Virus record (IMG/VR): IMGVR_UViG_3300033148_002693 | Coordinates: 34,717-98,716 of that record | Length of the DNA stretch: 64,000 nucleotides | DNA from: a virus | Direction: 5' to 3' (one strand) | Shown here: positions 1 to 64,000 of the stretch, piece by piece | Position numbering within the stretch: position 1 is the stretch's first letter | How the letters are laid out: each line of letters begins with the position of its first letter | The notes under the pieces: generated by a model | Told to the model about the DNA's origin: nothing | Seen by the model: the letters and a program-made list of their open reading frames with translations, nothing else | The model's database searches: none | Made by a program: the position numbers and the translations under genes

Positions 1-11
1 GCGGCGACGTA

Positions 12-653
12 GTGGTGTACACTGATTTTAAGCCGTGGTTTGGCGGGAATAAATTCGAGAAGGATGTTGCCTTGCCGGACTATGACTTCGATCAGTTGGT
101 AGTGAGGCATCACATTACGCCGGCAGCGATGTTCCCCAAACGAAGGTGGGAAGAGGTTGGCGGGTACGCAGAACATTTCATCTACGGCATGGAGGATTGG
201 GACTTCTGGCTGCGATTGGGTGCGGTCGGTTGCTGCGGGGTTCGGATAGCAGAACCGCTGTTTTACTACAGACAACACGACAAGTCAATGAGGACGGTAA
301 TGCTGGGTCAGTACAAATTCGAGGCGAAGGCCCAGCTTGTGGCAAACAATGAAGAGATTTTCAGGGGAGGAAGACCTATGGGATGTTGTGGTAAAAGTAA
401 GAGCGTGAGACGCGAGATAACTTCGGAGGAAAGAGCTATACTCGCCGCTCAAGGGATGGGGATAGAGAATCCAGAAGAATTGGTAAAGACTGACAATGGA
501 CTGGTGAGAATGAGATATACCGGCAACCGCAACGCTTCGGTTCAGTTCAAGGGGTACAAGGTATCTTCAAGGCGACCGTTCTTCATGGCGAAAGTTAGCG
601 ATGTACCAGACCTACTCGAAGCTGGGCACTTCGAGTTGATACGTGATGAATGA
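12..653 (+). CDS. GT2-family glycosyltransferase (C-terminal part, cut by window edge) fused in frame to a ~90-aa domain starting MGCCGK
   Basis: GT-A motifs VGGY...MEDWDFWLRL...EPLFYYRQH; internal GGAGG RBS and ATG at 378. Confidence 0.8.
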   Translation: MVYTDFKPWFGGNKFEKDVALPDYDFDQLVVRHHITPAAMFPKRRWEEVGGYAEHFIYGMEDWDFWLRLGAVGCCGVRIAEPLFYYRQHDKSMRTVMLGQYKFEAKAQLVANNEEIFRGGRPMGCCGKSKSVRREITSEERAILAAQGMGIENPEELVKTDNGLVRMRYTGNRNASVQFKGYKVSSRRPFFMAKVSDVPDLLEAGHFELIRDE

Positions 654-954
654 GTGTTTGAAGTTCGTCGTAGCGGTGCTGTTCACGTTCCGCTTGACGC
701 ACCTGCTGGTTTTTGATTATGGCCCTGGACACGTGTTTGAGAGATTGCGTGAGATTGTTGGCGTCATAGAATACGAAAACGGAATGACCGAATACAGGAC
801 TTGGGTTGCTGAGCTTTTTGGTTGTCACTGGTGCATGTCTGTATGGATAGCCTTGATACCGGCGATCTGGTTTGCAGGATTGACAATTCAAATGATATTC
901 TCATGGCTTGCTATAGCGGGGGCTGCTTCTTTGCTGGAGGAATTACATGGGTAG
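643..954 (+). CDS. DUF1360-like small membrane protein
   Basis: FRLTHLLVFD-GP and LFGCHWCMSVW motifs, hydrophobic segments, overlaps neighbouring genes. Confidence 0.65.
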   Translation: MMNECLKFVVAVLFTFRLTHLLVFDYGPGHVFERLREIVGVIEYENGMTEYRTWVAELFGCHWCMSVWIALIPAIWFAGLTIQMIFSWLAIAGAASLLEELHG

Positions 955-2185
955 GAAATGGAAAGACCTAACCGATGCTGAAAAAGATTGGGCGGTTGAA
1001 CAGCGATTGATTGGCATGATTTACGATGAGATATTCGGTAAACTTGGGGTAACAGAGGGACATGTAACAGCAGCGAGGAAACTCAGGGCAAGAGTAAGTG
1101 AACACAAAGGGAGTGTGGGAAAGGATGAAGAGGCTGAAGCACTATCAGATTTAGAAAAAGATGTACTTGTCAAATTAAGAGCAAGCCCGTGTAAGTTGGA
1201 GGAATTGAGCAACATACTTGATAGGGGACAAGATACAATTCGCGACTGTATCGAAGAATTAAAACAGAAGGGGTTTGCGATTTATGAAGCGGCAGAACGG
1301 GTTTCTGTTCCAGCTACTCCGCCAATCGTTACAAGGGAAGTTCCGCCATTGTGGGATAAAAGCGCGAGAAGAATCAAGTGGGCGTCTGGGAGTGATTTAC
1401 ATTACGGAAGTAAGTATGTTCAAAAGACAGCTATCAAACATTTCGTCAAAAGGGCTTATGAGGGGTTTGGGATCAAACATATCCTTTGGTCAGGTGATAT
1501 AGTTGCTGGTCAGCACATGTACAGAGGGCAAGAATACGACTTGTACGCTCATGGCGTCGATGAGCAGGTAGATGATGTAGCAAATAGTTTACCAATGTAT
1601 GATGGGCTAACCCATTATGTGATGGGTGGTAATCATGATGCCAGCTTCTTCCGTAAGTCTGGTGTAGATATATTGATAAAGCTGGCGAGCATAAGAAAAG
1701 ACATTATTCATTGTGGTTGGGCGTCTGTAGATGTTCCACTAACCGAAAACGTTTATGTTAAGATGTGGCATCCGAGAGGGTCGCCGGCATATGCCGTTTC
1801 ATATCGAGGGCAGAAGTACGCTGAGCAGATCGCCTTCGATGAGTTATTGAAACTGGTATTCAGGGATGGGGATTTACAATCGGCAGTTAGGATGTTACAG
1901 GTCGGGCACTTTCATGTGGTTGGCGGCCCGTTCACACAGGGGCCAATTGAGGTGTTCAATGCTGGTGGATTCGAGGGACAGAATTCCTATCTCAAAGAGT
2001 TGGGAAGGATACCTACCGTCGGGGGGTATATATTCGAGGCGGAGATAACCGAAGATGGGGTTATGAGAGAGCTTGTAACAAGAAGATATTTGGCAGGAGC
2101 GATTGAAGATGATTGGAGACCAGGGCCAAACGAGAAGAAGGTGGACGAGGTGAAAATCGTTCCGTTGTTCAAGTTGGTAGAATAG
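947..2185 (+). CDS. HTH plus calcineurin-like metallophosphoesterase
   Basis: Motifs SDLH, SGD, GNHD, WHP, GHFH in order; N-terminal winged-HTH-like segment. Confidence 0.85.
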   Translation: MGRKWKDLTDAEKDWAVEQRLIGMIYDEIFGKLGVTEGHVTAARKLRARVSEHKGSVGKDEEAEALSDLEKDVLVKLRASPCKLEELSNILDRGQDTIRDCIEELKQKGFAIYEAAERVSVPATPPIVTREVPPLWDKSARRIKWASGSDLHYGSKYVQKTAIKHFVKRAYEGFGIKHILWSGDIVAGQHMYRGQEYDLYAHGVDEQVDDVANSLPMYDGLTHYVMGGNHDASFFRKSGVDILIKLASIRKDIIHCGWASVDVPLTENVYVKMWHPRGSPAYAVSYRGQKYAEQIAFDELLKLVFRDGDLQSAVRMLQVGHFHVVGGPFTQGPIEVFNAGGFEGQNSYLKELGRIPTVGGYIFEAEITEDGVMRELVTRRYLAGAIEDDWRPGPNEKKVDEVKIVPLFKLVE

Positions 2186-2194
2186 GAGAGAGCG

Positions 2195-2872
2195 ATGTAC
2201 GATATGGACCCACAGAATCAGAATCGTAATAAATGGCTGGACGTGTTGACATACGTCATATCTGCACTGTTGATCGTTGGCGCAATTGCGTTATTGTTGA
2301 TCACTAACACGGGTTGTGTACAACCATGTGAGACGCCTGTACCTACGCCAACGGCTACGCCGATTCCAGGTATAGATGTTCGGACAGACCCGCGCATCCA
2401 TGACTTTCTTGGGGATGGGCCACTCAATGTCAAATTATATCCTTGCGATGATTGCCGCTACAAGGTGATTGAAATCTTCATTACGGTTGATGGGATATTC
2501 GACGGCGCGCCCGATTGGGCTTGGGACTACGTTGGTATAGATGGAGCAGGCGGAGCAACGCATACGTTTGCTGTCGTGAAGAAGTTTGATGGATTGCCGC
2601 TTAACAACAAAACGGTTGTTTTGTCGTGGCCGGGAACTGAGGTTGGTGGCAAAACGAAAAGTGATGGTTCTGTGAACTGGTTCACGAACTGCATATACTT
2701 TCCAGATCAGGGCCAGACAGGGCCGTACTGTGTTCAGCCATTGAACGGAGAAAAGGTTTGTGGGGGTGGGTTGCCCTACAATGTTCACGTCAGCCTTTGG
2801 GTGGTCTACGAGTCTCAGTGGCCTGACACGGCATTTGATGTCATATTGGGGGCTTTTGGAATTGTGGATTAA
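2195..2872 (+). CDS. Membrane-anchored/secreted hypothetical protein with Pro/Thr linker
   Basis: N-terminal TM helix, TPVPTPTATP linker, Cys pairs. Confidence 0.6.
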   Translation: MYDMDPQNQNRNKWLDVLTYVISALLIVGAIALLLITNTGCVQPCETPVPTPTATPIPGIDVRTDPRIHDFLGDGPLNVKLYPCDDCRYKVIEIFITVDGIFDGAPDWAWDYVGIDGAGGATHTFAVVKKFDGLPLNNKTVVLSWPGTEVGGKTKSDGSVNWFTNCIYFPDQGQTGPYCVQPLNGEKVCGGGLPYNVHVSLWVVYESQWPDTAFDVILGAFGIVD

Positions 2873-2884
2873 GGGGGGATAATC

Positions 2885-3028
2885 ATGAGCGTAGTGACGA
2901 CTTGTCCGAAATGTCATGGTAAATCATTCAAGCCGGCAAAAGGCGGTCTAAAACCATGTCCAAAGTGTTGTGGAACTGGATATGTAGATTCAAAGGGTAA
3001 AGCTGCCTACGCCTACGGTTATAGGTAA
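2885..3028 (+). CDS. 47-aa DnaJ-type zinc-finger microprotein (not in ORF track)
   Basis: Translates MSVVTTCPKCHGKSFKPAKGGLKPCPKCCGTGYV...; G-rich RBS upstream; fills the gap between genes. Confidence 0.7.
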   Translation: MSVVTTCPKCHGKSFKPAKGGLKPCPKCCGTGYVDSKGKAAYAYGYR

Positions 3029-3039
3029 GGGAGAGCGAT

Positions 3040-3951
3040 ATGGCTTGTAAAGATTACTTGACGGTTGACCAATTGAAAGCGATGCCAGGGTATGATCCTG
3101 GTACAGCTACAGATGCGGGGCTTGCGTTTTTGATAATGGCTGCAAGTGATTGGATTGATAAAGAGATTCTGGGACACACGTACAATCGCGCCATTCGCAT
3201 CTATGAGGACAACGACGATTCAACTGCGGCAACCGTTCAGGTAACTTCTACATCAGTCATCGTCGTAATAACTGGCGGGGCGAACGCAGGGACATACCCG
3301 TATACGTTTGCAGATTATGATGAGCTTGCCGATCTGGTAGCGGCGATGAACGAGAACAATGTTCATGCTACGCTTCTGGGCGAGGGGTTCACTGATTGGA
3401 TGTCAAGCCAGCCATCTACTAACTTGGCGGTGGCGGCAACTCAGTCGATCCATAACATAGAGAATTGGAAGGTTCTCTGCTTGACTCAGTTGACAATGAC
3501 TCTAAGTGGCGGTGGCGATCCATATCTGTTCTTGCCGTTAAAGATTAGGACGGTGAACGGAGTTAACGTTGAAGGAACAGACCTTACGGCTGGCGATGAC
3601 TATTACATTAAGAAGGGCGGCTATCTCATCAAGCGCGGGTGCAGGGGGTACTCCGATATTCTGGGGGTATGCTCTACAACTGCGTGTATATGTCATAAGC
3701 CTGGGTGTTGGGCGTGTGCATATCCTTGTAATGTTGTGGTGAGCTTCATCCCGTTGGTATGGACGCCGCAATATCATTTGTTGGCATCGGCGATAACTCA
3801 GTTCATCGCCAACTTTACTGTTTCTGGCGGATTCGTGTCAGAGAGAATCGGGCGGTATAGCTATAAACTGGGAGAAGATTCGTTCACGATGATGGGTATC
3901 TTGCTATCGCCATTGCAGGGTGAGGGGTTGGCGATGTACGCCTTCCCGTGA
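3040..3951 (+). CDS. Head-tail adaptor/connector protein
   Basis: DYLTVDQLK N-terminus, C-terminal SERIGRYSYKL adaptor-like motif, position before head-closure gene. Confidence 0.7.
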   Translation: MACKDYLTVDQLKAMPGYDPGTATDAGLAFLIMAASDWIDKEILGHTYNRAIRIYEDNDDSTAATVQVTSTSVIVVITGGANAGTYPYTFADYDELADLVAAMNENNVHATLLGEGFTDWMSSQPSTNLAVAATQSIHNIENWKVLCLTQLTMTLSGGGDPYLFLPLKIRTVNGVNVEGTDLTAGDDYYIKKGGYLIKRGCRGYSDILGVCSTTACICHKPGCWACAYPCNVVVSFIPLVWTPQYHLLASAITQFIANFTVSGGFVSERIGRYSYKLGEDSFTMMGILLSPLQGEGLAMYAFP

Positions 3952-4003
3952 CCGCTCTCCCTAATAAGTCGGGGAGTTTCTACGGATTGGTTTAGGAGAA
4001 ATT

Positions 4004-4357
4004 ATGGCATTTGATACGCTATTGGCACATACATGCTCAATATTAGAAAGGACACGTACAGGCACAGATGATTCGAACCAGCCTATCTATACTTGGTCGG
4101 TTGTTCAGTCGTCTTGGGATTGCCGGTTTCAAAGGTTCTTGCGTGAAGAGGTTGAACAGTCATTGTCGCATACGACCATTCAGGCAGATTATCTTGTGTT
4201 CGGCAGAGAACCCAATGTTACGTTGAATGAGACTGACTACAGGCTGCGATGGAACGGTGATGACTACAAGATCGAGCGAGTTGATCCAGAAACGGATTTC
4301 GGAGCAAAGCACCATATTGAAGTGTTCGTGTCTAAGATCAAGAAGAGGAATGTTTGA
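4004..4357 (+). CDS. Head-closure (stopper) protein
   Basis: Size, synteny, C-terminal YKIERVDP...HHIEV pattern. Confidence 0.7.
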   Translation: MAFDTLLAHTCSILERTRTGTDDSNQPIYTWSVVQSSWDCRFQRFLREEVEQSLSHTTIQADYLVFGREPNVTLNETDYRLRWNGDDYKIERVDPETDFGAKHHIEVFVSKIKKRNV

Positions 4358-4893
4358 TGACTAAAATGAAGATGCGAACCGTACAAGTAGGCAGTTGGAA
4401 CAAGGGTGTTTCGCCCTGGGGATTTGACATTACCATCAAAGAGGGCACTGATATGGGTGGAGTGTTTACGGCGGTCTGGAAAACTGGCGATGCGTTTTGC
4501 AAAGTATATGCCAGATTGACGGCTGACCAGATGAAGTTGAGCGTTTGGCCTGGTAAAGGGCCTGGGCCACATCCACACAGGACTTCACACGAAGACACTG
4601 GATGGGCGTTCAAGTCGATAACGATTCGTAGGAGAAAACACGGTGTGTCTGGTCCTAGTCCTGGCTGGTTCGCTGGTGTCTTTTCGGATAGAAGGGTAGG
4701 AAAACCTGGCGGCAGAGCGAAGCGAGGGGCGACTCCTCCGTGGAAGTATTTATTCTTTTTGGAATTTGGCTGGACATCTAGAAGTGGTAAGAGGTACAGG
4801 TATCCCTGGGCGCAACCGGCGTATGCTTGGGCGGCCAAGAAGCGCGTGGGAAGAATCGCAGGCCCTAGCGGGCTGTTCATATCATCGAGGTAA
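4354..4893 (+). CDS. HK97 gp10-like neck/tail-completion protein
   Basis: DTG...SI, YLFFLEFG, YPWAQPA motifs; basic; synteny. Confidence 0.7.
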   Translation: MMTKMKMRTVQVGSWNKGVSPWGFDITIKEGTDMGGVFTAVWKTGDAFCKVYARLTADQMKLSVWPGKGPGPHPHRTSHEDTGWAFKSITIRRRKHGVSGPSPGWFAGVFSDRRVGKPGGRAKRGATPPWKYLFFLEFGWTSRSGKRYRYPWAQPAYAWAAKKRVGRIAGPSGLFISSR

Positions 4894-4896
4894 ATC

Positions 4897-5361
4897 ATGG
4901 GAACGATGTTGAAACCACACGAGGTTTTCTTGCATTGGCTAGAGAGTGACCCCGTGTTCATGGCGGAGATTCACGATCCTGTTAGTGGCGATGATCTGTT
5001 GTGGCATGGCGGGATACCAGATATATTGATGAGCAGTTGGATGAATGATGATCTCGTTCCGTTGAAGTGTGTCAATATTATTGTAGAGGCGGGTGACACA
5101 GATGTATACATTAAGTTTGACCGTCCTGTCTTTTTGGTAGAGTGTTATGGGCCAACACTATCACAAGCTTGGGACGTGTACAATGTGTTGAGAGAGCGGA
5201 GCGAGCGGCAGTTCAACAATCAGGTGGCGGTTCCTGACGGCACGGCATATGTGTACAGGTTGCACATGATTTCTGGCGGCCAGGACGTGATAGAACCAGA
5301 GCTACAATGGCCGAAGGTCATCAGCAGGTGGGAAATGATATTGTGGAGGGAGACGGTTTGA
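4897..5361 (+). CDS. Tail terminator protein (putative)
   Basis: Acidic ~150 aa protein after gp10-like gene; synteny. Confidence 0.55.
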   Translation: MGTMLKPHEVFLHWLESDPVFMAEIHDPVSGDDLLWHGGIPDILMSSWMNDDLVPLKCVNIIVEAGDTDVYIKFDRPVFLVECYGPTLSQAWDVYNVLRERSERQFNNQVAVPDGTAYVYRLHMISGGQDVIEPELQWPKVISRWEMILWRETV

Positions 5362-6203
5362 AAATCGGCTGGGTGAACGACTACGGCCCAGGAGAACATC
5401 CTGGGGGGAGTTTGACAACACAGATTCAGGCCGTGAAATCTATGCCCTGTGAGCATGAGATTGTTTGGTGTCTGCCAGGGAAGATGTATGATGATTGTGA
5501 TTTGTACGTGGTGAACAATCACATGCGATTCGATGAAAACGAATTGGCGTTCGTCGCTGATTCTCAACATGTATACTGGTCTCACGATGTGACCCCTGGA
5601 CCACACAAATTGAAGGAGATATTGAACAATTCTAAGCGGGTCGTATTCTTATCAGCTCTGCATAAAGATGTGTTCATGTGGATGTTTGGAAAGATCGGCA
5701 AGAGGCGAACAAGGTTGATCCCTGCTATGGTCAATCCGATTCCATTCATGGGATTAGAACCAATACAAGATAGAGAGGCTTTGTGGGTTGGTACGTATGA
5801 AAGGCATAGGGGTGTCAGGTCTGCAATGGAGTGGGCTGAGGAGAACGAAACAGAAGTAGACTTCTACGGATTGGGGAGACCATTTAGCTATCTCAGGAAC
5901 AGCGAGTATTGTCATATCAAGAATCCTGTTCCAGTAGTGGAAATACCGAAACTTATGGCCCATTACAAAAAGTTGGTGATATTCCCATTAGAGATTGATG
6001 GGCATGATGGATTGCCGGTATATTGTGAGGCTTGTAGTCGTGTGGCAATTGAAGCGGCCATGGCTGGCTGTGAAGTAATTCATAATGATAGATTGGGGGT
6101 AGCGTCTTGGGAATGGTTCAGAGCTGGGAGAAAAGCAACGTTACGAGCGATGGCGAATGCTCCAAGAAATTTCTGGTATATGATCGAGGCTGTCAATGAT
6201 TAA
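5358..6203 (+). CDS. GT4 (GT-B) glycosyltransferase
   Basis: EACSRVAIEAAMAGC (E-x7-E) motif; likely TTG start at 5358 with GGAGGGAG RBS overlapping upstream stop. Confidence 0.8.
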   Translation: MKIGWVNDYGPGEHPGGSLTTQIQAVKSMPCEHEIVWCLPGKMYDDCDLYVVNNHMRFDENELAFVADSQHVYWSHDVTPGPHKLKEILNNSKRVVFLSALHKDVFMWMFGKIGKRRTRLIPAMVNPIPFMGLEPIQDREALWVGTYERHRGVRSAMEWAEENETEVDFYGLGRPFSYLRNSEYCHIKNPVPVVEIPKLMAHYKKLVIFPLEIDGHDGLPVYCEACSRVAIEAAMAGCEVIHNDRLGVASWEWFRAGRKATLRAMANAPRNFWYMIEAVND

Positions 6204-7218
6204 AATCATGAGCATACCCATAGCAGATGAGGATAGCTATGGATATGGGGTTGTTACAAAAGAAATCAGAAATGGATTGAATCTTGCCGGCGCAAACATG
6301 CTTGGCTTGAGGGATTGGAATTGGGATTGGAGAATGATAATCTCAACTCCGGTTTCGTGGCCCGTGCCAGAAGATAGAATCTATCACGATTTAGTTTGGC
6401 ATACAATGTTCGATACAGATTTGCTCCCGCAGGTATGGGTTGACATTTTGAACAGGGTAGGGTTGATATGGGTTCCATCCCAATGGTGCAAAGAAGTATT
6501 CGAGTTCTCTGGTGTAGAGAGACCAATCATGGTTGCGGGATACGGCGTCGATCCAGAGATGTTCGATTATGCGCCACGTGGATGGACTGACGATGAGGAT
6601 GATGTTTTCCAAAACGATAAGTACACCTTCCTGACTGTCTGTGGAGCATACGGCGATAGGAAAAACGAGAGGTTGATACGGAGGGCGTTCTACGATCTTA
6701 ACCTGCCAGATGCAAGACTGGTGATCAAAATGCGCTCCGACCAGATAGTGAAAAGCACTACCGTTTCCAACAAGGGAGTGACCTTCATTGCTCGAAAGAT
6801 GAGCAGAGAGGAGTACGCAACCTTGCTGGCAAGGGCAGATTGCTTTGTGAACGTGTCAAGCGGGGAAGGATTCTCACTGACACCTTTGGAGGCCATGGCG
6901 ACGGGACTGCCCGCAATCGTCTTAGATTGGGGCGGCCCGCGTGATTACATAGATGATTGCAAGGCTCTTCCGGTAGCAGTAAAACGGCTGGTCTGGGCTG
7001 AGCAATACAATCGAGCATTCAACTGCGAGGGGCGGTGGGCTGAACCTGATAAAGAATCCTTGATGCACTGGATGCGCTGGTGCTACGAGAATCGCGATGC
7101 TGCTGCAAAGCGAGGTCGAGAAGCAAACCGCGTCATCATGGACCGGTATACCTGGGAAACTACGATGGGTAAAGCCGTTAAACTGCTCACTCACCACTTG
7201 GAGGTAAGAGAAAAATGA
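6196..7218 (+). CDS. GT4 (GT-B) glycosyltransferase
   Basis: GEGFSLTPLEAMATGLP, WVPSQW, DRKN motifs. Confidence 0.9.
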   Translation: MIKIMSIPIADEDSYGYGVVTKEIRNGLNLAGANMLGLRDWNWDWRMIISTPVSWPVPEDRIYHDLVWHTMFDTDLLPQVWVDILNRVGLIWVPSQWCKEVFEFSGVERPIMVAGYGVDPEMFDYAPRGWTDDEDDVFQNDKYTFLTVCGAYGDRKNERLIRRAFYDLNLPDARLVIKMRSDQIVKSTTVSNKGVTFIARKMSREEYATLLARADCFVNVSSGEGFSLTPLEAMATGLPAIVLDWGGPRDYIDDCKALPVAVKRLVWAEQYNRAFNCEGRWAEPDKESLMHWMRWCYENRDAAAKRGREANRVIMDRYTWETTMGKAVKLLTHHLEVREK

Positions 7219-7739
7219 GTCTATCGGCAAATACTCCCGGACGGGTAATATTCCAGGCCGGGACAGTCACTATCGGCGCTGTTGATGTTGGGGCGACAAT
7301 GGAAGGCAATGTTTTCCGCTGGGAGATGGATACGGCCCAGCCGCACTTTCATGGTGCTCGCGGCCCTGTGACCGAACTCATGTTCGTCTACAGGTTCGTG
7401 GCGTATCTGGAAGTGGTCGTTGCTGAACTCGTCGGTTCCAACTTCGCCCATGCGTTCCCTGGTCTGGATTTGGTCTCAGATGTTAGTTCTGAGACGATTT
7501 CTGGTTGGGACGTCGGGTGTCTGGACAGCGCCGATTATGCTGACGTCGTTCTGACTGTTACGAAGTGCACCGGATTCACTCAAGTCTTGACACTCTACGA
7601 CGCCATTGTAGTTGAGGCGTCTGAGATCACGTTCCATGACGAGGGTGATCCTGCTCGGATGCGACTGGTGTTCATGGCAACTTATGACCCAGCCGACCCC
7701 GACCGTGCTCCGTTCAGCATCGTGAACAACATAGCGTAG
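7215..7739 (+). CDS. Major tail tube protein
   Basis: Beta-rich acidic 174 aa, VDVGATMEG motif, directly upstream of chaperones and tape measure, followed by stable hairpin. Confidence 0.65.
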   Translation: MSLSANTPGRVIFQAGTVTIGAVDVGATMEGNVFRWEMDTAQPHFHGARGPVTELMFVYRFVAYLEVVVAELVGSNFAHAFPGLDLVSDVSSETISGWDVGCLDSADYADVVLTVTKCTGFTQVLTLYDAIVVEASEITFHDEGDPARMRLVFMATYDPADPDRAPFSIVNNIA

Positions 7740-7745
7740 TGGCTT

Positions 7746-7775
7746 TGGGGGAGGGGGGCTTCGGTTTCCCTCCCA
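7746..7775 (+). terminator. GC-rich C(UUCG)G hairpin after tail tube gene (stabiliser or partial terminator)
   Basis: G-rich arm-TTCG-GTTTCCCTCCC arm; no U-tract. Confidence 0.5.
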
Positions 7776-7790
7776 ACACAGAAAGGAGTA

Positions 7791-8276
7791 ATGATGGCTA
7801 AGAAATGGCAGGGAGAAGTTCTGAAAGCAGGCGACCCACGACTCGGTATGCCGGATGTAAAGATCGTCGAGGTCCCGATTGTTGAGAAGCGGTATCTGGC
7901 ATTGGGGTACGATGATGAGGGAAATCAATTGTATCATCCCATGATTCAGATGAACGCCAATAATTACAAAGGGGTAATTGCTGCCTTTACGTTGTTGGCT
8001 GAGAATGTCGGTAATATTGATGAAGAAGATGAGACAGCCGGTCTCGATGCTGCAATAGCGGTCATCAATGCAGCTTATCCGACCGTAGGTGAGAAAGAGG
8101 TGAGAGGGCTTCACTTCGCTACGTTGCTTCCGCTTGCGTATGATGCGGTCAATGGGATCATGGAGCAGGGTGAAATTATCGAATCCATGATGGAAGAACA
8201 GGGAGTGTCCTCCAAACTTGATGAAAGGGTCGCAAAGGCTATCGCAGGAGTAACCGTGAATGCCAATTCTAAGTAG
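7791..8276 (+). CDS. Tail assembly chaperone (gpG-like)
   Basis: Between tail tube and tape measure; AAGGAG RBS. Confidence 0.6.
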   Translation: MMAKKWQGEVLKAGDPRLGMPDVKIVEVPIVEKRYLALGYDDEGNQLYHPMIQMNANNYKGVIAAFTLLAENVGNIDEEDETAGLDAAIAVINAAYPTVGEKEVRGLHFATLLPLAYDAVNGIMEQGEIIESMMEEQGVSSKLDERVAKAIAGVTVNANSK

Positions 8277-9072
8277 TGGCAAAGAAATAGAAGTAAAACA
8301 GCATAAAGCGCCTTCATCGACGTTCAATATTGATGATCTGAGCAATCTCGTCCCGAAGCAAAGGTATACGTCGATTGGGAAGGGTCGTGACGCCTCATAT
8401 CATCCTATGGATAGGATAACGGTTGGGGTGTATCTTGAATTGCTGGCCTACTACGATGAGTTGATGAAGTGTATTGCTGAAGATGCAAGTGACGACCAGA
8501 AAAGAACGCTCGTAGCAAACATACTTTGCTGTTCACATTCGACGATGGATTATTTGGAGGTGTTCGAACTACCGCTAAACGAGTCACTTCCAATGGTTTA
8601 TCGGGTATTTGATTTGTTGTTGGCAAGCCGAATACCGGATGCTGGGAAGGGTGGGGTAGGGATGGCCCAGCCCTTCTCAGCAGATTCAATAAAGTTCGGG
8701 CAGATAGTGGCCGACTTGGTAGCCGTTTATAGATTTCCACACAGTGATGTTATGGATATGGAAATAGGGTGGTTTTGGAACTATGTGGCTAACACGCCTG
8801 CTGTGAGGGCGCAATGGAAACTCGATATGATTGATGCGATGATGATGGCCGTGATTCCCGCGTTCAGCGGTGATGAGAAAAAGGTTATTCAATCACATGT
8901 TAAATCACTGATGAGGATTGCGAATAGAAATAACATTAAATCTCATGACGATATTCAAGATAAAATGGAACAGGAACGCATGACTGATTTAGATATTCAG
9001 GCATGGACACACCATCCGTTCATGGGGAAATTTATCAAGGTTCGTAGGCGGGGAGACCGCAAGGGGAACTGA
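8260..9072 (+). CDS. Second tail assembly chaperone (G-paralogous N-half plus gpT-like C-half)
   Basis: N-half aligns by eye with 7791-8276; C-half has VYRFPHSDVMDMEIGWF gpT-like pattern. Confidence 0.55.
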   Translation: MPILSSGKEIEVKQHKAPSSTFNIDDLSNLVPKQRYTSIGKGRDASYHPMDRITVGVYLELLAYYDELMKCIAEDASDDQKRTLVANILCCSHSTMDYLEVFELPLNESLPMVYRVFDLLLASRIPDAGKGGVGMAQPFSADSIKFGQIVADLVAVYRFPHSDVMDMEIGWFWNYVANTPAVRAQWKLDMIDAMMMAVIPAFSGDEKKVIQSHVKSLMRIANRNNIKSHDDIQDKMEQERMTDLDIQAWTHHPFMGKFIKVRRRGDRKGN

Positions 9073-9073
9073 T

Positions 9074-12000
9074 ATGTCTCCAGCCGGAATGCAACTCGGT
9101 GGAATCTACGCCGAAGTGGAAATGAAGGTAAATAAGTTCAAGGGACAACTCAACAAGAGTGTGTCCGATTTCAAGCACGCATCGAAGCAAATGGCTTCAT
9201 CTGCAAAGAACTTTGGTGAGACGGCCGCATTGTCTGGAATATATGCGGCAGATGGCATTAAGAAATTTGGTGTCAGTGTTAGCGGTTTCATGAAGAAACA
9301 TGGTGATGCAATAAAGAAATGGGCGAAGAGGGGAGTGGTTGCACTTACTGCGCTCATAGCATTATCAGTCAAGACTGCCGCGACATTCGACAAGGAAATG
9401 CGGAATGTCAATGCTATTGCTCAACTCAGCGAGGATCGATTCCAGAGTCTTCAGCAAAGGGTTGTCGATTTCTCCATGACAACTCGTGCATCGTCTGCCG
9501 ATGTAGCCAAATCACTGTATAACGTTGTATCTGCTGGATTCGAGACTGAGAAAGCGTTCGTGGTCATGAGTCAAGCCTCTAGGGCTGCTGGTGCTGGATT
9601 GGCGAACGCCGAAGATGTATCTAGATTGCTTATCGCGACTTTGCGATCCTACAACTTGGAGGTTAAGGAGTCTGGATATATTACAGATGTATTCCTCCAA
9701 GCAGTGAATCAAGGTATTACTACATTGCCTGAACTTGCTCAGGGATTGGGTCGTGTATTTCCGCTTGCGTCCAAGGTCGGAATCTCCTTCGAGGAGGTTG
9801 CCTTCTCGATTGCCCGCATGACTCAGACTGGTCTCTCCACTGACGAGGCAGTTACCCGGCTGATGGGTACAATCACTGGAATGATCAAACCCACTGAGGC
9901 ATTAGATGATGTGTTGGCAAGGTTGGGCGTCAAATCCGCCACTGAAGCGGTTGAAAAGTTTGGCGGCTTGAATGGAATTCTCAGAGAATTTAGGGAACGT
10001 GGTATAGAAAGTGCTGAATCAGTCAGCGAATTGTTTGGCAACATCAGGGGCATGACCGGCGTCATGGCGCTGATGGGCGATGAGACGGCGATGACAGCCG
10101 GAGCGTTGGAGGAGTTCAAGAAGGCGTCCGAAGGGGCCGTTGAGAGGGCCAGGGAGCAGCAGTACAAATCCCTGTCGGCCCAGCTTGCAAGATTGAAATC
10201 AGCTTTTGAGGTCGTGCAGATCGAGATCGGCACGAAAGTCATTCCCAGCCTCGTCGATCTGATCAAGAAAGTGGTTCCGATAATTCGCAAATTCTCTGAA
10301 CTTGACGATAACACTGTTAAGTTGGGACTGGCTATTGCTGGCCTTGTAATAGTTTTAACGAGTGTAGCCACAGCCATAGGTTCTGTGTTGGCTGTATTGA
10401 GTCCGTGGGCGCTTGCTATTATCGCTGTTGTGGCTGCCATTGGTGGCGTTGTGGCGGCGATGAAAATCCAAGAAGATAAGTTGAAAAAACAGTCTGATGA
10501 ATTATTCAAGGCCGCGTTGAAGTATAAAGATTATGTTGAAATGATGGAAGCGGCTGGCCTTGCAAATCGTACTGTGGCTGAAGATATTTTTGATTTGCGC
10601 GTTGAGTTACAGAAACAGGGTTTTGCCTTGGAAGATGCCGCGATGAAAGCCCTGGAATATAATGAAATTATGGAAAGGGTTAGGCAGGCGGAGGAGGATT
10701 TGGCTAAGGGTGACACGATGGTACGCCCGATTGAGGCCAAAGAAGCTGCATTAGAAAAGGCAAATATGAGATTAGCTGAATTTGCATCAACTAATGAAAC
10801 TGTCCTCAAATGGGTGAGAAAAACACATCCAGAAGTAGCTGAACTCGCAGATGAATTAATCCGTGTTGCCGATATGGCTGAGGCAGATGTTGAATACTTT
10901 GAAAGAATGGGTAAACAGCTTCAGCCGTTGCCGGAATCTTTTGATAAGGCAACTATGGCAATAGATAAGACTCGTATCGCAATGGAGAAACTTGTCGAAG
11001 CGGATCAAGCGTTTGAGGAGATTGTTGCTGCAGAACGGAAAGTAGTGGATGATGCCCGTGCATCCCTGGAACGTAAGCGTGATATGCTTGAAGATGTTGA
11101 AGTTGGCCTGGATGAAGCAACCAGTGGGGCGTATGCTTGGATCAAGGCCAATGAGGAAGAGAAGAAAAAAGTAGATGATGCAAAGGAAGCTCTTGATAAC
11201 AAGCGCAAGGCTTTGAACAATCTAGCTAGTTCTTTTCTGGATTTACGTGAGAAATTGAATGGTGTGATTCAGGGATACAAAGATTTCCAGGCCGAGATGA
11301 AGGGCATAGAAGAAGGGAAGAAAAAGGATATTGGAAAAGAGCAAGAGGCCGCGGCAAAAAAACGGAAGGATCTTGAGAAACAACTGACCAAAGACTTAGA
11401 AAAACTTGAGCAAGAGCGCGCTGATAAACTACATTGGGTGATGACTGGTGCTCATACTAGAAGTGCTGAGGAAAATGAAGCCGCACTAAAATGGTGGAAC
11501 GACATCTACGATCAAAAGGTGCAAGAGCTTCAAGGTACTTATGATGATGAATTAAAGATAGTCAATGCGGGAGAGGCCGCACAGATAAAAGTTATTAAAG
11601 ATTCTGCCCAACAACAAACTGATATTGCCAAAGATGCCCGCGAGAAACAACTTGAGGCGCAAAGGCAGGGTCTGGCTGATATGCTCACGCAAATGGCTCT
11701 CAGCATCATGGAGCAGCAGGGCGTTTTGGACGATTTCTTCGGCGGTCTCCCCGTCACTGCTGACGAGGCGTGGGCTTTGATAAGTTCCGGCATGAAGAAG
11801 GTCACGCCGGAGATGGCTGGGGCCATCCAGAAATTGTCCAGTATCCTGGTGGATGATTTCGGCGAGGGCATGACGACGGCGAAGGACAACTCTGAATTGT
11901 TGTATGATGCATTGAAGGAATTCTTCCCAGAACTCGTCAAAATGGCTGACGGTTCGGAAGAAGCCGCGGATGCGGTTAAGGACGTTGGAGAAGAGGCCGA

Positions 12001-14746
12001 CGACGTGAAAACTAGTCTCACTGACGCGTCGGAAGCGGCCAAAGAAATGAAGAAGAAAACGAAAGACATGCAGACGGCTATCGAAGACGGCCAGGACGCG
12101 ATGGGAGATTTAGATACTAAAGCAGATGATTCGGCAACGGCGATAAAGGACATGGCCGCCGACATGCTCACTGCGATTACCGATGATTTAGGGGCTATGC
12201 CCGACAAGGTCAAGGAGATAATCGACGCGGCGGTAGTGGGGCAGAAGCAAGATTTCATAAACAAAGCAATCAGTTTGGGAAAAGACATCGCCGGCGGTTT
12301 GATCAAGGGAACGCTCAGCGGGCTGCAAGAATACGTCAACGCGTTGGTAGCCGTGATCCAGGCGGCTTATGCCGGCGCGGCGGCTGCTGCTGGTGCCCAG
12401 TCTCCTTCCAGGCTTTTCGCCGAGTTGGGGCACGATCTCGTGGCGGGACTTGCGATGGGTGTCAAGGACGCTGGCACTTCCCAGGTGGTCGGGATCCCCG
12501 CGATCCTCAACACGTTCACGACCATCATAAACAAATTAATAGGCCTGTTCTGGGAACTTGGCGGGAGCCCAAACCTGGAGCGCGCGAAAGAGGTCGCGGA
12601 CACCATGTCGGCCATCGTGTCGTTCTTGACGCAGGGGATGGAGGCCTTCGAGAAACTGAAAGATTATCGCGGATTCGCTGGCCTGGGTGACGCGGTGATT
12701 GATTTATTGAAAGAAATGCACGACGCGGTGAACAAAGCGATCTCGTTGGCGTGGGGCTGGTGGGAGGCCGAGCTGAAGCGCGCCCAGGACGTTGCAAATC
12801 TGATAGGGTCTGTGATCGACGTCATCATCAAGGCGCTTGACATGGGGACGGCCCTCGCAGAATATGAGGGAATCGAATTTGCTAATCTTGCAGAGAGGGT
12901 GGCTCCCGTATTCAAGCAAATTGGCATAGTGATGAAGGAAATCAAGAATCTGGTAGGTGTATGGACTATCGGGGAACTCCAGGGAGTTGCTGCATTTGCC
13001 GAGTCTGCGAATCAGGTGGTGGGGTTGATCAAGGGAGCTGTCGATGCTTTGGCTGCGTTGGCAGATTATGAGCATGTGAGCGGGCTGGAAGACAAGATGT
13101 TCCAGCTTACAGTAGGGTTGCAGATAATCGTTCAATCTCTTCTTGATATGGCAGACTATTGGGAATCCGAAGCGGTGAAGGCTGTGGCGGTGTTTGCTGA
13201 AAGTGCGGGGAAGATTGTTGATGTAGTGAAACCTGCTGTAGATGCTCTCACGGCTTTGGGTGAATACGAACGGGCCAGGACATTAACAAGCGCATGGAAG
13301 GCCCTGGTGCTTGATTTGCCGGTTGCCGCCAAAGATGAATTCGGTGAAGAGGCTCTTAAAGCTGCCGTTGTGTTCTCAGAAAACGCAGGTAAGATTGTTG
13401 GAGTCATCAAGATAGGCGTCGACGCGCTGACTGCTCTTGGCGACTATGTGAGCGCAGAGAATCTAAAGGGCGCTTGGATTATGTTCGTCAAGGATTTGCA
13501 GATGATTGTTCGCTGGATGAAGAACATAGCTGCAAAGAAGGAGTTCGGGGGAGAGGGAGTTGAGGCAGCCGCTACGTTCTCTGAGAATGCTGGCAAGATC
13601 GTCGGCATGTTGAAAGATGGCGTGGATGGTTTGACTGCCCTCGGTTCATATGTGAGCAAGGCGAATCTAAAATCGGTTTGGATCACATTCGTGAAAGACC
13701 TGCAAATGGTCGTTCGATGGATCAAGAACATTGCTGCTAAGAAAGAGTTTGGAGAGGAAGCTATCAAAGCCGCCGCCGTGTTTTCCGAGAATGTGACCCG
13801 GATCGTCGGTATGATAAAACCCGCTGTGGATGCTATGCGTGAGTTGATAACCTACGGGGCCGAAGTCGAAGGCGGACGGATAATGGGCATGGCCGATGCT
13901 ATGGCCGACTTCGTTGGGGATTTGAAAGAGGTCATCAAGCAAATGGTCAAACTTGCCGGTGAGTTTGAGGAGGAAGGGATCAAAGCCGCCGCAGATTTCT
14001 CGGATGCTGTGAAACGCATTGTGGATGCCGTGTCTGGGGCACTCAGCTTTTTGAACGAGTTGACGAAGTTCACAGGTGGTAAGTATATCTCTCCTGCCAA
14101 GATAGACACGATGGTCGATATGATTCGGTACATTCTGTGGAGGATAATCTGGCTTGCTGTTGAATACTCACCAGAAGCGTTGAAGGCCGCCGATGTGTTT
14201 GCAGAGCACATGAAGGAAGTATTCGAGTCGATGAAATCTGCCCTTGATTTCCTGAATGAGCTTGGTGATTCTGTCATGCCCGATGAGGCAAAGATCACGG
14301 CATTCTTCAATGCGTTGGACAGGATAGCGGGTCAGTTTTCTAATGGTGTTGGGACATCTAGAAATATGTTAGATTCGGCAATGCAGATAGCCAATAACAT
14401 CGCTTCGGCGAAAACATTGATGGGTGGGAGATCGCCATATGGTGGATACATTGAGGGCGGCATAGCTGAACAAGTTGATGGTAATCCGTGGCCTGAATTC
14501 AATGCCCCACCTGTAAGTGGGGGAGGAGGAGGCGGTGGCGGAGGAGGCGGTGGTAGTGCCAACGATGATCGGCGCGACCAGATACTTGCCGACATCCGCG
14601 ACTCCAACCTTGACACCTTGGATGTATTGCTGTATTTGGGTGAGCAATTCCTTGGAACGGATATTTGGAGCATGATGGATGAATTCATAGGATCACAGGC
14701 ACGGCGTGATGGGAGTTTCTTTGGTGGGAGGAGAGTATTTAGTTAG
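9074..14746 (+). CDS. Tail tape measure protein (TP901-type core)
   Basis: 1890 aa, Ala-rich helical, TP901 core pattern FDKEMRNVNAI, TM-like segment, ~60-aa repeats near 12980-14320, poly-Gly near C-terminus. Confidence 0.95.
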   Translation: MSPAGMQLGGIYAEVEMKVNKFKGQLNKSVSDFKHASKQMASSAKNFGETAALSGIYAADGIKKFGVSVSGFMKKHGDAIKKWAKRGVVALTALIALSVKTAATFDKEMRNVNAIAQLSEDRFQSLQQRVVDFSMTTRASSADVAKSLYNVVSAGFETEKAFVVMSQASRAAGAGLANAEDVSRLLIATLRSYNLEVKESGYITDVFLQAVNQGITTLPELAQGLGRVFPLASKVGISFEEVAFSIARMTQTGLSTDEAVTRLMGTITGMIKPTEALDDVLARLGVKSATEAVEKFGGLNGILREFRERGIESAESVSELFGNIRGMTGVMALMGDETAMTAGALEEFKKASEGAVERAREQQYKSLSAQLARLKSAFEVVQIEIGTKVIPSLVDLIKKVVPIIRKFSELDDNTVKLGLAIAGLVIVLTSVATAIGSVLAVLSPWALAIIAVVAAIGGVVAAMKIQEDKLKKQSDELFKAALKYKDYVEMMEAAGLANRTVAEDIFDLRVELQKQGFALEDAAMKALEYNEIMERVRQAEEDLAKGDTMVRPIEAKEAALEKANMRLAEFASTNETVLKWVRKTHPEVAELADELIRVADMAEADVEYFERMGKQLQPLPESFDKATMAIDKTRIAMEKLVEADQAFEEIVAAERKVVDDARASLERKRDMLEDVEVGLDEATSGAYAWIKANEEEKKKVDDAKEALDNKRKALNNLASSFLDLREKLNGVIQGYKDFQAEMKGIEEGKKKDIGKEQEAAAKKRKDLEKQLTKDLEKLEQERADKLHWVMTGAHTRSAEENEAALKWWNDIYDQKVQELQGTYDDELKIVNAGEAAQIKVIKDSAQQQTDIAKDAREKQLEAQRQGLADMLTQMALSIMEQQGVLDDFFGGLPVTADEAWALISSGMKKVTPEMAGAIQKLSSILVDDFGEGMTTAKDNSELLYDALKEFFPELVKMADGSEEAADAVKDVGEEADDVKTSLTDASEAAKEMKKKTKDMQTAIEDGQDAMGDLDTKADDSATAIKDMAADMLTAITDDLGAMPDKVKEIIDAAVVGQKQDFINKAISLGKDIAGGLIKGTLSGLQEYVNALVAVIQAAYAGAAAAAGAQSPSRLFAELGHDLVAGLAMGVKDAGTSQVVGIPAILNTFTTIINKLIGLFWELGGSPNLERAKEVADTMSAIVSFLTQGMEAFEKLKDYRGFAGLGDAVIDLLKEMHDAVNKAISLAWGWWEAELKRAQDVANLIGSVIDVIIKALDMGTALAEYEGIEFANLAERVAPVFKQIGIVMKEIKNLVGVWTIGELQGVAAFAESANQVVGLIKGAVDALAALADYEHVSGLEDKMFQLTVGLQIIVQSLLDMADYWESEAVKAVAVFAESAGKIVDVVKPAVDALTALGEYERARTLTSAWKALVLDLPVAAKDEFGEEALKAAVVFSENAGKIVGVIKIGVDALTALGDYVSAENLKGAWIMFVKDLQMIVRWMKNIAAKKEFGGEGVEAAATFSENAGKIVGMLKDGVDGLTALGSYVSKANLKSVWITFVKDLQMVVRWIKNIAAKKEFGEEAIKAAAVFSENVTRIVGMIKPAVDAMRELITYGAEVEGGRIMGMADAMADFVGDLKEVIKQMVKLAGEFEEEGIKAAADFSDAVKRIVDAVSGALSFLNELTKFTGGKYISPAKIDTMVDMIRYILWRIIWLAVEYSPEALKAADVFAEHMKEVFESMKSALDFLNELGDSVMPDEAKITAFFNALDRIAGQFSNGVGTSRNMLDSAMQIANNIASAKTLMGGRSPYGGYIEGGIAEQVDGNPWPEFNAPPVSGGGGGGGGGGGGSANDDRRDQILADIRDSNLDTLDVLLYLGEQFLGTDIWSMMDEFIGSQARRDGSFFGGRRVFS

Positions 14747-14788
14747 GGAAATTTAACAAATGTATGTTATTATGATATACTTATTATT

Positions 14789-14944
14789 ATGAAACGGACA
14801 ACGATTTGGTTGGGGAGTGCAGACAAAGAAGCTATTGAAATCATTAAGGTAAAATATGGCATGAAATCTGATAGTGCTGTTATAAGATTTGCTTTGCGTA
14901 TTATAGCATCTTCTAAAGTAGGAATAAGTAATAATGAAAATTAA
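14789..14944 (+). CDS. 51-aa ribbon-helix-helix (CopG/Arc-like) protein (not in ORF track)
   Basis: MKRTTIWLGSADKEAIEIIKVKYGMKSDSAVIRFALR: alternating beta strand, helix, G-x-x-S turn, S-x-x-IR-x-AL helix; overlaps tnpB start. Confidence 0.75.
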   Translation: MKRTTIWLGSADKEAIEIIKVKYGMKSDSAVIRFALRIIASSKVGISNNEN

Positions 14945-16031
14945 GCGATCAGTAAAGTGTAGTCTAAAATTTACTAACAAGCGCAAGTTGCAAACATTAG
15001 ATATGATTCGTCAAGAATATGTACAAGTTGTCAATGGCTATATAGATTTGTGGTGGGATGATACGCCTGTAAAGGCAGAGCTAAAAAAGGATAAAATAGA
15101 TTTAATTGTAGATACTTGGTTCTCACAACGCATGAAACAAACCGCAGCTAGGGAAGCGGTAGATATGATTGCATCTGCTAGGCAATTGGCTAAGAAATGT
15201 AGTAAGGAACCGTCGAAGCCTGTACATACTGGAAAGCGAATGGCTTGGACTTCTAGCACTGCTAATCTTGTACTATCTAAGACTTCAGAATTTGATGCTT
15301 GGTTACAGATACGCTCTGTTGGCAATAAGGTTAAATTGGATATACCTATCCAATTTCATAGGCAATTTAATAAGTGGAATGCACGAGGCCGCCGCCTTAA
15401 TTTCTATGTGATTTTGCAAGATGCGATTCAATTTGTATTTGAAATCGAAACTGGCCCTAAACAGGAACCAGATCGTTGTGTAGGTGTAGATACTGGCATT
15501 AAGAAGTTGGCTACACTAAATACAGGGGTTATGTTTGGTGAAGATATTGAACAGATAGTTGCGAAGATTAAGCGGTGTGAATGGGGGAGTAAAGGACAGA
15601 AACGAGCAAGGTCTCATTTACGTCAAAGGATGGGAGAGGTTGCTAAAAAGGTTTGCGGGATTGCTTCATTGGTTGTAGTAGAAGATTTACAAAAGATGAA
15701 TCATAAGACGAAGGTCAAACGTCGCTTGACCAAAAACATGCGGCGCGCGCTTGGTGCATGGGCATATTCATACTGGTTAAATCGACTACAAATGACTTCT
15801 GAAGAAACGAACGTTTCGTTCCGTAGAGTCAGTCCTTACTATACCAGTCAAAGATGTAATGCATGTGGTCACACTGAGCGGAGCAATCGCAATGGCGAGA
15901 GTTTTCTTTGTCGAGATTGTGGCCATATTGATGATGCGGATATTAATGCCGCAAAGAATATTCTTGAGCGATTTCTCACCGGACGATATGGTGCCGGTTG
16001 TAAAGCCTTAATAGAACAAAATACTATCTAG
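14934..16031 (+). CDS. tnpB: TnpB RNA-guided endonuclease
   Basis: RuvC-I GVDTG, RuvC-II VVEDL, Zn finger CNAC..CRDC, RuvC-III DADINAAKN; all catalytic residues intact. Confidence 0.93.
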   Translation: MKIKRSVKCSLKFTNKRKLQTLDMIRQEYVQVVNGYIDLWWDDTPVKAELKKDKIDLIVDTWFSQRMKQTAAREAVDMIASARQLAKKCSKEPSKPVHTGKRMAWTSSTANLVLSKTSEFDAWLQIRSVGNKVKLDIPIQFHRQFNKWNARGRRLNFYVILQDAIQFVFEIETGPKQEPDRCVGVDTGIKKLATLNTGVMFGEDIEQIVAKIKRCEWGSKGQKRARSHLRQRMGEVAKKVCGIASLVVVEDLQKMNHKTKVKRRLTKNMRRALGAWAYSYWLNRLQMTSEETNVSFRRVSPYYTSQRCNACGHTERSNRNGESFLCRDCGHIDDADINAAKNILERFLTGRYGAGCKALIEQNTI

Positions 16032-16040
16032 GGGGTAACT

Positions 16041-19000
16041 ATGCTGAGTATCAAGTTCAAGCAAGGTAATGATGAATTTATCGTTCAAGATTTGACATCT
16101 GGAATTGGTTTGCTGGAAAACGGCGTGCGGATAAATGGCAATCGTATATCGCTCAATTTCCAGATGATAAAGAAAAGTTCAACCGGTCAGTCACCAGACG
16201 AACAGGTGTCACGTTTGACACGTCAGATTGATTGGTGGCTGGATAAGGCTAGACTTGCCTCTAAACTAAGACAAGACGCTCCGGTGGAGTTGTGGTTGAA
16301 ACAAGGAGCTATACTTGAAGAGGCAACGTTTGGGCGCGATTATATCAAGTGGATAATTGTGGATGGAACAGTTGATCAGGGCAGGTATCCATCTACTGTT
16401 CCAGGTGAGAGATTGTTCACGATCAATTTGACCGTTCAATCGCGAGAGGGACGTGGGTCAGAATACCCTGTTTTGAGGTCTGGTGGTTCCGCTTGCAGGA
16501 CTGCCGGCGCCGGTGGCGAGCTGGGTCACATCACGGCCATAGATGATGGTGGATTAGAGATAACAGGTGGGGCGAGGGCTTGGCAGCAAAACGCTTTGTT
16601 TGACAGGAAGGCCGGAACCATCGGGATGTTCTGGGAGCCTTCTTGCGCTCAGTTGGCCTATGGGACTTCTGGTGATCCTGTAGGCCATCAGGTGATTTAT
16701 GACATCCGCCAGGATATTGATGGGGGTGATTGGTGGACATCGAAGGAAGCGGAACAGACTTCTTGGCACGACGAGTTGGGGGATTTCCCGACCGTCACGG
16801 TTTGGGAATGGGATGCTACTAATGTATATGTCAGAGATGCTTCCGACCAATCAATTTATATGCAGTTTACACGGGGAGCGACAAACATATTGTCAACCGG
16901 TACAAATCCTGTCACTGAGGCGATTCATGTTTTGAACAGACGGGCATACATCATTGAGCACGATTCAGCTGTCAATTTCGCGAGGTTAATAGTTGTAGAT
17001 TTTGAAAATGATAGAGCGCGATCTTTTGGTACTTATACAATGGAATATGAGGGTTCGTTGAGTGAACGTAATGGTAGCAAAAATTGGGAAATCTTTGATG
17101 ATTTGGACACTTTCAATTTAGCTGAGCATATGTGGGATGTCAGGGCCGCTTATATTGATGGGAAAGGTCAGGTGGTAGTCGTCGGAACGGATGTGGGCGT
17201 ATATATGCTCTTCGAGTCTGTATTCAGTCGTTACCCCGAAAGCGCGACGATTCGTTTCATGCTCACGACTTACACGGATGTCTATCACGTTTGGCTCACA
17301 TCAGAGGGACGGTTGTATTGGAATGCCACGACCGCCGGGGATGTGAACAGCGTCTACATGTTAGAGCGGGCCGCGTTTTATACATCTGATCAAACTGACG
17401 TTTATACCAAAATATATGATACTATTACCGATCCTGCATTGTTAGGTGTTGCTGCAACCAACATTAATGACATCTTCGTACTTCCAAAACAAGGATTCTA
17501 CGAGAAATCGCAAGGATTTAAGACTGGCGATATTTTGATAGGATATGAGGCCGGCGATATTTTGGTGGTTGCCAGTAACCTTGGCATAACCATCATAGAG
17601 CAGAAGTTTGGCAATGAATATGATGGAGCAGTTCAATACATCACAACAGATTACAGCACGGGTCCGATGGTCGGGAATATCTTGGGTTGGTGGATCGGCG
17701 GTGAGGAAAACGCCGCCACTCTCAATGATAGGAGCAGGCAGAATAATGATTTGACTGTGCATGGATTCGGGGGTGGCGGCTCTACAATTGCGGCGGATTG
17801 GTCGAACATTGAATCTATCAGGGGTAAGGCATTGATATTTGATGGGGCGAATGATTGGTTGAGTTCTGTTGATGCTGATTTCAATGTGAATAATCAAACC
17901 CTCACATGGGGGGCATTTTTCAAAAAGGATTTGGTGTATACTGAACAGTACATAATCAATAAGGGTTGGACGGCGGGACAACGATCATATTATCTCAAAA
18001 CGACTGATTTAGGTATAATCGAAGCCGCTGTATCAGTGGATGGAACAAATTGGGTCACTGCCACGGGCACTTTGGGTCTTGCTGCGGCTGGAAATTGGGT
18101 ATGTGCTATTGCAACATATGATGGCACAAATGTGAAGGTAACGGTATGGGATATGTATGGCAATAGGGATTCTGCCATCAGCGCGGGCACTGCTGGAAAC
18201 ATCGCGACTTCCACCGATCCATTGATAATTGGAGCAAGGGCCGACACAACGTTGAAATGGGATGGATTGTTGGCAGGCGTGTTCATTGCTAAAGAGCTAT
18301 ACACGGATGAAGAGATAGAATGGCAGATGAGAACCGGACTCACGGCAGGTCGGCAAGCATATACCGAACATGTTTTGGGCGGAGCCTCTAATCAATGTAA
18401 TTCAGTTTGTATGTCGGAAGATGGGAATCTGTTATTGGTCGCAACCGGGGACGGGAATCCCGGGGTGATAACTTATTGGCGATATAGGTGGAATCACAAG
18501 GACAGAGCGGATTTGCAGATTGACGCGGGAGTTCATACTTCCGTCGCCGTTTTATCTAATGTGATGGTGGGAAGTACTGTAACGAATCGAGCTTATGAAT
18601 CGCCATATCACGATGTTTTTTTGTTTGATTATGGCACGTTTGCCGATGATTATAATGAACAATTCGATAGGAATACTTATCTGAGAGGCTCTACACAAGT
18701 TTATGCTTATTATCGCCAATCAGACGGCAAGATCGTGTTTTTGGTTGGGGATACCACGTTGGTGTCTTCGGCTCTCGCGACTTGGAATCAAGGGGACATC
18801 ATACCGTTGACGTTCAGATATGGATTTGATAACGGATTGCAGATATGGCGTAATCGTGTGAGCATCGGATCATCTGCGACATATGATGGATTTCACGCAT
18901 ACAGAGATTTGCCCTCGACAGACGATGGCCCGGCATGGTGGTTCGGGATGAATTACGACCGTTCATACCCCGCCGGGAGAATCTACGATTTCAGATATTG

Positions 19001-20096
19001 GCCCGTCGAATTGACCGACGCCCAGGTGGCAGTCATAGAGAGGGGGCGCGGCGAAGCCCCGTTCGCGTGGACGCAGGCAAAAGATTGTAAGGTGTTCAAC
19101 AGAAGTAATGAACGAGGCAGATCGGAAATTGTGTTCGGGAATATCCCCGGCGATATTCCGGCAGGTTTACGGATGATATATACCATTGGAAATGATTATG
19201 AATGGTTCATCGGTTTGAGAGGACTTGACGCAACTCATTTTCAAACGTATTACGATGCCGAAGATTATGAGTACATCGAGGCCGCTCACACCGTCGTAAC
19301 CGGCGATCCCACGACCATCAGCGGAAACAAGGTTTTGATAACTCCGGCTACGACCGATAATATCCGGCGCGTCGACATCAGGTTGCAGAGAGACTATATT
19401 GAATGGTTGAGGCATTTCGGGCGTTTCAGGTTGTTGGCAAGGGTCTATGAGACGGGGACAACGCCGTGTTGCAAGGTGCAATTTGCTGTGGGGTATGGTG
19501 ACGGCAAATATAACTATCAAACAGACCAAGTCGTACTTCCCTGCACGCAAGATTCTAATGAATGGTTATTGATAGACTTTGGTGAAATTGTGTTGCCACC
19601 AACCCCCTTAATGGAATTCCAGAGGCGAACCGGCAGAGATGAGATCGTCGAGAATTTCGGCGATCTCCAGGATACGTGGAGCGTGTTGATGATGTTCCTG
19701 GAGAGGCCGGCGGCCTGCTCGAATGATTACGCAATAGACGGCGTGTGGCTGATACCGTCCGACCTCGCGATAGGATTGGCGTCATGGGTTCCGGATTCGG
19801 GTGATGATGTGGCCATGATGATTTCGTTCCTTCGCAACAGCGACTTCGGGGCTTTGAAGGTCGGGACCGCAACCGATCAGTCGTGGGCGTTCAGCACGTT
19901 GACCACCCAGAGCGGTGCGAGTTGGGCCGGTGACAGGATTTACGTTCCCACGGGCCAGGATTCCGTCCTGACCATGGTGGGCAGGGGTTCCGGGCTTAGC
20001 GCCTGCCCGGACACATACAAGCAGACCGTTGACAACGCTTCCGATTATTTTAGCATTTTTGCTTGGATCACACCGTATTTTAGGTATGTGCGATGA
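16041..20096 (+). CDS. Large distal tail/receptor-binding protein with LamG (concanavalin-like) domain(s)
   Basis: After tape measure; ALIFDGANDWL...WVCAIATYDG...LIIGA...WDGLLA LamG pattern; beta-rich. Confidence 0.7.
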   Translation: MLSIKFKQGNDEFIVQDLTSGIGLLENGVRINGNRISLNFQMIKKSSTGQSPDEQVSRLTRQIDWWLDKARLASKLRQDAPVELWLKQGAILEEATFGRDYIKWIIVDGTVDQGRYPSTVPGERLFTINLTVQSREGRGSEYPVLRSGGSACRTAGAGGELGHITAIDDGGLEITGGARAWQQNALFDRKAGTIGMFWEPSCAQLAYGTSGDPVGHQVIYDIRQDIDGGDWWTSKEAEQTSWHDELGDFPTVTVWEWDATNVYVRDASDQSIYMQFTRGATNILSTGTNPVTEAIHVLNRRAYIIEHDSAVNFARLIVVDFENDRARSFGTYTMEYEGSLSERNGSKNWEIFDDLDTFNLAEHMWDVRAAYIDGKGQVVVVGTDVGVYMLFESVFSRYPESATIRFMLTTYTDVYHVWLTSEGRLYWNATTAGDVNSVYMLERAAFYTSDQTDVYTKIYDTITDPALLGVAATNINDIFVLPKQGFYEKSQGFKTGDILIGYEAGDILVVASNLGITIIEQKFGNEYDGAVQYITTDYSTGPMVGNILGWWIGGEENAATLNDRSRQNNDLTVHGFGGGGSTIAADWSNIESIRGKALIFDGANDWLSSVDADFNVNNQTLTWGAFFKKDLVYTEQYIINKGWTAGQRSYYLKTTDLGIIEAAVSVDGTNWVTATGTLGLAAAGNWVCAIATYDGTNVKVTVWDMYGNRDSAISAGTAGNIATSTDPLIIGARADTTLKWDGLLAGVFIAKELYTDEEIEWQMRTGLTAGRQAYTEHVLGGASNQCNSVCMSEDGNLLLVATGDGNPGVITYWRYRWNHKDRADLQIDAGVHTSVAVLSNVMVGSTVTNRAYESPYHDVFLFDYGTFADDYNEQFDRNTYLRGSTQVYAYYRQSDGKIVFLVGDTTLVSSALATWNQGDIIPLTFRYGFDNGLQIWRNRVSIGSSATYDGFHAYRDLPSTDDGPAWWFGMNYDRSYPAGRIYDFRYWPVELTDAQVAVIERGRGEAPFAWTQAKDCKVFNRSNERGRSEIVFGNIPGDIPAGLRMIYTIGNDYEWFIGLRGLDATHFQTYYDAEDYEYIEAAHTVVTGDPTTISGNKVLITPATTDNIRRVDIRLQRDYIEWLRHFGRFRLLARVYETGTTPCCKVQFAVGYGDGKYNYQTDQVVLPCTQDSNEWLLIDFGEIVLPPTPLMEFQRRTGRDEIVENFGDLQDTWSVLMMFLERPAACSNDYAIDGVWLIPSDLAIGLASWVPDSGDDVAMMISFLRNSDFGALKVGTATDQSWAFSTLTTQSGASWAGDRIYVPTGQDSVLTMVGRGSGLSACPDTYKQTVDNASDYFSIFAWITPYFRYVR

Positions 20097-21925
20097 TGAA
20101 TGTGATGATTCTGAGACATACGGATATGGGCAACGATAGGTACGTTGCCAAGCCGTTGATCACGCTGTTTGACTCTAGGATAACAGGGTTGGGGGTTAAG
20201 CACGGCATCCAGAACTGGATTGGCGGTGACCAGGAGCTGTCATTCACCATAGAGGATTTTCTCTCCGTTAACGAGCTAACGTTCGGGAAGGGCGATCTGG
20301 CGTTCGTGTATGCTGATGGATCAGACAATCCGATCTGGGCCGGCCGCGTGGCCGAAACGTCGCGCGTGTGGAAGGAAGGGCGCTTCAGCAGCGTCAACGT
20401 CGTCGCCAGGGGGTTCTGGGTGACGCTCATGGAGCATCTGCTCGACGAGGCGGTCAATAACCCGAACACGCAACCCAATGTGACGGAGCCAATAGCTTAC
20501 GCCGTCAGGGAGCTCGGAATATCGGGCCAGATAGCGATGGACCTGTCGGATATACAGTACTTCACGACGGACTTGGGCAACAATGCGTTCACGTTCGCTC
20601 AATACAGCAAGTATCTGGGAGACATCGTGAAGCATTTCGTTCAGTTCGGCTCTGACGACGCCCCGCCGAAGCCGGCGATGTTCTTGGTGTCGGGATGGAC
20701 GAACGGAAGGATGGGGATCAGGGTGGACAGCGATTACGACGTGTCTTTGCTTCCCCCTTGGCAGGGCGTGAGCGTGGGCGGCGGCGGGTCTTACGACATC
20801 GACGTGGCCGCGAGTTTCATGCGTCATGATTATAACGCCGCCGTCACCGAGGCGGCCATGTCGTACGACAAAACGATGATAGAGAAAGACGATTATGAAC
20901 GTGATGTTAGGATACGATATGTCACTAAAGCTAAGAGAGCAACGTCAGGAGCAAACGCTTGGGCTGGGTTTTTCGGATTGTGGTCGGGGAACGCTGCTCC
21001 GTCAGTGACCACCTCTGGCGGATTCTATGCCAACCTGATAATGCAGGTGGTTCAGGACAACGCAGACGACATAAGGATCATGTATAATGACGATGGGTTG
21101 AACTGGTTTACCTGGAACCATGCAGCATTGGCATGGCAGGCCGGAAGCGGTCAGGTGGCACACACCGGGTCGGCAAACACATTTTACCAGGTAGTATACG
21201 AGCATGACGATACAGGTTGGTGGGTAGAAATTTGGGATGCTGCGGGAACAACCAGACACACCAGGACCGACAAAGTTTTGTGGACTGTTTGGACAACGAA
21301 AGATATTGGTCAATTGTGGGCGTGGTGGGGGTGTCCCTACACGGATATCTGGGATTCGATAATGACGGTAGATTTCATCAAGGGATGGCGCTGGACATCA
21401 GGCGCAATCCCCAAGCTGAAAGAAATCGATACGTCCGACTGGGAATGGGAAATCAATGTCTCCAATCTCGACAGCTACAAGCTGATGAATCCGGACGAGT
21501 CTATGGCGAATCGGGTCGTCGCATCGTACGGTGATCCAGTGGCGTACACCGCGATGGCCTCGGACACGGACAGCGTCGATGAGTTCGGGCAGAGGGATTT
21601 ATTGGTCGAGGCCGGGGACGAGGCCACGGGCACCGCCGCCCTGAGATTGAGGGACTTAAAACTAGATTCGTCGAAAGACGAGGTGTGGCGTGGGGCATCC
21701 ATCAAGTTGAAGGGTAAGGTGCGGCGTAAGGGCGGCACGATGGTCCCGGTCTACAATGTGAAGATCGGTGACAGGATGAAGGTTCTGAACGTTCTGTTCC
21801 CCGATGGGTTGGTTTTCGTGGTGGGAAGCACGGTGTATAATCACGAGGATGAAACATTGTCGATAACACCCTTGGACATGCCGGACAGCGTGGAGTTGTG
21901 GATCACTCAATTGGCAAAGGAGTAA
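20093..21925 (+). CDS. Tail hub/Tal-like protein with inserted Trp-rich beta-sandwich domain
   Basis: IWAGRV, ANRVVASYG, DSVDEFGQRD hub-like motifs; synteny. Confidence 0.6.
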   Translation: MMNVMILRHTDMGNDRYVAKPLITLFDSRITGLGVKHGIQNWIGGDQELSFTIEDFLSVNELTFGKGDLAFVYADGSDNPIWAGRVAETSRVWKEGRFSSVNVVARGFWVTLMEHLLDEAVNNPNTQPNVTEPIAYAVRELGISGQIAMDLSDIQYFTTDLGNNAFTFAQYSKYLGDIVKHFVQFGSDDAPPKPAMFLVSGWTNGRMGIRVDSDYDVSLLPPWQGVSVGGGGSYDIDVAASFMRHDYNAAVTEAAMSYDKTMIEKDDYERDVRIRYVTKAKRATSGANAWAGFFGLWSGNAAPSVTTSGGFYANLIMQVVQDNADDIRIMYNDDGLNWFTWNHAALAWQAGSGQVAHTGSANTFYQVVYEHDDTGWWVEIWDAAGTTRHTRTDKVLWTVWTTKDIGQLWAWWGCPYTDIWDSIMTVDFIKGWRWTSGAIPKLKEIDTSDWEWEINVSNLDSYKLMNPDESMANRVVASYGDPVAYTAMASDTDSVDEFGQRDLLVEAGDEATGTAALRLRDLKLDSSKDEVWRGASIKLKGKVRRKGGTMVPVYNVKIGDRMKVLNVLFPDGLVFVVGSTVYNHEDETLSITPLDMPDSVELWITQLAKE

Positions 21926-21981
21926 CAAAACGTAATTCTCGGCATTATTGATGACGATGTTTTTTCTTGTGCACAGTACTC

Positions 21982-22084
21982 CAAGACCGGTTTTACGGTA
22001 AAACTGATTTTGCACATGGTGTGCATAAAACGATATGCACACATGCTATAAGATAGTTCTATGAGCAAAAGTTTGCTCATAGGA
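21982..22084. repeat. Three consecutive inverted repeats in intergenic DNA
   Basis: GGTTTTAC-G-GTAAAACT core; GTGTGCATA-N6-TATGCACAC; TTCTATGAGCAAA-AG-TTTGCTCATAGGA. Confidence 0.8.
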
Positions 22085-22110
22085 AGATTCATAGAGTTCG
22101 GGGAGAGACA

Positions 22111-23967
22111 ATGAGCAAGTGCGTGAAGATATTATTGGTCATCGGCTTGCTGGTGGCCTGTACGAATTATGTTATCAATGAGGGAGCTACAATTGATGAG
22201 TTTCGCGTACCCCTGCGCGGATTGGGGTATTTCCACGGTGAGGCAATTGACCTAGTCCCGCTTAACGACCCCAATCTATCCCTGATTCAAGTAGAGTTCA
22301 CGTGGGGACAGCTTGATGATGGTAATAGAGGGGTACGTAGGAACGTTCTTGATCCTATCATATCCCAGATAACTGCTGCCGGCAAAGGGTACGTTCTGCG
22401 TATACCGGTCTATCAAAACAGAAGTAAAGCCAATCCTGGGCTTCCATCAAGCTTGTTGGGGATGACATGGAAGCATCCGGATGGGTGGCTGATACCACGA
22501 TATGATAATCCGTTACTGTTGATCGAATATTCCAAATTCTTGGACAATCTCGCAAGAGAATACAGCTCTGATCCATACTTGGCCGGCATACAGATTCCTG
22601 TCGGGTTGTACGGAGAGACACACCCCGACAGAAATGATGCTGAGTGCGCTTGTTCTGTATGGTTGTACAGTGCCGATCCAAACACGGGTGAGCGTCACAG
22701 GTTAGAACCATGTGAATGGTTTGTTTGGACATTTGGTGTCATGGAAGCATACAGGGAAGCCTTCCCAGACGCTCCGTTGGTGCTGATGAACGCTACGCAG
22801 TATGGGTATCCCTGCATCATTCCAGAACCGCCATACGACCGTAGAAATGAGCGGGTAGAATTCCAGGACAAGGCGATTGAGCTTGGCATCGGGTTCCAAA
22901 ATAACTCCCTTGATGAATGGGATGCCAACTGGCTCACGTGTGAGGTTACTGGCACGCATGGCACTTACACTATAGATGGTTCCGTTCAAGCGATCATCGA
23001 CAATCCACAACTGATAAGTGGGTTTGAGCGTGGAAGCTGGCTCAGACCGTTCGATAAGTTTTTCAGGGCGGGTGATTACCAGACCTGGTGGAGCTACCTC
23101 AATGCTCTTGACAAAGGGGTAGACTTCATCTTCCCTCCACAATGGGCGGGAGAGGTGACTGGTGGTGCATATCCTGCTGGTGTGTTTGCCTATCCAGATG
23201 ACTTGCCGTATGCTGAAGAACTTGCCTGGATGAATAGATTCACCAGCGAACATCTATCAAACCCACAAACGGCTTGGATCGCCATGTTTTCTGCCCCTGC
23301 TCCTGGGGAATATTCCTGGGGGACTGTAGACAACTATTGGTACTGTACGGCTGTTCACAATAACTACAAACAGCTTTTGGATTCGGATGAGAAGCTGGTC
23401 CCCGTGTATCGTATCGGGCCTGTAGTTGCACCATTCTATGAGGGCAAGTATGCGAGGCGTACAGATCAAATCAACGGTATTAACTCTGTAACATTGATAA
23501 CAGATGAAGACTTTGCTCCAGGCGTTATAGGATGGGAGGTAGAGCTATGGTTCCTGGACAACGGAACGGACGAAATAGGTTTGGATTACGACGGGGGAAG
23601 TTACAGGATCAGAAAGTTGGGAAGCGGGGAATGGGTACACAAGCGTGTCGCTCTAGGAAGGGCGGAGCTAGGTGGAGGCGGCGCGCTCACTATCAATTCC
23701 CTAAACGACGGGCCTGATGAGGTATTCAGTTTCGTAGAACTGATTCCTGCGCCAGGGAGTACGCCAACAGCTACGCCAACAGTTGCGCCGACCGCTACGG
23801 GTACACCTACGGGTACATTCACAAGTACACCTACATTTACGAGTACACCTACAAGCACGCCGACGCCTGAGGGCAGTTGGTTCCCGTTGAGGTTTTGTGC
23901 AATGAAGGGGGTAGGGTATTTCGGGATAGCGGTTCAATGGGAGGGGCCAGGTCCTTGCGGAGATTGA
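22111..23967 (+). CDS. Lipoprotein glycoside hydrolase (clan GH-A TIM-barrel-like) with C-terminal Pro/Thr repeats
   Basis: Lipobox LLVAC; FTWGQLD, IPRYDNP, GLYGE, GFE patterns of GH42-like barrels; (TP)n linker. Confidence 0.65.
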   Translation: MSKCVKILLVIGLLVACTNYVINEGATIDEFRVPLRGLGYFHGEAIDLVPLNDPNLSLIQVEFTWGQLDDGNRGVRRNVLDPIISQITAAGKGYVLRIPVYQNRSKANPGLPSSLLGMTWKHPDGWLIPRYDNPLLLIEYSKFLDNLAREYSSDPYLAGIQIPVGLYGETHPDRNDAECACSVWLYSADPNTGERHRLEPCEWFVWTFGVMEAYREAFPDAPLVLMNATQYGYPCIIPEPPYDRRNERVEFQDKAIELGIGFQNNSLDEWDANWLTCEVTGTHGTYTIDGSVQAIIDNPQLISGFERGSWLRPFDKFFRAGDYQTWWSYLNALDKGVDFIFPPQWAGEVTGGAYPAGVFAYPDDLPYAEELAWMNRFTSEHLSNPQTAWIAMFSAPAPGEYSWGTVDNYWYCTAVHNNYKQLLDSDEKLVPVYRIGPVVAPFYEGKYARRTDQINGINSVTLITDEDFAPGVIGWEVELWFLDNGTDEIGLDYDGGSYRIRKLGSGEWVHKRVALGRAELGGGGALTINSLNDGPDEVFSFVELIPAPGSTPTATPTVAPTATGTPTGTFTSTPTFTSTPTSTPTPEGSWFPLRFCAMKGVGYFGIAVQWEGPGPCGD

Positions 23968-23968
23968 A

Positions 23969-24262
23969 ATGGAAGCGATTGTTGAGAGTATTTGGATTCA
24001 GCTAGGTGCAGTTGGGTTGTTTTCGGTAGTGATGGCGGCTATAGCGTGGGCATTATGGCGTTCATTATGTGAATGTCAGAAAGCCAGAACAGATGATGAT
24101 TCGGAGCGTGTTCGTATGTGTACAGATGCAATGCAGGAGATGGCGCTTGCACTCAGGGAAGTAAATGAGACGATGCGCGCTGGATTCGAGAGCATGAATC
24201 ATACGCTGGATTTGAAGGGTCAGCTTGATGGTTTGAGAGAGGAAATTCGTAGGAAGGGGTAG
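23969..24262 (+). CDS. Holin-like protein (single N-terminal TM plus coiled coil)
   Basis: QLGAVGLFSVVMAAIAWALW TM, BhlA-like layout, follows hydrolase. Confidence 0.5.
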   Translation: MEAIVESIWIQLGAVGLFSVVMAAIAWALWRSLCECQKARTDDDSERVRMCTDAMQEMALALREVNETMRAGFESMNHTLDLKGQLDGLREEIRRKG

Positions 24263-24264
24263 TC

Positions 24265-24444
24265 ATGTTTGGATGGTTGATAAAGCGTAAAGCCAACAAA
24301 CCAAATGGGGTGTTAGAGAAGTCTGATGAATACTTCGACCAATTGGGCGAAATCATCAGAGAGACCAGGATACTTCGTGGCGTATTTGCTGACATTCAAA
24401 AACGTGTGGAGATCATAGATGCCGAACTGAATGGGAAATCTTGA
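24265..24444 (+). CDS. 59-aa hypothetical protein (not in ORF track)
   Basis: MFGWLIKRKANK...; AAGGGG RBS; fills gap. Confidence 0.5.
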   Translation: MFGWLIKRKANKPNGVLEKSDEYFDQLGEIIRETRILRGVFADIQKRVEIIDAELNGKS

Positions 24445-24469
24445 CCCCTGTTAGGTTTTCTGCTATAGT
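24441..24469 (+). promoter_or_regulatory. sigma70-type promoter
   Basis: TTGACC-N17-TATAGT with TG extension. Confidence 0.6.
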
Positions 24470-24537
24470 TATCCCTAGATTGACGGGTAATATGACTATC
24501 TTTGCCGCCAACAGGCTTTAAGAAAGGAAATGGGGCA

Positions 24538-24810
24538 ATGGTTCAAAGTATTCATGAGACGCTCCTGGGGCTGCACAGCGATTTTAGGACGTGGAGAGCG
24601 GTTGCAAAGGAGTTGGGAGCATACAGCGGAGCGTATTGGAGTAGTGTAGCGTCTGGCAAAATCAATCCTACCGTGACAGCAATTGATGTTGTGAGAAGTT
24701 ACCAGGGGCTGCCCTCATTGAAAACGCCCAGACGCATCAGTAGTATGAAGACAAGGGTTTTAGCCAAGATGATCAGAGACAGGGTTGAGATATGTTTGAC
24801 ATCCCGATAG
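24538..24810 (+). CDS. Small XRE-like HTH protein
   Basis: TWRAVAKELGAYSGAYWSSVASGKINP HTH pattern. Confidence 0.55.
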   Translation: MVQSIHETLLGLHSDFRTWRAVAKELGAYSGAYWSSVASGKINPTVTAIDVVRSYQGLPSLKTPRRISSMKTRVLAKMIRDRVEICLTSR

Positions 24811-24814
24811 GTGC

Positions 24815-25459
24815 GTGGTTGATTCCAGCTATCATTGGTGGTATGTTTGCGCTGATAGTTTGGAGTGGAATGCGAAGAAGGCCATGAAGCGATATGATTC
24901 AGTAGTGGAAAGACGAATACCGACAAGAGAACCCTCATTACAGTCAGATGTGGGGGTTCCGATTCTGTCTGCCGTGTTTGTGGGTATCATCGGAGGGGCA
25001 TTCCTGGGGGCGGTCGTTTGGATGCTGTTCGATGTGTGGGTTTGGAAGTTGGTAGTTGTTGCGGGCCTGGGGGCTTGTCTGATTGTTTACTTCTGGCGGG
25101 CGAACATGGCTGAGGAATCTACCTGGGCAGATGAATCCATAGAGACGCCTCGACCAGAGTTACCAGAGTTACCCAAACCGCCATCTATGCCGGTTCTACT
25201 GAATTCGTATCAGGGAAGGGAAAGACTGGCCGCTGACACGAAAAGGGTCAACAAGGTTGAGTTTGAGTGGTTCATTTCGGAATGTGAAAACGACACGAGC
25301 ATGAGAAGGTTCGAGAAGGAAATCAGTAGAGACCAGTATCGAAGATATCGTCAATCGTTGATGACTCAGGGCTGGGCACGATGGAAGAATCCGCAAATTC
25401 CAAGATTGGGATGGGAATTAACGGCTTCGGCCAGGGAGATCATTTCACACTTGAAATAG
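24815..25459 (+). CDS. Membrane protein with two TM helices
   Basis: Two hydrophobic segments and a Pro-rich linker; start uncertain. Confidence 0.55.
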   Translation: MVDSSYHWWYVCADSLEWNAKKAMKRYDSVVERRIPTREPSLQSDVGVPILSAVFVGIIGGAFLGAVVWMLFDVWVWKLVVVAGLGACLIVYFWRANMAEESTWADESIETPRPELPELPKPPSMPVLLNSYQGRERLAADTKRVNKVEFEWFISECENDTSMRRFEKEISRDQYRRYRQSLMTQGWARWKNPQIPRLGWELTASAREIISHLK

Positions 25460-25543
25460 TGCGTTGCGGTGTGGTGCGGTGCGTTACGCACGTGTTTTTG
25501 GGGAGACCGCACAAACAGAGTAGGGTAGAAAGGGGTGATTCGG

Positions 25544-25855
25544 ATGACGTTGGAACAATTGCTTTTACTGGTTGTCGATGGGGGAGCAGGTCTGTTCATC
25601 TACAGCCGACTTGAGAAGGCTGAGTGGTATCAGTCTATCGAGGAGTCAGATTACAAGCGATGGATAGCAGCAGGTCTCACAGCTTTGTTTGCCATCCTTG
25701 CTTGGGGGGTTGGGGTGGCTCTCGAAGTCTTCGAACTGCCAACGGGTGACTGGCGAACATGGGTTATTAAGTTGGCGGAGATTGGCATTGGAGCTTTCGT
25801 TGCTTTTGGATCCGCTACATTGGGTCACACGAAGGTGTTGAAGAAGCGAAGATAA
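25544..25855 (+). CDS. Holin-like membrane protein (2-3 TM, basic C-terminus)
   Basis: Hydrophobic helices, KKRR tail, last gene before terminator. Confidence 0.5.
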   Translation: MTLEQLLLLVVDGGAGLFIYSRLEKAEWYQSIEESDYKRWIAAGLTALFAILAWGVGVALEVFELPTGDWRTWVIKLAEIGIGAFVAFGSATLGHTKVLKKRR

Positions 25856-25871
25856 TCCCCACCTCTCACAA

Positions 25872-25910
25872 AGAGACTGCTTGGTGAAAGCCAGGCGGTC
25901 TTTTTTTATT
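25872..25910 (+). terminator. Rho-independent terminator ending the late/lysis transcript
   Basis: AGACTGCTTGGT-GAAA-GCCAGGCGGTCT followed by T-tract. Confidence 0.9.
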
Positions 25911-25999
25911 CCGTTTGTGAAATAATATTTATCAGATGAATAAATTGTAATAATTGAAAAACTGATAAAATTTTAAGGTAAATTGATCCCAAAAACCTA

Positions 26000-26028
26000 T
26001 TGACAATGTATTGTTTACCTGCTATAAT
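26000..26028 (+). promoter_or_regulatory. Consensus sigma70 promoter (early)
   Basis: TTGACA-N17-TATAAT with TG; AT-rich upstream region; AAAATTTTAAGGT box at 25967. Confidence 0.9.
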
Positions 26029-26063
26029 GTATATAAGATAAATTATACTAAGGAGGCAGTAAA

Positions 26064-26474
26064 ATGACGGAGTTAACGAAGGCACAGGCAGAGCAGTACG
26101 TGAGAGAGTACATCGAAGGGGTCATCAATAAAGCCGCAGAGCAAAGGAAGAGGAAGGCGGAGGAATTGGCGAGCAGTCCAGCAGCAGCATTGAGTGTATT
26201 TGAGTGGGCCAACAATATTGCAGTAACCCAAGAACGGGCGCTCATTTATACCAAGATACTCAAGGCTTGGGATAAGGGAACCACCGGAATCTTGGATATA
26301 ATTGATAGGGCTATCAGGGACATCACTGAAGGATTACTGGAAGGGTACGATCTTCCTACCAGTACGAGCGCGTTCTCCAACGCGACGATGATGGCGAAGA
26401 ACGAAGCCTACAGGCAGTTCCTGAAGGATATGAGGGTGGTGATGCCCGCCGTCAAGGAGACCCTCAGCGAGTAG
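26064..26474 (+). CDS. Hypothetical early protein
   Basis: AAGGAGG RBS, first gene after promoter. Confidence 0.8.
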   Translation: MTELTKAQAEQYVREYIEGVINKAAEQRKRKAEELASSPAAALSVFEWANNIAVTQERALIYTKILKAWDKGTTGILDIIDRAIRDITEGLLEGYDLPTSTSAFSNATMMAKNEAYRQFLKDMRVVMPAVKETLSE

Positions 26475-26502
26475 CCGAAAGCCGGTAGAGAGGATCAAGA
26501 CG

Positions 26503-26682
26503 ATGAAACTCGAATATTACGAAACGCACACCAACGCATGGAATGATATCACAGAAGAAGAAGCGCGACGATGGCTGGCAGACATGTATGAAGCTATTGA
26601 CATGGCCTGGAAAGAAATCGAAGCGGGCTACGAAGTCCCAACTCGATTCTCGATTATCAGACGCAAGGAGGCATCATGCTAG
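26503..26682 (+). CDS. 59-aa hypothetical protein (not in ORF track)
   Basis: MKLEYYETHTNAWNDITEEEARRWL...; GAGG RBS. Confidence 0.65.
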   Translation: MKLEYYETHTNAWNDITEEEARRWLADMYEAIDMAWKEIEAGYEVPTRFSIIRRKEASC

Positions 26683-26798
26683 AACTCATAACAGTATTGC
26701 CGATGGTTGAAAACGCTATGATGATCCCCGGCTTGTTGTTTGCTATCGTCATTCTGGGCCTTGCGGGCCTGGCAGTACTCACATTAAGGAGGATGTGA
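26676..26798 (+). CDS. 40-aa single-TM peptide (not in ORF track)
   Basis: AAGGAGG RBS; MLELITVLPMVENAMMIPGLLFAIVILGLAGLAVLTLRRM. Confidence 0.6.
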   Translation: MLELITVLPMVENAMMIPGLLFAIVILGLAGLAVLTLRRM

Positions 26799-26992
26799 CA
26801 ATGAATAGACTAGCAAGGGTAGGCGATATAATCATCATTAAGCAAAAGAGAGAACCATACCCACCCTGCAATATCACATCAAGGGTAATTGACCTGACAG
26901 AATCTACACTTTACCTTGAAACCGGACGCCCCAGATCGCGCACGCCTGGCGCATCTTGGAAACTTGCCAATCTTTCAGGGTATGTGAGGTGA
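26795..26992 (+). CDS. Hypothetical protein
   Basis: AAGGAGG RBS, coupled to upstream gene. Confidence 0.6.
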   Translation: MTMNRLARVGDIIIIKQKREPYPPCNITSRVIDLTESTLYLETGRPRSRTPGASWKLANLSGYVR

Positions 26993-26996
26993 ACCA

Positions 26997-27224
26997 ATGA
27001 AAACAATTTCAATGTCCTGGGAATTAACATCATTACTCTGTGACAACGTTCAATACTACTTTGACGCCCTGCTAGGTTGGGATGACGTGGACAGAGCAAA
27101 TGGTTACCTCCACACGATGGCCGATACCTGCCATGCTTACAACGTTCACCATTACCACTATATCCATTGTGTTATGGTTGCGCTTTTCCACCTACACTCA
27201 GCACACCACACAGAAATTTACTAG
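26997..27224 (+). CDS. His-rich hypothetical protein
   Basis: GAGGTG RBS. Confidence 0.55.
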   Translation: MKTISMSWELTSLLCDNVQYYFDALLGWDDVDRANGYLHTMADTCHAYNVHHYHYIHCVMVALFHLHSAHHTEIY

Positions 27225-27329
27225 ACTATGGGGGCCACGCATCCTACACGCGGAGGAGAGCTATATTGAAAAGGCTACCCGCGGATAATCCGTAGGGAGG
27301 AGCAAAATAGTTAAGATTGAAAGGAGGGG

Positions 27330-27659
27330 GTGATGAAACTGCTTGATGAATACTTTGCAATTCAGAAACAGATTTATGAATACTTCGGCTATGTAGAGGA
27401 TTGGGTAATCATTCCGATTGATGATGCCAGGCAATATTTCTGGTATGAGGATGGCAAATGTGTTCACTTCGCCGAAACGGAAGAGGAATTGGAATCTAAG
27501 TCTGGGCGATATTTCATGAACGAGATTTACACACAACGATTTCTGCCGAGGTGGGTGTATCAGGCGGATGACTATACTATGATTTGTGTTGACACTCGCA
27601 CCGACGGCAACAAATTTTTGCAGATATTCGATAATGCTAAGTCGAGAGCACAGAGCTGA
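27330..27659 (+). CDS. Hypothetical phage protein
   Basis: AAGGAGG RBS; aromatic/acidic composition. Confidence 0.75.
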   Translation: MMKLLDEYFAIQKQIYEYFGYVEDWVIIPIDDARQYFWYEDGKCVHFAETEEELESKSGRYFMNEIYTQRFLPRWVYQADDYTMICVDTRTDGNKFLQIFDNAKSRAQS

Positions 27660-27713
27660 ATGGGATGAGCTTGCAGGACTAGCAGTGCTCACACTAAGGA
27701 GAAGTGGAGGACG

Positions 27714-27857
27714 ATGGTCAACAATGCTTGCTGGAACATAGCCGGTTTGTCGATTGACGATCTGCCCGATTGTCCATTCTGTGACTGGCACGAAGATGGC
27801 GTGGGATGGGTGGCAGCGGCCCGAAGGGCTCTCAGGAACGCTGACTATCATGGATGA
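27714..27857 (+). CDS. 47-aa CxxC peptide (not in ORF track)
   Basis: GGAGG RBS; MVNNACW...DCPFCDWH. Confidence 0.5.
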   Translation: MVNNACWNIAGLSIDDLPDCPFCDWHEDGVGWVAAARRALRNADYHG

Positions 27858-28077
27858 TCTTTTTGGAGAATCAGATCTGCCGCTATTCAGCCAAACAGCA
27901 CAACACAGTAAGGTTCAGAAATTCGAGCCAAAGCCCGTGGTCAAGAACTTGTCGATGTTCAACTGTCCGATTTGTCGTGATACTGGACAGGTGCGAATTG
28001 GAAAGAAAATCATCACATGCTTTTGTAAGAAAGGGGAAACCAATGAAGGGGCAATTCAGGGCAAACAATCTAAGTAA
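27850..28077 (+). CDS. Small zinc-finger protein
   Basis: CPICRDTG...CFC. Confidence 0.6.
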   Translation: MDDLFGESDLPLFSQTAQHSKVQKFEPKPVVKNLSMFNCPICRDTGQVRIGKKIITCFCKKGETNEGAIQGKQSK

Positions 28078-28315
28078 CGCGGCGAGGAGAGCGATCTGGG
28101 CGCAGGGGATGAAATCCGTGTATTCATACGACATCGTTTCGGATTGCGTCATAAGGTCCGAGGAGAAGTTTTATGAGAGCCCCCATACAGACCGCACGGT
28201 CATCGTTGCCTACACACGCAAGGGCAAAAAAACCGCCACAGTATCCGCAGGAGACTTGTGGTGGTATGATTCTTGCAACTCACATCAAACGATGCCGATG
28301 GCAAGGATCAGATGA
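28043..28315 (+). CDS. Hypothetical protein
   Basis: AAGGGG RBS; ATGA overlap with next gene. Confidence 0.55.
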   Translation: MKGQFRANNLSNAARRAIWAQGMKSVYSYDIVSDCVIRSEEKFYESPHTDRTVIVAYTRKGKKTATVSAGDLWWYDSCNSHQTMPMARIR

Positions 28316-28611
28316 ATAGTTTTGAGTTAAAAGTCTGGAATTGTGTGGTTGAACGTGATGGCGCAAGATGTTTGCGATGTGGTGAGCGTGGTGATCATGT
28401 TCACCATGTCATTCCCAGATCACACTTTGGCAAGAGCGGGCACGATGTTTGTTGGGACGAACGCAACATGATGTGTCTGTGCATGGACTGCCATCTTGGG
28501 ATAGTCTGGGCACACACGTATGACGGGCGCATCGAGCAACTTCGAGTATTGGCAGAACTATACGATTATGAGTATGACGATTCCCCATTTAACGAATATG
28601 TTTTATCGTAA
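28312..28611 (+). CDS. HNH endonuclease
   Basis: RDG..CLRCG...HVHHVIPRS...NMMCLCMDCH. Confidence 0.9.
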   Translation: MNSFELKVWNCVVERDGARCLRCGERGDHVHHVIPRSHFGKSGHDVCWDERNMMCLCMDCHLGIVWAHTYDGRIEQLRVLAELYDYEYDDSPFNEYVLS

Positions 28612-28696
28612 AACCGGAATCGGAGAACACGAGTGTTGAAAGTAATGGCCATCTGAAAACGTTCAAAATTTTAAGGTTATTTATGTAAACTAAACC

Positions 28697-28725
28697 TTGA
28701 CAATATACTGTCTATCTGCTATAAT
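28697..28725 (+). promoter_or_regulatory. Consensus sigma70 promoter, paralogous to the one at 26000
   Basis: TTGACA-N17-TATAAT; shares CTGCTATAATGTATATA and the upstream AAAATTTTAAGGT box. Confidence 0.9.
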
Positions 28726-28757
28726 GTATATACAATAGATTATACGGAGACAGGCAA

Positions 28758-29114
28758 ATGAAACGGACAGTCACAGTAAACACAAGAAATCTCAGAGAAA
28801 AGGCAAAGACCCACAAGGTAGAACGTACAGCATACGCCGCCTGGAACGTCAAATCTGGCGGGTCTGACAAGATTTACAAAGTGACCTACGATACTCGCAG
28901 AAAAGAATTTTATTGTGAATGTGATTGGGCCGGACATGGCGGCGGTGGTTGCTCACACGTGATGGCAGTAGTAATGTGGGCGGATGAGATCAGGAACAGG
29001 AAAGCATACTTTCAGAATTCAGAGGAATCGGCAAAACGACAACATCGACCCCGTAAGATTCTGGAAACTGGACTGGACGGCAAGGAAGTTTGGGTCACGA
29101 GCAGGGCATCGTAG
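28758..29114 (+). CDS. SWIM zinc-finger protein
   Basis: YKVT...CECD-x8-CSH. Confidence 0.8.
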   Translation: MKRTVTVNTRNLREKAKTHKVERTAYAAWNVKSGGSDKIYKVTYDTRRKEFYCECDWAGHGGGGCSHVMAVVMWADEIRNRKAYFQNSEESAKRQHRPRKILETGLDGKEVWVTSRAS

Positions 29115-29157
29115 CAATGCCCTGCTAAAAGGGAACTCAACATAGGAGGAAGACAAA

Positions 29158-29589
29158 ATGGAAAATGCAGTGAAGGTGCGATGGGTATCAGATGCGAAAA
29201 CGAAATTTGTTATCAAACCAGCGATGATTCGTATTCGCAGGAGTGATGATAACAGCGAATTGGTCGAGTACTATCCAACCAATGAAAAGCCACTCCCGGT
29301 GGATGTCTTCCAGATGATTGAATACAGGGTTGCAAACGACTGGCTTCCGCTCAGGGAGGAGCTTGTGAGCACGAGCATGGATGACATTGAGACTCGTCTC
29401 AGATTGTCTCGCGAAGCAGAAGACGTTTTGGCGGACATCGCGGCGGAAGCGGGAGCAATGCTCTCAGTTCCGGTATTCGATGAATACCGAGAACAGCGAG
29501 GCTATAAGCCAGGGTGGACGTTCTACAAAATCAAAGAATCTCTTGGATATGACATTGCCACGAGGGTTTGCGGCAGAGAGGGGCAGTAA
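29158..29589 (+). CDS. Hypothetical protein with GYKPGW motif
   Basis: RGYKPGWTFY resembles the C-terminal motif of phage SF2 helicases. Confidence 0.6.
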   Translation: MENAVKVRWVSDAKTKFVIKPAMIRIRRSDDNSELVEYYPTNEKPLPVDVFQMIEYRVANDWLPLREELVSTSMDDIETRLRLSREAEDVLADIAAEAGAMLSVPVFDEYREQRGYKPGWTFYKIKESLGYDIATRVCGREGQ

Positions 29590-29681
29590 GCAAAGCGCAT
29601 CCAGGAACATGCTATAATGTATGTAGAGTCGAGAACACAACTGTAGGGCTAACCGGCAAGGCCGGTAGAGGGGGAAAGGCG

Positions 29682-30011
29682 ATGATAAAAATGGAGCTTC
29701 GGATCGGTGACCGAGTTCGTGTCGTTGACGGCAGAACCCATGAGGTTCTGGGGAGCGGCAGGGTATTAGTGCTCCCCTTTCGCCCCTTCCCCTACCTGCC
29801 TACTATTGATGAGGTTGGTATATCGGCTCTGAAGGGTCGAGAGTTGATCAGTAACGCGATCCATGTGCACGTAGATGGCCGCGAGCGGCTGGTATGTTAT
29901 GTACCAGTTGCGTGGATAGAGTTTGACAATAATATTATCCCACCGGTGGCGTCACAACCAGCAGAAAGGAACGAGAACGGTGAAGATAAATTACTCGGAG
30001 GGTCAAAATGA
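29682..30011 (+). CDS. Hypothetical protein (SH3/KOW-like start)
   Basis: LRIGDRVRVVDG; GAGGGGG RBS. Confidence 0.55.
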   Translation: MIKMELRIGDRVRVVDGRTHEVLGSGRVLVLPFRPFPYLPTIDEVGISALKGRELISNAIHVHVDGRERLVCYVPVAWIEFDNNIIPPVASQPAERNENGEDKLLGGSK

Positions 30012-30238
30012 TGAAAAACGAGAATCTTCTCAAGGCTTACAAAATCGATGAAGCGAACAAAAGGGCTTTTTTCAGCCCAGACGAGAGGGCAGCCGCGAAG
30101 CGTGTAGCCTACCAGAAACCTGGTTGGGTGATCATCATCGAAGAGCGCGAGTGTGATGTGGGATGGTTGGCCCCCCGCTGTCGATGGGTTTGCAGCAGTA
30201 ACGGTAGGACAGTCGACAGATTGCCAAATGCGAAATAA
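30008..30238 (+). CDS. Hypothetical protein
   Basis: GGAGGG RBS, ATGA overlap. Confidence 0.55.
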   Translation: MMKNENLLKAYKIDEANKRAFFSPDERAAAKRVAYQKPGWVIIIEERECDVGWLAPRCRWVCSSNGRTVDRLPNAK

Positions 30239-30252
30239 AAAAGGAAAGGGAA

Positions 30253-30720
30253 ATGAATGTCGTTGAGAAAGAAGTTGTAGAAGCGTATCAATTGCAGATG
30301 AGGGAAGTTGCGAATTGCAAGGCAGAGGTTGATAAATTGGAGTATCGATCTTCGCAACTTCGAAATAAGCTTGCAGAAGAGTGTATGGAATATCAATGGC
30401 TCATCGAAACCAATGAGGCCCTTGAGTTTGCAAGACAGAAGATGGCTGATGAGTTAGCGATAGCCAAAGACATTCGGGTGAATATCTTCAATCTGGACGG
30501 AGTGAAGGCGAAGATTATGGGTCTCGGTATCCGAGTTATGCGCCGGCTTGTGATGGACGAGAGGGAGGTGATCGAGTGGTGCAGACACAATGCTCCCCAG
30601 CATCTTGGCTTGAAATCATCGTTCAAGAAGGCTGCGTTGAAGTCTGATGAAGACGTTCGATGGGCTCCGTTTGGCATCGAAGAAGCCCCTGTCACAACGG
30701 TCGGGAAGGAGTGGAAATGA
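30253..30720 (+). CDS. Gam/Gp157-like coiled-coil protein (putative)
   Basis: N-terminal coiled coil, then EVIEWCRHN...KSSFKKA pattern. Confidence 0.45.
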   Translation: MNVVEKEVVEAYQLQMREVANCKAEVDKLEYRSSQLRNKLAEECMEYQWLIETNEALEFARQKMADELAIAKDIRVNIFNLDGVKAKIMGLGIRVMRRLVMDEREVIEWCRHNAPQHLGLKSSFKKAALKSDEDVRWAPFGIEEAPVTTVGKEWK

Positions 30721-31493
30721 CTGTTAAAGTGATACTGGAAGTTCCCCTAGAAGACATTATTCTTGGAGATAATCCCAGAGGTCGAGTTGGGAATACAACA
30801 GACCTTCAAGCGAGTATCAAAGAGCGCGGGTTGCTTCAACCGTTAACTGTACGCTCTGAGGGTGAAAAGTTTATGCTCCTAAGCGGGTACCGTCGCTTGA
30901 AGGCTGTCAAGGCGTTGGGATGGGAAACAGTGCCCATAGCCATCATCCCAGAATCAGATGAAGTCGATCTGGCGGATATGCTTGCGGCGAATCTGTACAA
31001 GGCTCCCGACTTACTATCAGAGGCGATGGCTGTTCGGGAATTGATGAAGAAAAAGGGCTGGTCAGTGAGTCGTGCGGGAAGGGTTATCGGCCGTAGCGTC
31101 AACGACATCAAGACTATGGCAGATTTGCTTGAGGCCGACGAATCTGTCCAGAACGCAGTTGTAGAGGGACGCATGTCGCTAACGGCGTTTCGAGCCATCT
31201 GCAAGGAAAGCAAGGAACGCCAAAGGGCAATTGTTGAAGATGCAAAGCCGCGAAATAAAGATGGAAAGTTGACTATCACTACGGTCAAGGCTGCCAGGGA
31301 CAAGGTACGGGGTCAAACGGAGAAGCGCATTGAGGGGCTTGACACTGATGGCCCTGTCCAGCTTCTAAACGCTGCTCTTGCTCTTGTGGGGTCTGTGAAG
31401 GGGCCATTCGACAGCACAATCGGCAATCGAGTCGAGCATGTACTTGACAAGATTATCAGTGAAGCTACAGCATTGAAAGGAGAATTGAAATGA
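30717..31493 (+). CDS. ParB/Srx-domain protein
   Basis: NPR, SIKERGLLQPLTV, LLSGYRRLKA, followed by HTH. Confidence 0.9.
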   Translation: MTVKVILEVPLEDIILGDNPRGRVGNTTDLQASIKERGLLQPLTVRSEGEKFMLLSGYRRLKAVKALGWETVPIAIIPESDEVDLADMLAANLYKAPDLLSEAMAVRELMKKKGWSVSRAGRVIGRSVNDIKTMADLLEADESVQNAVVEGRMSLTAFRAICKESKERQRAIVEDAKPRNKDGKLTITTVKAARDKVRGQTEKRIEGLDTDGPVQLLNAALALVGSVKGPFDSTIGNRVEHVLDKIISEATALKGELK

Positions 31494-32271
31494 GACAGAT
31501 AGTCCTGGATGGGACGCCACGAGGTTGCGGAACGCTGAAAGAGAGGGCTTGCTACGCTGTAGGTACACCTGGGGATATCGGCAAATTCAAGTCATGGTAT
31601 TGGCTCTCTGGTTCTCTATTTCCCTGTGAAGAAGAGATGATTTGGTGCGAGGTCCCGGCGAGAACACAGGTTGTAATCAATCCAATTGCTACGCTCAAGT
31701 ATGGTCAATTGTGGGAAGCGCATTGGGCATCTCCTACTAGTGTCCTTGACGGATTGGTCAGCTTCGGTCGGAATGGCATTGCGGATCATGTCGGCAGGCA
31801 GTACACGCCGTTTGGGTTTGCTTTCGAGTGTTTTGAGAGGGGTCCTAGCAGGAGGATTTCGCCAGAGATAGCGAAGAAGCTAGCTGGATGTGTTCCGTTC
31901 CCGATATTCTTCTCTCACAAAGACATACCGCAATTGCTCATACCGAGGACTACTTGCATTGGGCATTTGAGCAAGGACTGTGTTACGACAAATTGGATTT
32001 TACTGAATTTGACTGGTCACGCATGTGGAAGAACAGCAAGTTCAGTCCGTTGGTTTTTGGTCTTGGGGATTGGGTGCATATAACACAGGTCATCTTGGAA
32101 ATCGATCACATTGCCAGAACGCCAGGGGACAAGGTAATAAACTCGTGGTATGAGCATGAACGGCAAGAGGCGATTTTCGGGGGATCGTGGATCACTGACA
32201 TTGCATACATCGGTGAAGACGTTCCAGATGACTTGGCTGAAGCTGGTGTGGTTTCTGCTAGAATTGAATGA
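31490..32271 (+). pseudogene. Hypothetical gene split by an apparent frameshift near 31940
   Basis: Overlapping ORFs 31490-32083 and 31888-32271 each look protein-like only on one side of ~31940; could be an assembly error. Confidence 0.45.
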
Positions 32272-32286
32272 AGCTAAGGAATTACA

Positions 32287-32829
32287 ATGGATCAGTTACA
32301 ACAATTGACACAGGCATTGAATTATCTTGATAAGGTTTGTGATGGTGCTTATAAGCGTGACGTCACTGGTTTCAATGGTGCTGATTCTGGATTTGGCAAA
32401 TGGCTGTCCTTCCAAGCACGCACCGTTGGCCTCGACAATCATCGTCAAATTCAGGCTGTAAACCTGTTACAGAAATACCGTGGACAGATTGAGTCTGCTG
32501 GGTTAGAACTCCCCACTATCGATGAGTATCAGGTCACTGGAGATTCTGGGGAATCAATATCTGTGAAGATCACAGTTGAAGATGGTCAAATTGCTATCAG
32601 GTTTGGTAAGGACAATCCGGCATTCAAACAGCTTTTGGACAAGGCTAGAGGGCTTTCCAAAAGGCGGTTTGATTGGGACCTCAAAGCTTGGCTTTGTCCC
32701 ATGAGCATTGCCGGTGAGATTGTTGCGGCATTCCCCGAAGCCGATATAGATGAAGCGATCAAAAGCGTTCCGGTTGAGAGTAAACCAAAGTGTGAGGTTG
32801 TGATTTCTCGTGAGAAATTGTTGGTGTAG
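32287..32829 (+). CDS. Helicase-associated N-terminal/HARP-like domain protein, no motor domain
   Basis: CDGA..RD..GFNG.D..FG and RRFDWDLKAW motifs; no Walker A. Confidence 0.5.
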   Translation: MDQLQQLTQALNYLDKVCDGAYKRDVTGFNGADSGFGKWLSFQARTVGLDNHRQIQAVNLLQKYRGQIESAGLELPTIDEYQVTGDSGESISVKITVEDGQIAIRFGKDNPAFKQLLDKARGLSKRRFDWDLKAWLCPMSIAGEIVAAFPEADIDEAIKSVPVESKPKCEVVISREKLLV

Positions 32830-33142
32830 CTATAATTGGAATTGTTTGGAGCATAAAACGGTGAGAATCAGACTGAACGACAAACAATGCAGGCCGACAT
32901 TGAGAAATAGGTTGGAGCTTCACGAGTTGTATCCAGATACAATCTTGCTGTTTCGTATCGGGGATTTTTATGAAGCGTTTGATGACGATGCAAAAGTGGT
33001 AGCTGAGGAATGCCGGATCATGCTCACCGGCGGAGTGATTTGTATCGCTGGTTTTCCATGTACATCCTCTGAGAAATACGTCAAGATGCTGGTTGATTCT
33101 GGTTTCAAAGTAGGATTGATAGATAATAGAATAAGTACTTGA
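32810..33142 (+). CDS. Stand-alone MutS domain I (mismatch-recognition domain)
   Basis: YPDTILLFRIGDFYEAFDDDAKVVA...AGFP...YVKMLVDSGFKV; start uncertain (GTG at 32861 possible). Confidence 0.85.
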   Translation: MRNCWCSYNWNCLEHKTVRIRLNDKQCRPTLRNRLELHELYPDTILLFRIGDFYEAFDDDAKVVAEECRIMLTGGVICIAGFPCTSSEKYVKMLVDSGFKVGLIDNRIST

Positions 33143-33167
33143 CAATATAATCACAATATGTTATAAT
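33139..33167 (+). promoter_or_regulatory. Consensus sigma70 promoter
   Basis: TTGACA-N17-TATAAT with TG. Confidence 0.9.
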
Positions 33168-33191
33168 AACTACAAGGAAGGGGGTGATTGC

Positions 33192-33446
33192 ATGGAGGAA
33201 CTTTACACAGCACAGCAAGTGAGCCAGATTTTGGGGTTGGATGGAACTGGAACTCAAGTGCTTTATATGAGACGCAATGGGTTCTGGATTCAGACAGATA
33301 GTGGGTTAATACGTGTCAGTCCTGGAACGATTGGGAAACAGTTTAGCCCACGTAAGATAATGTTCACAAAGCAAGACATCGCTTTGATGCGATTGCGGAA
33401 GGGGCGTGGGGCTGTACCGAAATCTGTGAAGCAGGCTGTAGCATAA
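33192..33446 (+). CDS. MerR/Xis-like HTH DNA-binding protein
   Basis: LYTAQQVSQILG...MFTKQDI. Confidence 0.65.
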   Translation: MEELYTAQQVSQILGLDGTGTQVLYMRRNGFWIQTDSGLIRVSPGTIGKQFSPRKIMFTKQDIALMRLRKGRGAVPKSVKQAVA

Positions 33447-33466
33447 TAGAGAAAGGGGGTGTGGAA

Positions 33467-33601
33467 ATGGCTACAACCAAAGAAGTCAATGTCGAGCTGA
33501 ATTGTGCGTTCTATCTTGACAATCCAGATTTGCCGACGCCAGATGAGGTCGATTGTATTGGCGACCCCATCGCCGTCGCAGAAGAGATCGAGGAGATGTA
33601 A
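33467..33601 (+). CDS. 44-aa acidic peptide (not in ORF track)
   Basis: AAGGGGG RBS; MATTKEVNVELNCAFYLDNPDLP...EEIEEM. Confidence 0.5.
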   Translation: MATTKEVNVELNCAFYLDNPDLPTPDEVDCIGDPIAVAEEIEEM

Positions 33602-33602
33602 A

Positions 33603-33956
33603 GTGGAAAAAGTCGGTAAGTCAGTTGAAGAAATCATCGGAGATGAAATCAAAGTTGTAAGTATCCCGGTGACTTCTAGCATCAAGATGGACCTAGGGGC
33701 ACTTGTCCCAGAATTGGGTATTGCATTCTCCAATGCGATGCCTGCTGTTGCTCAGTTGATAGCATCCGTAGAAATACAGATGCGCGTACCGCCTGGGTAT
33801 AGCCCTGGCGAGAAATTCACTGAGGATCAAGAACGACTACATCGAGCGGTACGTTACGTTGCTGATGTGGTCGATGTTGCAAACACGGAGAGATTGGAGG
33901 TGATAGCCGAAACTTTGAGAGACCTGTTCAGCCCTGGCACGGCTGACGAACTGTAA
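33603..33956 (+). CDS. Hypothetical protein
   Basis: GAGGAG RBS before GTG. Confidence 0.6.
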   Translation: MEKVGKSVEEIIGDEIKVVSIPVTSSIKMDLGALVPELGIAFSNAMPAVAQLIASVEIQMRVPPGYSPGEKFTEDQERLHRAVRYVADVVDVANTERLEVIAETLRDLFSPGTADEL

Positions 33957-33995
33957 GGCGAAACCTGAAATCGCAGAATGATAAGGAGAATGAAA

Positions 33996-34805
33996 ATGAG
34001 TTGGGCAGACAAAAGAGGAAAAGTATCCGAGACATGGTATGGAGCGAAATTGGACGAGGGTGTCTATTGTGCGACACTTGTCCGCATCGGAGAGCCGTTT
34101 GTAGTCCACAATAGACAGTATGGAACATCAATCAAGGTATCATTCGATTGGTGGCCCGATGTTTGCGACGATCCCAAACACTTGATCAGTGATGCCGTGA
34201 ACCTTCCGATGGTCCCCGGAGCATCAGAACAATTGGCCGAAACCAAAGGCCGACTCCCCGAAGATATGTACAATCTCATTGCAGATGAGTACGGATCACG
34301 TATGGCTATTTGCCAACTTGCATCCGTCCTTGGAGGTTATGAGATGGTCAAGGGGAAGGATGGTAAAGTGGAAAAAGAGTTGCTTCCATCGAAGATGCTC
34401 GGAGCGCGGGCATACATCACTGTGACGAAAGGCGAGAACAGGATGTATATCAAGCGTGAGGAGATCATGGCCGTCGAGTCAGACGATGAGCCGCCCGATA
34501 GGGTTTGGAAGAATCCCTGGACAGATAAGGGACAGAAGGAATCACGAGAGACCGCTCCTAAAGAGATCGTCGAGTATATACGGGAGTTGGCAACAACGAT
34601 GAAGAAAGCCTTCGGTGGGAAAGAGGGTGAGCAGTTCATCAAACGGGTAAATCGTGCCCGCACAGAGTTCGATCCAAAAAGTACCAAACTCAACAATGTG
34701 AGCGTAGAAGGGGCAAACAGGTTAATAACCTGGATGCGCGATGAATACGCAAAGGCTGAGATCGAATTCCCAGAACCGCCCGTCGATAGTGCGGATGAAT
34801 TGTAG
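33996..34805 (+). CDS. Hypothetical protein, possibly SSB/recombination-related
   Basis: LDEGVY.ATLV start and acidic tail resemble phage OB-fold SSBs; not verified. Confidence 0.4.
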   Translation: MSWADKRGKVSETWYGAKLDEGVYCATLVRIGEPFVVHNRQYGTSIKVSFDWWPDVCDDPKHLISDAVNLPMVPGASEQLAETKGRLPEDMYNLIADEYGSRMAICQLASVLGGYEMVKGKDGKVEKELLPSKMLGARAYITVTKGENRMYIKREEIMAVESDDEPPDRVWKNPWTDKGQKESRETAPKEIVEYIRELATTMKKAFGGKEGEQFIKRVNRARTEFDPKSTKLNNVSVEGANRLITWMRDEYAKAEIEFPEPPVDSADEL

Positions 34806-34832
34806 TTTGTGAGATACCGCTATGGCAGGGGA

Positions 34833-34948
34833 CATAGTGCATGGGTTGAGCTTGATTCGACGTAATGAATCCGGTGCGCCTGCAATGTATCGGGCATAGG
34901 CACTGTAAGGGGTTAATATAGAATACACAATGATACTCATGCACTATG
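34833..34948 (+). ncRNA. Kink-turn-containing structured RNA, copy 1
   Basis: 14-bp terminal stem (one G-U), U.U/G.A/A.G plus AAU bulge, internal hairpins; ~8 differences from copy 2. Confidence 0.75.
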
Positions 34949-34968
34949 CAACACAGGGAGGTTAGGCA

Positions 34969-35223
34969 ATGAAAACAGTAATAACAAAAAGGATTGAAAT
35001 GGCAACACAGGAAATACGCTTTGGCTATTGGGACATGGCCAGGCACAAATTTATCCCGCTTTATGACCTGAATGAGGATGAGAGCGCGGAGGCTGCCACC
35101 AAGCTAGGCGTTTCTGAGTTGTTGCTAGACTCACTTACGGTATTCTCAGACACAATAGCGGAACTGGTTGGCAGGGATTTGGCAAATATCTGGGAACGTC
35201 TGGATCGCATTGAGAAGAAATAG
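34969..35223 (+). CDS. Small hypothetical protein between the two RNA copies
   Basis: GGGAGG RBS; C-terminal coiled coil. Confidence 0.7.
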   Translation: MKTVITKRIEMATQEIRFGYWDMARHKFIPLYDLNEDESAEAATKLGVSELLLDSLTVFSDTIAELVGRDLANIWERLDRIEKK

Positions 35224-35229
35224 GTAACA

Positions 35230-35301
35230 ACCGCTACGCCATTCGTGACGGGAGAGGCCCGCAGCAGACACTTGGTTCTGGAATGACGGTGGCGCGGCGG
35301 T
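35230..35301 (+). ncRNA. Candidate ~72-nt three-way-junction RNA
   Basis: ACCGCT-A-CGCCATT pairs with GGTGGCG-C-GGCGGT; two internal hairpins. Confidence 0.55.
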
Positions 35302-35305
35302 AAGG

Positions 35306-35420
35306 CATAGTGCATGGGTTGAGCTTGATTCGACGTAATGAATCCGGTGCACCTGCAATGTATCGGGCATAGGCACTGTATAGGTTAATATGGGATACCC
35401 AATGATACCCATGCACTATG
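35306..35420 (+). ncRNA. Kink-turn-containing structured RNA, copy 2
   Basis: CATAGTGCATGGGT/ACCCATGCACTATG perfect 14-bp stem plus canonical k-turn. Confidence 0.75.
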
Positions 35421-35426
35421 TAATAT

Positions 35427-35499
35427 GGCTGGTGTAGCTCATTGGGGTGATAGAGCACCGCTTTGCGGAGGTAGTGGGTTCGACTCTCACCATCAGCCA
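35427..35499 (+). tRNA. tRNA-like RNA with truncated anticodon arm (no assignable anticodon)
   Basis: Acceptor GCTGGTG/CATCAGC, TA, D-stem GCTC/GAGC, T-arm GTGGG-TTCGACT-CTCAC; anticodon arm only CCGC-TTT-GCGG. Confidence 0.8.
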
Positions 35500-35504
35500 A
35501 TATA

Positions 35505-36023
35505 ATGGAGGGTGAAATGATGTGGTATAGCAATCGCACGATGATCGTCAAGGAAGACTTGGAACCTATCGAATGGCATGGTATGCCAGGGATGGAGCCA
35601 CGTATTGGTGATAGGGTAGTCTCTGACGCAATCATTCATTTTGGAAAGAGCAAAGACCAATACCTGAGTCAGCAGAATTCCCATTGGCTATCGTTCGTGT
35701 TTAGGAGTCAATCAAGACCAGGGTGGCAGCTTCAGTTGATTTGGGATATGGGGATGGCCTTGCTGTCCAGAGAACGAGTGAAAAAGGGAAGTCAGAGCGA
35801 TCCTTTATTAAATCTGTGGTGTTCGCTACGAAGGCAGAATTACGATCCTGGGATGATATGGGCCAGCATTGAAATTTGGACGGAAGAAGAGATGAACGAG
35901 GTTGTTCAAGACTTGATAGATAAATACGCAAGGCGTGTGCATCCATATGTTATACGTTCACCTTTGGGCGAACATGCTCAGGATGCCGTAGACATGGAAG
36001 CGCAAATGTTTGATGAATTCTAA
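35505..36023 (+). CDS. Hypothetical protein
   Basis: ORF with GGAGG RBS (start probably near 35517). Confidence 0.7.
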   Translation: MEGEMMWYSNRTMIVKEDLEPIEWHGMPGMEPRIGDRVVSDAIIHFGKSKDQYLSQQNSHWLSFVFRSQSRPGWQLQLIWDMGMALLSRERVKKGSQSDPLLNLWCSLRRQNYDPGMIWASIEIWTEEEMNEVVQDLIDKYARRVHPYVIRSPLGEHAQDAVDMEAQMFDEF

Positions 36024-36070
36024 GAGGCCAGCCCGTAGACTGACCTCTCAGATAGAAGAGTGGAAGTGGC
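36019..36070 (-). ncRNA. Candidate antisense sRNA with 15-bp C(UACG)G hairpin
   Basis: Stem is fully paired only on the minus strand (G-U pairs); lies just downstream of a minus-strand promoter; 3' end unknown. Confidence 0.6.
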
Positions 36071-36443
36071 AGATTCATTATATCACACGGAATTGGAAAA
36101 GTCAAGCGATTCAGGAATGATTTCTAACACGGCTCTCTATATTGCTTTGATTTCTGGAAACAGGATTGATCCTGTGACTTGGAAAATCGAGCATGGTCGA
36201 TTGACTATTGTTGCCACCTCTTTACCATTAGACAAACTCTATCGTTGGCGTTGTTGTATATCCTATGATGGCAAGCTGGTATTGCGCGCTCTCAAAACTG
36301 CTGATGGGAGGTATGATCTGAAATGGTACAATGATGGAGATTGGGTAGAAGAGTTGGAAAATCTGCGGTTGCATGTGCTTGACAAGCTAGTGCGGCGCGC
36401 ACCGAAAGGAGGTGAGAATAGTGAACGCAAAACAACATCATGA
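36060..36443 (+). CDS. Hypothetical protein (start uncertain)
   Basis: ORF track; protein-like C-terminal two thirds. Confidence 0.55.
   Translation: MEVADSLYHTELEKSSDSGMISNTALYIALISGNRIDPVTWKIEHGRLTIVATSLPLDKLYRWRCCISYDGKLVLRALKTADGRYDLKWYNDGDWVEELENLRLHVLDKLVRRAPKGGENSERKTTS
36077..36105 (-). promoter_or_regulatory. Minus-strand sigma70 promoter
   Basis: Reverse complement reads TTGACT-N17-TATAAT with TG extension. Confidence 0.75.
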
Positions 36444-36816
36444 GATGATGAACTACGACCGAAAGGAATTGCGGCGTGAAATCAAAGAGACACTATCCGT
36501 TTTGGTCAAGAGTGCAGACGGTTCGTCTCGTTGGGTATCTTTCAGGGACCCTGTGGTTGATTCTAAGGGCAAAGGGAATCAAACAGTGATGGTCGCCCGT
36601 GCGCTTGTCAATGGTCAACATCATTTCGCCAGGGTTCAAGTGAAGTGTGGACCTGGGGATGAATGGAGCGATACAGTTGCATATGAATTGCTCCTTGAGC
36701 GAGCCATCGTCGAGATCATCAATCAGGTCATGGACAGGATTGCCTGGGAAGATAGTCGCTATTTCATTAAGAGTAGCATGTGGGAAATACTGTTCGGGAG
36801 GCTACTGAGAGAATGA
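36412..36816 (+). CDS. Hypothetical protein
   Basis: AAGGAGGTG RBS; CGPGDEWSDTVAYELLLERA motif. Confidence 0.65.
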   Translation: MRIVNAKQHHEMMNYDRKELRREIKETLSVLVKSADGSSRWVSFRDPVVDSKGKGNQTVMVARALVNGQHHFARVQVKCGPGDEWSDTVAYELLLERAIVEIINQVMDRIAWEDSRYFIKSSMWEILFGRLLRE

Positions 36817-36887
36817 AAGTAGCAAGGTGTCCTAAGTGCAAGAGGCCCCTTGACAAAGATGGTCATTGTCCGAGAGGTTGTGTGTAG
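36813..36887 (+). CDS. 24-aa Cys4 micro-peptide (not in ORF track)
   Basis: ATGA-coupled, GGGAGG RBS; MKVARCPKCKRPLDKDGHCPRGCV. Confidence 0.55.
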   Translation: MKVARCPKCKRPLDKDGHCPRGCV

Positions 36888-36892
36888 ATTTG

Positions 36893-36975
36893 TGCCAGCG
36901 CAGCGCCATTCTGGTGAGGTTTCGGAAAGCTGAAACTAAGAGGAGAAATCCGAGGTGCAAATCCTCCCGCTGGCA
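36893..36975 (+). ncRNA. Second tRNA-shaped RNA (non-canonical)
   Basis: Acceptor GCCAGCG/CGCTGGC+A, T-arm GAGG-TGCAAAT-CCTC, 8-bp arm with 4-nt loop in place of the anticodon arm, GAAA-capped variable arm. Confidence 0.6.
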
Positions 36976-37149
36976 TTGATATGGATCGTCGTGAGACGAC
37001 TTAACCGTACGCCAGGAGCGGTATAGCAAGTATCCGGGACGCCGAAGACTGATGGGGTGCGTGGAAAATCAGGCGGCACGGCTCAGAGAATAGTGTCGAG
37101 GCTCATCGGTAAACATCAGAGATTAAAGCCAACGCATGAAAGGAAACCA

Positions 37150-37665
37150 ATGAAGCGGAGATTCACAGCACAAGCATCCACAATTCAAAGAGACCTGATG
37201 AACGTGGTACGGAAGATGGGGACGACAAGCTTGCACGTCACCCAAGACATTTTCAGTGGCAAAGCTGAGATCGTATTCGACCGCGATGGTCAGAGGTACA
37301 TATTTCGATGCGACAGGTATCAAGATGCCCTTGACAATATGAGGGCCGCACAATTGACTATAACGTACCTGTGGCGCGCCTTGGAAGAGTATGGCGTTCA
37401 AAGTGAAACCGAGGATTTTGGGCAGTTGTTCTCTCAGTTCTTTCTTGGGTTCTCGGTTATGCCAGATGATTCGACTTTGCTATTGTCAGATGGATCACAG
37501 GAATGGCATGAGGTTCTTGGTATAGAACCAGATGCAGAAAAGGTAGCGATCATCAATGCGTACAGGGCTTTGGCAAGGATATACCACCCCGATGCTGGTG
37601 GGGACCCCGCGATGTTCAGGCGACTTAGGGAAGCATACGAAGAGGGAATGGAGCAATGGAACTGA
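37150..37665 (+). CDS. J-domain (DnaJ-like) protein
   Basis: WHEVLG...AYRALARIYHPDAGGD...LREAYE. Confidence 0.9.
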   Translation: MKRRFTAQASTIQRDLMNVVRKMGTTSLHVTQDIFSGKAEIVFDRDGQRYIFRCDRYQDALDNMRAAQLTITYLWRALEEYGVQSETEDFGQLFSQFFLGFSVMPDDSTLLLSDGSQEWHEVLGIEPDAEKVAIINAYRALARIYHPDAGGDPAMFRRLREAYEEGMEQWN

Positions 37666-38024
37666 GAAAGGCAGCACAAGCGGTAGTCGATGCGTGTCAG
37701 TTGCCGGCTGGATTCAGGCATAAAGGTTACTTTCCAACCGACTCCGGGATAAAACTAGAGTACTACGTGAGCAAAGAGATTGTAGATGCTCTGCGTGATG
37801 TGCTGGAGAAAACCGGATGGACTAAGACTAAAGATAGATTACCTTCTGTCCCTAAGATGCTTGCGTTTGTCGTGTACCAAATGAAACAAAACGAGTATTA
37901 CGTTGTGTTGGTACAATGGAAAGATGGTACGTGGTGGTGGAGTTCTGAACTACAGATGAGAAGGGAAGTTTTGTACTGGCAACCATTGTACTATCCTGAA
38001 TTGCCGGAGATAAGCAATGAATGA
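37656..38024 (+). CDS. DUF551-like protein
   Basis: WTKTKDRLP...VLYWQPL..PE; paralogous to the next ORF and to 62348. Confidence 0.65.
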   Translation: MELRKAAQAVVDACQLPAGFRHKGYFPTDSGIKLEYYVSKEIVDALRDVLEKTGWTKTKDRLPSVPKMLAFVVYQMKQNEYYVVLVQWKDGTWWWSSELQMRREVLYWQPLYYPELPEISNE

Positions 38025-38493
38025 ATTGAAAGTGACAGCAGAAGCATTACTTGAATTGTTGGAGCGCGACTTCGGCTATAATGAAGAGGCACGCAAAACA
38101 GCATTGGAAATTAATGATATGGCTGAACCCTGGGACAGTATGAATGCACTACGCCTAGCATTGGCAAGGTTTGAGTGGATTAGCGTTGATGATGACTTGC
38201 CCAAAATTCCAGGTATGATGACATTCGTTGCATACAAGTCGGGCTGGATTGCAGGCAATGTGTACAACGTAGTGTTAGCACGATGGAAAGAGGGCAAGTG
38301 GTGGTGGAATTCTAGTCAACCAATAACAGTAAGGATTCTGTATTGGCAACCAGTGTATTGGCCCGATCCACCTGAGATTGAAAAAGGAGGTATGGCTATT
38401 TTTGGCGGGAAGCCGCCATTAGTCGGCTGGCCTCACACATCTTGTCGCGATGGCGGCTTCTATGTAAATTGGAAACGGAAATTTGACATTTAA
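38017..38493 (+). CDS. DUF551-like protein
   Basis: WISVDDDLP...ILYWQPVYWPDPP. Confidence 0.65.
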   Translation: MNELKVTAEALLELLERDFGYNEEARKTALEINDMAEPWDSMNALRLALARFEWISVDDDLPKIPGMMTFVAYKSGWIAGNVYNVVLARWKEGKWWWNSSQPITVRILYWQPVYWPDPPEIEKGGMAIFGGKPPLVGWPHTSCRDGGFYVNWKRKFDI

Positions 38494-38511
38494 TAACTTA
38501 TATGTTATAAT
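38483..38511 (+). promoter_or_regulatory. Consensus sigma70 promoter
   Basis: TTGACA-N17-TATAAT with TG. Confidence 0.9.
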
Positions 38512-38588
38512 AGGATCATAAGAGGCCCATAGGGGGGCAACCGATGATCCGCTTGGCAAACGGGGAGGATGTAGATGAGGACAGGCAA

Positions 38589-38690
38589 GCAAAAAGTCTC
38601 ACTCATGTGGGCTGATCGGCCCTTTGCCTTTGCCAGAGGCAAAAGTCTTGCCTGTCAGCCGTATCAGCTCACATGAATGAGGCTTTTTGT
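38589..38690 (+). ncRNA. C4-like antisense/attenuator RNA in the replication-operon leader
   Basis: ~30-bp closing stem enclosing TTTGCCA and CTTGCCTGTC, complementary to upstream TGGCAAA (38554) and GACAGGCAAG (38580). Confidence 0.65.
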
Positions 38691-38717
38691 TTTACAGTAA
38701 AACTAGAAAGGGTTTGT

Positions 38718-38963
38718 ATGTTTTTCAAACGTTGGCGAGTCAACAGACTCAAGAACCTCACATACGACAAATACCTCCAAACACGTCATTGGAGGCGTCT
38801 CCGCAATAAAGCACTCGAAAGAACATTGCATCGTTGCCAATTGTGCAATGGTAGAAATCGGCTTGAAGTCCATCATAGAACATACGAGAGGCTTGGCGAG
38901 GAGCGGTTGGAAGATTTGACCGTTCTATGCCACAAGTGCCACATACTGTATCATGGGAAATGA
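38718..38963 (+). CDS. HNH endonuclease
   Basis: YDKYLQTRHW...CQLC...LEVHHRTY...EDLTVLCHKCH. Confidence 0.9.
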   Translation: MFFKRWRVNRLKNLTYDKYLQTRHWRRLRNKALERTLHRCQLCNGRNRLEVHHRTYERLGEERLEDLTVLCHKCHILYHGK

Positions 38964-38967
38964 GTTT

Positions 38968-38996
38968 TTGACAAACATAAATTATTATTGTATAAT
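38968..38996 (+). promoter_or_regulatory. Consensus sigma70 promoter
   Basis: TTGACA-N17-TATAAT. Confidence 0.85.
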
Positions 38997-39017
38997 TACA
39001 ACACAAGGGATAAGGAA

Positions 39018-39161
39018 ATGGAACATACGACAATCAAGATTTGGGTTACTACAAGACGCAAGCTCAAACTTTTGGCCGCGCTCAGAGATAAGGCGATGGT
39101 TAAAATCCTGGATGAGTTGATTGATGAGGCAATGGCGAAGGAAAAGAAACAGAATAAATAG
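39018..39161 (+). CDS. 47-aa ribbon-helix-helix protein (not in ORF track)
   Basis: MEHTTIKIWVTTRRKLKLLAALRDKAMVKILDELI. Confidence 0.7.
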   Translation: MEHTTIKIWVTTRRKLKLLAALRDKAMVKILDELIDEAMAKEKKQNK

Positions 39162-39173
39162 CTAGGAGTCATT

Positions 39174-40358
39174 ATGGATCAGTCAGTCATTGATGCTATA
39201 CTCAGCGAAGAAATTGTAGCTTATCGCTCTATTCTTGGAAGGGCTTTGAAGGGAGCAACAACCGCTTTACTTTTAAGTCAATTGCTTTACATGCGAAGAT
39301 ATTTTGGTGGAGATGATGGATGGTTCTACGTCACACAGGAAAGGCTTCAATATAAAACAGGGCTTACACGTTACGAGCAAAGCACCGCTAGACGAAATCT
39401 AAAAGACGCTGGCGTAATGACTGAGAAGCGAGCCGGTGTCCCATGTAGATTGTGGTATAAATTGAATGATAAAGCTATTGCCGACTTGGTAGTTGAACAA
39501 GCTAGAATCGACAAAGAGCTACAATCTAGTTTGCTGGAAACCCACAAACTAGATAGCGGAAAATCCACGAACAAGACAAAGGGTTTATCGCGAACAATTA
39601 ATAGTAATAAAAAAGAAGAAATAAAAAGTAAAAAGAATCCCCCCACAATCACAACTGAAGAAACTGTTTCGGATATTGCTGAGAGTAATCTTGTTGGTGA
39701 TCCTTTAGCAGATATTGCGTCAGCTAACGCTGCTATGGGCATCAAGCAAGACAATATCAGAGGGAGACATAGAACCGTTAAGGAGATACGAGAGAGTGTA
39801 GCTAAGGCCATTCTTGGTGGGGCTGAACCGGAAAACGAATCTCCTGCCGCTATTCGTAAAGGAGTCAAGAATTGGTTGCTTGGCGGGTATGGGGAATTGT
39901 TTTGTAACTTGAACGGTTCTTCGCAACCTGATTCTGTTATCAATGGTTGGGTAGGGACGGGTGTTGAGATTGTGAAGGCGGCCAAGTTCCATACTAAGAC
40001 CTGGGCTGAGGCATATTCATTGGTAGAAGAAGCTACGATGGCATTGTTCACTTGTGAAGATGAGATATTGAACCCGATGGCATGGCTTGTGAAAAACAAG
40101 GATAAGGCAGTTACGTTCACTGGATTGTCTGGGGCAAGGGTTCGGCTAATAGACATGATTGGTCGTATAGCAGAGAACAGGGCAAAATTCAGCCAGTCGG
40201 TTGCGAAACGGGAGAGACCACCCAAAAAGAGCAGGGCGGAGGAATTGGCGAACACTACGTTCGGCCATAGGGTTGCGAAGCGGGAGGGCATACTTGATGA
40301 GGTGTTGAGGATTGAGAAGGAGGAAGCAACTGCTGACGGGAAGCGTATCAAACTATGA
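39174..40358 (+). CDS. Phage replication initiator (winged-HTH), C-terminus altered by IS insertion
   Basis: ALLLSQLLY..DGWFY.T...TGLTRYEQSTARRNL..G...KRAGVPCRLWY motif; K-rich linker. Confidence 0.85.
   Translation: MDQSVIDAILSEEIVAYRSILGRALKGATTALLLSQLLYMRRYFGGDDGWFYVTQERLQYKTGLTRYEQSTARRNLKDAGVMTEKRAGVPCRLWYKLNDKAIADLVVEQARIDKELQSSLLETHKLDSGKSTNKTKGLSRTINSNKKEEIKSKKNPPTITTEETVSDIAESNLVGDPLADIASANAAMGIKQDNIRGRHRTVKEIRESVAKAILGGAEPENESPAAIRKGVKNWLLGGYGELFCNLNGSSQPDSVINGWVGTGVEIVKAAKFHTKTWAEAYSLVEEATMALFTCEDEILNPMAWLVKNKDKAVTFTGLSGARVRLIDMIGRIAENRAKFSQSVAKRERPPKKSRAEELANTTFGHRVAKREGILDEVLRIEKEEATADGKRIKL
39525..39640. other. Probable replication origin inside the initiator gene
   Basis: TCTAGTTTG/CAAACTAGA inverted repeat, a second imperfect direct copy about 22 bp on, then an A-rich tract. 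Confidence 0.5.
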
Positions 40359-40376
40359 CAACCCGTACCAACGCAT

Positions 40377-40405
40377 TTGACGAGTTTCTAATTCTGTGCT
40401 ATACT
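40377..40405 (+). promoter_or_regulatory. IS607 left-end promoter
   Basis: TTGACG-N17-TATACT with TG. Confidence 0.7.
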
Positions 40406-40418
40406 TGGAGGTGAGAAA

Positions 40419-40601
40419 GTGAGGGTTCAAGAAGTGACCAAAGACTATGCAATCGTAGACGGCGAGAAAATCTATTTCGATCAGCCATTTGATGAGGAGC
40501 CCGACAAGGCTGACTTCGAGCAGTGGTTGCATCGGATAGAGGACTTGCTGGAAACGCTCTTTTATTCAAAGGCAACCGATGAAGCTGTATACGCAAGCTG
40601 A
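40419..40601 (+). CDS. Small acidic protein upstream of tnpA
   Basis: GGAGGTG RBS; homologous to 48769-48990. Confidence 0.75.
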   Translation: MRVQEVTKDYAIVDGEKIYFDQPFDEEPDKADFEQWLHRIEDLLETLFYSKATDEAVYAS

Positions 40602-41226
40602 AGCCGCCGAGAGATTCGGCCTTAGTCGCCGTTCCCTCATTCGCTACGAGGCAGACGGGCTGATAGAACCAGTACGTACCCCTGGTGGTCAGCGGCGTTA
40701 TCCTGAGTCTGAGCTTCTGCGGCTCTACGGGCTTGAGACGAAAACCAAGCCGGATGGCGATAGAGCGGGATTGTACAGCCGTGTTTCTACCCGCAAGCAA
40801 GCCGACTCAGGCAATCTTGACCGACAAACGCAGCGGCTAAAGGACTATGCTCAAGCTGCTGGCTTCGACACTGTTGAGGTATATGAGGAAATCGCCAGTG
40901 GCTTGAACGAAAACCGCCGTCAGTTGCGGAAGTTGCTGAAGACAATCATTGCGGGTAAGGTTAATGTCGTGGTCGTGGAGTACAAAGACCGCCTTGCCCG
41001 CTTCGGCTATGCTTATCTTGAGTTGTTCTGTGAGTCTCACGGGGCGCGGATCGTAGCCATTGAAGAAAAAGCGTCTGACGACGAGAATGAAGAATTGGTC
41101 AAGGATTTGATTTCTGTTGTGACAAGTTTTTCAGCGAGACTTTATGGGCGGCGTGGGGGCCGTAAAGCAAAGAAGGAACTTGAGGAACAGTTGCGTGGCG
41201 AAGGTAAAGAGAGCGCACAAAATTAG
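40579..41226 (+). CDS. tnpA: IS607 TnpA serine recombinase
   Basis: MerR-type HTH (RTPGGQRRY), YSRVST catalytic Ser, EIASG, DRLARFG, ELVKDL. Confidence 0.95.
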   Translation: MKLYTQAEAAERFGLSRRSLIRYEADGLIEPVRTPGGQRRYPESELLRLYGLETKTKPDGDRAGLYSRVSTRKQADSGNLDRQTQRLKDYAQAAGFDTVEVYEEIASGLNENRRQLRKLLKTIIAGKVNVVVVEYKDRLARFGYAYLELFCESHGARIVAIEEKASDDENEELVKDLISVVTSFSARLYGRRGGRKAKKELEEQLRGEGKESAQN

Positions 41227-42439
41227 ATTGAATCCTACCACAGAGCAGGCGCAATGGTTGCTCCGGGCTTGCGGTGTGGCTAGGTTTTGTTACAACTGGG
41301 GACTCGAAAGATGGCGCGAGCAATACGAGGCCGGCGGGAAGCCGTCCGCCTATAAGCTCAAGAAGCAGTTCAACGCCATCAAGTCGGGGGAATATCCCTG
41401 GGTTTACGAGGTTGACAAGTGCGCTCAGGACACAGGGTTCCGCAATCTCGATATGGCCTTCAAGAACTTCTTTCGTCGGTGCAAGGGCGGTGATGCTAAG
41501 AAGGGCTATCCCCGCTTCAAATCTCGCAAGCATAGCAAGTTGTCATATCGGATAGATGGTTGTCGTGTTAGGTTAGACGGTCACTGGATCAAACTTCCCA
41601 AGTTGGACAAACCAATCAACATGACCGAGACCTTGCGATTTGACGGCGAAGTCAAATCGGTCACGATCTCCAAAGATGGTAAGCATTGGTATGCGGCAAT
41701 CAATGTAGAAGTCGAACCGCCAGAGCACGAGCATCTGCAAGGATCGGTTGGGATAGATTTGGGTATAAAGACGTTAGCTGTTCTCTCGGATGGCATACAG
41801 TATGAGAATCAAAGACTGCTACGCTCAGAACTGGGAAAGCTAAAGCGTCTGAACCGTGAGTTATCTCGTCGATCACAGGGCAGTAATCGCTGGAAGCGCA
41901 CCAAAGCAAAGCTGGCAAGATTGCACCGACGCATAGCCAATCGCCGATCAGACTACCAGCACAAGATGACGACAAAGATCGCTAGTACATACCGAGTTGT
42001 TGGCATTGAAGATTTGAACGTGGCGGGGATGCTCAGGAATCATCGTCTGGCCCTGTCTATCAGCGATGCGGGGTTTGGAGAAATTCGTCGCCAGCTATTA
42101 TACAAGAGCAAATGGTATGGTGGCGAGTTGGTGGAGATTGACCGCTTTTTTCCATCTAGTAAGCTCTGTCGGTTTTGCGGTTGCATCAATGATGGCTTAA
42201 CGCTGGCAGATCGGGAATGGGCTTGCGACTGTGGTGCTGTATTAGACCGGGATCGAAACGCGGCTATCAATATCGAAATGAAAGCACTGAGAATTTTGGG
42301 CCGGAGTGGGTTCACGGACCAAGTAAAAAACGGACGTGGACAGAATGTCAGACCCTTCGGGGCAGTTCTGAATGAAACGTCAAAAATGGTCGAGGAAAGG
42401 CGACCGTCCAAGCCGTGTCAGTTTGGCACAATTTGGTAA
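41195..42439 (+). CDS. tnpB: TnpB RNA-guided endonuclease
   Basis: HTH_OrfB start, GIDLG, IEDL, CRFC..CDC, DRDRNAAIN. Confidence 0.95.
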   Translation: MAKVKRAHKIRLNPTTEQAQWLLRACGVARFCYNWGLERWREQYEAGGKPSAYKLKKQFNAIKSGEYPWVYEVDKCAQDTGFRNLDMAFKNFFRRCKGGDAKKGYPRFKSRKHSKLSYRIDGCRVRLDGHWIKLPKLDKPINMTETLRFDGEVKSVTISKDGKHWYAAINVEVEPPEHEHLQGSVGIDLGIKTLAVLSDGIQYENQRLLRSELGKLKRLNRELSRRSQGSNRWKRTKAKLARLHRRIANRRSDYQHKMTTKIASTYRVVGIEDLNVAGMLRNHRLALSISDAGFGEIRRQLLYKSKWYGGELVEIDRFFPSSKLCRFCGCINDGLTLADREWACDCGAVLDRDRNAAINIEMKALRILGRSGFTDQVKNGRGQNVRPFGAVLNETSKMVEERRPSKPCQFGTIW

Positions 42440-42444
42440 ACCAG
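42295..42444 (+). ncRNA. omega RNA scaffold of element 1 (guide would begin at 42445)
   Basis: Blocks TTTGGGCCGG, CGTGGAC, ATGAAACG, GAAAGGCG, GGTAAACCAG shared in order with the element 2 right end. Confidence 0.65.
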
Positions 42445-42498
42445 CAGAAATGAACGAACTTAAGGTACGATTCGACGAGGCATTGAAAGGGGTGCAAT

Positions 42499-43038
42499 GT
42501 GACAGAGATTGGTGAGAAAATAATTGAACAGCATCGATACAAGTGTATAGATTGTGGGAGGGAAGAGTTATCTGATAAGTGTAATTCACCCCCTGATGGG
42601 TGGTGGGCTATAGGGAGTTTTGATTCTTTCGGTATTGAAGGTTATCGGTGTCCAAAATGTGCAAAAAAGGAGAAGATGCGAATGATGGAAAGTAAGGTTG
42701 ATTCAACCCGGCTTGATGAATTGGAAGCGAGGCTTGATAGGCATGATGCCAAGCTAGAGAATATCTGGCATTCAAGACAGCGTCATGCTCCTACTATTGC
42801 AATTATCATAAGACGTCTTGATGAGTTGGCAAGCAAGGTTGATAGGCTAGAGAAATATAACGTATTGACTGGTATTAATGAAAAGGTAGAGAAATATCTA
42901 TATGAGTGTGGCGATTGCGGGGATATGGAATTGTCTGATGTATGCGATCTGCCTCCGCTTGGATGGTGGACGATAGAGAGAGATTCGTGTGGGAACAAAA
43001 GTTACAGATGTCCAAAATGTACAGAGGAGAAAATGTAA
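42499..43038 (+). CDS. Protein with two repeated Cys4 zinc ribbons around a coiled coil
   Basis: YxCxDCG..ELSD.C..PP.GWW.I...YRCPKC occurs twice. Confidence 0.7.
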   Translation: MTEIGEKIIEQHRYKCIDCGREELSDKCNSPPDGWWAIGSFDSFGIEGYRCPKCAKKEKMRMMESKVDSTRLDELEARLDRHDAKLENIWHSRQRHAPTIAIIIRRLDELASKVDRLEKYNVLTGINEKVEKYLYECGDCGDMELSDVCDLPPLGWWTIERDSCGNKSYRCPKCTEEKM

Positions 43039-43521
43039 ATGACAGAGAGTAAAGTTGATTACGGAAAAGTGAATAACGAATTACGAGAGCGCTTCAACAA
43101 GGCGCTGAAGTCGCTGTACTTGGCGGTAGAGGAATTGGTCGAAAAGAATAAAGATGTTGGCTTACGTCACGCATGGTATCTGGATTCTGGAAGGACGGGG
43201 TTCAACCTGGAGATGCGCCGACCGGAAGAGGTCGTGGAAGTGATGTTTGACTCGTTCAACTGGCCCGATGAGTATTGGGCGTATGTCGATGCCGCCTTAA
43301 AACATCAAGCCGAACTTGTCGATGAGTATCAGGCTATTTCCAAGCGGCACGGCAGAACGAGCGAGCAGGCGATGGCTGCGAAGGCCAGGGTCAACGGGTT
43401 CAAGTTGTTTATGACTTGTCCGGTTTGGGAAGAGGCAAGAGCGGAATTTGCAGACCTTGAGAGATGTGGCGGTGACGACAAGCGGCGTCTTGATTTGAGG
43501 GATTGGCTATTGGAGGCCTAG
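43039..43521 (+). CDS. Hypothetical protein
   Basis: GAGGAG RBS; coupled to upstream gene. Confidence 0.65.
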   Translation: MTESKVDYGKVNNELRERFNKALKSLYLAVEELVEKNKDVGLRHAWYLDSGRTGFNLEMRRPEEVVEVMFDSFNWPDEYWAYVDAALKHQAELVDEYQAISKRHGRTSEQAMAAKARVNGFKLFMTCPVWEEARAEFADLERCGGDDKRRLDLRDWLLEA

Positions 43522-43522
43522 T

Positions 43523-43957
43523 ATGCGCTTGTACGGATTGGAAGAACGCCTTGATTGGCTGGTACGAGATAGCAGGTGGCAGATTGAGATAATTGGTGAG
43601 GGGTGTTTGTGGACGGTCAATGTCAGTGAGCGTGAGTGGTCATACGATTTGCAAAGATACATGTACAAGCAAGTATCTGGAATGACTACCCCATCGTTCC
43701 TTGCTGTCATCGATCATGTTTTTGATACCATCGGTATGCAGGAAGATGAAACGATGCCGGCAGAACAACAAAACTTCACGACAGAGCCATCTGATGGATT
43801 GATAGAACAACTACCATTCGATATTGTAAATCAGATGGTATCCTTGATAATAGATGTCCATCCTGTGGTGGGTACAAAAGTGACAAAGGATTGGAGCGTT
43901 CGGGATCAACTTCGTACGCTGGACATACACCTGGTTGTTCGCTGGATGCTGTGTTGA
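43523..43957 (+). CDS. Hypothetical protein
   Basis: GGAGG RBS. Confidence 0.6.
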   Translation: MRLYGLEERLDWLVRDSRWQIEIIGEGCLWTVNVSEREWSYDLQRYMYKQVSGMTTPSFLAVIDHVFDTIGMQEDETMPAEQQNFTTEPSDGLIEQLPFDIVNQMVSLIIDVHPVVGTKVTKDWSVRDQLRTLDIHLVVRWMLC

Positions 43958-43978
43958 GAAAATGGAGAAAGATGAATA

Positions 43979-44113
43979 ATGAAAAAGTACAAGTTAAGGA
44001 AGTCTGATGATCGCCGCCACACAAGACCAAATCTAACGACTCGCAAAGCCAGGAAACGGAGATTGCAAAGGCGAAACATGGCGAAGGCGAGCAGAAAGAG
44101 AAATAGAACATGA
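43979..44113 (+). CDS. 44-aa highly basic peptide (not in ORF track)
   Basis: MKKYKLRKSDDRRHTRPNLTTRKARKRRLQRRNMAKASRKRNRT; ATGA overlap with next gene. Confidence 0.6.
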   Translation: MKKYKLRKSDDRRHTRPNLTTRKARKRRLQRRNMAKASRKRNRT

Positions 44114-45111
44114 CGGAGCGTGCTCGGATTGAGAAGGGATTATATTGGTCGAGGGCTTGGTCATTGGTAGAGGGCTGTACTCCAGTATCTGAGGGTTGCG
44201 ATAACTGCTGGGCGGCGAGTCAGACGCATATGCGTGCAAAACAATCGAATAAGAAGATTCGGGCACGCTATGGGGGATTGACGGATGCCGGCGGGCGGTT
44301 CAATGGTACGGTCAGGTTGATGGAGGAGTCGCTGAATTTGCCGTTGAGTGTGAGGAAGCCGACGGTATGGGCGGCGTGGAATGATCTGTTTCATGAGGAT
44401 GTGCCGGCGGATTTCATCCAGTCGGCATATGATGTGATGGGAATGGCCCGCCGGCATACATTCGTCGTTTTGACGAAGAGACCGGGACGGATTGTGCCGG
44501 TTTTGTATGGCCAGGAGCATGGGTTTCATCTAGGCGGCGGGGATTATTGGCCGAATATCTGGCATCTGACTACAGTTGAGAATCAAAAGCGCGCCGATGA
44601 ACGGATTCCCGAATTATTGAAATTAAGGGATCACTCAGAGGGGTGGCCGGTGTTGGGCGTGAGCTATGAACCAGCATTAGGGCCAGTGAACTTTACACAG
44701 GCTTTGATTGGTGAATTGCATTGCGAGCGATGTGGGGATGTCTTTTCATTGCCTGCGATACGAGAGTGCCCATCGTGCAATTATCTTGGTGTCAATGAGC
44801 GAAGTATTGATTGGGTTATCGCTGGCGGAGAGACGGGGCGCAATGCTCGACCGGCGCACCCTGATTGGTTTGGAGATGTGTCGGAGCAATGTCAGGCGAA
44901 TAGCGTCCCGTTCTTTTTCAAGCAATGGGGGGAATGGGCTCCTCCGAACCAGATCGAGAATGTAGGATATTGGCACGCTCGCAATACACCTGAACCGAAT
45001 TACCGGAGCTTTGAGGATGGTGTTCAGGTTTGGAGAGTGGGGAAAAAGCGTGCTGGCAGGCGATTGAACGGACGTGTATGGAACCAGATACCGGAGATTG
45101 ATAATGGTTGA
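44110..45111 (+). CDS. Phage Gp37/Gp68 (DUF5131) radical-SAM-like protein
   Basis: GCTPVSEGCDNCWA, DLFHE, LTKRP, VSYEPALG, WVIAGGETG, PFFFKQWG. Confidence 0.93.
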   Translation: MTERARIEKGLYWSRAWSLVEGCTPVSEGCDNCWAASQTHMRAKQSNKKIRARYGGLTDAGGRFNGTVRLMEESLNLPLSVRKPTVWAAWNDLFHEDVPADFIQSAYDVMGMARRHTFVVLTKRPGRIVPVLYGQEHGFHLGGGDYWPNIWHLTTVENQKRADERIPELLKLRDHSEGWPVLGVSYEPALGPVNFTQALIGELHCERCGDVFSLPAIRECPSCNYLGVNERSIDWVIAGGETGRNARPAHPDWFGDVSEQCQANSVPFFFKQWGEWAPPNQIENVGYWHARNTPEPNYRSFEDGVQVWRVGKKRAGRRLNGRVWNQIPEIDNG

Positions 45112-45488
45112 ACGAACTGTATATTTTGTGCCCTGGCAGGTTCATGCTTCTCTGCAAAGAGGCATGGGGGATGTGGGCGGGAAAGTTCATATACAGAACT
45201 GATTCTGGCAGTGCCGATTGGGGCTGGCGTTCCCCCGTTCACATGCCCCGCAAGGCTGTCAGAATCAAGTTCACCGTCAAGGGCGTGGCGGCGGTGCAGG
45301 TGTGCAAGGTAACGGTTGACGATGTGGTTGCGGCCGGCATCTCGAAGGCCGAGTGCGGCAATTGTGTACACGAGGGCTATTGGCCTGTGAAGGCGTTCGC
45401 GGAGAAGTGGGAGACTCGCTACAGAGACCGCTATCCCTGGGGCACAGCCTGGGCATGGCGTTTGGAGGTGAAACGTGAAACCATCTAA
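45108..45488 (+). CDS. ASCH-related phage protein
   Basis: WRSPVHMPRKAVRI motif. Confidence 0.6.
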   Translation: MNELYILCPGRFMLLCKEAWGMWAGKFIYRTDSGSADWGWRSPVHMPRKAVRIKFTVKGVAAVQVCKVTVDDVVAAGISKAECGNCVHEGYWPVKAFAEKWETRYRDRYPWGTAWAWRLEVKRETI

Positions 45489-54142: not shown

Positions 54143-55255
54143 TTGAAGATCATAGCATTTGACATAGAGACACAATTGGTTCCAGATGGCATCGAAGACC
54201 TCGCCATGCTGGAAAAGTCGCTTGACGTTTACTGCATTGCCACCGCCCAGTGGCCCCCTATTGAAGAACCAGAAAGTGGAAATTACGAAATCAGGTTATG
54301 GCATGGCGGATGGGGTTCTGTGTTGAGCCTAGAATCCGAGGTTGCGGATTCACTCAACAAAGGGGAACTTTCGGCGTTCTTGCATTTTCTTGATGAAAGA
54401 ATGACAGAAGGGTACATACCAGTCGGCTTTAATTCCACGCATTTTGATCTTCAAGCCCTTGCGATGTCCACAGGAGACTGGGTATTGGCTCGCAAGATCG
54501 CCAAAGGCCATTACGATATGATGTTGGAAATGGTTGCGCGTAAGGGCTTTGGGTGCAAGCTCCAACGCGCTGGCGAAGCTATAGGTAGTGGAAAATCACT
54601 TTCTGGGGGCGTCGTTGAAGAATATTGGGCTTTGGGTGATCAAGAAACACGTCAGAAGGTTCTTGATTATGTGAGGAGTGATGCTGTATTAACCGCCGAT
54701 GTTGCGATGAAGGCGATGCAGAGCGGGTCGTTCAAATGGATAACTTCGAAGGGCAACGTCGCCAATTGGGAACTGGATAGTGCTGATGGCGAATTCACAT
54801 TTCTGACCGTTGAAGAGATTATGAAGTTGAGAGACCCTGACACCTCGTGGATGGACAAGCCGCCGATGTTCACGAAAGAATCTTTGGCTGCTTGGGTGTT
54901 CGATGAGGGGTCTGTGTGGACTTCAAGAAATAGCTATGAAGATGATGACGGAATCAACATTGGAGATTTGGTTGATAAGTCTGGGGCGTTGATAGATTAC
55001 GGGATGGCCGTTGAACCAAACGACGAATGGGATTGCGTGTTCATTAGGCGGAGAGATGGTCAGTATGGCTATATCAATATTACTGGATACCGTGACCCTG
55101 GTTTCGTTCCGTTGGGTGAACTTTGGGCTAGGGGAAGACAGATGGAGATAGCTGAGGCGTCTATGGCTTTGGAGATCACTTTTAGAGAATTGTTTGATCC
55201 TGCGGCTAGAAGGGTAGAACAGGAAACAGAACCAATCAATCCAGAGGATTTATAG
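54143..55255 (+). CDS. DEDD/RNase H-like 3'-5' exonuclease
   Basis: IAFDIET (ExoI), GFNSTHFD (ExoII), YVRSDA (ExoIII). Confidence 0.85.
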   Translation: MKIIAFDIETQLVPDGIEDLAMLEKSLDVYCIATAQWPPIEEPESGNYEIRLWHGGWGSVLSLESEVADSLNKGELSAFLHFLDERMTEGYIPVGFNSTHFDLQALAMSTGDWVLARKIAKGHYDMMLEMVARKGFGCKLQRAGEAIGSGKSLSGGVVEEYWALGDQETRQKVLDYVRSDAVLTADVAMKAMQSGSFKWITSKGNVANWELDSADGEFTFLTVEEIMKLRDPDTSWMDKPPMFTKESLAAWVFDEGSVWTSRNSYEDDDGINIGDLVDKSGALIDYGMAVEPNDEWDCVFIRRRDGQYGYINITGYRDPGFVPLGELWARGRQMEIAEASMALEITFRELFDPAARRVEQETEPINPEDL

Positions 55256-55270
55256 ATTGGAGGCATTATA

Positions 55271-56038
55271 GTGGAAAGCGCGTTGATTATTTCTGATTTG
55301 CCGATTGTTGAGTTCTCAGACAGGTTGAAAAGCCTCACTCTTCCAGATCGCTCTCAGTTGCGGATAGAGCGGGTGCAGAAGCTGAACCAGTTACAAGACG
55401 CCGCTTGGATAGACATTATGGAACAGGTGTGGCATCTTCGGAATGATTTTGAGATTGTAGATGGGAGTCCGGTTTACGCATGGCAGCAGATATGCCCTGG
55501 GTACAATTGGACTCAGTTCGGTATGGACGTTTTGGGCCTTTGCAGGTCTGACACGAGTCTATTGCCGGCAATCTGGGATGTGTTCGTGGTCACGTTCGGT
55601 TATTCCAGGGAAGATTTGCTGAGGGCCGGCGTTGCACGGTTAAAACATTCAGTTGGATTGATTCGCCAGAAATGGGAAAACGAGATGAAACGAGTCGAAG
55701 TGCTCGAATCAGCCGTGTTCGGTGAGCTACCAGATGGGAATTGGGAGGAGGAAGCGCAAGAAGTGAATCCCCCAGAACCAGAAACGGTCGCAGTCGTCGA
55801 TAATCTGGTCGCTCAATTGCGTGAAGAGGAGAAAGGGGGGGTATCAATTTCGATAGCAATTGATCATGATGCAAGTACAAACGGCGGTTTGAAGATTATT
55901 GCATGGAATGATGGGCTTGCCTATGAGGTTGGCGAGTTCGTTCCTAACTATGATCAACAATGGGATCGAAATGACATTTCATGGCAACAGATTGTGGATG
56001 CTGCGATTGACAGGATAAGCGGAAGGGTGAAGTTTTAA
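55271..56038 (+). CDS. Hypothetical protein
   Basis: GGAGG RBS; long ORF. Confidence 0.7.
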   Translation: MESALIISDLPIVEFSDRLKSLTLPDRSQLRIERVQKLNQLQDAAWIDIMEQVWHLRNDFEIVDGSPVYAWQQICPGYNWTQFGMDVLGLCRSDTSLLPAIWDVFVVTFGYSREDLLRAGVARLKHSVGLIRQKWENEMKRVEVLESAVFGELPDGNWEEEAQEVNPPEPETVAVVDNLVAQLREEEKGGVSISIAIDHDASTNGGLKIIAWNDGLAYEVGEFVPNYDQQWDRNDISWQQIVDAAIDRISGRVKF

Positions 56039-56056
56039 GTTAAGGGGGGGTTTACT

Positions 56057-56260
56057 ATGGAAACTAAACGACGGCGGGGACGGCCAGTGGGTATGGTGTA
56101 CAAACACCAGGTCATGGTCCGGCTCACAGATGGGCAGGTGGGGCGACTGGACGCGGTTTGTGAAAAATACGATTTGAATCGATCCCTCGTGATTCGGGAT
56201 TGCGTAGCAAAATCTAATCTCGAAGAGGTGGCGCGGGAGATCGCCGAGAGTAGAGAATAG
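56057..56260 (+). CDS. AT-hook plus ribbon-helix-helix regulator
   Basis: RRGRP, VMVRLT..QV.RLD...NRSLVIRDCV. Confidence 0.75.
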   Translation: METKRRRGRPVGMVYKHQVMVRLTDGQVGRLDAVCEKYDLNRSLVIRDCVAKSNLEEVAREIAESRE

Positions 56261-56329
56261 TCGAATAACAGCAGCAGCGCCGTAGGTACTTCGACGCTCG
56301 TTCGCCCCATACACGCGTGGAGGTTTGGC

Positions 56330-56569
56330 ATGATAACACTAGAAATGAGATTAGGGTTTGCATTATTCTGGATTTGTTGGTCGGCCATCGTCACCGTAGC
56401 TTTTGGTGGCGCGCTTCTGATTGAGTTGAAAGATGCAAAAAAGAAAGGGCGTCATCCATCGGCCTTTGCGTATATTGGATTTACGTTTTTGAGTGCCGGA
56501 GGGTTGGCGTTCTTGATTATGCTTGGCTACTCTATCTTGACTCAAGTTCAGGTGTCTATCAATGGCTAG
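56330..56569 (+). CDS. Two-TM membrane protein
   Basis: Two hydrophobic helices; GGAGG RBS. Confidence 0.65.
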   Translation: MITLEMRLGFALFWICWSAIVTVAFGGALLIELKDAKKKGRHPSAFAYIGFTFLSAGGLAFLIMLGYSILTQVQVSING

Positions 56570-56786
56570 CTGCCGAACGTGCTGGTGGAGAGATTGCGAA
56601 TCCTGGTGTAGCAATCCTGATTGCCCTCATTACATAGATGACCTCGATCAGAGTTGTAGGGAATGGGTGAATCGACACATTGGTGAAGAACCAGGAATGA
56701 GGGAGCTTAGGGTTTCGCTAGATGGGTTGATGCGTATTGTGATGGAGGCTGAGGGTGACTACTTCCCGTTTAGTCGTTGGAGTTGA
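56562..56786 (+). CDS. Cys-rich small protein
   Basis: CRTCWWRDC..WCSNPDC. Confidence 0.55.
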   Translation: MASCRTCWWRDCESWCSNPDCPHYIDDLDQSCREWVNRHIGEEPGMRELRVSLDGLMRIVMEAEGDYFPFSRWS

Positions 56787-57291
56787 TGTTGGAACGTCAA
56801 AAAACCTGGGGATAGCCATCGTCACAGATAAGGGCGAGTTGTGGGGGTATGGAAGTGTGTGGTACGCTGAGCCATTCGAGTTGAAGGGTAATGACTTGAT
56901 GGACAGGGTGGTTATGGCACGGGAGCGTACGAGGTATATACTGGACATTCTGGAACGCAACTTGTTTTTTGTCGATCACTCGTATTGGTTCATCGAGACC
57001 GCCCCACTGGTACGTGGTGGTAGGGCTAACGTGAGAACGTTGAAAGCACTGACCATGATCGAGGCCGCCGTTGAGATTGCGTTGCGGCTGAGGTATGTCC
57101 CGTTCGAGGCGTTGCACCCCTCTACTATCAAAAAGGGGTTCACGGGGAATGGTAGAGCAAAAAAGATTGATGTGCAGAACAAGGTGTATTCTATATTCGA
57201 TGAATTCAATGAGGATACCAAACCCATCGACGAGAATGTAGCTGACGCGCTTGCGGCGGCAATGACGGGGCTTGAGAGGTTGCAATTATGA
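56755..57291 (+). CDS. ruvC: RuvC-like Holliday junction resolvase
   Basis: VGVDVG, FIE, PSTIKKGFTGNGRAKK, ENVADALA. Confidence 0.88.
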   Translation: MTTSRLVVGVDVGTSKNLGIAIVTDKGELWGYGSVWYAEPFELKGNDLMDRVVMARERTRYILDILERNLFFVDHSYWFIETAPLVRGGRANVRTLKALTMIEAAVEIALRLRYVPFEALHPSTIKKGFTGNGRAKKIDVQNKVYSIFDEFNEDTKPIDENVADALAAAMTGLERLQL

Positions 57292-57431
57292 AGTGTCCAT
57301 TCTGCGGGAGTGATAGTGTTTATCGCAGAGCAGACGGCGAAGGCTGGTTTTGTTTGGATTGCATGAATACATGGATAAGGAGGTTAAAATGTCACCCGGA
57401 CAAATCTTGGGAGTTGTTATCATTGCGGTAG
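57288..57431 (+). CDS. 47-aa zinc-ribbon peptide (not in ORF track)
   Basis: MKCPFCGS...WFCLDC; ATGA overlap; GAGG RBS. Confidence 0.6.
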   Translation: MKCPFCGSDSVYRRADGEGWFCLDCMNTWIRRLKCHPDKSWELLSLR

Positions 57432-57547
57432 TTCTGGCGGTGTGTGTTGTGATTTGTTTGGCTGCCATAATCAGGTCAAGTCAGATCAGCGCGATGGAGC
57501 GCAAGCGCGAGTTCGAGTTGTATAAGGAGCAGTTCAAGAATGATTAG
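57389..57547 (+). CDS. Single-TM peptide
   Basis: AAGGAGG RBS; hydrophobic helix. Confidence 0.6.
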   Translation: MSPGQILGVVIIAVVLAVCVVICLAAIIRSSQISAMERKREFELYKEQFKND

Positions 57548-57953
57548 CATATTCTTGGCAATCGTCATGATGAGGCAACCGGATTTGGATGGGTTGGCGA
57601 CTTATTACTATGAGCCTGGGGTGAGGTTCAGAAACGAGGAGATGTTTGATAATTTCGCTCCTGTGTGTGCAGTCGATGGGACTCTATGGAATGAGATGAA
57701 GGGCAAAACTCTTTTGGTTCAATCTGTTCGTGACAACAAGTTCGCCGTGTGTGTCGTGAAGGATAGCGGAAGGTTGTCATCTGGTGGAGATTGGAGGCAG
57801 TCACGTCGCACCTGGAAACGTTGGTTGCGACCGGACGACGCTGATGCCATTGGACCGATTCGCAGGAATGTCGTGGATATACCGCAGAGGATGTTCCTGG
57901 AATCGTTTGGGGATTTGGAAACCAGGCATGTGAGAGCATGGGTAGTACAATAA
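57540..57953 (+). CDS. RlpA-like double-psi beta-barrel protein
   Basis: GLATYY, CAV, CVVKDSG, VVDI. Confidence 0.65.
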   Translation: MISIFLAIVMMRQPDLDGLATYYYEPGVRFRNEEMFDNFAPVCAVDGTLWNEMKGKTLLVQSVRDNKFAVCVVKDSGRLSSGGDWRQSRRTWKRWLRPDDADAIGPIRRNVVDIPQRMFLESFGDLETRHVRAWVVQ

Positions 57954-57967
57954 GGATGTGATGATGA

Positions 57968-58156
57968 ATGGATTGGGAAAAGATCGTTCTTGAGCTTCCA
58001 GAAGACACACCATTGCCGTGCATCAGGAACAGATGGCACAGGTTGCAGGATGGGAGAATCGTAGCAACATACACAAGAAAGGAATTGATATGGGCACTTC
58101 TAGCGATAGGAAAATTAGATGAACGCATACTCGGTGGTACTCAAATTGAAGAATGA
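57968..58156 (+). CDS. Hypothetical protein
   Basis: ORF in coupled run. Confidence 0.5.
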   Translation: MDWEKIVLELPEDTPLPCIRNRWHRLQDGRIVATYTRKELIWALLAIGKLDERILGGTQIEE

Positions 58157-58379
58157 TAACATGATTATTTCTGTAGTTGCTGCCAGCGATGAAGGTGCCG
58201 CAATCATCGGTTTGATGAAGTTGGTATTCCAGGATCCAGTACATGCACTTTTGTTGGATGATGTTGCATGTCAAGAGATACCGGAAAGTGCCATCACAGA
58301 GATGTATGAGGCCGTTGTCTTGCAGAAGAAAGAGAGCTTGGGCCCATTCGAAGATTTTCTACAGAAATTGGAGGATTGA
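58119..58379 (+). CDS. Hypothetical protein
   Basis: ORF in coupled run. Confidence 0.55.
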   Translation: MNAYSVVLKLKNDNMIISVVAASDEGAAIIGLMKLVFQDPVHALLLDDVACQEIPESAITEMYEAVVLQKKESLGPFEDFLQKLED

Positions 58380-58380
58380 A

Positions 58381-58644
58381 ATGAGTGGTAGGGCAGTGTT
58401 TGCGTTGTTGATTCTGGTGCTCATATTGGCATTGGCCCTTGTGGTCGTATTGATGAGCAACCCGTCCACGACACCGGATAAGCTGTTCAAGGCATGGAAT
58501 AACCCCGTTGATCACAGCTTGAACAGCACGACTATTAATACGATGTATGCGTTGCGTGGGGACTTTGTGTTGACGGTGCTCTTTGCCATTCCGCTCTGTG
58601 TTGGTGGCTTGGCATTCTCTATGATATTGGGCAGGAAAAAGTGA
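58381..58644 (+). CDS. Two-TM membrane protein
   Basis: GGAGG RBS; two hydrophobic helices. Confidence 0.6.
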   Translation: MSGRAVFALLILVLILALALVVVLMSNPSTTPDKLFKAWNNPVDHSLNSTTINTMYALRGDFVLTVLFAIPLCVGGLAFSMILGRKK

Positions 58645-58997
58645 ACGCGCCAGACATCATCAGGTACTACAGTGAACGGGGGTTAGTGTGGCCGAAGGAT
58701 GCCTTCGAGGCGTTGGCCTGGGCGCATACGGAGCTTGGTGAAGTCTATGAATTGTTGCTGGCACGCAAGGATTGGGTTCGAAACAATCCTGGTGATATAG
58801 AAGAATTCTCCCCGGTCAGGTTTGCGGAAGAGCTTGGTGACGTATTGATGATGGTTGTTGTTGCTGGTTTGGTCGAGAATGTTGACCCGTTCATTGCATT
58901 GCAACGGAAGATGGAGAGAAAATTACATGAGTTATCTACAGCGGATAGCGATGTTGACGGACAATGTGAGGATGTTGCGGGCGATCTTGGTCCGTGA
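58641..58997 (+). CDS. MazG-like nucleotide pyrophosphohydrolase
   Basis: TELGEV...AEELGDVLM. Confidence 0.85.
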   Translation: MNAPDIIRYYSERGLVWPKDAFEALAWAHTELGEVYELLLARKDWVRNNPGDIEEFSPVRFAEELGDVLMMVVVAGLVENVDPFIALQRKMERKLHELSTADSDVDGQCEDVAGDLGP

Positions 58998-59223
58998 GGT
59001 AACTTGCACAAAGTTGCAGAAGCAGAAGGACAGGAAGTGGTTGCTGGAGAATTATGGGGATTTGAGCGAAGAAGCGATGAGGAAGAAGGTCGTGCGATTG
59101 AACAGAGAGGTTCATGATCTTTGGAAGATGCATAATAGGGAAAGATACCATGACTACAAAGAAGAATCAATGGTCGGAAGTGTACGTAGAGCCAGGTATG
59201 TCGGTAAGGGCTATCACATCTAA
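58927..59223 (+). CDS. Hypothetical protein
   Basis: GGAG RBS; overlaps neighbours. Confidence 0.45.
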   Translation: MSYLQRIAMLTDNVRMLRAILVREVTCTKLQKQKDRKWLLENYGDLSEEAMRKKVVRLNREVHDLWKMHNRERYHDYKEESMVGSVRRARYVGKGYHI

Positions 59224-59827
59224 CAAAGTTCTTGAGGTATTACATTCTGAGGTCAAACGTCAGGGGGTATCTGTTACTACTCGTGATGTGGCGAATCGGT
59301 TACAATGGAACCTTGACCGTGTACGTAGGCAGTTGAAGAAGTTGGTTGATGAGGGCGTTGTTTGCTTTACTGGCAATGAATCGCTGGCCACATGGTGGGT
59401 TGACGATTTTAAGATGATCGACAATATTCCAGAATTAAGTTTTGACGATATGTCTTTGGAGGCCCTCAGCGACAGGGTTGCTTTGCTGATGGGATGGAGG
59501 ACGGTTCACCACCCTATACTGAAATACGAGTGGGTTGATGTCGATGGGCTGTCAACAGGGTATAATGGGGTTTGGTCGATATGGAATCCAGTCCTTGATA
59601 CTCCGTTCTACATCGGGCAGGCGGTGAAGGTTTGGGAATGGCTTGAAACCAATTGCCCGGAGGGAATTTACGACTTCGAGGTCGCCTACGTTGGCGATAG
59701 TAGAGGGGATTGGTGGGTTTGCTTCTACTCTGAGCAATTGGAAAGTTGTATCGAGTTCTACGGGGACTTTGGTGAAGTGATTTGCAAGGCGATGGTCAGG
59801 GCCGTCACTTTGGCTTCTGGTAATTGA
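59150..59827 (+). CDS. Winged-HTH plus phage ABA-sandwich-like domain protein
   Basis: TTRDVANRLQWNLDRVRRQLKKLVDEG; LSDRVALLMGW...ICKAMV. Confidence 0.55.
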   Translation: MTTKKNQWSEVYVEPGMSVRAITSNKVLEVLHSEVKRQGVSVTTRDVANRLQWNLDRVRRQLKKLVDEGVVCFTGNESLATWWVDDFKMIDNIPELSFDDMSLEALSDRVALLMGWRTVHHPILKYEWVDVDGLSTGYNGVWSIWNPVLDTPFYIGQAVKVWEWLETNCPEGIYDFEVAYVGDSRGDWWVCFYSEQLESCIEFYGDFGEVICKAMVRAVTLASGN

Positions 59828-59839
59828 AATGGGACTGTC

Positions 59840-60220
59840 ATGACATTGTATGTAGAGTATGTAGATGAAAACAAATTCAGGGTTCATGATGCTTACAGGC
59901 TTCCAGGGGCGAATGTTTGTGATGTCGTAGTCGAGACTATAAACGATCTTGGAGATACTGTAGAACTCGTACTGTCAGGTGGTAGCAAGGGACTGAGAGC
60001 ACGTGTATACGATGGTAGGATGTTTTCAACAATTGTCGGTTCAGACCCAGGCGTGATGTTGTACCACGCCGTTGATCAACTGATGTTTTTCAAAATGATG
60101 CCTTATATAGATTATATAGATGTAGAGTTTGTGACAGGGATTGTTAGATGGGTAGGAAGGTCGGAACCGTGGTGGATTAGATTATTGAATAGATGGGGGA
60201 GCAAACATGGGAAATTTTAA
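59840..60220 (+). CDS. Hypothetical protein
   Basis: ORF track. Confidence 0.55.
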   Translation: MTLYVEYVDENKFRVHDAYRLPGANVCDVVVETINDLGDTVELVLSGGSKGLRARVYDGRMFSTIVGSDPGVMLYHAVDQLMFFKMMPYIDYIDVEFVTGIVRWVGRSEPWWIRLLNRWGSKHGKF

Positions 60221-60467
60221 GCAAGTCGGTAAGGTTGAGGGTGTCAAGCTCTATACATGTGAATGTGATGGATGCCGGCGTAATGTGCCGTGATTTGAGA
60301 TTGAATTGTAATTGTCAATGTATCCGAGATATGCAGATGATGAGGCGTGGTATCGGTATCTCTGTTATAGCTGTGTGGCCGGAAAGAGTTTAGCGCGTAG
60401 GCGGTTTGTAGATATGCTCACAGAGGCAGATGAGATAAAACGAGTAGAACATGAGGTACTAGAGTGA
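60207..60467 (+). pseudogene. Zinc-finger gene with two in-frame stops
   Basis: MGNFK...CDGC..*..*...CYSC...; TGA at 60291 and TAA at 60309; GGGGAG RBS; fills the gap exactly. Confidence 0.6.
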
Positions 60468-60473
60468 GGGGAC

Positions 60474-60695
60474 ATGAATCACACAGTAGAACCGTGGGCG
60501 GCGGGAGTGGATCGACACATTAAGGCGGACGGGATGGTGATAGGCCGCTTCTTTTCGCCGGATGACTTAGCGCGTGCGCTGGCCTGCGTGAATGCCTGCG
60601 TGGGGTTGAGCGATGAGGAGCTAGAGTCTATCACAGAGCTTGGCGGCGTGAAGGTGCATATGGAGACATTGGAGGCCGAGATTGATGCCCAATAA
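60474..60695 (+). CDS. Hypothetical protein (paralog of 48168)
   Basis: CVNACVGLSDEEL. Confidence 0.65.
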   Translation: MNHTVEPWAAGVDRHIKADGMVIGRFFSPDDLARALACVNACVGLSDEELESITELGGVKVHMETLEAEIDAQ

Positions 60696-60939
60696 TACCT
60701 GGGACGTTTGCGAGGTGTGCGGCGTAGAAGTGACAAAGACACACGACGGTATGTGTGCTGTCTGTGCATTCATGGCCGAACAGGTAGAGGCCGGCGCGCT
60801 GAAGCTGGTGGCGGAGTTTAGGGATTGCCCGACATGCGGCACGCCGTGTCGCGTCGTGGTCGATGACATCGGATGCGGACTAGCGCAGATGCACTATGAG
60901 CCTATTAAGGCGGAGGGTGACGATGAAATCTTGGGATAA
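60682..60939 (+). CDS. Zinc-finger protein
   Basis: Three CxxC motifs. Confidence 0.6.
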   Translation: MMPNNTWDVCEVCGVEVTKTHDGMCAVCAFMAEQVEAGALKLVAEFRDCPTCGTPCRVVVDDIGCGLAQMHYEPIKAEGDDEILG

Positions 60940-61291
60940 GCTGACACACAATGAGATCGACGCGCTAAGTGGCAATGAACTATCGCGTGCGGTATGGATG
61001 GCGATGGGGGTGCATGGATATATTCTACCCGATGATTTGGTGATATATATTGCTCAGGATAAGACGCGGAGCGTTTGGCATTCCCACGAAGACGCGAACC
61101 AGGCGCTAGAGGTGTGGGGTGCGCTGCTAGAGATTGATGATGATTTCTATTTGGTTATGGATAGCGAAGATGGAATCAATATCTATCATCGCTATTCGTT
61201 TCCGGCGATTGGCAGTGGTACATTCTGCGAAACAATATACCGCGCGTATCTGAAAGCACGGCAATGTGAGCGTGATGATAACGTTTTGTGA
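60923..61291 (+). CDS. Hypothetical protein resembling the C-half of 59150
   Basis: LS..ELSRAVWMAMG...IYRAYLKA. Confidence 0.55.
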   Translation: MKSWDKLTHNEIDALSGNELSRAVWMAMGVHGYILPDDLVIYIAQDKTRSVWHSHEDANQALEVWGALLEIDDDFYLVMDSEDGINIYHRYSFPAIGSGTFCETIYRAYLKARQCERDDNVL

Positions 61292-61466
61292 ACAGCTAGA
61301 GATTATCCGCGATTTGGTTGATAATGCGTTGAGCAAGGATTTACAGAACGATGCGATGCGCCGGCTGATATTGTTGGGATTGGAGGAGGAGTGCGAGACG
61401 CTGGCTGAAATTGACTTTGAGGCGTGGCTTGCCGAACACCCAGAGGAGTTGAATGATGCTAACTAA
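61266..61466 (+). CDS. Small acidic protein
   Basis: Coupled ORF run. Confidence 0.5.
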   Translation: MSVMITFCEQLEIIRDLVDNALSKDLQNDAMRRLILLGLEEECETLAEIDFEAWLAEHPEELNDAN

Positions 61467-61644
61467 CACAGATAAGGTATTGCTAGAATGGCGCTATCCA
61501 GATATTGATATGCTCAGGGCATTTGTGTATGACCTGGAGAGCATGGTAGAATCTCCTACCATTGATGACCAGGATGTAAGAGAATGGGCCGCCGACGTAT
61601 TCGCAGATGGCATTGAGAACTATCAGCCAATGAAGGAGGCTTGA
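61453..61644 (+). CDS. Small acidic protein
   Basis: GAGGAG RBS. Confidence 0.55.
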   Translation: MMLTNTDKVLLEWRYPDIDMLRAFVYDLESMVESPTIDDQDVREWAADVFADGIENYQPMKEA

Positions 61645-61865
61645 CAATGACTGAGGATGAACGAACCGTACTGGCGTATGTGGCCGATGTGGTGAATGGC
61701 GTGAGGGATTGCGGGCATATTTTGGGTGTTGCTACACCTGTCAAGATGGTGTTTCCCGATATTGCCCACTTCGCAACCGTCGTTGATGCTCTTGTGCGGC
61801 TAGACGGGGAAGCGATGAGGCGCGAGGCAAACGCCGAACGCTCGGAGGCATCTCGCGATGGCTAA
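61641..61865 (+). CDS. Hypothetical protein
   Basis: AAGGAGG RBS. Confidence 0.55.
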   Translation: MTMTEDERTVLAYVADVVNGVRDCGHILGVATPVKMVFPDIAHFATVVDALVRLDGEAMRREANAERSEASRDG

Positions 61866-61976
61866 CCGCAAGTGTAAGGTTTGTGGCAAGCCGGTTGCAG
61901 GGAGCCGCGGTGCCTGGGTGAGCATTGGCGAAGTTGTGGGCTGGATATATTGGGCATGTATGCCGAAGGGGGAGCG

Positions 61977-62189
61977 ATGAAATTCGATTATCGTATATTG
62001 GGGTATATCCTGTTTTGGAGTGGTATTATTCTGCTATTCCCATATATCATTGAAAATGCTGTCCGCTTGTTTGGTGAAGTATTCTATGGCTGGGAGTATT
62101 ACGATAAAATCATACCGTCAATACCGTCAGTTCCATTGTTCGATTGTTTGATTGGGTTGTATCTTCTGAGATGGAAGGGGGAGCAATGA
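61977..62189 (+). CDS. Two-TM membrane protein
   Basis: GGGGAG RBS; hydrophobic. Confidence 0.55.
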   Translation: MKFDYRILGYILFWSGIILLFPYIIENAVRLFGEVFYGWEYYDKIIPSIPSVPLFDCLIGLYLLRWKGEQ

Positions 62190-62347
62190 AGTTTGTTAAA
62201 TATGAGAGTGAATTCATCAAGGATATACTCGCATCACATAGCACGCAGAGTTACCCGTTTACATTCATTGGCCTGAAAGTATTTGGTGGATTCTACATTA
62301 TTTATCTGGTGTAGATTAAATCGCAGAAAGCCCTATAGAGAGGGGGA

Positions 62348-62731
62348 ATGATTGTGGATGGACTGAGAGAAGCGGCGCGGGCGGTGATTGATGAAGTATC
62401 ACTTGATCCTGACGCAACGGACGCGGAGGGCAGGGATTGGTACTGGCTATCAGGCGAGGTGCTAGAGCAACTTCGCGACGCCCTGGCAGGGCCGGAATGG
62501 ACAAGCGTCGATGACGCGTTGCCGGATGCCGAGGGTGATTATCTGACCTGTTATGCTATTCATCGCCCATCGCAATATCAGAGATATACAATCAACCCAT
62601 TCATTTATGAACGAAGCTGGGATGGCGTATTAGCCGAGCATGAACCAGGTAGATTCCGATATGCCTGTACGCATTGGATGCGAATTGATTGGCCGAAGTG
62701 GCCTGACCCGCCGGAGGTGGACAATGGATAA
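62348..62731 (+). CDS. DUF551-like protein
   Basis: WTSVDDALP...THWM...WPDPP. Confidence 0.65.
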   Translation: MIVDGLREAARAVIDEVSLDPDATDAEGRDWYWLSGEVLEQLRDALAGPEWTSVDDALPDAEGDYLTCYAIHRPSQYQRYTINPFIYERSWDGVLAEHEPGRFRYACTHWMRIDWPKWPDPPEVDNG

Positions 62732-62829
62732 GCTCTTCTCGGATTGGGCGATGTGGGCGACGCTCATAGGCTTCTGCTTGTGGCGGCACTGGCATTCGTG
62801 ATAGTGGGTGACGGGTTGGGATGGTGGGA

Positions 62830-63153
62830 ATGACCGTGCTCCTGGCCCTTATGATGACGCCGCCGTTTGATTCGATGCGCGTGGGCTATGCCATGTTTAG
62901 CGTGTCGGCATACGTTGATGACCCGATATATGGTAACATCGCGGCGTCCGGTGCGCTTTTGCGCGAGGGCGATTGCGCGTGTGGCCCTGGCTATCCGTTC
63001 GGTACAGTGTTCGCATTGCCGGATCGTGTCGTGATATGTCGCGATAGGGGCGGCGCGATAACAGATGGGCATATCGATGTTTACACTCGGAGCAAGGCGT
63101 GGGCATTGGATGTGTGGGGCCGGCGACGATTGCCGGCGGTGGTAGTGAGGTGA
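62830..63153 (+). CDS. 3D-domain (MltA-like) secreted protein
   Basis: VSAY, ASG, PFGT, CRDRGGAI...HIDVY...A..WG. Confidence 0.85.
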   Translation: MTVLLALMMTPPFDSMRVGYAMFSVSAYVDDPIYGNIAASGALLREGDCACGPGYPFGTVFALPDRVVICRDRGGAITDGHIDVYTRSKAWALDVWGRRRLPAVVVR

Positions 63154-63155
63154 GA

Positions 63156-63467
63156 ATGATGCGAGTGAAAGTGGAAGCGAGTGAGCCTTGGGAAACGGAA
63201 TATGGCTGGGAGGAGGTGGTTTGCGAAAGCGTGAAAGATTATCCAATGGCTCCGCGCTGGGCAAGGGAGATATTGGAAGTCGCCGGTCAGTTGTTCGATC
63301 AGGGGATAGAGAAGGATTTGATCGTCAGGGCGATGACGGGGCGAGTGGTTTTCCGGGAGTACGTGATATTGAAGTTAGCGTCGATGGCGGAGCCGGAAAA
63401 GAAGCGCTTTTTGGCCTCGGCGGCATCCAAGAAAAGAAAGATGGCAGGTGACGGAAATGACGAATGA
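63156..63467 (+). CDS. Hypothetical protein
   Basis: GAGGTG RBS. Confidence 0.6.
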   Translation: MMRVKVEASEPWETEYGWEEVVCESVKDYPMAPRWAREILEVAGQLFDQGIEKDLIVRAMTGRVVFREYVILKLASMAEPEKKRFLASAASKKRKMAGDGNDE

Positions 63468-63756
63468 GCAGTTGCGAATCTTGCTGGAGGCTTGGCATAG
63501 ACTGTTTTGTGGCAAGTTGGAGGAGTTGAACAGGGCCTTGGCTGTGATTGCGGAGCTGGAACAGCACATAGATTGGGCTTGGGTCGGAGAGGAGCCGGTG
63601 AGTGTGACGGAATTGATGTTTGCCCCTTTTAATCGCCATGAGACTGATAAGTGGCGCATGGTACCAAATGGTGAGGTGGTTGTGCTGGATGGTATGCGCG
63701 AGTTTCAGGATATGCTGGCCGATGCGGTTGCAGAGTTGCCGGCGGAAGGTGACTGA
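63457..63756 (+). CDS. Hypothetical protein
   Basis: AGGTG RBS; overlap-coupled. Confidence 0.55.
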   Translation: MTNEQLRILLEAWHRLFCGKLEELNRALAVIAELEQHIDWAWVGEEPVSVTELMFAPFNRHETDKWRMVPNGEVVVLDGMREFQDMLADAVAELPAEGD

Positions 63757-64000
63757 TTGTGCAAATCGTCGAGGATTTCAAAAGCGTATATTTCTGTGCT
63801 CTTGGGTTCCACGATTGGCGCTATGAGTTGGTGTGCAATCGCTGGCTGAAGGCGGAGTTGCGGCGGGTGTGCCGGCGGTGCGGCAAGGTTCAGACTCTGT
63901 CATTCGAGGTGGTGATGGATCGGGGCGAAAAATGAGGACGGCAGCGCAGATGGTGTATGAAGCAGCCGGCAGGCGTTGGAATTTATCGAGGCTGAGATAC

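What the first reader, a model, noticed from the sequence alone, without database searches (positions are those of the whole stretch)
34810..37130. Phage RNA island: candidate multi-RNA decoy/anti-defence or RNP system
Seen: 2.3 kb of the early region packs at least six separately folding RNAs between small unknown ORFs. They are two k-turn RNAs, a junction RNA, two tRNA-shaped RNAs without anticodons and an antisense hairpin RNA, with further structure at 36980-37125. None looks like a decoding tRNA. The + strand RNAs have no visible promoter of their own, and each is closed by a terminal stem with only 4-6 nt between neighbours (35301/35306, 35420/35427). Inference: they are cut from one precursor by host RNase P/Z/III and act as RNA mimics or sponges of host RNA-binding or defence proteins, or form RNPs with the neighbouring small proteins. 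This is my best candidate for an undescribed system.
Basis: partly seen in the sequence, partly recalled or inferred. Interest (0 to 1): 0.88.

Follow-up and report, generated by a model that had tools for sequence, protein, structure and literature searches.

The report
Non-decoding tRNA-like RNAs in phage operon
Between small orphan genes of one operon, a 98.7-kb phage carries a tRNA-shaped element with no anticodon loop, a second cloverleaf-shaped RNA and a duplicated 115-base structured element; they most likely mark where host tRNA-trimming enzymes cut the long messenger RNA, but nothing shows they form one new "system".

Summary
Four of the claimed features are real. These are a 115-nt element present twice (K1, K2; 14-bp closing stem), a tRNA body with an 11-nt mini anticodon arm (Rfam tRNA 41 bits, ARAGORN none), a stable cloverleaf-shaped RNA, and a minus-strand consensus promoter driving a hairpin that pairs fully only on that strand. 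The "junction RNA" is weak (z -1.5). The "further structure" at 36980-37125 is not supported (z +0.7). The k-turn is only a tandem G.A motif in inverted box C/D order.

The island has no plus-strand promoter. It lies in the operon of a perfect sigma-70 promoter at 33139. No homologue of K, J or the neighbouring proteins was found in any collection, so covariation could not be tested and the "system" claim stays open.

Two new facts emerged. The phage encodes Ro60 with three Y-like RNAs about 60 kb away, with no detectable link to the island. tRNA-like genes with a shortened anticodon arm recur in about 12 other IMG/VR contigs, and more often than true tRNAs they sit just upstream of an ORF start.

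Best reading (0.4): t-element-like processing signals for RNase P/Z. This scan's earlier AI notes describe similar anticodon-less tRNA look-alikes in over 100 other phage genomes.

The parts
33139..33167 (+). Consensus sigma-70 promoter (TTGACA-17-TATAAT with TG) that heads the operon containing the island
   Evidence: 12 of 12 match. The next plus-strand promoter of this strength is at 38483.
34816..34832 (+). Stub of element J (ACCGCTA + TGGCAGGGGA) in front of K1; looks like J with an internal deletion
   Evidence: Read and compared with 35230-35305. This is inference.
34833..34948 (+). K1, copy 1 of the 115-nt structured repeat. It ends 20 nt before the ATG of ORF84, with the SD GGGAGG in between.
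34969..35223 (+). ORF84, a small acidic orphan protein lying between the two K copies
   Evidence: no Pfam or PHROG family.
35226..35303 (+). J, a GC-rich 11-of-12-bp stem enclosing about 48 nt; structure only weakly supported
   Evidence: z -1.49; 19 of 200 shuffles fold as well.
35306..35420 (+). K2, copy 2 of the repeat, with a perfect 14-bp closing stem and an extra GGG-AUA-CCC hairpin absent from K1
35427..35498 (+). Non-decoding tRNA-like element. It has G-1:C73, a 7-bp acceptor stem, intact D and T arms and an 11-nt mini anticodon arm (CCGC-UUU-GCGG). No CCA is encoded. It ends 8 nt before the SD GGAGGG of ORF172.
35517..36023 (+). ORF172 (true start probably the ATG at 35517 or 35520), an orphan protein
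   Evidence: (only itself among 5.8 billion proteins).
36019..36105 (-). Antisense unit: promoter TTGACT-17-TATAAT(TG) at 36105-36077, then a 15-bp C(UACG)G hairpin at 36052-36019. It is antisense to the ORF172 stop codon and the ORF127 start region.
   Evidence: pairing read.
36813..36887 (+). 24-codon ORF (CPKC...HCPRGC, zinc-ribbon-like) whose start overlaps the ORF134 stop in ATGA; it ends 5 nt before the next RNA
   Evidence: Read; no family match.
36893..36978 (+). Cloverleaf-shaped RNA 2: an 8-bp closing stem, a CGCCA-UUC-UGGUG hairpin, a 7-8-bp arm capped by AAAG, a GGA-GAAA-UCC extra arm, and T-arm GAGG-UGCAAAU-CCUC
   Evidence: z -3.62, 0 of 200 shuffles; not matched by RF00005 at E<=10.
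36980..37125 (+). Claimed 'further structure'; not supported. It contains one GCCGAAG word (37040-37046), which is expected by chance.
   Evidence: z +0.73.

Best explanation
The island is not a self-contained RNA system. It is the intercistronic RNA of one sigma-70-driven phage operon running from promoter 33139 to at least 38483. The tRNA-like element at 35427-35498, and probably the cloverleaf at 36893-36978, work like the t-elements of plant mitochondria. These are tRNA-derived folds that keep the acceptor/T-arm helix and the D/T elbow read by host RNase P, RNase Z and the CCA-adding enzyme, but have lost the decoding loop.

Cutting at their ends would split the polycistronic transcript. 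It would free the upstream K2/J RNA and give the ORF172 mRNA a defined 5' end 8 nt before its Shine-Dalgarno sequence. A stable tRNA-shaped by-product would be released. K1 and K2, each placed upstream of an ORF, would be further processing or stabilising structures, like the repeated RNase III sites of T7 and SP82 early mRNAs. The antisense RNA from 36105 would add one more cut or a translational block at the ORF172/ORF127 junction.

Shown: the folds, the tRNA-model score, the missing anticodon loop, the promoter map, and the positions relative to ORF starts. Inferred: every cleavage event and every effect on mRNA.
For: (1) The element scores 41.1 bits against RF00005 with all 20 stem pairs standard and core positions retained (U8, A14, GG in the D loop, UUCGA in the T loop, G53:C61). 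Only the anticodon arm is cut to 11 nt. That arm is the part dispensable to RNase P, RNase Z and the CCA-adding enzyme (established knowledge).
(2) There is no plus-strand promoter or terminator inside the island, and perfect promoters flank it.
(3) The element ends 8 nt before the SD of ORF172, and K1 ends 7 nt before the SD of ORF84.
(4) The narrow pattern scan of IMG/VR returned about 12 other tRNA-like genes with shortened anticodon arms, scoring 38-51 bits against RF00005 and mostly not called by ARAGORN.
(5) Six of 13 such elements, against 2 of 30 true tRNAs from the same scan, are followed within 60 nt by an SD and start of an ORF of 45 codons or more on the same strand. Fisher p is 0.006; it is 0.026 when related contigs are collapsed and 0.07 without the window's own element.
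(6) In one lineage (L053, L055, L056, L057, L062) the acceptor and T stems are 100% paired, with 4 compensatory pairs between them, while the mini arm varies freely. Such elements are therefore maintained by selection on the upper half of the fold.
(7) There is precedent: t-elements direct RNase P/Z cuts that form mRNA ends (Forner et al. 2007, PMC1920247).
Against: There is no homologue of this locus, so this copy shows no conservation or covariation. The SD-proximity statistic is small, partly non-independent, and its control set came from a scan artefact (AGAGC falling in the anticodon stem). The 14-bp K stem is shorter than classical RNase III substrates of about 20 bp, and the K1/K2 comparison shows no compensatory change. 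A clean single 6-nt deletion in a recently acquired tRNA gene could give the same picture.
Confidence: 0.4

Rival explanations
1. The tRNA-shaped RNAs, and perhaps K, are stable trans-acting mimics. They would bind or soak up host factors that read the upper half or the acceptor end of tRNA. Candidates are tRNA-targeting defence nucleases or toxins, HisRS, the CCA-adding enzyme and EF-Tu. The RNAs might even be aminoacylated without being able to decode.
For: The decoding loop is removed cleanly while the rest of the fold is perfect. G-1:C73, the histidine identity pair that works without the anticodon (established knowledge), is present here and in two other independent truncated elements, L038 and L042. 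The chance of 3 in 10 lineages is 0.02. Another lineage keeps an invariant G3:U70 with A73, the alanine identity. The phage has no ordinary tRNA gene, so these are not leftovers inside a working tRNA set.
Against: There is no partner protein, no defence-related neighbour and no expression data. The identity-element counts are small and the scan pattern favours certain tRNA types. Processing out of an mRNA is also what the best explanation predicts, so the two readings are not exclusive.
Confidence: 0.2
2. The island RNAs are extra clients or regulators of the phage's own Ro60 particle, forming a second, distant Y-RNA-like locus.
For: The phage encodes a Ro60/Rsr-like protein (TROVE plus Ro60 vWA domains; best solved relative is Thermus phage phiLo Ro60, E 7e-26) at genome 9326-10807. 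Three Y-like RNAs lie directly upstream, one of them embedding a tRNA-like domain. Known Y RNAs mimic tRNA (PMC4201824). One other phage with a truncated tRNA-like element also has Ro60, again far from the element.
Against: The island is about 60 kb from Ro60, whereas known Y RNAs lie within 4 kb (PMC4201824). There is no RF02553 match at E<=10. The shared 5' 'handle' of the three Y-like RNAs does not detect K: nhmmer finds nothing and the Smith-Waterman score is no better than random genome sites. Only 1 of 12 other truncated-element records has TROVE. The K model finds nothing in 14 records, including five with a Ro60 gene related to this phage's and G012.
Confidence: 0.08
3. These are remnants without function: a tRNA gene that suffered a 6-nt deletion, a decayed class II tRNA, and a recent local duplication (J+K) still drifting.
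For: The locus is a singleton with no conserved relatives. K1 looks like a degraded copy: G.U in the stem, the K2 hairpin lost, and a J stub in front. J and 36980-37125 are not significantly structured.
Against: There is not a single stem mismatch in the tRNA-like element, and the mini arm is a perfect hairpin. The same kind of truncation recurs in unrelated phages and is kept with compensatory changes in one lineage. Differences between K1 and K2 are concentrated in the last 41 nt (1 in 75 against 6 in 41, p 0.008). That is not uniform drift.
Confidence: 0.2
4. K is a DNA-level element, either a MITE-like insertion with 14-bp terminal inverted repeats or a recombination site, and not an RNA.
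For: It has perfect 14-bp terminal inverted repeats around 87 bp, in two copies as direct repeats 473 bp apart.
Against: There are no target-site duplications. There are only two copies in the genome. A core 20-mer of K finds no copy in the 185,579 species genomes apart from one chance match with unrelated flanks, and none in the metagenome collection. The G.U pairs fall only on the plus strand, the transcribed strand.
Confidence: 0.05

Closest known systems
t-elements of plant mitochondrial mRNAs and tRNA punctuation (Forner et al. 2007, PMC1920247)
   Same: Non-canonical tRNA-like folds with a conserved T-arm motif lie at or between mRNAs. They have no decoding role, are read by RNase P and RNase Z to create mRNA 5' and 3' ends, and can release a stable t-element RNA.
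   Different: Here the setting is a bacteriophage operon. Cleavage is not shown. The element is far more tRNA-like (41 bits) and carries a His-type G-1:C73.
YrlA / Y RNAs of bacteria and Ro60-encoding phages (Rfam RF02553; Chen et al. 2014, PMC4201824; phiLo Yrl1/2, PMC12135203)
   Same: These are tRNA mimics with intact D and T arms and no decoding function, and the same phage encodes Ro60.
   Different: YrlA is circularly permuted (T - sealed acceptor - D), carries GNCGAAN0-1G in a 5'/3' stem and lies within 4 kb of Ro60. The island element has normal tRNA topology with open ends, no RF02553 match and no such motif, and lies about 60 kb away.
RNase III processing sites of phage early polycistronic mRNAs (T7 R0.3-R1.3; Bacillus phage SP82) - from my own knowledge, not checked in a paper here
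   Same: These are sequence-related structured elements repeated between cistrons of an early operon, placed just upstream of ORFs. They are cut to separate and stabilise mRNAs.
   Different: K is a multi-helix junction with only a 14-bp perfect stem. No cleavage data exist, and only two copies are present.
Aminoacylatable non-decoding tRNA mimics: the tmRNA tRNA-like domain (Ala) and plant-virus 3' tRNA-like structures (His, Val, Tyr) - from my own knowledge
   Same: The acceptor/T half is kept, decoding is lost, and the identity elements are ones that work without the anticodon (G-1:C73 here; G3:U70 in the L053 lineage).
   Different: There is no evidence of charging. The element is internal to an operon, not at an RNA 3' end, and ARAGORN finds no tmRNA.
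Box C/D kink-turn RNAs
   Same: AAUGAU and UUGA words can form tandem G.A/A.G plus U.U next to a helix.
   Different: The box order is inverted, box C matches 5 of 7 and box D 3 of 4, no canonical C-stem is visible, and the phage has no L7Ae-family protein.

Membership tests
tRNA (Rfam RF00005), decoding | Cloverleaf scoring above the family gathering score | tested here: met
   35428-35498 scores 41.1 bits against a gathering score of 29. 36893-36978 has no match at E<=10.
tRNA (Rfam RF00005), decoding | 5-bp anticodon stem with a 7-nt loop carrying an anticodon | tested here: not met
   The arm is 11 nt (CCGC-UUU-GCGG). ARAGORN reports 0 genes in the window.
YrlA / Y RNA (RF02553) | Match to the YrlA covariance model, with permuted order T arm - sealed acceptor - D arm | tested here: not met
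   No RF02553 hit at E<=10 in 34500-37500. The same search does find YrlA next to Ro60 in related phages. The topology here is that of an ordinary tRNA.
YrlA / Y RNA (RF02553) | GNCGAAN0-1G Ro60-binding motif in the stem formed by the RNA ends | tested here: not met
   The motif is absent from K1, K2, J and both tRNA-like elements. A single GCCGAAG at 37040 lies in unstructured sequence.
YrlA / Y RNA (RF02553) | Encoded within about 4 kb of Ro60 on the same strand | tested here: not met
   Ro60 lies at genome 9326-10807 and the island at genome 69.5-71.9 kb. The strand is the same.
t-element / tRNA punctuation | Non-decoding tRNA-like fold with a conserved T arm, inside a longer transcript next to an mRNA end | tested here: met
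   the element has no promoter of its own and ends 8 nt before the SD of ORF172.
t-element / tRNA punctuation | Cleavage by RNase P and/or RNase Z at the element borders | not testable with these tools
   This needs end mapping or in-vitro cleavage. The RNA-seq route was unavailable.
Box C/D k-turn RNA | Box C RUGAUGA on the 5' side and box D CUGA on the 3' side of a terminal canonical stem, bound by an L7Ae-family protein | tested here: not met
   The order is inverted and the boxes are imperfect (read). No PF01248 match in the genome.
RNase III site of phage early mRNA | About two turns of dsRNA, with or without an internal loop, between cistrons, and cut by RNase III | tested here: inconclusive
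   The position between cistrons and the repetition fit. The perfect helix is only 14 bp, extended by three non-standard pairs. Cleavage is not testable.
MITE / IS-derived element (for K) | Terminal inverted repeats plus target-site duplication, and many dispersed copies | tested here: not met
   Terminal inverted repeats are present. There is no duplication, only 2 copies exist, and none was found elsewhere.

The most novel reading that the evidence does not exclude
Phages carry a so far undescribed class of tRNA-derived RNAs whose anticodon arm is deliberately shortened but whose acceptor end keeps identity elements of anticodon-independent synthetases. That is G-1:C73 (His) in this phage, L038 and L042, and G3:U70 with A73 (Ala) in the L053 lineage. 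After release from the operon by RNase P/Z and CCA addition, they would be charged but could not decode. They would then act in trans: as decoys for acceptor-end or tRNA-body targeting defence toxins, as amino-acid donors, or, in this phage, as additional partners of its own Ro60 particle. On this reading the island would be the RNA half of such a counter-defence or RNP device.
Probability: 0.18. Interest if true: 0.8.

Novelty: new variant of a known kind. Interest (0 to 1): 0.55.

Why it matters
If the tRNA-like elements are processing signals, phages use the tRNA punctuation logic of organelles to cut and stabilise their operon mRNAs. Genome annotation would then be missing a common class of cis elements, because they are invisible to tRNA finders. 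If instead they are released, and possibly charged, as tRNA mimics, they would be a new type of phage small RNA aimed at the host's tRNA-reading machinery or at tRNA-targeting immunity. Either outcome can be tested with simple end mapping and in-vitro RNase P, RNase Z and HisRS assays. The specific multi-RNA "system" claim for this island matters less, because nothing ties its parts together beyond co-transcription.

Tried and rejected
Homologue searches, all empty:
- blastn of the island against 50,697 GenBank phages.
- Neighbour proteins ORF172, ORF275, the DnaJ-domain protein and the replication initiator against IMG/VR and metagenome contigs.
- ORF172 against 5.8 billion proteins; it found only itself.
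- DNA patterns for the tRNA-like element and for K in IMG/VR.
- A K 20-mer in metagenome contigs.
- The same K 20-mer in 185,579 species genomes: one match, in a Bryobacteraceae MAG, with unrelated flanks, so a chance hit.
- tblastn of the helicase against phages.

K as a Y RNA was rejected. An nhmmer profile of the Ro60-adjacent RNA 'handle' finds only its own three copies. The Smith-Waterman score of K against that handle equals random genome sites. A covariance model of K finds nothing in 14 viral records. Island DNA against five viral records with a Ro60 gene related to this phage's gave only chance 14-31-nt matches. Those records have few extra tRNA-like elements.

Phage-encoded partners were sought and not found: L7Ae, RtcB and TGT families. 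Pfam and PHROGs scans of neighbours and of minus-strand ORFs overlapping the RNAs gave nothing. The protein atlas gave no usable hit for ORF172.

Other rejected or failed routes:
- Rfam at E<=10 over 34500-37500 returned only the one tRNA hit. This excludes known ribozymes, riboswitches, T-box, tmRNA and 6S.
- The K1/K2 consensus fold shows no compensatory pair.
- Literature searches found no description of phage tRNA-likes without an anticodon loop.
- A genome-wide z-score comparison of intergenic regions failed: the script machine gave no answer, then killed the job. Its partial output is not used.

No genomic context of database proteins and no read evidence could be obtained.
Full report
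CONTEXT. The window is positions 34717-98716 of a complete 98,716-bp IMG/VR virus record with direct terminal repeats. G+C is 48% and genes run almost entirely on the plus strand. No cultured phage is close. The island DNA, the helicase and the neighbouring proteins have no match in 50,697 GenBank phages or in IMG/VR.

Promoters are of the textbook TTGACA-17-TATAAT type, mostly with an extended TG. On the plus strand they lie at window 26000, 28697, 33139, 38483, 38968, 48752 and 53639. On the minus strand they lie only at 36105 and 52023. The island (34810-37130) therefore sits inside the transcription unit that starts at 33139. It has no plus-strand promoter or terminator of its own.

WHAT IS REALLY THERE.

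(a) A 115/116-nt element occurs twice, as K1 (34833-34948) and K2 (35306-35420), and nowhere else in the genome. Each is closed by a 14-bp stem. Fold energies lie about 3 sd below shuffled sequence. These are the strongest intergenic long-range inverted repeats in the window. The G.U pairs lie on the plus strand. The copies differ at 1 of 75 positions in the 5' part and 6 of 41 in the 3' part (p 0.008). None of the differences is compensatory. K2 has a GGG-AUA-CCC hairpin that K1 lacks. K1 is preceded by what looks like an internally deleted J, so the unit J+K was duplicated.

(b) 35428-35498 matches the Rfam tRNA model at 41.1 bits (gathering score 29), although its anticodon arm is only CCGC-UUU-GCGG. 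ARAGORN calls nothing. All acceptor, D and T stem pairs are standard and the elbow nucleotides are kept. G at -1 faces C73, and no CCA is encoded. The element starts 6 nt after K2 and ends 8 nt before the GGAGGG Shine-Dalgarno sequence of ORF172.

(c) 36893-36978 folds into a very stable five-helix cloverleaf-like shape (z -3.6, 0 of 200 shuffles). Its T-arm word is GGUGCAAAUCC. The tRNA model does not match it even at E<=10.

(d) The minus-strand promoter at 36105-36077 is followed after about 18 nt by a 15-bp C(UACG)G hairpin. Three of its pairs are G.U on the minus strand and C.A on the plus strand. It is antisense to the ORF172 stop and the ORF127 start region.

(e) J has a GC-rich stem, but its fold is not better than 19 of 200 shuffles. 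36980-37125 folds no better than shuffled sequence (z +0.7).

(f) The 'kink-turn' is a UUGA/AAUGAU pair next to the closing stem. It is in the inverted order relative to box C/D, has no visible canonical stem on the other side, and the phage has no L7Ae-type protein.

(g) The ORFs between the RNAs are orphans without Pfam or PHROG families. The one exception downstream is a DnaJ-domain protein. The minus-strand ORFs overlapping the RNAs match nothing.

THE RO60 LEAD. Looking for a reason why a phage would make tRNA look-alikes, I searched the whole genome for a TROVE domain. It encodes a 493-aa Ro60/Rsr-like protein (TROVE plus Ro60 vWA domains; best solved relative the Ro60 of Thermus phage phiLo, E 7e-26) at genome 9326-10807. 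That is outside the window.

Directly upstream, behind their own promoter, lie three tandem RNAs with a common 5' handle. The third embeds an unpermuted tRNA-like domain with a complete GUA anticodon arm (52.5 bits) inside a GAGAGGG/CCCUCUC stem, and carries GCCGAAAG on its 3' side. Phages with a related Ro60 (45-49% identical) carry canonical permuted YrlA at the same place. This fits the published picture of Y RNAs next to Ro60 in bacteria and phages (PMC4201824; PMC12135203).

The island cannot be tied to it. It lies about 60 kb away and has no YrlA match or GNCGAA motif. The handle profile and a Smith-Waterman scan do not pick out K above background. The K model finds nothing in 14 viral records, including five with a Ro60 gene related to this phage's and G012.

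A RECURRING CLASS. The locus has no homologue, so I asked whether its most distinctive part recurs. The pattern used was a consensus D arm, a spacer too short for a normal anticodon arm, and a consensus T arm. It returned 54 IMG/VR contigs. Most were true tRNAs caught through AGAGC in their anticodon stem.

About 12 contigs carry genuine tRNA-like genes with arms of 7-14 nt. Several arms are neat mini hairpins (GCGG-UGCG-CCGC, CCGG-UCCG-CCGG, CCC-AAAG-GGG, GCG-UUGAU-CGC). They score 38-51 bits against RF00005 and are mostly ignored by ARAGORN. One contig (L065) holds three aberrant tRNA-likes. They share no neighbour protein with each other or with the window. Only 1 of the 12 records has a TROVE gene.

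In the L053, L055, L056, L057 and L062 lineage the acceptor and T stems are 100% paired, with 4 compensatory pairs between them, while the mini arm varies. So this kind of element is maintained by selection on the upper half of the fold.

Two patterns stand out. First, 6 of 13 truncated elements, against 2 of 30 true tRNAs from the same scan, are followed within 60 nt by an SD and start of a real-sized ORF on the same strand. Fisher p is 0.006; it is 0.026 after collapsing relatives and 0.07 without the window's element. Second, acceptor identity elements that work without the anticodon recur. G-1:C73 is present here, in L038 and in L042. An invariant G3:U70 with A73 marks the L053 lineage. 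Both samples are small and the scan pattern is biased, so these are leads, not results.

MECHANISM. The most economical reading is that the tRNA-like elements act in cis as t-elements. The parts kept are the ones RNase P, RNase Z and the CCA-adding enzyme need, and the part lost is the one they do not need. The elements have no promoter, and they abut ORF starts. Plant mitochondria use exactly such degenerate tRNA folds to create mRNA ends and release stable t-element RNAs (PMC1920247).

K1 and K2 each sit upstream of an ORF. They could be further processing or stabilising structures, like the repeated RNase III sites of T7 and SP82 early RNA (my own knowledge). Their 14-bp helix is short for that enzyme. 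I put this reading at 0.4.

It does not exclude a trans function of the released RNAs as mimics or decoys, possibly charged (0.2). The other readings are functionless remnants of a tRNA gene and a local duplication (0.2), Ro60 clients (0.08), and K as a DNA-level element (0.05).

VERDICT. The idea of release from a precursor is reasonable. The claim of one undescribed multi-RNA decoy or RNP system is not supported by anything beyond co-transcription, and the locus is a singleton. The interesting residue is at the level of the class: tRNA-like elements with a shortened anticodon arm in phage operons. I could not find these described in the literature. This scan's earlier AI notes report them in more than 100 other genomes; those notes are unchecked leads, not evidence.

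Noticed in passing
Outside the window: genome G000:C1 8983-10807 (= L004:8983-10807): A phage Ro60/Rsr-like gene (493 aa, TROVE plus Ro60 vWA domains) is preceded by its own TTGACA-17-TATACT promoter and three tandem Y-like RNAs sharing a 5' handle (G.G.CASUGAUGRG.GRG.UACUUCG). The third embeds an unpermuted tRNA-like domain with a full GUA anticodon arm, which ARAGORN calls 'tRNA-Tyr' although only the lower 5 bp of its acceptor stem pair. This differs from the permuted YrlA found next to Ro60 in the related phages L006-L011.
   Followed up: partly
Outside the window: genome 1-34716 (L004, L005): GTP cyclohydrolase I, a QueD-type 6-pyruvoyl-tetrahydropterin synthase, a nucleoside 2-deoxyribosyltransferase, a RadC-like JAB protein, an N6/N4 DNA methylase and many methyl- and glycosyltransferases are present. 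FolE plus QueD suggests 7-deazaguanine chemistry, but no TGT/DpdA-family gene was found.
   Followed up: partly
window 14934-16031, 41144-42439, 49497-50723: Three TnpB/OrfB-type transposase genes (phrog_506; E 1e-126 and 1e-108 for two, and a weaker third) lie in one phage genome.
   Followed up: no
window 36813-36887: A 24-codon ORF (MKVARCPKCKRPLDKDGHCPRGCV) has its start overlapping the stop of ORF134 in ATGA. It has a zinc-ribbon-like cysteine pattern and lies immediately before the cloverleaf-shaped RNA.
   Followed up: no
L065:642-711, 1180-1250, 4577-4667 (IMGVR_UViG_3300037245_001213): Another phage contig carries three aberrant tRNA-like genes beside one normal tRNA-Thr. One has a mini anticodon arm, one has a 5-bp stem with a 4-nt loop, and one has a 32-nt insert in the anticodon region.
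   Followed up: partly
L053:751-823, L055:1064-1136, L056:643-715, L057:9173-9245, L062:7072-7139 (all minus strand): A lineage of anticodon-less tRNA-likes has an invariant G3:U70 (with A73 in four of five), compensatory changes in the acceptor and T stems, and a free-varying mini arm. Most lie 27-44 nt upstream of an SD and start codon.
   Followed up: partly
The batch scan does not name the matching member. The ORF ends at the 33139 promoter.
   Followed up: no
window 38483-38700: A perfect promoter at 38483 is followed by a terminator-like hairpin at 38609-38622 and then an HNH endonuclease gene at 38673-38963. This may be a leader or attenuator region ahead of the replication genes.
   Followed up: no

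What the first reader, a model, noticed from the sequence alone, without database searches (positions are those of the whole stretch)
34833..35420. Duplicated ~115-nt RNA closed by a canonical box C/D-type kink-turn
Seen: copies at 34833-34948 and 35306-35420 differ at about 8 positions. Both form a 14-bp terminal helix, then U.U, G.A and A.G pairs, an AAU bulge and a closing C-G. This matches the standard k-turn consensus, including L3=U and the U.U pair of box C/D k-turns. The only stem substitution (C>T) turns G-C into G-U, as expected if selection acts on + strand RNA. Internal hairpins GATTC/GAATC and CGGTGC/GCACTG are identical in both copies, and loop GTAT could pseudoknot with ATAC. 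Most differences cluster in one ~20-nt 3' segment (AGGGGTTAATATAGAATACAC vs TAGGTTAATATGGGATACCC), like a constant scaffold with a variable specificity region. Established: k-turns bind L7Ae/YbxF-family proteins and occur in orphan motifs such as drum and RAGATH-18.
Basis: partly seen in the sequence, partly recalled or inferred. Interest (0 to 1): 0.85.

Follow-up and report, generated by a model that had tools for sequence, protein, structure and literature searches.

The report
Twin folded phage RNA, possible kink-turn
An orphan 99-kb phage carries two near-identical copies of a roughly 115-base element, probably a small folded RNA gene sitting beside a tRNA look-alike; the kink-turn at its base fits the letters but is incomplete and unproven, and no relative could be found to test it.

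Summary
The repeat is real. Copies at 34833-34948 and 35306-35420 are the only two in the 98.7-kb phage genome. They differ by 7 substitutions and 1 indel, and 7 of these 8 changes fall within 31 nt (p=0.007). The closing helix of copy 2 is the longest perfect inverted repeat in the genome.

All the kink-turn letters are present: U.U, G.A, A.G, an AAU bulge and a C-G pair. The required C helix, however, is only that one pair. The same letter signature sits next to about 1% of all stems in this genome, so it is not evidence on its own.

Nothing in Rfam matches. The phage encodes no L7Ae, Nop5 or fibrillarin. No homologue turned up in the viral, metagenome or prokaryote scans, so covariation could not be tested.

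Context favours an RNA gene. Three folded units lie head to tail with 4-7 nt spacers (a 72-nt RNA, copy 2, and a tRNA-like element with a cut-down anticodon arm). All sit on the transcribed strand of a phage that also encodes Ro60 and Y-like RNAs.

Best reading (0.42): a processed, stable small RNA with a protein-docking handle. A box C/D-type guide is unlikely. This scan has noted kink-turn "handles" beside phage tRNAs on other DNA before.

The parts
34833..34948 (+). Copy 1 of the ~115-nt element (116 nt)
   Evidence: Direct repeat. RNA fold -37.9 kcal/mol, z -3.2. Lies between the stop of the 275-aa gene (34805) and the RBS and ATG of ORF84 (34969).
35306..35420 (+). Copy 2 of the element (115 nt)
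   Evidence: 93% identical to copy 1. Fold -40.9 kcal/mol, z -3.1. Lies 4 nt after the 72-nt folded unit and 7 nt before the tRNA-like element.
34833..34846 (+). P1 5' arm of copy 1; pairs with 34935-34948 (in copy 2, 35306-35319 pairs with 35407-35420)
   Evidence: Pair probabilities 0.93-1.0. 13 Watson-Crick pairs plus 1 G-U in copy 1, and 14 Watson-Crick pairs in copy 2. Longest perfect inverted repeat in the genome.
34847..34850 (+). Non-bulged strand of the k-turn-like core, U-G-A-G (copy 2: 35320-35323)
   Evidence: Read from the sequence: 3n=U, 2n=G, 1n=A, -1n=G.
34928..34934 (+). Bulged strand of the k-turn-like core, C-AAU-GA-U (copy 2: 35400-35406)
   Evidence: Read from the sequence: -1b=C, L1-L3=AAU, 1b=G, 2b=A, 3b=U. 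Positions -2b and -3b do not pair with -2n and -3n.
34854..34871 (+). P2 hairpin GAUUC-GACGUAAU-GAAUC (copy 2: 35327-35344)
   Evidence: Predicted in copy 2 (p 0.85-0.91). In copy 1 it competes with pairing of GAUUC to GAAUAC in the variable segment (p about 0.85).
34872..34905 (+). P3 two-tier hairpin: CGGUGC/GCACUG over (G)CCUG/CGGG(C), with loop CAAUGUAU (copy 2: 35345-35378)
   Evidence: Pair probabilities 0.95-0.97 in copy 1. G46>A (34878 versus 35351) removes one pair in copy 2.
34906..34927 (+). Variable 3' segment (copy 2: 35379-35399)
   Evidence: Holds 6 of the 8 differences; a seventh is in P1 at nt 105. A88G, A90G and A95C together form GGG-AUA-CCC in copy 2 only.
35428..35498 (+). 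tRNA-like element directly after copy 2. The anticodon arm is reduced to CCGC-UUU-GCGG.
   Evidence: Rfam tRNA 41.1 bits, E 5e-07. ARAGORN calls no tRNA.
35230..35301 (+). 72-nt GC-rich folded unit directly before copy 2
   Evidence: Fold -30.2 kcal/mol, z -1.65. Its UGA and AAUGA words do not fall into k-turn register.
34969..35223 (+). ORF84, the small gene flanked by the two copies
   Evidence: Member of a real ~80-aa family: 135 cluster representatives at E<=1e-3. No Pfam or PHROG match. The model (pLDDT 74) has no significant fold match.

Best explanation
The two copies are paralogous genes, or RNA domains, for a structured small RNA of about 115 nt read from the + strand.

Inferred steps. 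The RNA is made as part of the long rightward transcript. It is cut out of an array of tightly packed RNA units (72-nt unit, 4 nt, copy 2, 7 nt, tRNA-like element). RNase P cleavage at the 5' end of the tRNA-like element would set the 3' end of copy 2. The 14-bp P1 helix would define and protect both ends.

Shown in the sequence. P1 is prolonged by U.U and tandem G.A/A.G pairs into a multi-helix core (P2, P3 and a 3' segment).

Inferred function. The GA-rich base acts as a docking handle for a host protein, either as a protein-dependent kink-turn or as a kinked junction. The two paralogues differ mainly in how the 3' segment folds against the core. No step of the function has been demonstrated.
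For: - Both copies are intergenic on the only transcribed strand. GC skew is positive throughout and all long ORFs are on the + strand.
- Homology starts exactly at the first base of P1 and fades within about 9 nt after its last base.
- P1 is the longest perfect inverted repeat in the genome.
- Folds score z -3.2 and -3.1.
- The only P1 change gives G-U on the + strand, which would be A.C on the - strand.
- Differences are non-uniform (p=0.007), which does not fit neutral decay of a dead repeat.
- Head-to-tail packing with 4-7 nt spacers next to a tRNA-like element mirrors phage T4, where the stable RNAs rnaC and rnaD abut tRNA-Arg with 6-nt and 1-nt spacers.
- The phage invests in structured RNAs elsewhere: a Ro60 gene (TROVE and vWA domains) preceded by Y-like units, one of which holds a whole tRNA.
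- A distant ORF84 homologue in another phage is likewise followed by a very stable 75-nt hairpin and then tRNA-Thr.
- With 3b.3n = U.U (neither 3n=G nor 3b=C), the published folding rule predicts no folding in metal ions alone, as for box C/D and U4 k-turns, which need L7Ae-type proteins (PMC4382518). That prediction is what makes protein docking the proposed function.
Against: - No homologue was found, so there is no covariation.
- There are no expression data.
- No promoter or terminator belongs to the element.
- The k-turn lacks a C helix, and its letter signature has a base rate of about 1% per stem here.
- One of the two substitutions in predicted helices is disruptive (G46A).
- The nearest-neighbour minimum-energy folds of the two copies differ in the core.
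- The phage encodes no L7Ae-family protein, and the host is unknown.
Confidence: 0.42

Rival explanations
1. A cis-acting intercistronic RNA structure. The P1 duplex (14 bp plus 3 non-canonical pairs) would serve as an RNase III-type processing or stability site that separates ORF84 from its neighbours on the polycistronic mRNA. No trans-acting product would be involved.
For: Both copies sit exactly between cistrons, and copy 1 ends 20 nt before the ORF84 start. There is no promoter or terminator of its own. The long duplex is nearly perfect. From established knowledge, not tested here: T7-type phages use such intercistronic hairpins.
Against: A processing hairpin does not need a conserved 88-nt multi-helix interior, and the 5' 74 nt differ at only 1 position. 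Copy 2 lies between two other RNA-like units rather than between two ORFs.
Confidence: 0.2
2. A DNA-level repeat. Either it is a MITE-like element with 14-bp terminal inverted repeats, or the two copies are recombination boundaries of a small mobile cassette carrying ORF84, in the manner of the promoter/stem-loop cassettes that shuffle small genes in T4-type phages.
For: The 14-bp terminal inverted repeats lie exactly at the repeat boundaries, and the flanks are unrelated. The copies flank a small gene that moves between unrelated phages: only ORF84 is shared with L014 and L015. The phage tolerates other mobile DNA; IS607/TnpB elements were noted by the first readers but not tested here.
Against: There is no target-site duplication. 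Only 2 copies exist, and no element with these ends occurs elsewhere in the genome or in one genome for each of 185,579 prokaryote species. The differences cluster instead of being spread evenly. ORF84 homologues in L014 and L015 are not flanked by such repeats.
Confidence: 0.17
3. A Y-RNA-like partner of the phage's own Ro60, with the P1 stem as the Ro60 site and the core as the effector module.
For: The phage encodes Ro60. The size and the pairing of 5' and 3' ends resemble Y RNAs. GAUUCGA in P2 matches the vertebrate Ro-binding word GGUCCGA at 5 of 7 positions (PMC4201824).
Against: The element lies about 59 kb from Ro60, whereas YrlA genes lie within 4 kb (PMC4201824). P1 has no bulged helix, and the GNCGAAN0-1G motif is absent. 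There is no Rfam Y_RNA or YrlA hit at E<=10. The phage already has three Y-like units directly upstream of Ro60, with a different handle.
Confidence: 0.07
4. A box C/D-like guide RNP, with the k-turn scaffold constant and the 3' segment acting as a variable antisense guide.
For: The letters match a C/D-type k-turn (L3=U, 3b.3n=U.U). The differences cluster 5' of the C-like word. Copy 1 nt 83-96 is perfectly complementary over 14 nt to + strand RNA at window 57184-57197.
Against: The box order is permuted and the sequences are off consensus (UUGA, AUGAUAC). There is no C'/D' pair. The variable segment lies upstream of the C-like word rather than upstream of a D box. The phage has no L7Ae, Nop5 or fibrillarin. 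A 14-nt match arises in 2.3% of shuffles, and a second match of equal length falls in the structured constant part, so both look like chance. There is no complementarity to neighbouring RNAs.
Confidence: 0.04

Closest known systems
Protein-dependent standard kink-turns (archaeal box C/D, U4 snRNA 5' stem-loop; Lilley nomenclature, PMC4382518, PMC5061560)
   Same: A 3-nt bulge ending in U, tandem G.A/A.G pairs, U.U at 3b.3n, and Watson-Crick pairs from 4b.4n onward in the NC helix.
   Different: The C helix is a single C-G pair leading into a multi-helix junction. The long terminal helix is on the NC side. There is no partner protein gene, no second motif and no guide.
k-junctions (TPP riboswitch; DUF-3268 RNA, PDB 8ITS; PMC4005666, PMC10573300)
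   Same: Tandem G.A core with a further hairpin (P2) starting 4 nt after A1n on the non-bulged strand, which is where the T helix of a k-junction sits.
   Different: A k-junction still has a C helix pairing with the strand just 5' of the loop. Here that strand (ACAC or ACCC) has no evident partner. k-junctions are reported not to bind L7Ae.
Phage T4 species 1 and 2 RNAs (rnaC 139 nt, rnaD 119 nt; AF158101 70908-71171)
   Same: Stable small phage RNAs of unknown function and similar size, packed against a tRNA gene with spacers of a few nt.
   Different: There is no sequence or fold similarity. rnaC has a tRNA-type T arm and no k-turn letters.
Bacterial and phage Y RNAs (YrlA, Rfam RF02553; Chen et al. 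2014, PMC4201824)
   Same: A modular RNA of about 100 nt closed by pairing of its ends, in a Ro60-encoding phage, adjacent to a tRNA mimic.
   Different: It has no Ro60-binding motif or bulged stem, lies far from Ro60, and its tRNA-like element is a separate neighbouring unit rather than an embedded permuted domain.
MALAT1-mascRNA type 3'-end formation by a downstream tRNA-like element (established knowledge, not tested here)
   Same: A structured RNA followed directly by a tRNA-like element with a reduced anticodon arm, which could recruit RNase P to make the upstream RNA's 3' end.
   Different: That system is eukaryotic. Here the cleavage is only inferred from the 7-nt spacing.

Membership tests
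Standard kink-turn | Three-nucleotide bulge followed by tandem G.A and A.G pairs | tested here: met
   AAU, then G100.A17 and A101.G16, in both copies. This is a letter pattern only. The same pattern adjoins 4 of 305 other stems in this genome.
Standard kink-turn | NC helix continuing beyond the G.A pairs | tested here: met
   U.U followed by 14 bp of P1.
Standard kink-turn | Regular Watson-Crick C helix 5' of the bulge | tested here: not met
   Only G18-C96 pairs. The next positions are C19.A95 and U20.C94 in copy 1, and C.C and U.C in copy 2. Forcing this pair costs 3.2 kcal/mol in copy 1 and 6.5 kcal/mol in copy 2 in the nearest-neighbour model.
Standard kink-turn | Conservation of the G.A/A.G letters with covarying flanking helices in homologues | not testable with these tools
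   No homologue found.
Box C/D sRNA | C box RUGAUGA near the 5' end and D box CUGA near the 3' end, closed by a terminal stem on the C-helix side | tested here: not met
   The words are AUGAUAC (3' side) and UUGA (5' side). The order is permuted and the terminal stem lies on the NC side.
Box C/D sRNA | Second internal C'/D' motif and two guide regions upstream of D and D' | tested here: not met
   There is no second GA/GA motif in the 88-nt interior. The variable segment lies upstream of the C-like word.
Box C/D sRNA | Partner proteins L7Ae, Nop5 and fibrillarin | tested here: not met
   PF01248, PF01798 and PF01269 are absent from the phage at E<=1 to 10. The host is unknown, so host proteins could not be tested.
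k-junction | Third (T) helix on the non-bulged strand opposite the loop, coaxial with a C helix | tested here: inconclusive
   P2 starts 4 nt after A1n, but no C helix partner exists for the strand 5' of the AAU bulge (definition from PMC10573300).
Y RNA / YrlA | GNCGAAN0-1G (or GGUCCGA) Ro60 site near the 5' end, and a gene within about 4 kb of Ro60 on the same strand | tested here: not met
   The closest word is GAUUCGACG inside P2. Ro60 lies at genome 9326-10807 and the element at 69549, though on the same strand (criteria from PMC4201824).
Rfam families (including drum, RAGATH-18, DUF3800 motifs, self-cleaving ribozymes, riboswitches with k-turns) | Covariance-model match | tested here: not met
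   cmscan of all 4227 families found nothing at the gathering thresholds. At E<=10 the only hit was rpfG, at 16 bits against a 75.9-bit threshold.
MITE | Terminal inverted repeats, target-site duplication, many copies, and a related autonomous element | tested here: not met
   Terminal inverted repeats are present. There is no target-site duplication, only two copies exist, and no element with these ends occurs in the phage or in the prokaryote collection.
Diversity-generating retroelement TR/VR pair | Nearby reverse transcriptase, VR inside a target gene, and differences only at template adenines | tested here: not met
   No RVT_1 domain in the genome. Both copies are intergenic. The differences include G/A, T/C and G/T changes.

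The most novel reading that the evidence does not exclude
The element would be one member of a so far undescribed class of phage RNAs. In this class a kinked GA 'handle' closes an exchangeable inner domain, and the RNA is encoded beside tRNAs or tRNA mimics. Such RNAs would recruit a host k-turn-binding or other RNA-binding protein, for example to sequester it or to escort decoy RNAs. The two paralogues, with different 3' segments, would address different partners. Earlier notes of this scan describe similar handles in other phage tRNA islands, but those sequences were not compared here.
Probability: 0.15. Interest if true: 0.8.

Novelty: new variant of a known kind. Interest (0 to 1): 0.4.

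Why it matters
If real, this would be a new bacteriophage non-coding RNA with a protein-dependent kink-turn. That architecture is well known in archaea and eukaryotes and in a few bacterial riboswitches, but it is hardly described for phage small RNAs. It lies in an island of tRNA mimics in a phage that also carries Ro60 and Y-like RNAs. Together these suggest that some phages deploy sets of structured decoy or scaffold RNAs. At present it is a single-genome candidate without comparative or expression support, so its value is as a lead.

Tried and rejected
**Homologue searches, all empty**
- blastn of 900 nt against GenBank phages.
- Exact and structure-aware patterns in IMG/VR. The single hit, L010, lacked the hairpin and is chance.
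- Patterns in JGI metagenomes.
- Patterns in prokaryote genomes, including a pattern made only of the terminal inverted repeats.
- The scan's own index.
- Covariance model R1 on the whole genome and on two phage records with ORF84 homologues.

**Relatives of the phage, none found**
- Searched through the flanking proteins.
- Searched through GenBank phages.

The contigs encoding the close ORF84 homologues P0004 (89% identity) and P0005 (57%) therefore could not be fetched.

**ORF84 as an RNA-binding partner**
- No family, no fold match, and not L7Ae-like.

**Readings rejected**
- Hammerhead or other ribozymes and riboswitches: no Rfam match.
- DGR or retron: no reverse transcriptase.
- RNA-repair context: no RtcB or CCA-adding enzyme.
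- The 72-nt neighbour as a second k-turn: its register does not fit.
- The Y-like units upstream of Ro60 as k-turns: the opposite strand lacks the needed GA.
- Antisense targets of the variable segment among neighbouring RNAs and UTRs.
- A sigma-70-like promoter inside copy 1 (TAGGCA-16-TAGAAT, 9 of 12): such matches are no more frequent here than in shuffles.

Full report
**What the window is.** The window is bases 34717-98716 of a 98,716-bp IMG/VR phage record with direct terminal repeats. GC skew is positive throughout and nearly all long ORFs are on the + strand. The phage is an orphan:
- The 275-aa and 172-aa genes flanking the island have no homologue among 5.8 billion proteins.
- No related locus was found through three neighbouring proteins.
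- Neither a 591-aa ORF from the left part of the genome, which matches no Pfam or PHROG family, nor ORF84-family proteins hit any GenBank phage.

**The observation.** The repeat is real.
- Copies lie at 34833-34948 (116 nt) and 35306-35420 (115 nt). These are the only two copies in the genome by BLAST and by a covariance model run with filters off.
- They differ by 7 substitutions and 1 indel. The 5' 74 nt differ once (G46A). Seven of the 8 differences fall within nt 75-105 (scan statistic p=0.007).
- Homology begins exactly at the first base of P1. It fades within about 9 nt after the last base, where CAACACAGG faces TAATATGGC.
- P1 has 14 bp with pair probabilities of 0.9-1.0. Copy 2's P1 is the longest perfect Watson-Crick inverted repeat within 150 nt in the whole genome, and none of 14 bp or more occurred in 20 shuffles.
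- Both copies fold with z of about -3.1 to -3.2 on the + strand. Because P1 is palindromic the - strand also folds (z -2.6 and -3.7), so energy does not pick the strand.
- The single P1 change (T105 in copy 1, C in copy 2) gives G-U on the + strand and A.C on the - strand. This is weak evidence for the + strand, with a likelihood ratio of roughly 2-3 (my estimate).

**The kink-turn.** In standard nomenclature the 3' strand reads -1b C, L1-L3 AAU, 1b G, 2b A, 3b U, then P1. Three points weaken 'canonical':
1. The C helix is one pair only. The next positions are A.C and C.U in copy 1, and C.C and C.U in copy 2. In copy 2 the -1b C is predicted to pair inside a local GGG-AUA-CCC hairpin instead.
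2. The topology is permuted relative to box C/D RNAs. The D-like UUGA is 5' and the C-like AUGAUAC is 3'. The long terminal helix is the NC helix rather than the C helix.
3. The signature is not rare. I listed all stems of 9 bp or more (G-U allowed, 20-150 nt apart) and tested the adjacent letters. Four of 305 other + strand stems and 1 of 206 - strand stems carry a k-turn signature. One or more such matches per genome are therefore expected by chance.

A k-junction is the closest formal alternative. In that motif a third helix sits on the non-bulged strand opposite the loop (PMC10573300), and P2 starts 4 nt after A1n. However, a k-junction still needs a C helix, which I cannot find. If the motif does kink, 3b.3n = U.U places it among k-turns that do not fold in metal ions alone and need a protein, as box C/D and U4 do (PMC4382518). 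The phage encodes no L7Ae-family protein, Nop5 or fibrillarin. The host is unknown.

**The interior.** P2 (GAUUC-8 nt-GAAUC) and the two-tier P3 are predicted with high probability. Because the copies are nearly identical there, they offer no covariation, and G46A removes one P3 pair in copy 2.

The variable segment is more informative. A88G, A90G and A95C each create one pair of a GGG-AUA-CCC hairpin that exists only in copy 2. In copy 1 the same segment (GAAUAC) can instead pair with GAUUC, the 5' strand of P2 (p about 0.85). So the two paralogues differ in how the 3' segment folds against the core. This looks more like a structural variant than a free antisense guide.

The proposed GUAU/AUAC pseudoknot is possible: 5 bp in either copy, in registers shifted by one. 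It is untested.

**Is the 3' segment a guide?** Two perfect 14-nt complementarities to + strand RNA exist:
- Copy 1 nt 83-96 with window 57184-57197.
- Copy 2 nt 34-47 with window 7565-7578.

Both targets lie inside ORFs, away from start sites. A match of 14 nt or more occurs in 2.3% of dinucleotide shuffles. The second match lies in the structured constant part. I therefore treat both as probably chance. No notable complementarity exists to the neighbouring RNAs or UTRs.

**Known families.**
- Rfam (4227 models) gives nothing for the element, either at gathering thresholds or at E<=10. The only hit is a meaningless 16-bit rpfG match.
- DGR and retron readings fail: there is no reverse transcriptase and the changes are not adenine-specific.
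- A MITE reading has the terminal inverted repeats in its favour. Against it, there is no target-site duplication, only two copies exist, no further copy with these ends occurs in one genome for each of 185,579 prokaryote species, and the differences are clustered.

**Context.** The element sits in a run of RNA-like units:
- Stop of a 275-aa gene (a DUF669-like lead only).
- Copy 1.
- ORF84.
- A 72-nt GC-rich fold (35230-35301, z -1.65).
- A 4-nt spacer, then copy 2.
- A 7-nt spacer, then a tRNA-like element (35428-35498). Rfam scores it as tRNA at 41 bits and ARAGORN does not call it. Its anticodon arm is cut down to CCGC-UUU-GCGG.
- A 6-nt spacer, then the start of a 172-aa ORF.
- A second cloverleaf-like fold at 36886-36980 (z -3.6).

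Such packing resembles phage T4, where the stable RNAs rnaC and rnaD abut tRNA-Arg with 6-nt and 1-nt spacers, though the RNAs themselves are unrelated. About 59 kb away the same phage encodes Ro60 (TROVE and vWA domains). That gene is preceded by three Y-like units behind a consensus promoter, the third enclosing a complete tRNA. The present element lacks the Ro60-site motif and is not near Ro60 (criteria from PMC4201824).

**ORF84.** The gene flanked by the copies belongs to a real family of ~80-aa proteins, with 135 cluster representatives at E<=1e-3. It has no Pfam or PHROG assignment. The model (pLDDT 74; a beta-hairpin plus two helices) has no significant structural match.

Two IMG/VR phages carry distant homologues, and they share nothing else with this phage:
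- In L014 the gene is followed by a very stable 75-nt hairpin (z -6.2) and then tRNA-Thr(UGU). The order is the same (small gene, folded RNA, tRNA), but the RNA is not homologous and has no k-turn.
- In L015 the gene is tightly packed between ORFs.

Model R1 finds nothing in either record. These contigs are the obvious decisive test. Read-level expression evidence was also unavailable.

**Verdict.** The duplicated element and its terminal helix are real and non-random, and an RNA gene on the + strand is the best reading (0.42). I infer a processed, stable small RNA whose GA-extended base serves as a protein-docking handle, with the 3' end of copy 2 made by RNase P at the adjoining tRNA-like element.

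Rival readings:
- A purely cis-acting processing or stability structure (0.20).
- A DNA-level repeat or cassette boundary (0.17).
- A Ro60 partner (0.07).
- A box C/D-like guide (0.04).

The 'canonical box C/D-type kink-turn' is a good letter match with a missing C helix and no statistical weight of its own. Earlier notes of this scan report kink-turn-like handles beside tRNAs in several other phages (e1-5955101, e1-5733877, e1-5733863, e1-5778332, e1-5813600, e1-5338329). I could not compare sequences, so these remain leads, not support.

Noticed in passing
window 35428-35498: tRNA-like element with intact acceptor, D and T arms, whose anticodon arm is reduced to an 11-nt mini-hairpin (CCGC-UUU-GCGG). 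Rfam scores it as tRNA at 41 bits; ARAGORN does not call it. It starts 7 nt after copy 2 and ends 6 nt before the next ORF's start codon.
   Followed up: partly
window 36886-36980: Second cloverleaf-like fold with four arms (-36.6 kcal/mol, z -3.57), upstream of a DnaJ-domain gene (37057-37665).
   Followed up: partly
genome 9016-10807 (L008 1017-2808), outside the window: Ro60 gene (TROVE and vWA domains) preceded by a consensus promoter and three Y-like units. Each unit has a lower stem with a bulged C and a 5' UGAU internal loop. The third unit encloses a complete tRNA (anticodon GUA, Rfam 52.5 bits). A RadC-like gene lies just upstream.
   Followed up: partly
window 34969-35223 (ORF84): Small protein of a previously unnamed family of about 80 aa (conserved FGYWD...F.P...DL.DIW.RLD). 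There are 135 cluster representatives in metagenomes and no Pfam or PHROG model. It appears to move between unrelated phages.
   Followed up: partly
L014 2723-2876 (IMGVR_UViG_3300035698_008626): In another phage the ORF84 homologue is followed by a 75-nt, -50 kcal/mol hairpin (z -6.2) and, 6 nt later, tRNA-Thr(UGU). This is another candidate structured RNA attached to a tRNA.
   Followed up: partly
window 57184-57197 and 7565-7578: Perfect 14-nt complementarities of copy 1 (nt 83-96) and copy 2 (nt 34-47) to + strand coding RNA. Each is expected in about 2% of shuffles, so they are probably chance.
   Followed up: yes
window 34897-34924: The copy-1 version of the variable segment contains a -10-like TAGAAT (with TAGGCA 16 nt upstream) that copy 2 lacks (TGGGAT). 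It could be a weak promoter for ORF84, but such matches are no more frequent here than in shuffles.
   Followed up: partly
window 33978-34805: The 275-aa gene upstream of copy 1 has no sequence homologue. Its Atlas neighbours include phage DUF669 clusters, which I recall as ssDNA-binding-like proteins. The scores are weak (features 0.90-0.92, TM 0.35-0.42), so this is a lead only.
   Followed up: no
window 13907-14070: An 11-bp stem inside the 1890-aa ORF also carries a k-turn letter signature in the same orientation. It is probably chance and was used here as part of the base-rate estimate.
   Followed up: no

What the first reader, a model, noticed from the sequence alone, without database searches (positions are those of the whole stretch)
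35427..35499. tRNA body with an amputated anticodon arm and His-like G-1:C73
Seen: acceptor stem, U8-A9, D-arm and T-arm (TTCGACT) are intact. The anticodon arm is an 11-nt perfect mini-hairpin (CCGC-TTT-GCGG) instead of 17 nt, which looks like clean remodelling rather than decay. An extra G-1 can pair with C73, the tRNA-His identity element. No CCA is encoded. It starts 6 nt after k-turn RNA copy 2. Inference: it is an RNase P processing tag that sets the 3' end of the upstream RNA, or a decoy for tRNA-recognising toxins or synthetases that anticodon nucleases cannot cleave.
Basis: partly seen in the sequence, partly recalled or inferred. Interest (0 to 1): 0.75.

Follow-up and report, generated by a model that had tools for sequence, protein, structure and literature searches.

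The report
Phage tRNA look-alike without an anticodon
A complete 99-kb phage genome carries one well-formed tRNA-shaped RNA gene whose codon-reading arm is cut down to a tiny hairpin. It cannot decode, and it probably serves as a cutting signal inside a long transcript, or it is a recently disabled tRNA gene; similar stub tRNA look-alikes turn out to be common in phage DNA.

Summary
Window 35428-35498 matches the Rfam tRNA model (41.1 bits, cut-off 29). The acceptor stem, D-arm and T-arm are intact. The anticodon arm is replaced by CCGC-UUU-GCGG (11 nt). G-1 can pair with C73, and no CCA is encoded. The element starts 6 nt after the second copy of a duplicated ~115-nt structured RNA.

New here:
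- The host genome is a complete, singleton phage with no true tRNA. It encodes a Ro60 homologue with Y-RNA-like genes 60 kb away.
- The element lies 2.3 kb inside a ~5.3-kb operon driven by a perfect sigma-70 promoter.
- Pattern scans found dozens of unrelated stub-anticodon tRNA look-alikes in viral and metagenome contigs. Compared with normal tRNAs carrying the same motifs, they are enriched for C73 and G-1:C73. They rarely encode CCA, and only they have 12-nt D-loops. This element has all three traits.

Caveat: the clean hairpin is not evidence of design. Deleting nt 34-39 from an ordinary arm gives exactly this sequence.

Best reading (0.45): a non-decoding tRNA-like RNA that RNase P and 3' processing enzymes cut out, so it punctuates the transcript. 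Main rival (0.3): a recently dead tRNA gene.

No homologue, reads or RNA data were available. This scan earlier noted anticodon-less tRNA look-alikes in another phage.

The parts
35427..35427 (+). G-1, able to pair with C73 and make an 8-bp acceptor helix
   Evidence: Sequence. RNAfold pairs it with C73 at probability 0.998.
35428..35436 (+). Acceptor 5' strand GCUGGUG, then U8 A9
   Evidence: It pairs 7/7 with 35491-35497, including one G.U.
35437..35456 (+). D-arm: GCUC/GAGC stem with a 12-nt loop AUUGGGGUGAUA, one nt over the canonical maximum
   Evidence: No 12-nt D-loop occurs among 67 normal-length controls.
35458..35468 (+). Stub in place of the anticodon arm: CCGC-UUU-GCGG (4 bp plus triloop, 11 nt instead of 17)
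35469..35490 (+). Variable loop AGGUA and T-arm GUGGG-UUCGACU-CUCAC
35491..35498 (+). Acceptor 3' strand CAUCAGC and discriminator C73; no CCA follows
35499..35520 (+). AU-rich trailer AAUAUAAU, the GGAGG ribosome-binding site, and ATG codons (35505, 35517, 35520) of the 172-aa orphan ORF
35306..35420 (+). Copy 2 of the duplicated structured RNA (14-bp terminal stem). It ends 6 nt before G-1. Copy 1 is at 34833-34948.
33139..33167 (+). Perfect TTGACA-N17-TATAAT promoter with TG extension. It is the nearest upstream promoter on the + strand. No + strand terminator-like site lies before about 38444.

Best explanation
The element is a tRNA-derived RNA that cannot decode, and it is transcribed as an internal part of a ~5.3-kb phage operon. 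It keeps the acceptor/T-arm helix and the D/T-loop elbow, which host tRNA-processing enzymes recognise. RNase P should therefore cut at its 5' side, most likely between -2 and -1, because G-1:C73 lengthens the acceptor helix to 8 bp as in pre-tRNA-His. A 3' tRNA-processing activity should cut in the AU-rich trailer after C73. These cuts would release three things: the stem-closed ~115-nt RNA upstream with a 5-nt tail, the downstream mRNA, and a stable L-shaped RNA of about 72 nt. Any further role of that free RNA (decoy, histidine acceptor, protein ligand) is open. The anatomy, the operon position and the class-level traits are shown here. Transcription, cleavage and any trans-acting role are inferred.
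For: The tRNA model matches with every helix intact. The conserved tertiary-contact positions are present: U8, A14, GG in the D-loop, A21 and UUCGA in the T-loop. A perfect promoter lies 2.26 kb upstream and no + strand terminator lies between it and the element. Spacing is tight: 6 nt after the stem-closed RNA and about 18 nt before the next gene's start region. The genome is a complete record with direct terminal repeats. It has no true tRNA, no tyrosine integrase, no RtcB and no CCA-adding enzyme, so this is not a member of a decaying tRNA array and not an attP remnant.

Stub-anticodon look-alikes are common. More than 119 viral contigs matched one narrow pattern, and 39 metagenome contigs carry exactly 11-nt arms. 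Among 64 unique well-paired stub elements against 47 normal-length controls with the same motifs: C73 22 against 2; G-1:C73 12 (8 families) against 0; CCA encoded 4 against 27; 12-nt D-loops occur only in the stub set. In arrays whose normal tRNAs mostly or all encode CCA, the stub copy usually lacks it. This element has C73, G-1, no CCA and a 12-nt D-loop.

One stub family keeps an identical mini-arm across bodies that differ by paired changes in the acceptor and T stems. That argues at least some of the class is selected. It is established knowledge that RNase P needs only the acceptor/T-arm helix, and that a G-1:C73 pair shifts its cut to -1.
Against: No homologue of this particular element or of its neighbouring genes was found, so there is no conservation or covariation evidence for it. 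No sequencing run or RNA data could be obtained. A single 6-nt deletion explains the stub arm. Copy 1 of the upstream RNA has no such tag. The class may itself mix functional RNAs with pseudogenes. Pairing at -1:73 and the lack of CCA are not obviously helpful for RNase P.
Confidence: 0.45

Rival explanations
1. It is a recently disabled tRNA gene. The phage once carried a decoding tRNA, a 6-nt deletion (for example nt 34-39) removed the anticodon, and the remnant has not yet decayed. Any processing that occurs is incidental.
For: Deleting nt 34-39 from an ordinary arm (U31:A39, U32, U33) yields exactly CCGC-UUU-GCGG (sequence logic). The share of perfect 4-bp/triloop arms among 11-nt arms (about 8 of 26) equals the random-deletion expectation of 4 in 12. 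About half of the stub elements sit inside phage tRNA arrays, as dead copies would. The element has no homologue showing that it is kept.
Against: A plain deletion derivative should keep its parent's ends. Yet C73 occurs in 2/47 and G-1:C73 in 0/47 matched normal tRNAs, G at -1 is about 5% among 423 normal tRNAs, and no control has a 12-nt D-loop. Every helix and every tertiary-contact position is still intact. The phage has no other true tRNA and is densely packed.
Confidence: 0.3
2. The released stub tRNA is the point of the gene. It acts in trans as a decoy or sponge for host factors that grip the tRNA body (tRNA-directed defence nucleases, acceptor-end-modifying toxins, RNase P). Alternatively, after CCA addition it is a histidine acceptor that cannot enter decoding. 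This reading adds to the processing reading and does not exclude it.
For: G-1:C73 is the main HisRS identity mark (established knowledge) and is enriched in the class. A second subset of the class carries G3:U70 with A73, the anticodon-independent alanine mark (7 with A73 out of 9 with G3:U70, among 64). Host defences that destroy anticodon arms are known, and phage tRNAs evade one of them through shorter anticodon stems (PMC12445682). A review also cites a Schlafen-like nuclease that leaves an anticodon-less tRNA (PMC13434031). One stub family lies about 580 nt upstream of a phage RNA ligase gene.
Against: CCA is not encoded here and is rare in the class, even in arrays where normal tRNAs encode it. 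That argues against selection for an aminoacylatable end. Nucleases that read the anticodon loop would not bind a stub. The G3:U70 share (9/64) is not clearly above controls (5/47). No defence or counter-defence gene was recognised nearby.
Confidence: 0.15
3. It is a partner RNA of the phage's own Ro60 protein, that is, a Y-RNA-type tRNA mimic.
For: The phage encodes a TROVE + vWA_Ro60 protein. This gene is preceded by three tandem hairpin RNAs, and the third embeds a tRNA-like module. Bacterial Y RNAs mimic tRNA (PMC4201824).
Against: The element is about 60 kb from the Ro60 gene, whereas Y RNAs lie within 4 kb of it. It is not permuted like YrlA, and it is not nested in a long Ro-binding stem. 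No GNCGAAN0-1G motif occurs in 34800-35530. TROVE is absent from all 40 other phage records with stub elements, 14 of them complete. An unbiased profile built from the three Y-like RNAs does not find the neighbouring duplicated RNA.
Confidence: 0.07
4. It is an assembly error: the true genome has a normal anticodon arm.
For: No reads could be inspected.
Against: The contig is a complete genome with terminal repeats. A clean 6-nt loss is not a typical assembler error. Dozens of independent contigs show the same kind of arm.
Confidence: 0.03

Closest known systems
Canonical bacterial or phage tRNA (Rfam RF00005)
   Same: It has a 7-bp acceptor stem, U8, a D-arm with GG, a 5-nt variable loop, and a T-arm with UUCGA. 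It scores above the family cut-off.
   Different: It has no 7-nt anticodon loop (an 11-nt stub). The D-loop is 12 nt. No CCA is encoded. G-1:C73 occurs with an otherwise non-His body. ARAGORN does not call it.
mascRNA at the 3' end of MALAT1, and the MEN-beta tRNA-like element (mammals; from my own knowledge)
   Same: Each is a tRNA-like element with a reduced anticodon arm lying directly 3' of a structured non-coding RNA. There, RNase P cleavage makes the 3' end of the upstream RNA.
   Different: Those are eukaryotic nuclear RNAs. Here cleavage is untested, and the first copy of the upstream RNA has no such element.
tRNA-like RNAs (vtRNAs/TMERs) of murine gammaherpesvirus 68 (from my own knowledge)
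   Same: They are virus-encoded tRNA look-alikes with short anticodon stems. They are processed like tRNAs, are not used for decoding, and are linked to neighbouring small RNAs.
   Different: That is an animal virus using pol III promoters and RNase Z-dependent miRNA release. There is no sequence relation.
Bacterial Y RNAs with tRNA-like modules (YrlA, Yrn1; PMC4201824), including this phage's own Y-like RNAs
   Same: They are non-decoding tRNA mimics, and they are present in phages that encode Ro60, as this one does.
   Different: YrlA is circularly permuted (T arm, acceptor-like stem, D arm). It lies within 4 kb of the Ro60 gene and carries GNCGAAN0-1G. None of these holds here.
Phage tRNA-Thr variants that resist the P2 OLD nuclease (PMC12445682)
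   Same: They are phage tRNA genes whose anticodon stem is shortened under pressure from host tRNA nucleases.
   Different: Those keep the 7-nt loop and still decode ACA. This one has no anticodon.
Anticodon-less alanine-type tRNA look-alikes in a giant phage
   Same: They are phage-encoded, have a tRNA body, and have no decoding loop.
   Different: That note reports alanine identity marks and an encoded CCA. This element has U3-A70, G-1:C73 and no CCA.

Membership tests
Decoding tRNA | Acceptor, D and T arms with conserved tertiary-contact positions; Rfam RF00005 score at or above 29 bits | tested here: met
   41.1 bits over model positions 1-71. All stems pair.
Decoding tRNA | Anticodon arm of 5 bp with a 7-nt loop (U33, anticodon, purine 37) | tested here: not met
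   The arm is 4 bp plus a UUU triloop. ARAGORN gives no call.
tRNA-His identity set (bacterial) | G-1 paired with C73 | tested here: met
   G at 35427 and C at 35498. This shows only that the sequence allows the pair.
tRNA-His identity set (bacterial) | GUG anticodon; a mature 3' CCA end; charging by HisRS | tested here: not met
   There is no anticodon, and CCA is not encoded. Post-transcriptional CCA addition and charging cannot be tested with these tools.
YrlA-type Y RNA | Permuted order (T arm, acceptor-like stem, D arm) inside a Ro-binding stem; GNCGAAN0-1G motif; within 4 kb of the Ro60 gene on the same strand | tested here: not met
   The arm order is the normal tRNA order. The motif is absent. 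The Ro60 gene is at genome 9326-10807 and the element at about 70144.
tmRNA tRNA-like domain | G3:U70 alanine mark, reduced D-arm, attached mRNA-like part | tested here: not met
   It has U3-A70 and a full D-stem. ARAGORN and Rfam give no tmRNA call.
RNase P-dependent 3'-end tag (mascRNA-like) | tRNA-like fold directly 3' of the RNA whose end it makes | tested here: met
   It starts 6 nt after the terminal stem of repeat copy 2.
RNase P-dependent 3'-end tag (mascRNA-like) | Cleavage by RNase P at the 5' side of the tRNA-like element | not testable with these tools
   No sequencing run was listed.
Phage attP / tRNA gene fragment | 3' part of a host tRNA next to an integrase gene | tested here: not met
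   Both halves of the tRNA body are present. No tyrosine integrase occurs in a complete genome.
Nuclease cassette with a disabled tRNA copy (earlier notes of this scan) | Small GIY-YIG or HNH nuclease gene beside a tRNA copy whose anticodon arm is replaced by a hairpin, next to an intact copy | tested here: not met
   Neither Pfam nor PHROGs finds a nuclease domain in the flanking ORFs. The genome has no intact tRNA copy.

The most novel reading that the evidence does not exclude
Phages widely encode a distinct class of anticodon-stub tRNA mimics. Their traits are an 8-bp acceptor helix closed by G-1:C73 (or the alanine mark G3:U70), no encoded CCA, and often an enlarged D-loop. In this reading the class is selected for a trans-acting role: for example, soaking up host tRNA-directed defence enzymes, or carrying an amino acid (histidine or alanine) outside translation. 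This element would be one member.
Probability: 0.15. Interest if true: 0.8.

Novelty: new variant of a known kind. Interest (0 to 1): 0.5.

Why it matters
Phage tRNA genes are now read mainly as counter-measures to host nucleases that cut tRNA. A tRNA body kept without its anticodon does not fit that picture. If stub tRNAs are selected, they point either to tRNA-shaped punctuation of phage transcripts or to a trans-acting mimic aimed at host tRNA-handling enzymes. The class-level signals found here (C73 and G-1:C73, no CCA, long D-loops) give a concrete, testable definition. I found no paper that describes such a class. If the elements are merely dead genes, they are still a frequent source of 'undetermined' tRNA calls in phage annotation.

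Tried and rejected
- Close relatives of the locus. These searches found nothing usable: an exact or degenerate pattern of this element in viral contigs; neighbour proteins in viral contigs; the 172-aa neighbour against 5.8 billion proteins, which returned only itself; and BLAST of the locus, the element and a large protein against cultured phages and E. coli genomes. The best weak hits were ordinary tRNA-Arg and tRNA-Ala (E = 0.6), and the tRNA-Ala is of normal length. Isotype ancestry therefore stays open. My impression that the body looks Thr-like rests on memory only.
- Terminase relatives are only 27-31% identical.
- Sequencing runs: none was listed, so no reads or RNA ends could be examined.
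- Link to Ro60: TROVE is absent from 40 records holding stub elements.
- Link between the duplicated upstream RNA and the Y-like RNAs. A regex written after the fact hits only these five sites, but that test is circular. A profile built only from the three Y-like RNAs does not find the duplicated RNA. Rejected as unsupported.
- A shared long-D-loop pattern retrieves only one other family, the TGATAAG family, with 18 near-identical copies. It gave no homologue of this element.
- The neighbouring ORFs are not paralogues, have no Pfam or PHROG family, and gave no useful atlas lead. The exception is a weak DUF669-like signal for the upstream 275-aa protein.
- No other Rfam family occurs near the element.
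- Literature searches for a described class of phage stub-anticodon tRNA look-alikes found none.

Full report
**What is there.** The element has G-1 (35427), a 7-bp acceptor stem (35428-34 with 35491-97, one G.U), and U8 A9. Its D-stem is GCUC/GAGC around a 12-nt loop. After A26 comes an 11-nt hairpin, CCGC-UUU-GCGG (35458-68), where a 17-nt anticodon arm belongs. Then follow a 5-nt variable loop, a T-arm GUGGG-UUCGACU-CUCAC, discriminator C73 (35498), and AAUAUAA instead of CCA. The Rfam tRNA model matches end to end at 41.1 bits (cut-off 29; E = 2.9e-5 for the whole window and library). The alignment shows the missing middle of the anticodon arm. It is the only tRNA-model hit in the window even at E<=5. 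ARAGORN calls nothing at default settings. The cloverleaf is within 0.5 kcal/mol of the minimum free energy.

**Setting.** The window is bases 34717-98716 of a 98,716-base virus record with direct terminal repeats, rated complete. All genes run on the + strand. The phage is a singleton. Its terminase has only 27-31% identical relatives in viral contigs. The genes flanking the element have no relatives at all.

Four perfect TTGACA-N17-TATAAT promoters lie on the + strand. The one at 33139-33167 is the nearest upstream of the element, and no + strand terminator-like site follows before about 38444. The element therefore sits about 2.26 kb inside a roughly 5.3-kb operon.

The order along that operon is:
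- a 275-aa gene;
- copy 1 of a ~115-nt stem-closed RNA;
- an 84-aa ORF;
- a small junction-type fold;
- copy 2 of the RNA;
- a 6-nt spacer;
- the tRNA-like element;
- about 18 nt carrying GGAGG;
- a 172-aa orphan ORF.

Copy 1 goes straight into its ORF without any tRNA-like element.

**The rest of the genome.** ARAGORN finds one 'tRNA-Tyr' at genome 9198-9271 (52.5 bits). It lies immediately upstream of a Ro60 homologue with TROVE and vWA_Ro60 domains. This 'tRNA' has only a 5-bp acceptor stem and an extra GGCC-GAAA-GGUC hairpin, and it is enclosed by a GAGAGGG/CCCUCUC stem. Two further hairpin RNAs that share its 5' motif precede it. I read these three as Y-RNA-like genes, the third with a non-permuted tRNA-like module. 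The phage therefore has no true tRNA. It also lacks RtcB, a CCA-adding enzyme and a tyrosine integrase.

**Is the element tied to Ro60?** Probably not. It lies 60 kb from the Ro60 gene, whereas published Y RNAs lie within 4 kb (PMC4201824). It has normal tRNA arm order, not the permuted YrlA order. The GNCGAAN0-1G motif is absent. None of 40 other phage records with similar elements encodes a TROVE protein. A resemblance I noticed between the duplicated RNA and the Y-like RNAs did not survive an unbiased profile search.

**Related elements elsewhere.** No homologue could be found, so I asked whether the kind of element recurs. I scanned viral contigs with a pattern for a standard D-arm and T-loop set 16-22 nt apart; the normal distance is about 26. 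Roughly half are normal tRNAs caught in a shifted register. The remainder are tRNA bodies with arms of 7-13 nt. A stricter pattern for exactly 11-nt arms found 39 metagenome contigs but only 7 contigs in 596 Gb of prokaryote genomes. These stub elements score 40-55 bits on the tRNA model, like this one. About half lie in phage tRNA arrays on the same strand, and half are solitary.

**Class traits.** I compared 64 unique well-paired stub elements with 47 normal-length tRNAs that match the same motifs in the same contigs (Fisher tests).

| Trait | Stub elements (n=64) | Normal-length controls (n=47) | p |
|---|---|---|---|
| C73 | 22 | 2 | 1e-4 |
| G-1:C73 | 12 (8 families) | 0 | 1e-3 |
| -1:73 Watson-Crick pair | 39 | 11 | 1e-4 |
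| CCA encoded | 4 | 27 | 3e-9 |

G at -1 is about 5% among 423 normal tRNAs. In arrays whose normal tRNAs mostly or all encode CCA, the stub copy usually lacks it. Twelve-nt D-loops occur only in the stub set. One family, found in at least 18 large-phage contigs, keeps the mini-arm CACU-ACAAA-AGUG (one A/G change in the loop) across bodies whose acceptor and T stems differ by paired changes. That family looks selected. The element under study has C73, G-1, no CCA and a 12-nt D-loop, so it looks like this class and not like a freshly damaged ordinary tRNA.

These numbers come from one narrow pattern and a truncated hit list, so they are indicative only.

The perfect mini-hairpin is not evidence of remodelling. 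The inner nine nucleotides of an anticodon arm are nt 31-39. Deleting any six consecutive ones leaves four outer base pairs and a triloop. Deleting nt 34-39 from an arm with U31:A39, U32 and U33 gives exactly CCGC-UUU-GCGG. Four of the twelve possible 6-nt windows do this. The observed share of perfect 4-bp/triloop arms among 11-nt arms, about 8 of 26, is what random deletion predicts.

**Mechanism.** RNase P recognises the acceptor/T-arm helix and elbow and does not need the anticodon arm. A G-1:C73 pair moves its cut one position upstream, as in pre-tRNA-His. Both points are established knowledge. The fold is intact and sits inside a long transcript. The most economical reading is therefore that the host tRNA-processing machinery excises it. 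The excision splits the operon RNA, trims the upstream stem-closed RNA to a short tail, and frees the downstream mRNA. Precedents are tRNAs co-transcribed with mRNAs in bacteria, and the mascRNA and gammaherpesvirus tRNA-like elements in animals (from my knowledge).

Whether the freed stub RNA does more is open. Recent work shows host defences that remove whole anticodon arms, and phage tRNAs that evade one of them with shorter stems (PMC12445682; review PMC13434031). That makes a decoy role conceivable. The G-1:C73 enrichment keeps a histidine-acceptor role alive, but the general absence of CCA speaks against it.

**Verdict.** I put 0.45 on a functional, processed, non-decoding tRNA-like element; 0.30 on a recently dead tRNA gene; 0.15 on a primary trans-acting decoy or acceptor role, which can coexist with processing; 0.07 on a Ro60 partner; and 0.03 on an assembly error. 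I found no paper that describes a class of phage stub-anticodon tRNA look-alikes. No reads, RNA data or homologues were available, so the decisive tests remain experimental.

Noticed in passing
L001 9018-9300 and 9326-10807 (genome coordinates, outside the window): A phage Ro60 homologue (TROVE + vWA_Ro60) is preceded by three tandem Y-RNA-like hairpins that share the 5' motif G(G/A)CA(G/C)UGAUG. The third embeds the genome's only ARAGORN 'tRNA-Tyr(GUA)'. That 'tRNA' has a 5-bp acceptor stem, an extra GAAA-capped hairpin and an enclosing 7-bp stem. This is a non-permuted tRNA-like Y RNA, unlike the published permuted YrlA.
   Followed up: partly
window 28697-28725, 33139-33167, 38483-38511, 38968-38996: Four perfect 12/12 TTGACA-N17-TATAAT promoters on the + strand, three with a TG extension. 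They divide the early region into operons.
   Followed up: no
window 34833-34948 vs 35306-35420: The two copies of the stem-closed RNA are 99% identical over the first 75 nt. In the 3' part, copy 2 keeps a GGGAUACCC hairpin and a perfect terminal stem, while copy 1 has lost the hairpin and has a G.U pair. Copy 2 also has a 72-nt junction-type fold inserted upstream.
   Followed up: partly
L009 9565-9638 and relatives (L004, L014, L031, L043, L096, L109, L116, L178-L189): A near-invariant stub tRNA look-alike occurs in at least 18 viral contigs (most over 100 kb). Its traits are acceptor UGAUAAG, a 12-nt D-loop, mini-arm CACU-ACAAA-AGUG, G-1:C73 and no CCA. In L009 it lies about 200 nt after a tRNA-Met and about 580 nt before an RNA ligase gene (PF09414).
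   Followed up: partly
L048, L049, L062, L063, L102: Five stub tRNA look-alikes with different bodies share a mini-arm capped by the tetraloop GACG, on stems of varying sequence (CUC/GAG, UGC/GCA, GUGC/GCAU).
   Followed up: no
L003 8828-8895; also L040, L106, L063: These stub look-alikes carry the alanine identity mark G3:U70 with A73. The one in L003 lies about 500 nt from a permuted tmRNA gene (Rfam RF04321, 61.6 bits) and a tRNA-Lys.
   Followed up: no
L010, L021, L045, L105: These tRNA-shaped genes have 13-nt arms of the form CAUG-UUUUA-CAUG. The arm can also be read as a 3-bp stem with a 7-nt loop carrying U33 and a UUU anticodon. They may be decoding tRNA-Lys with a shortened anticodon stem.
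   Followed up: no
39 solitary stub elements in L003-L162: The 100 nt on either side of solitary stub elements fold more stably than shuffled sequence (mean z -1.76 upstream, -1.11 downstream; 41% and 28% below -2). This suggests they often sit among other structured RNAs. No control set was run.
   Followed up: partly
window 14934-16031, 41144-42439, 49497-50723: Three TnpB/Cas12f-like genes (OrfB_IS605 and/or Cas12f1-like TNB domains) in one phage genome.
   Followed up: no
The Rfam tRNA model does not detect it even at E<=10.
   Followed up: partly
L002 6274-7335 (genome about 23273-24334): A queuine tRNA-ribosyltransferase-like gene (phrog_887), the type that phages use for 7-deazaguanine DNA modification.
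   Followed up: no
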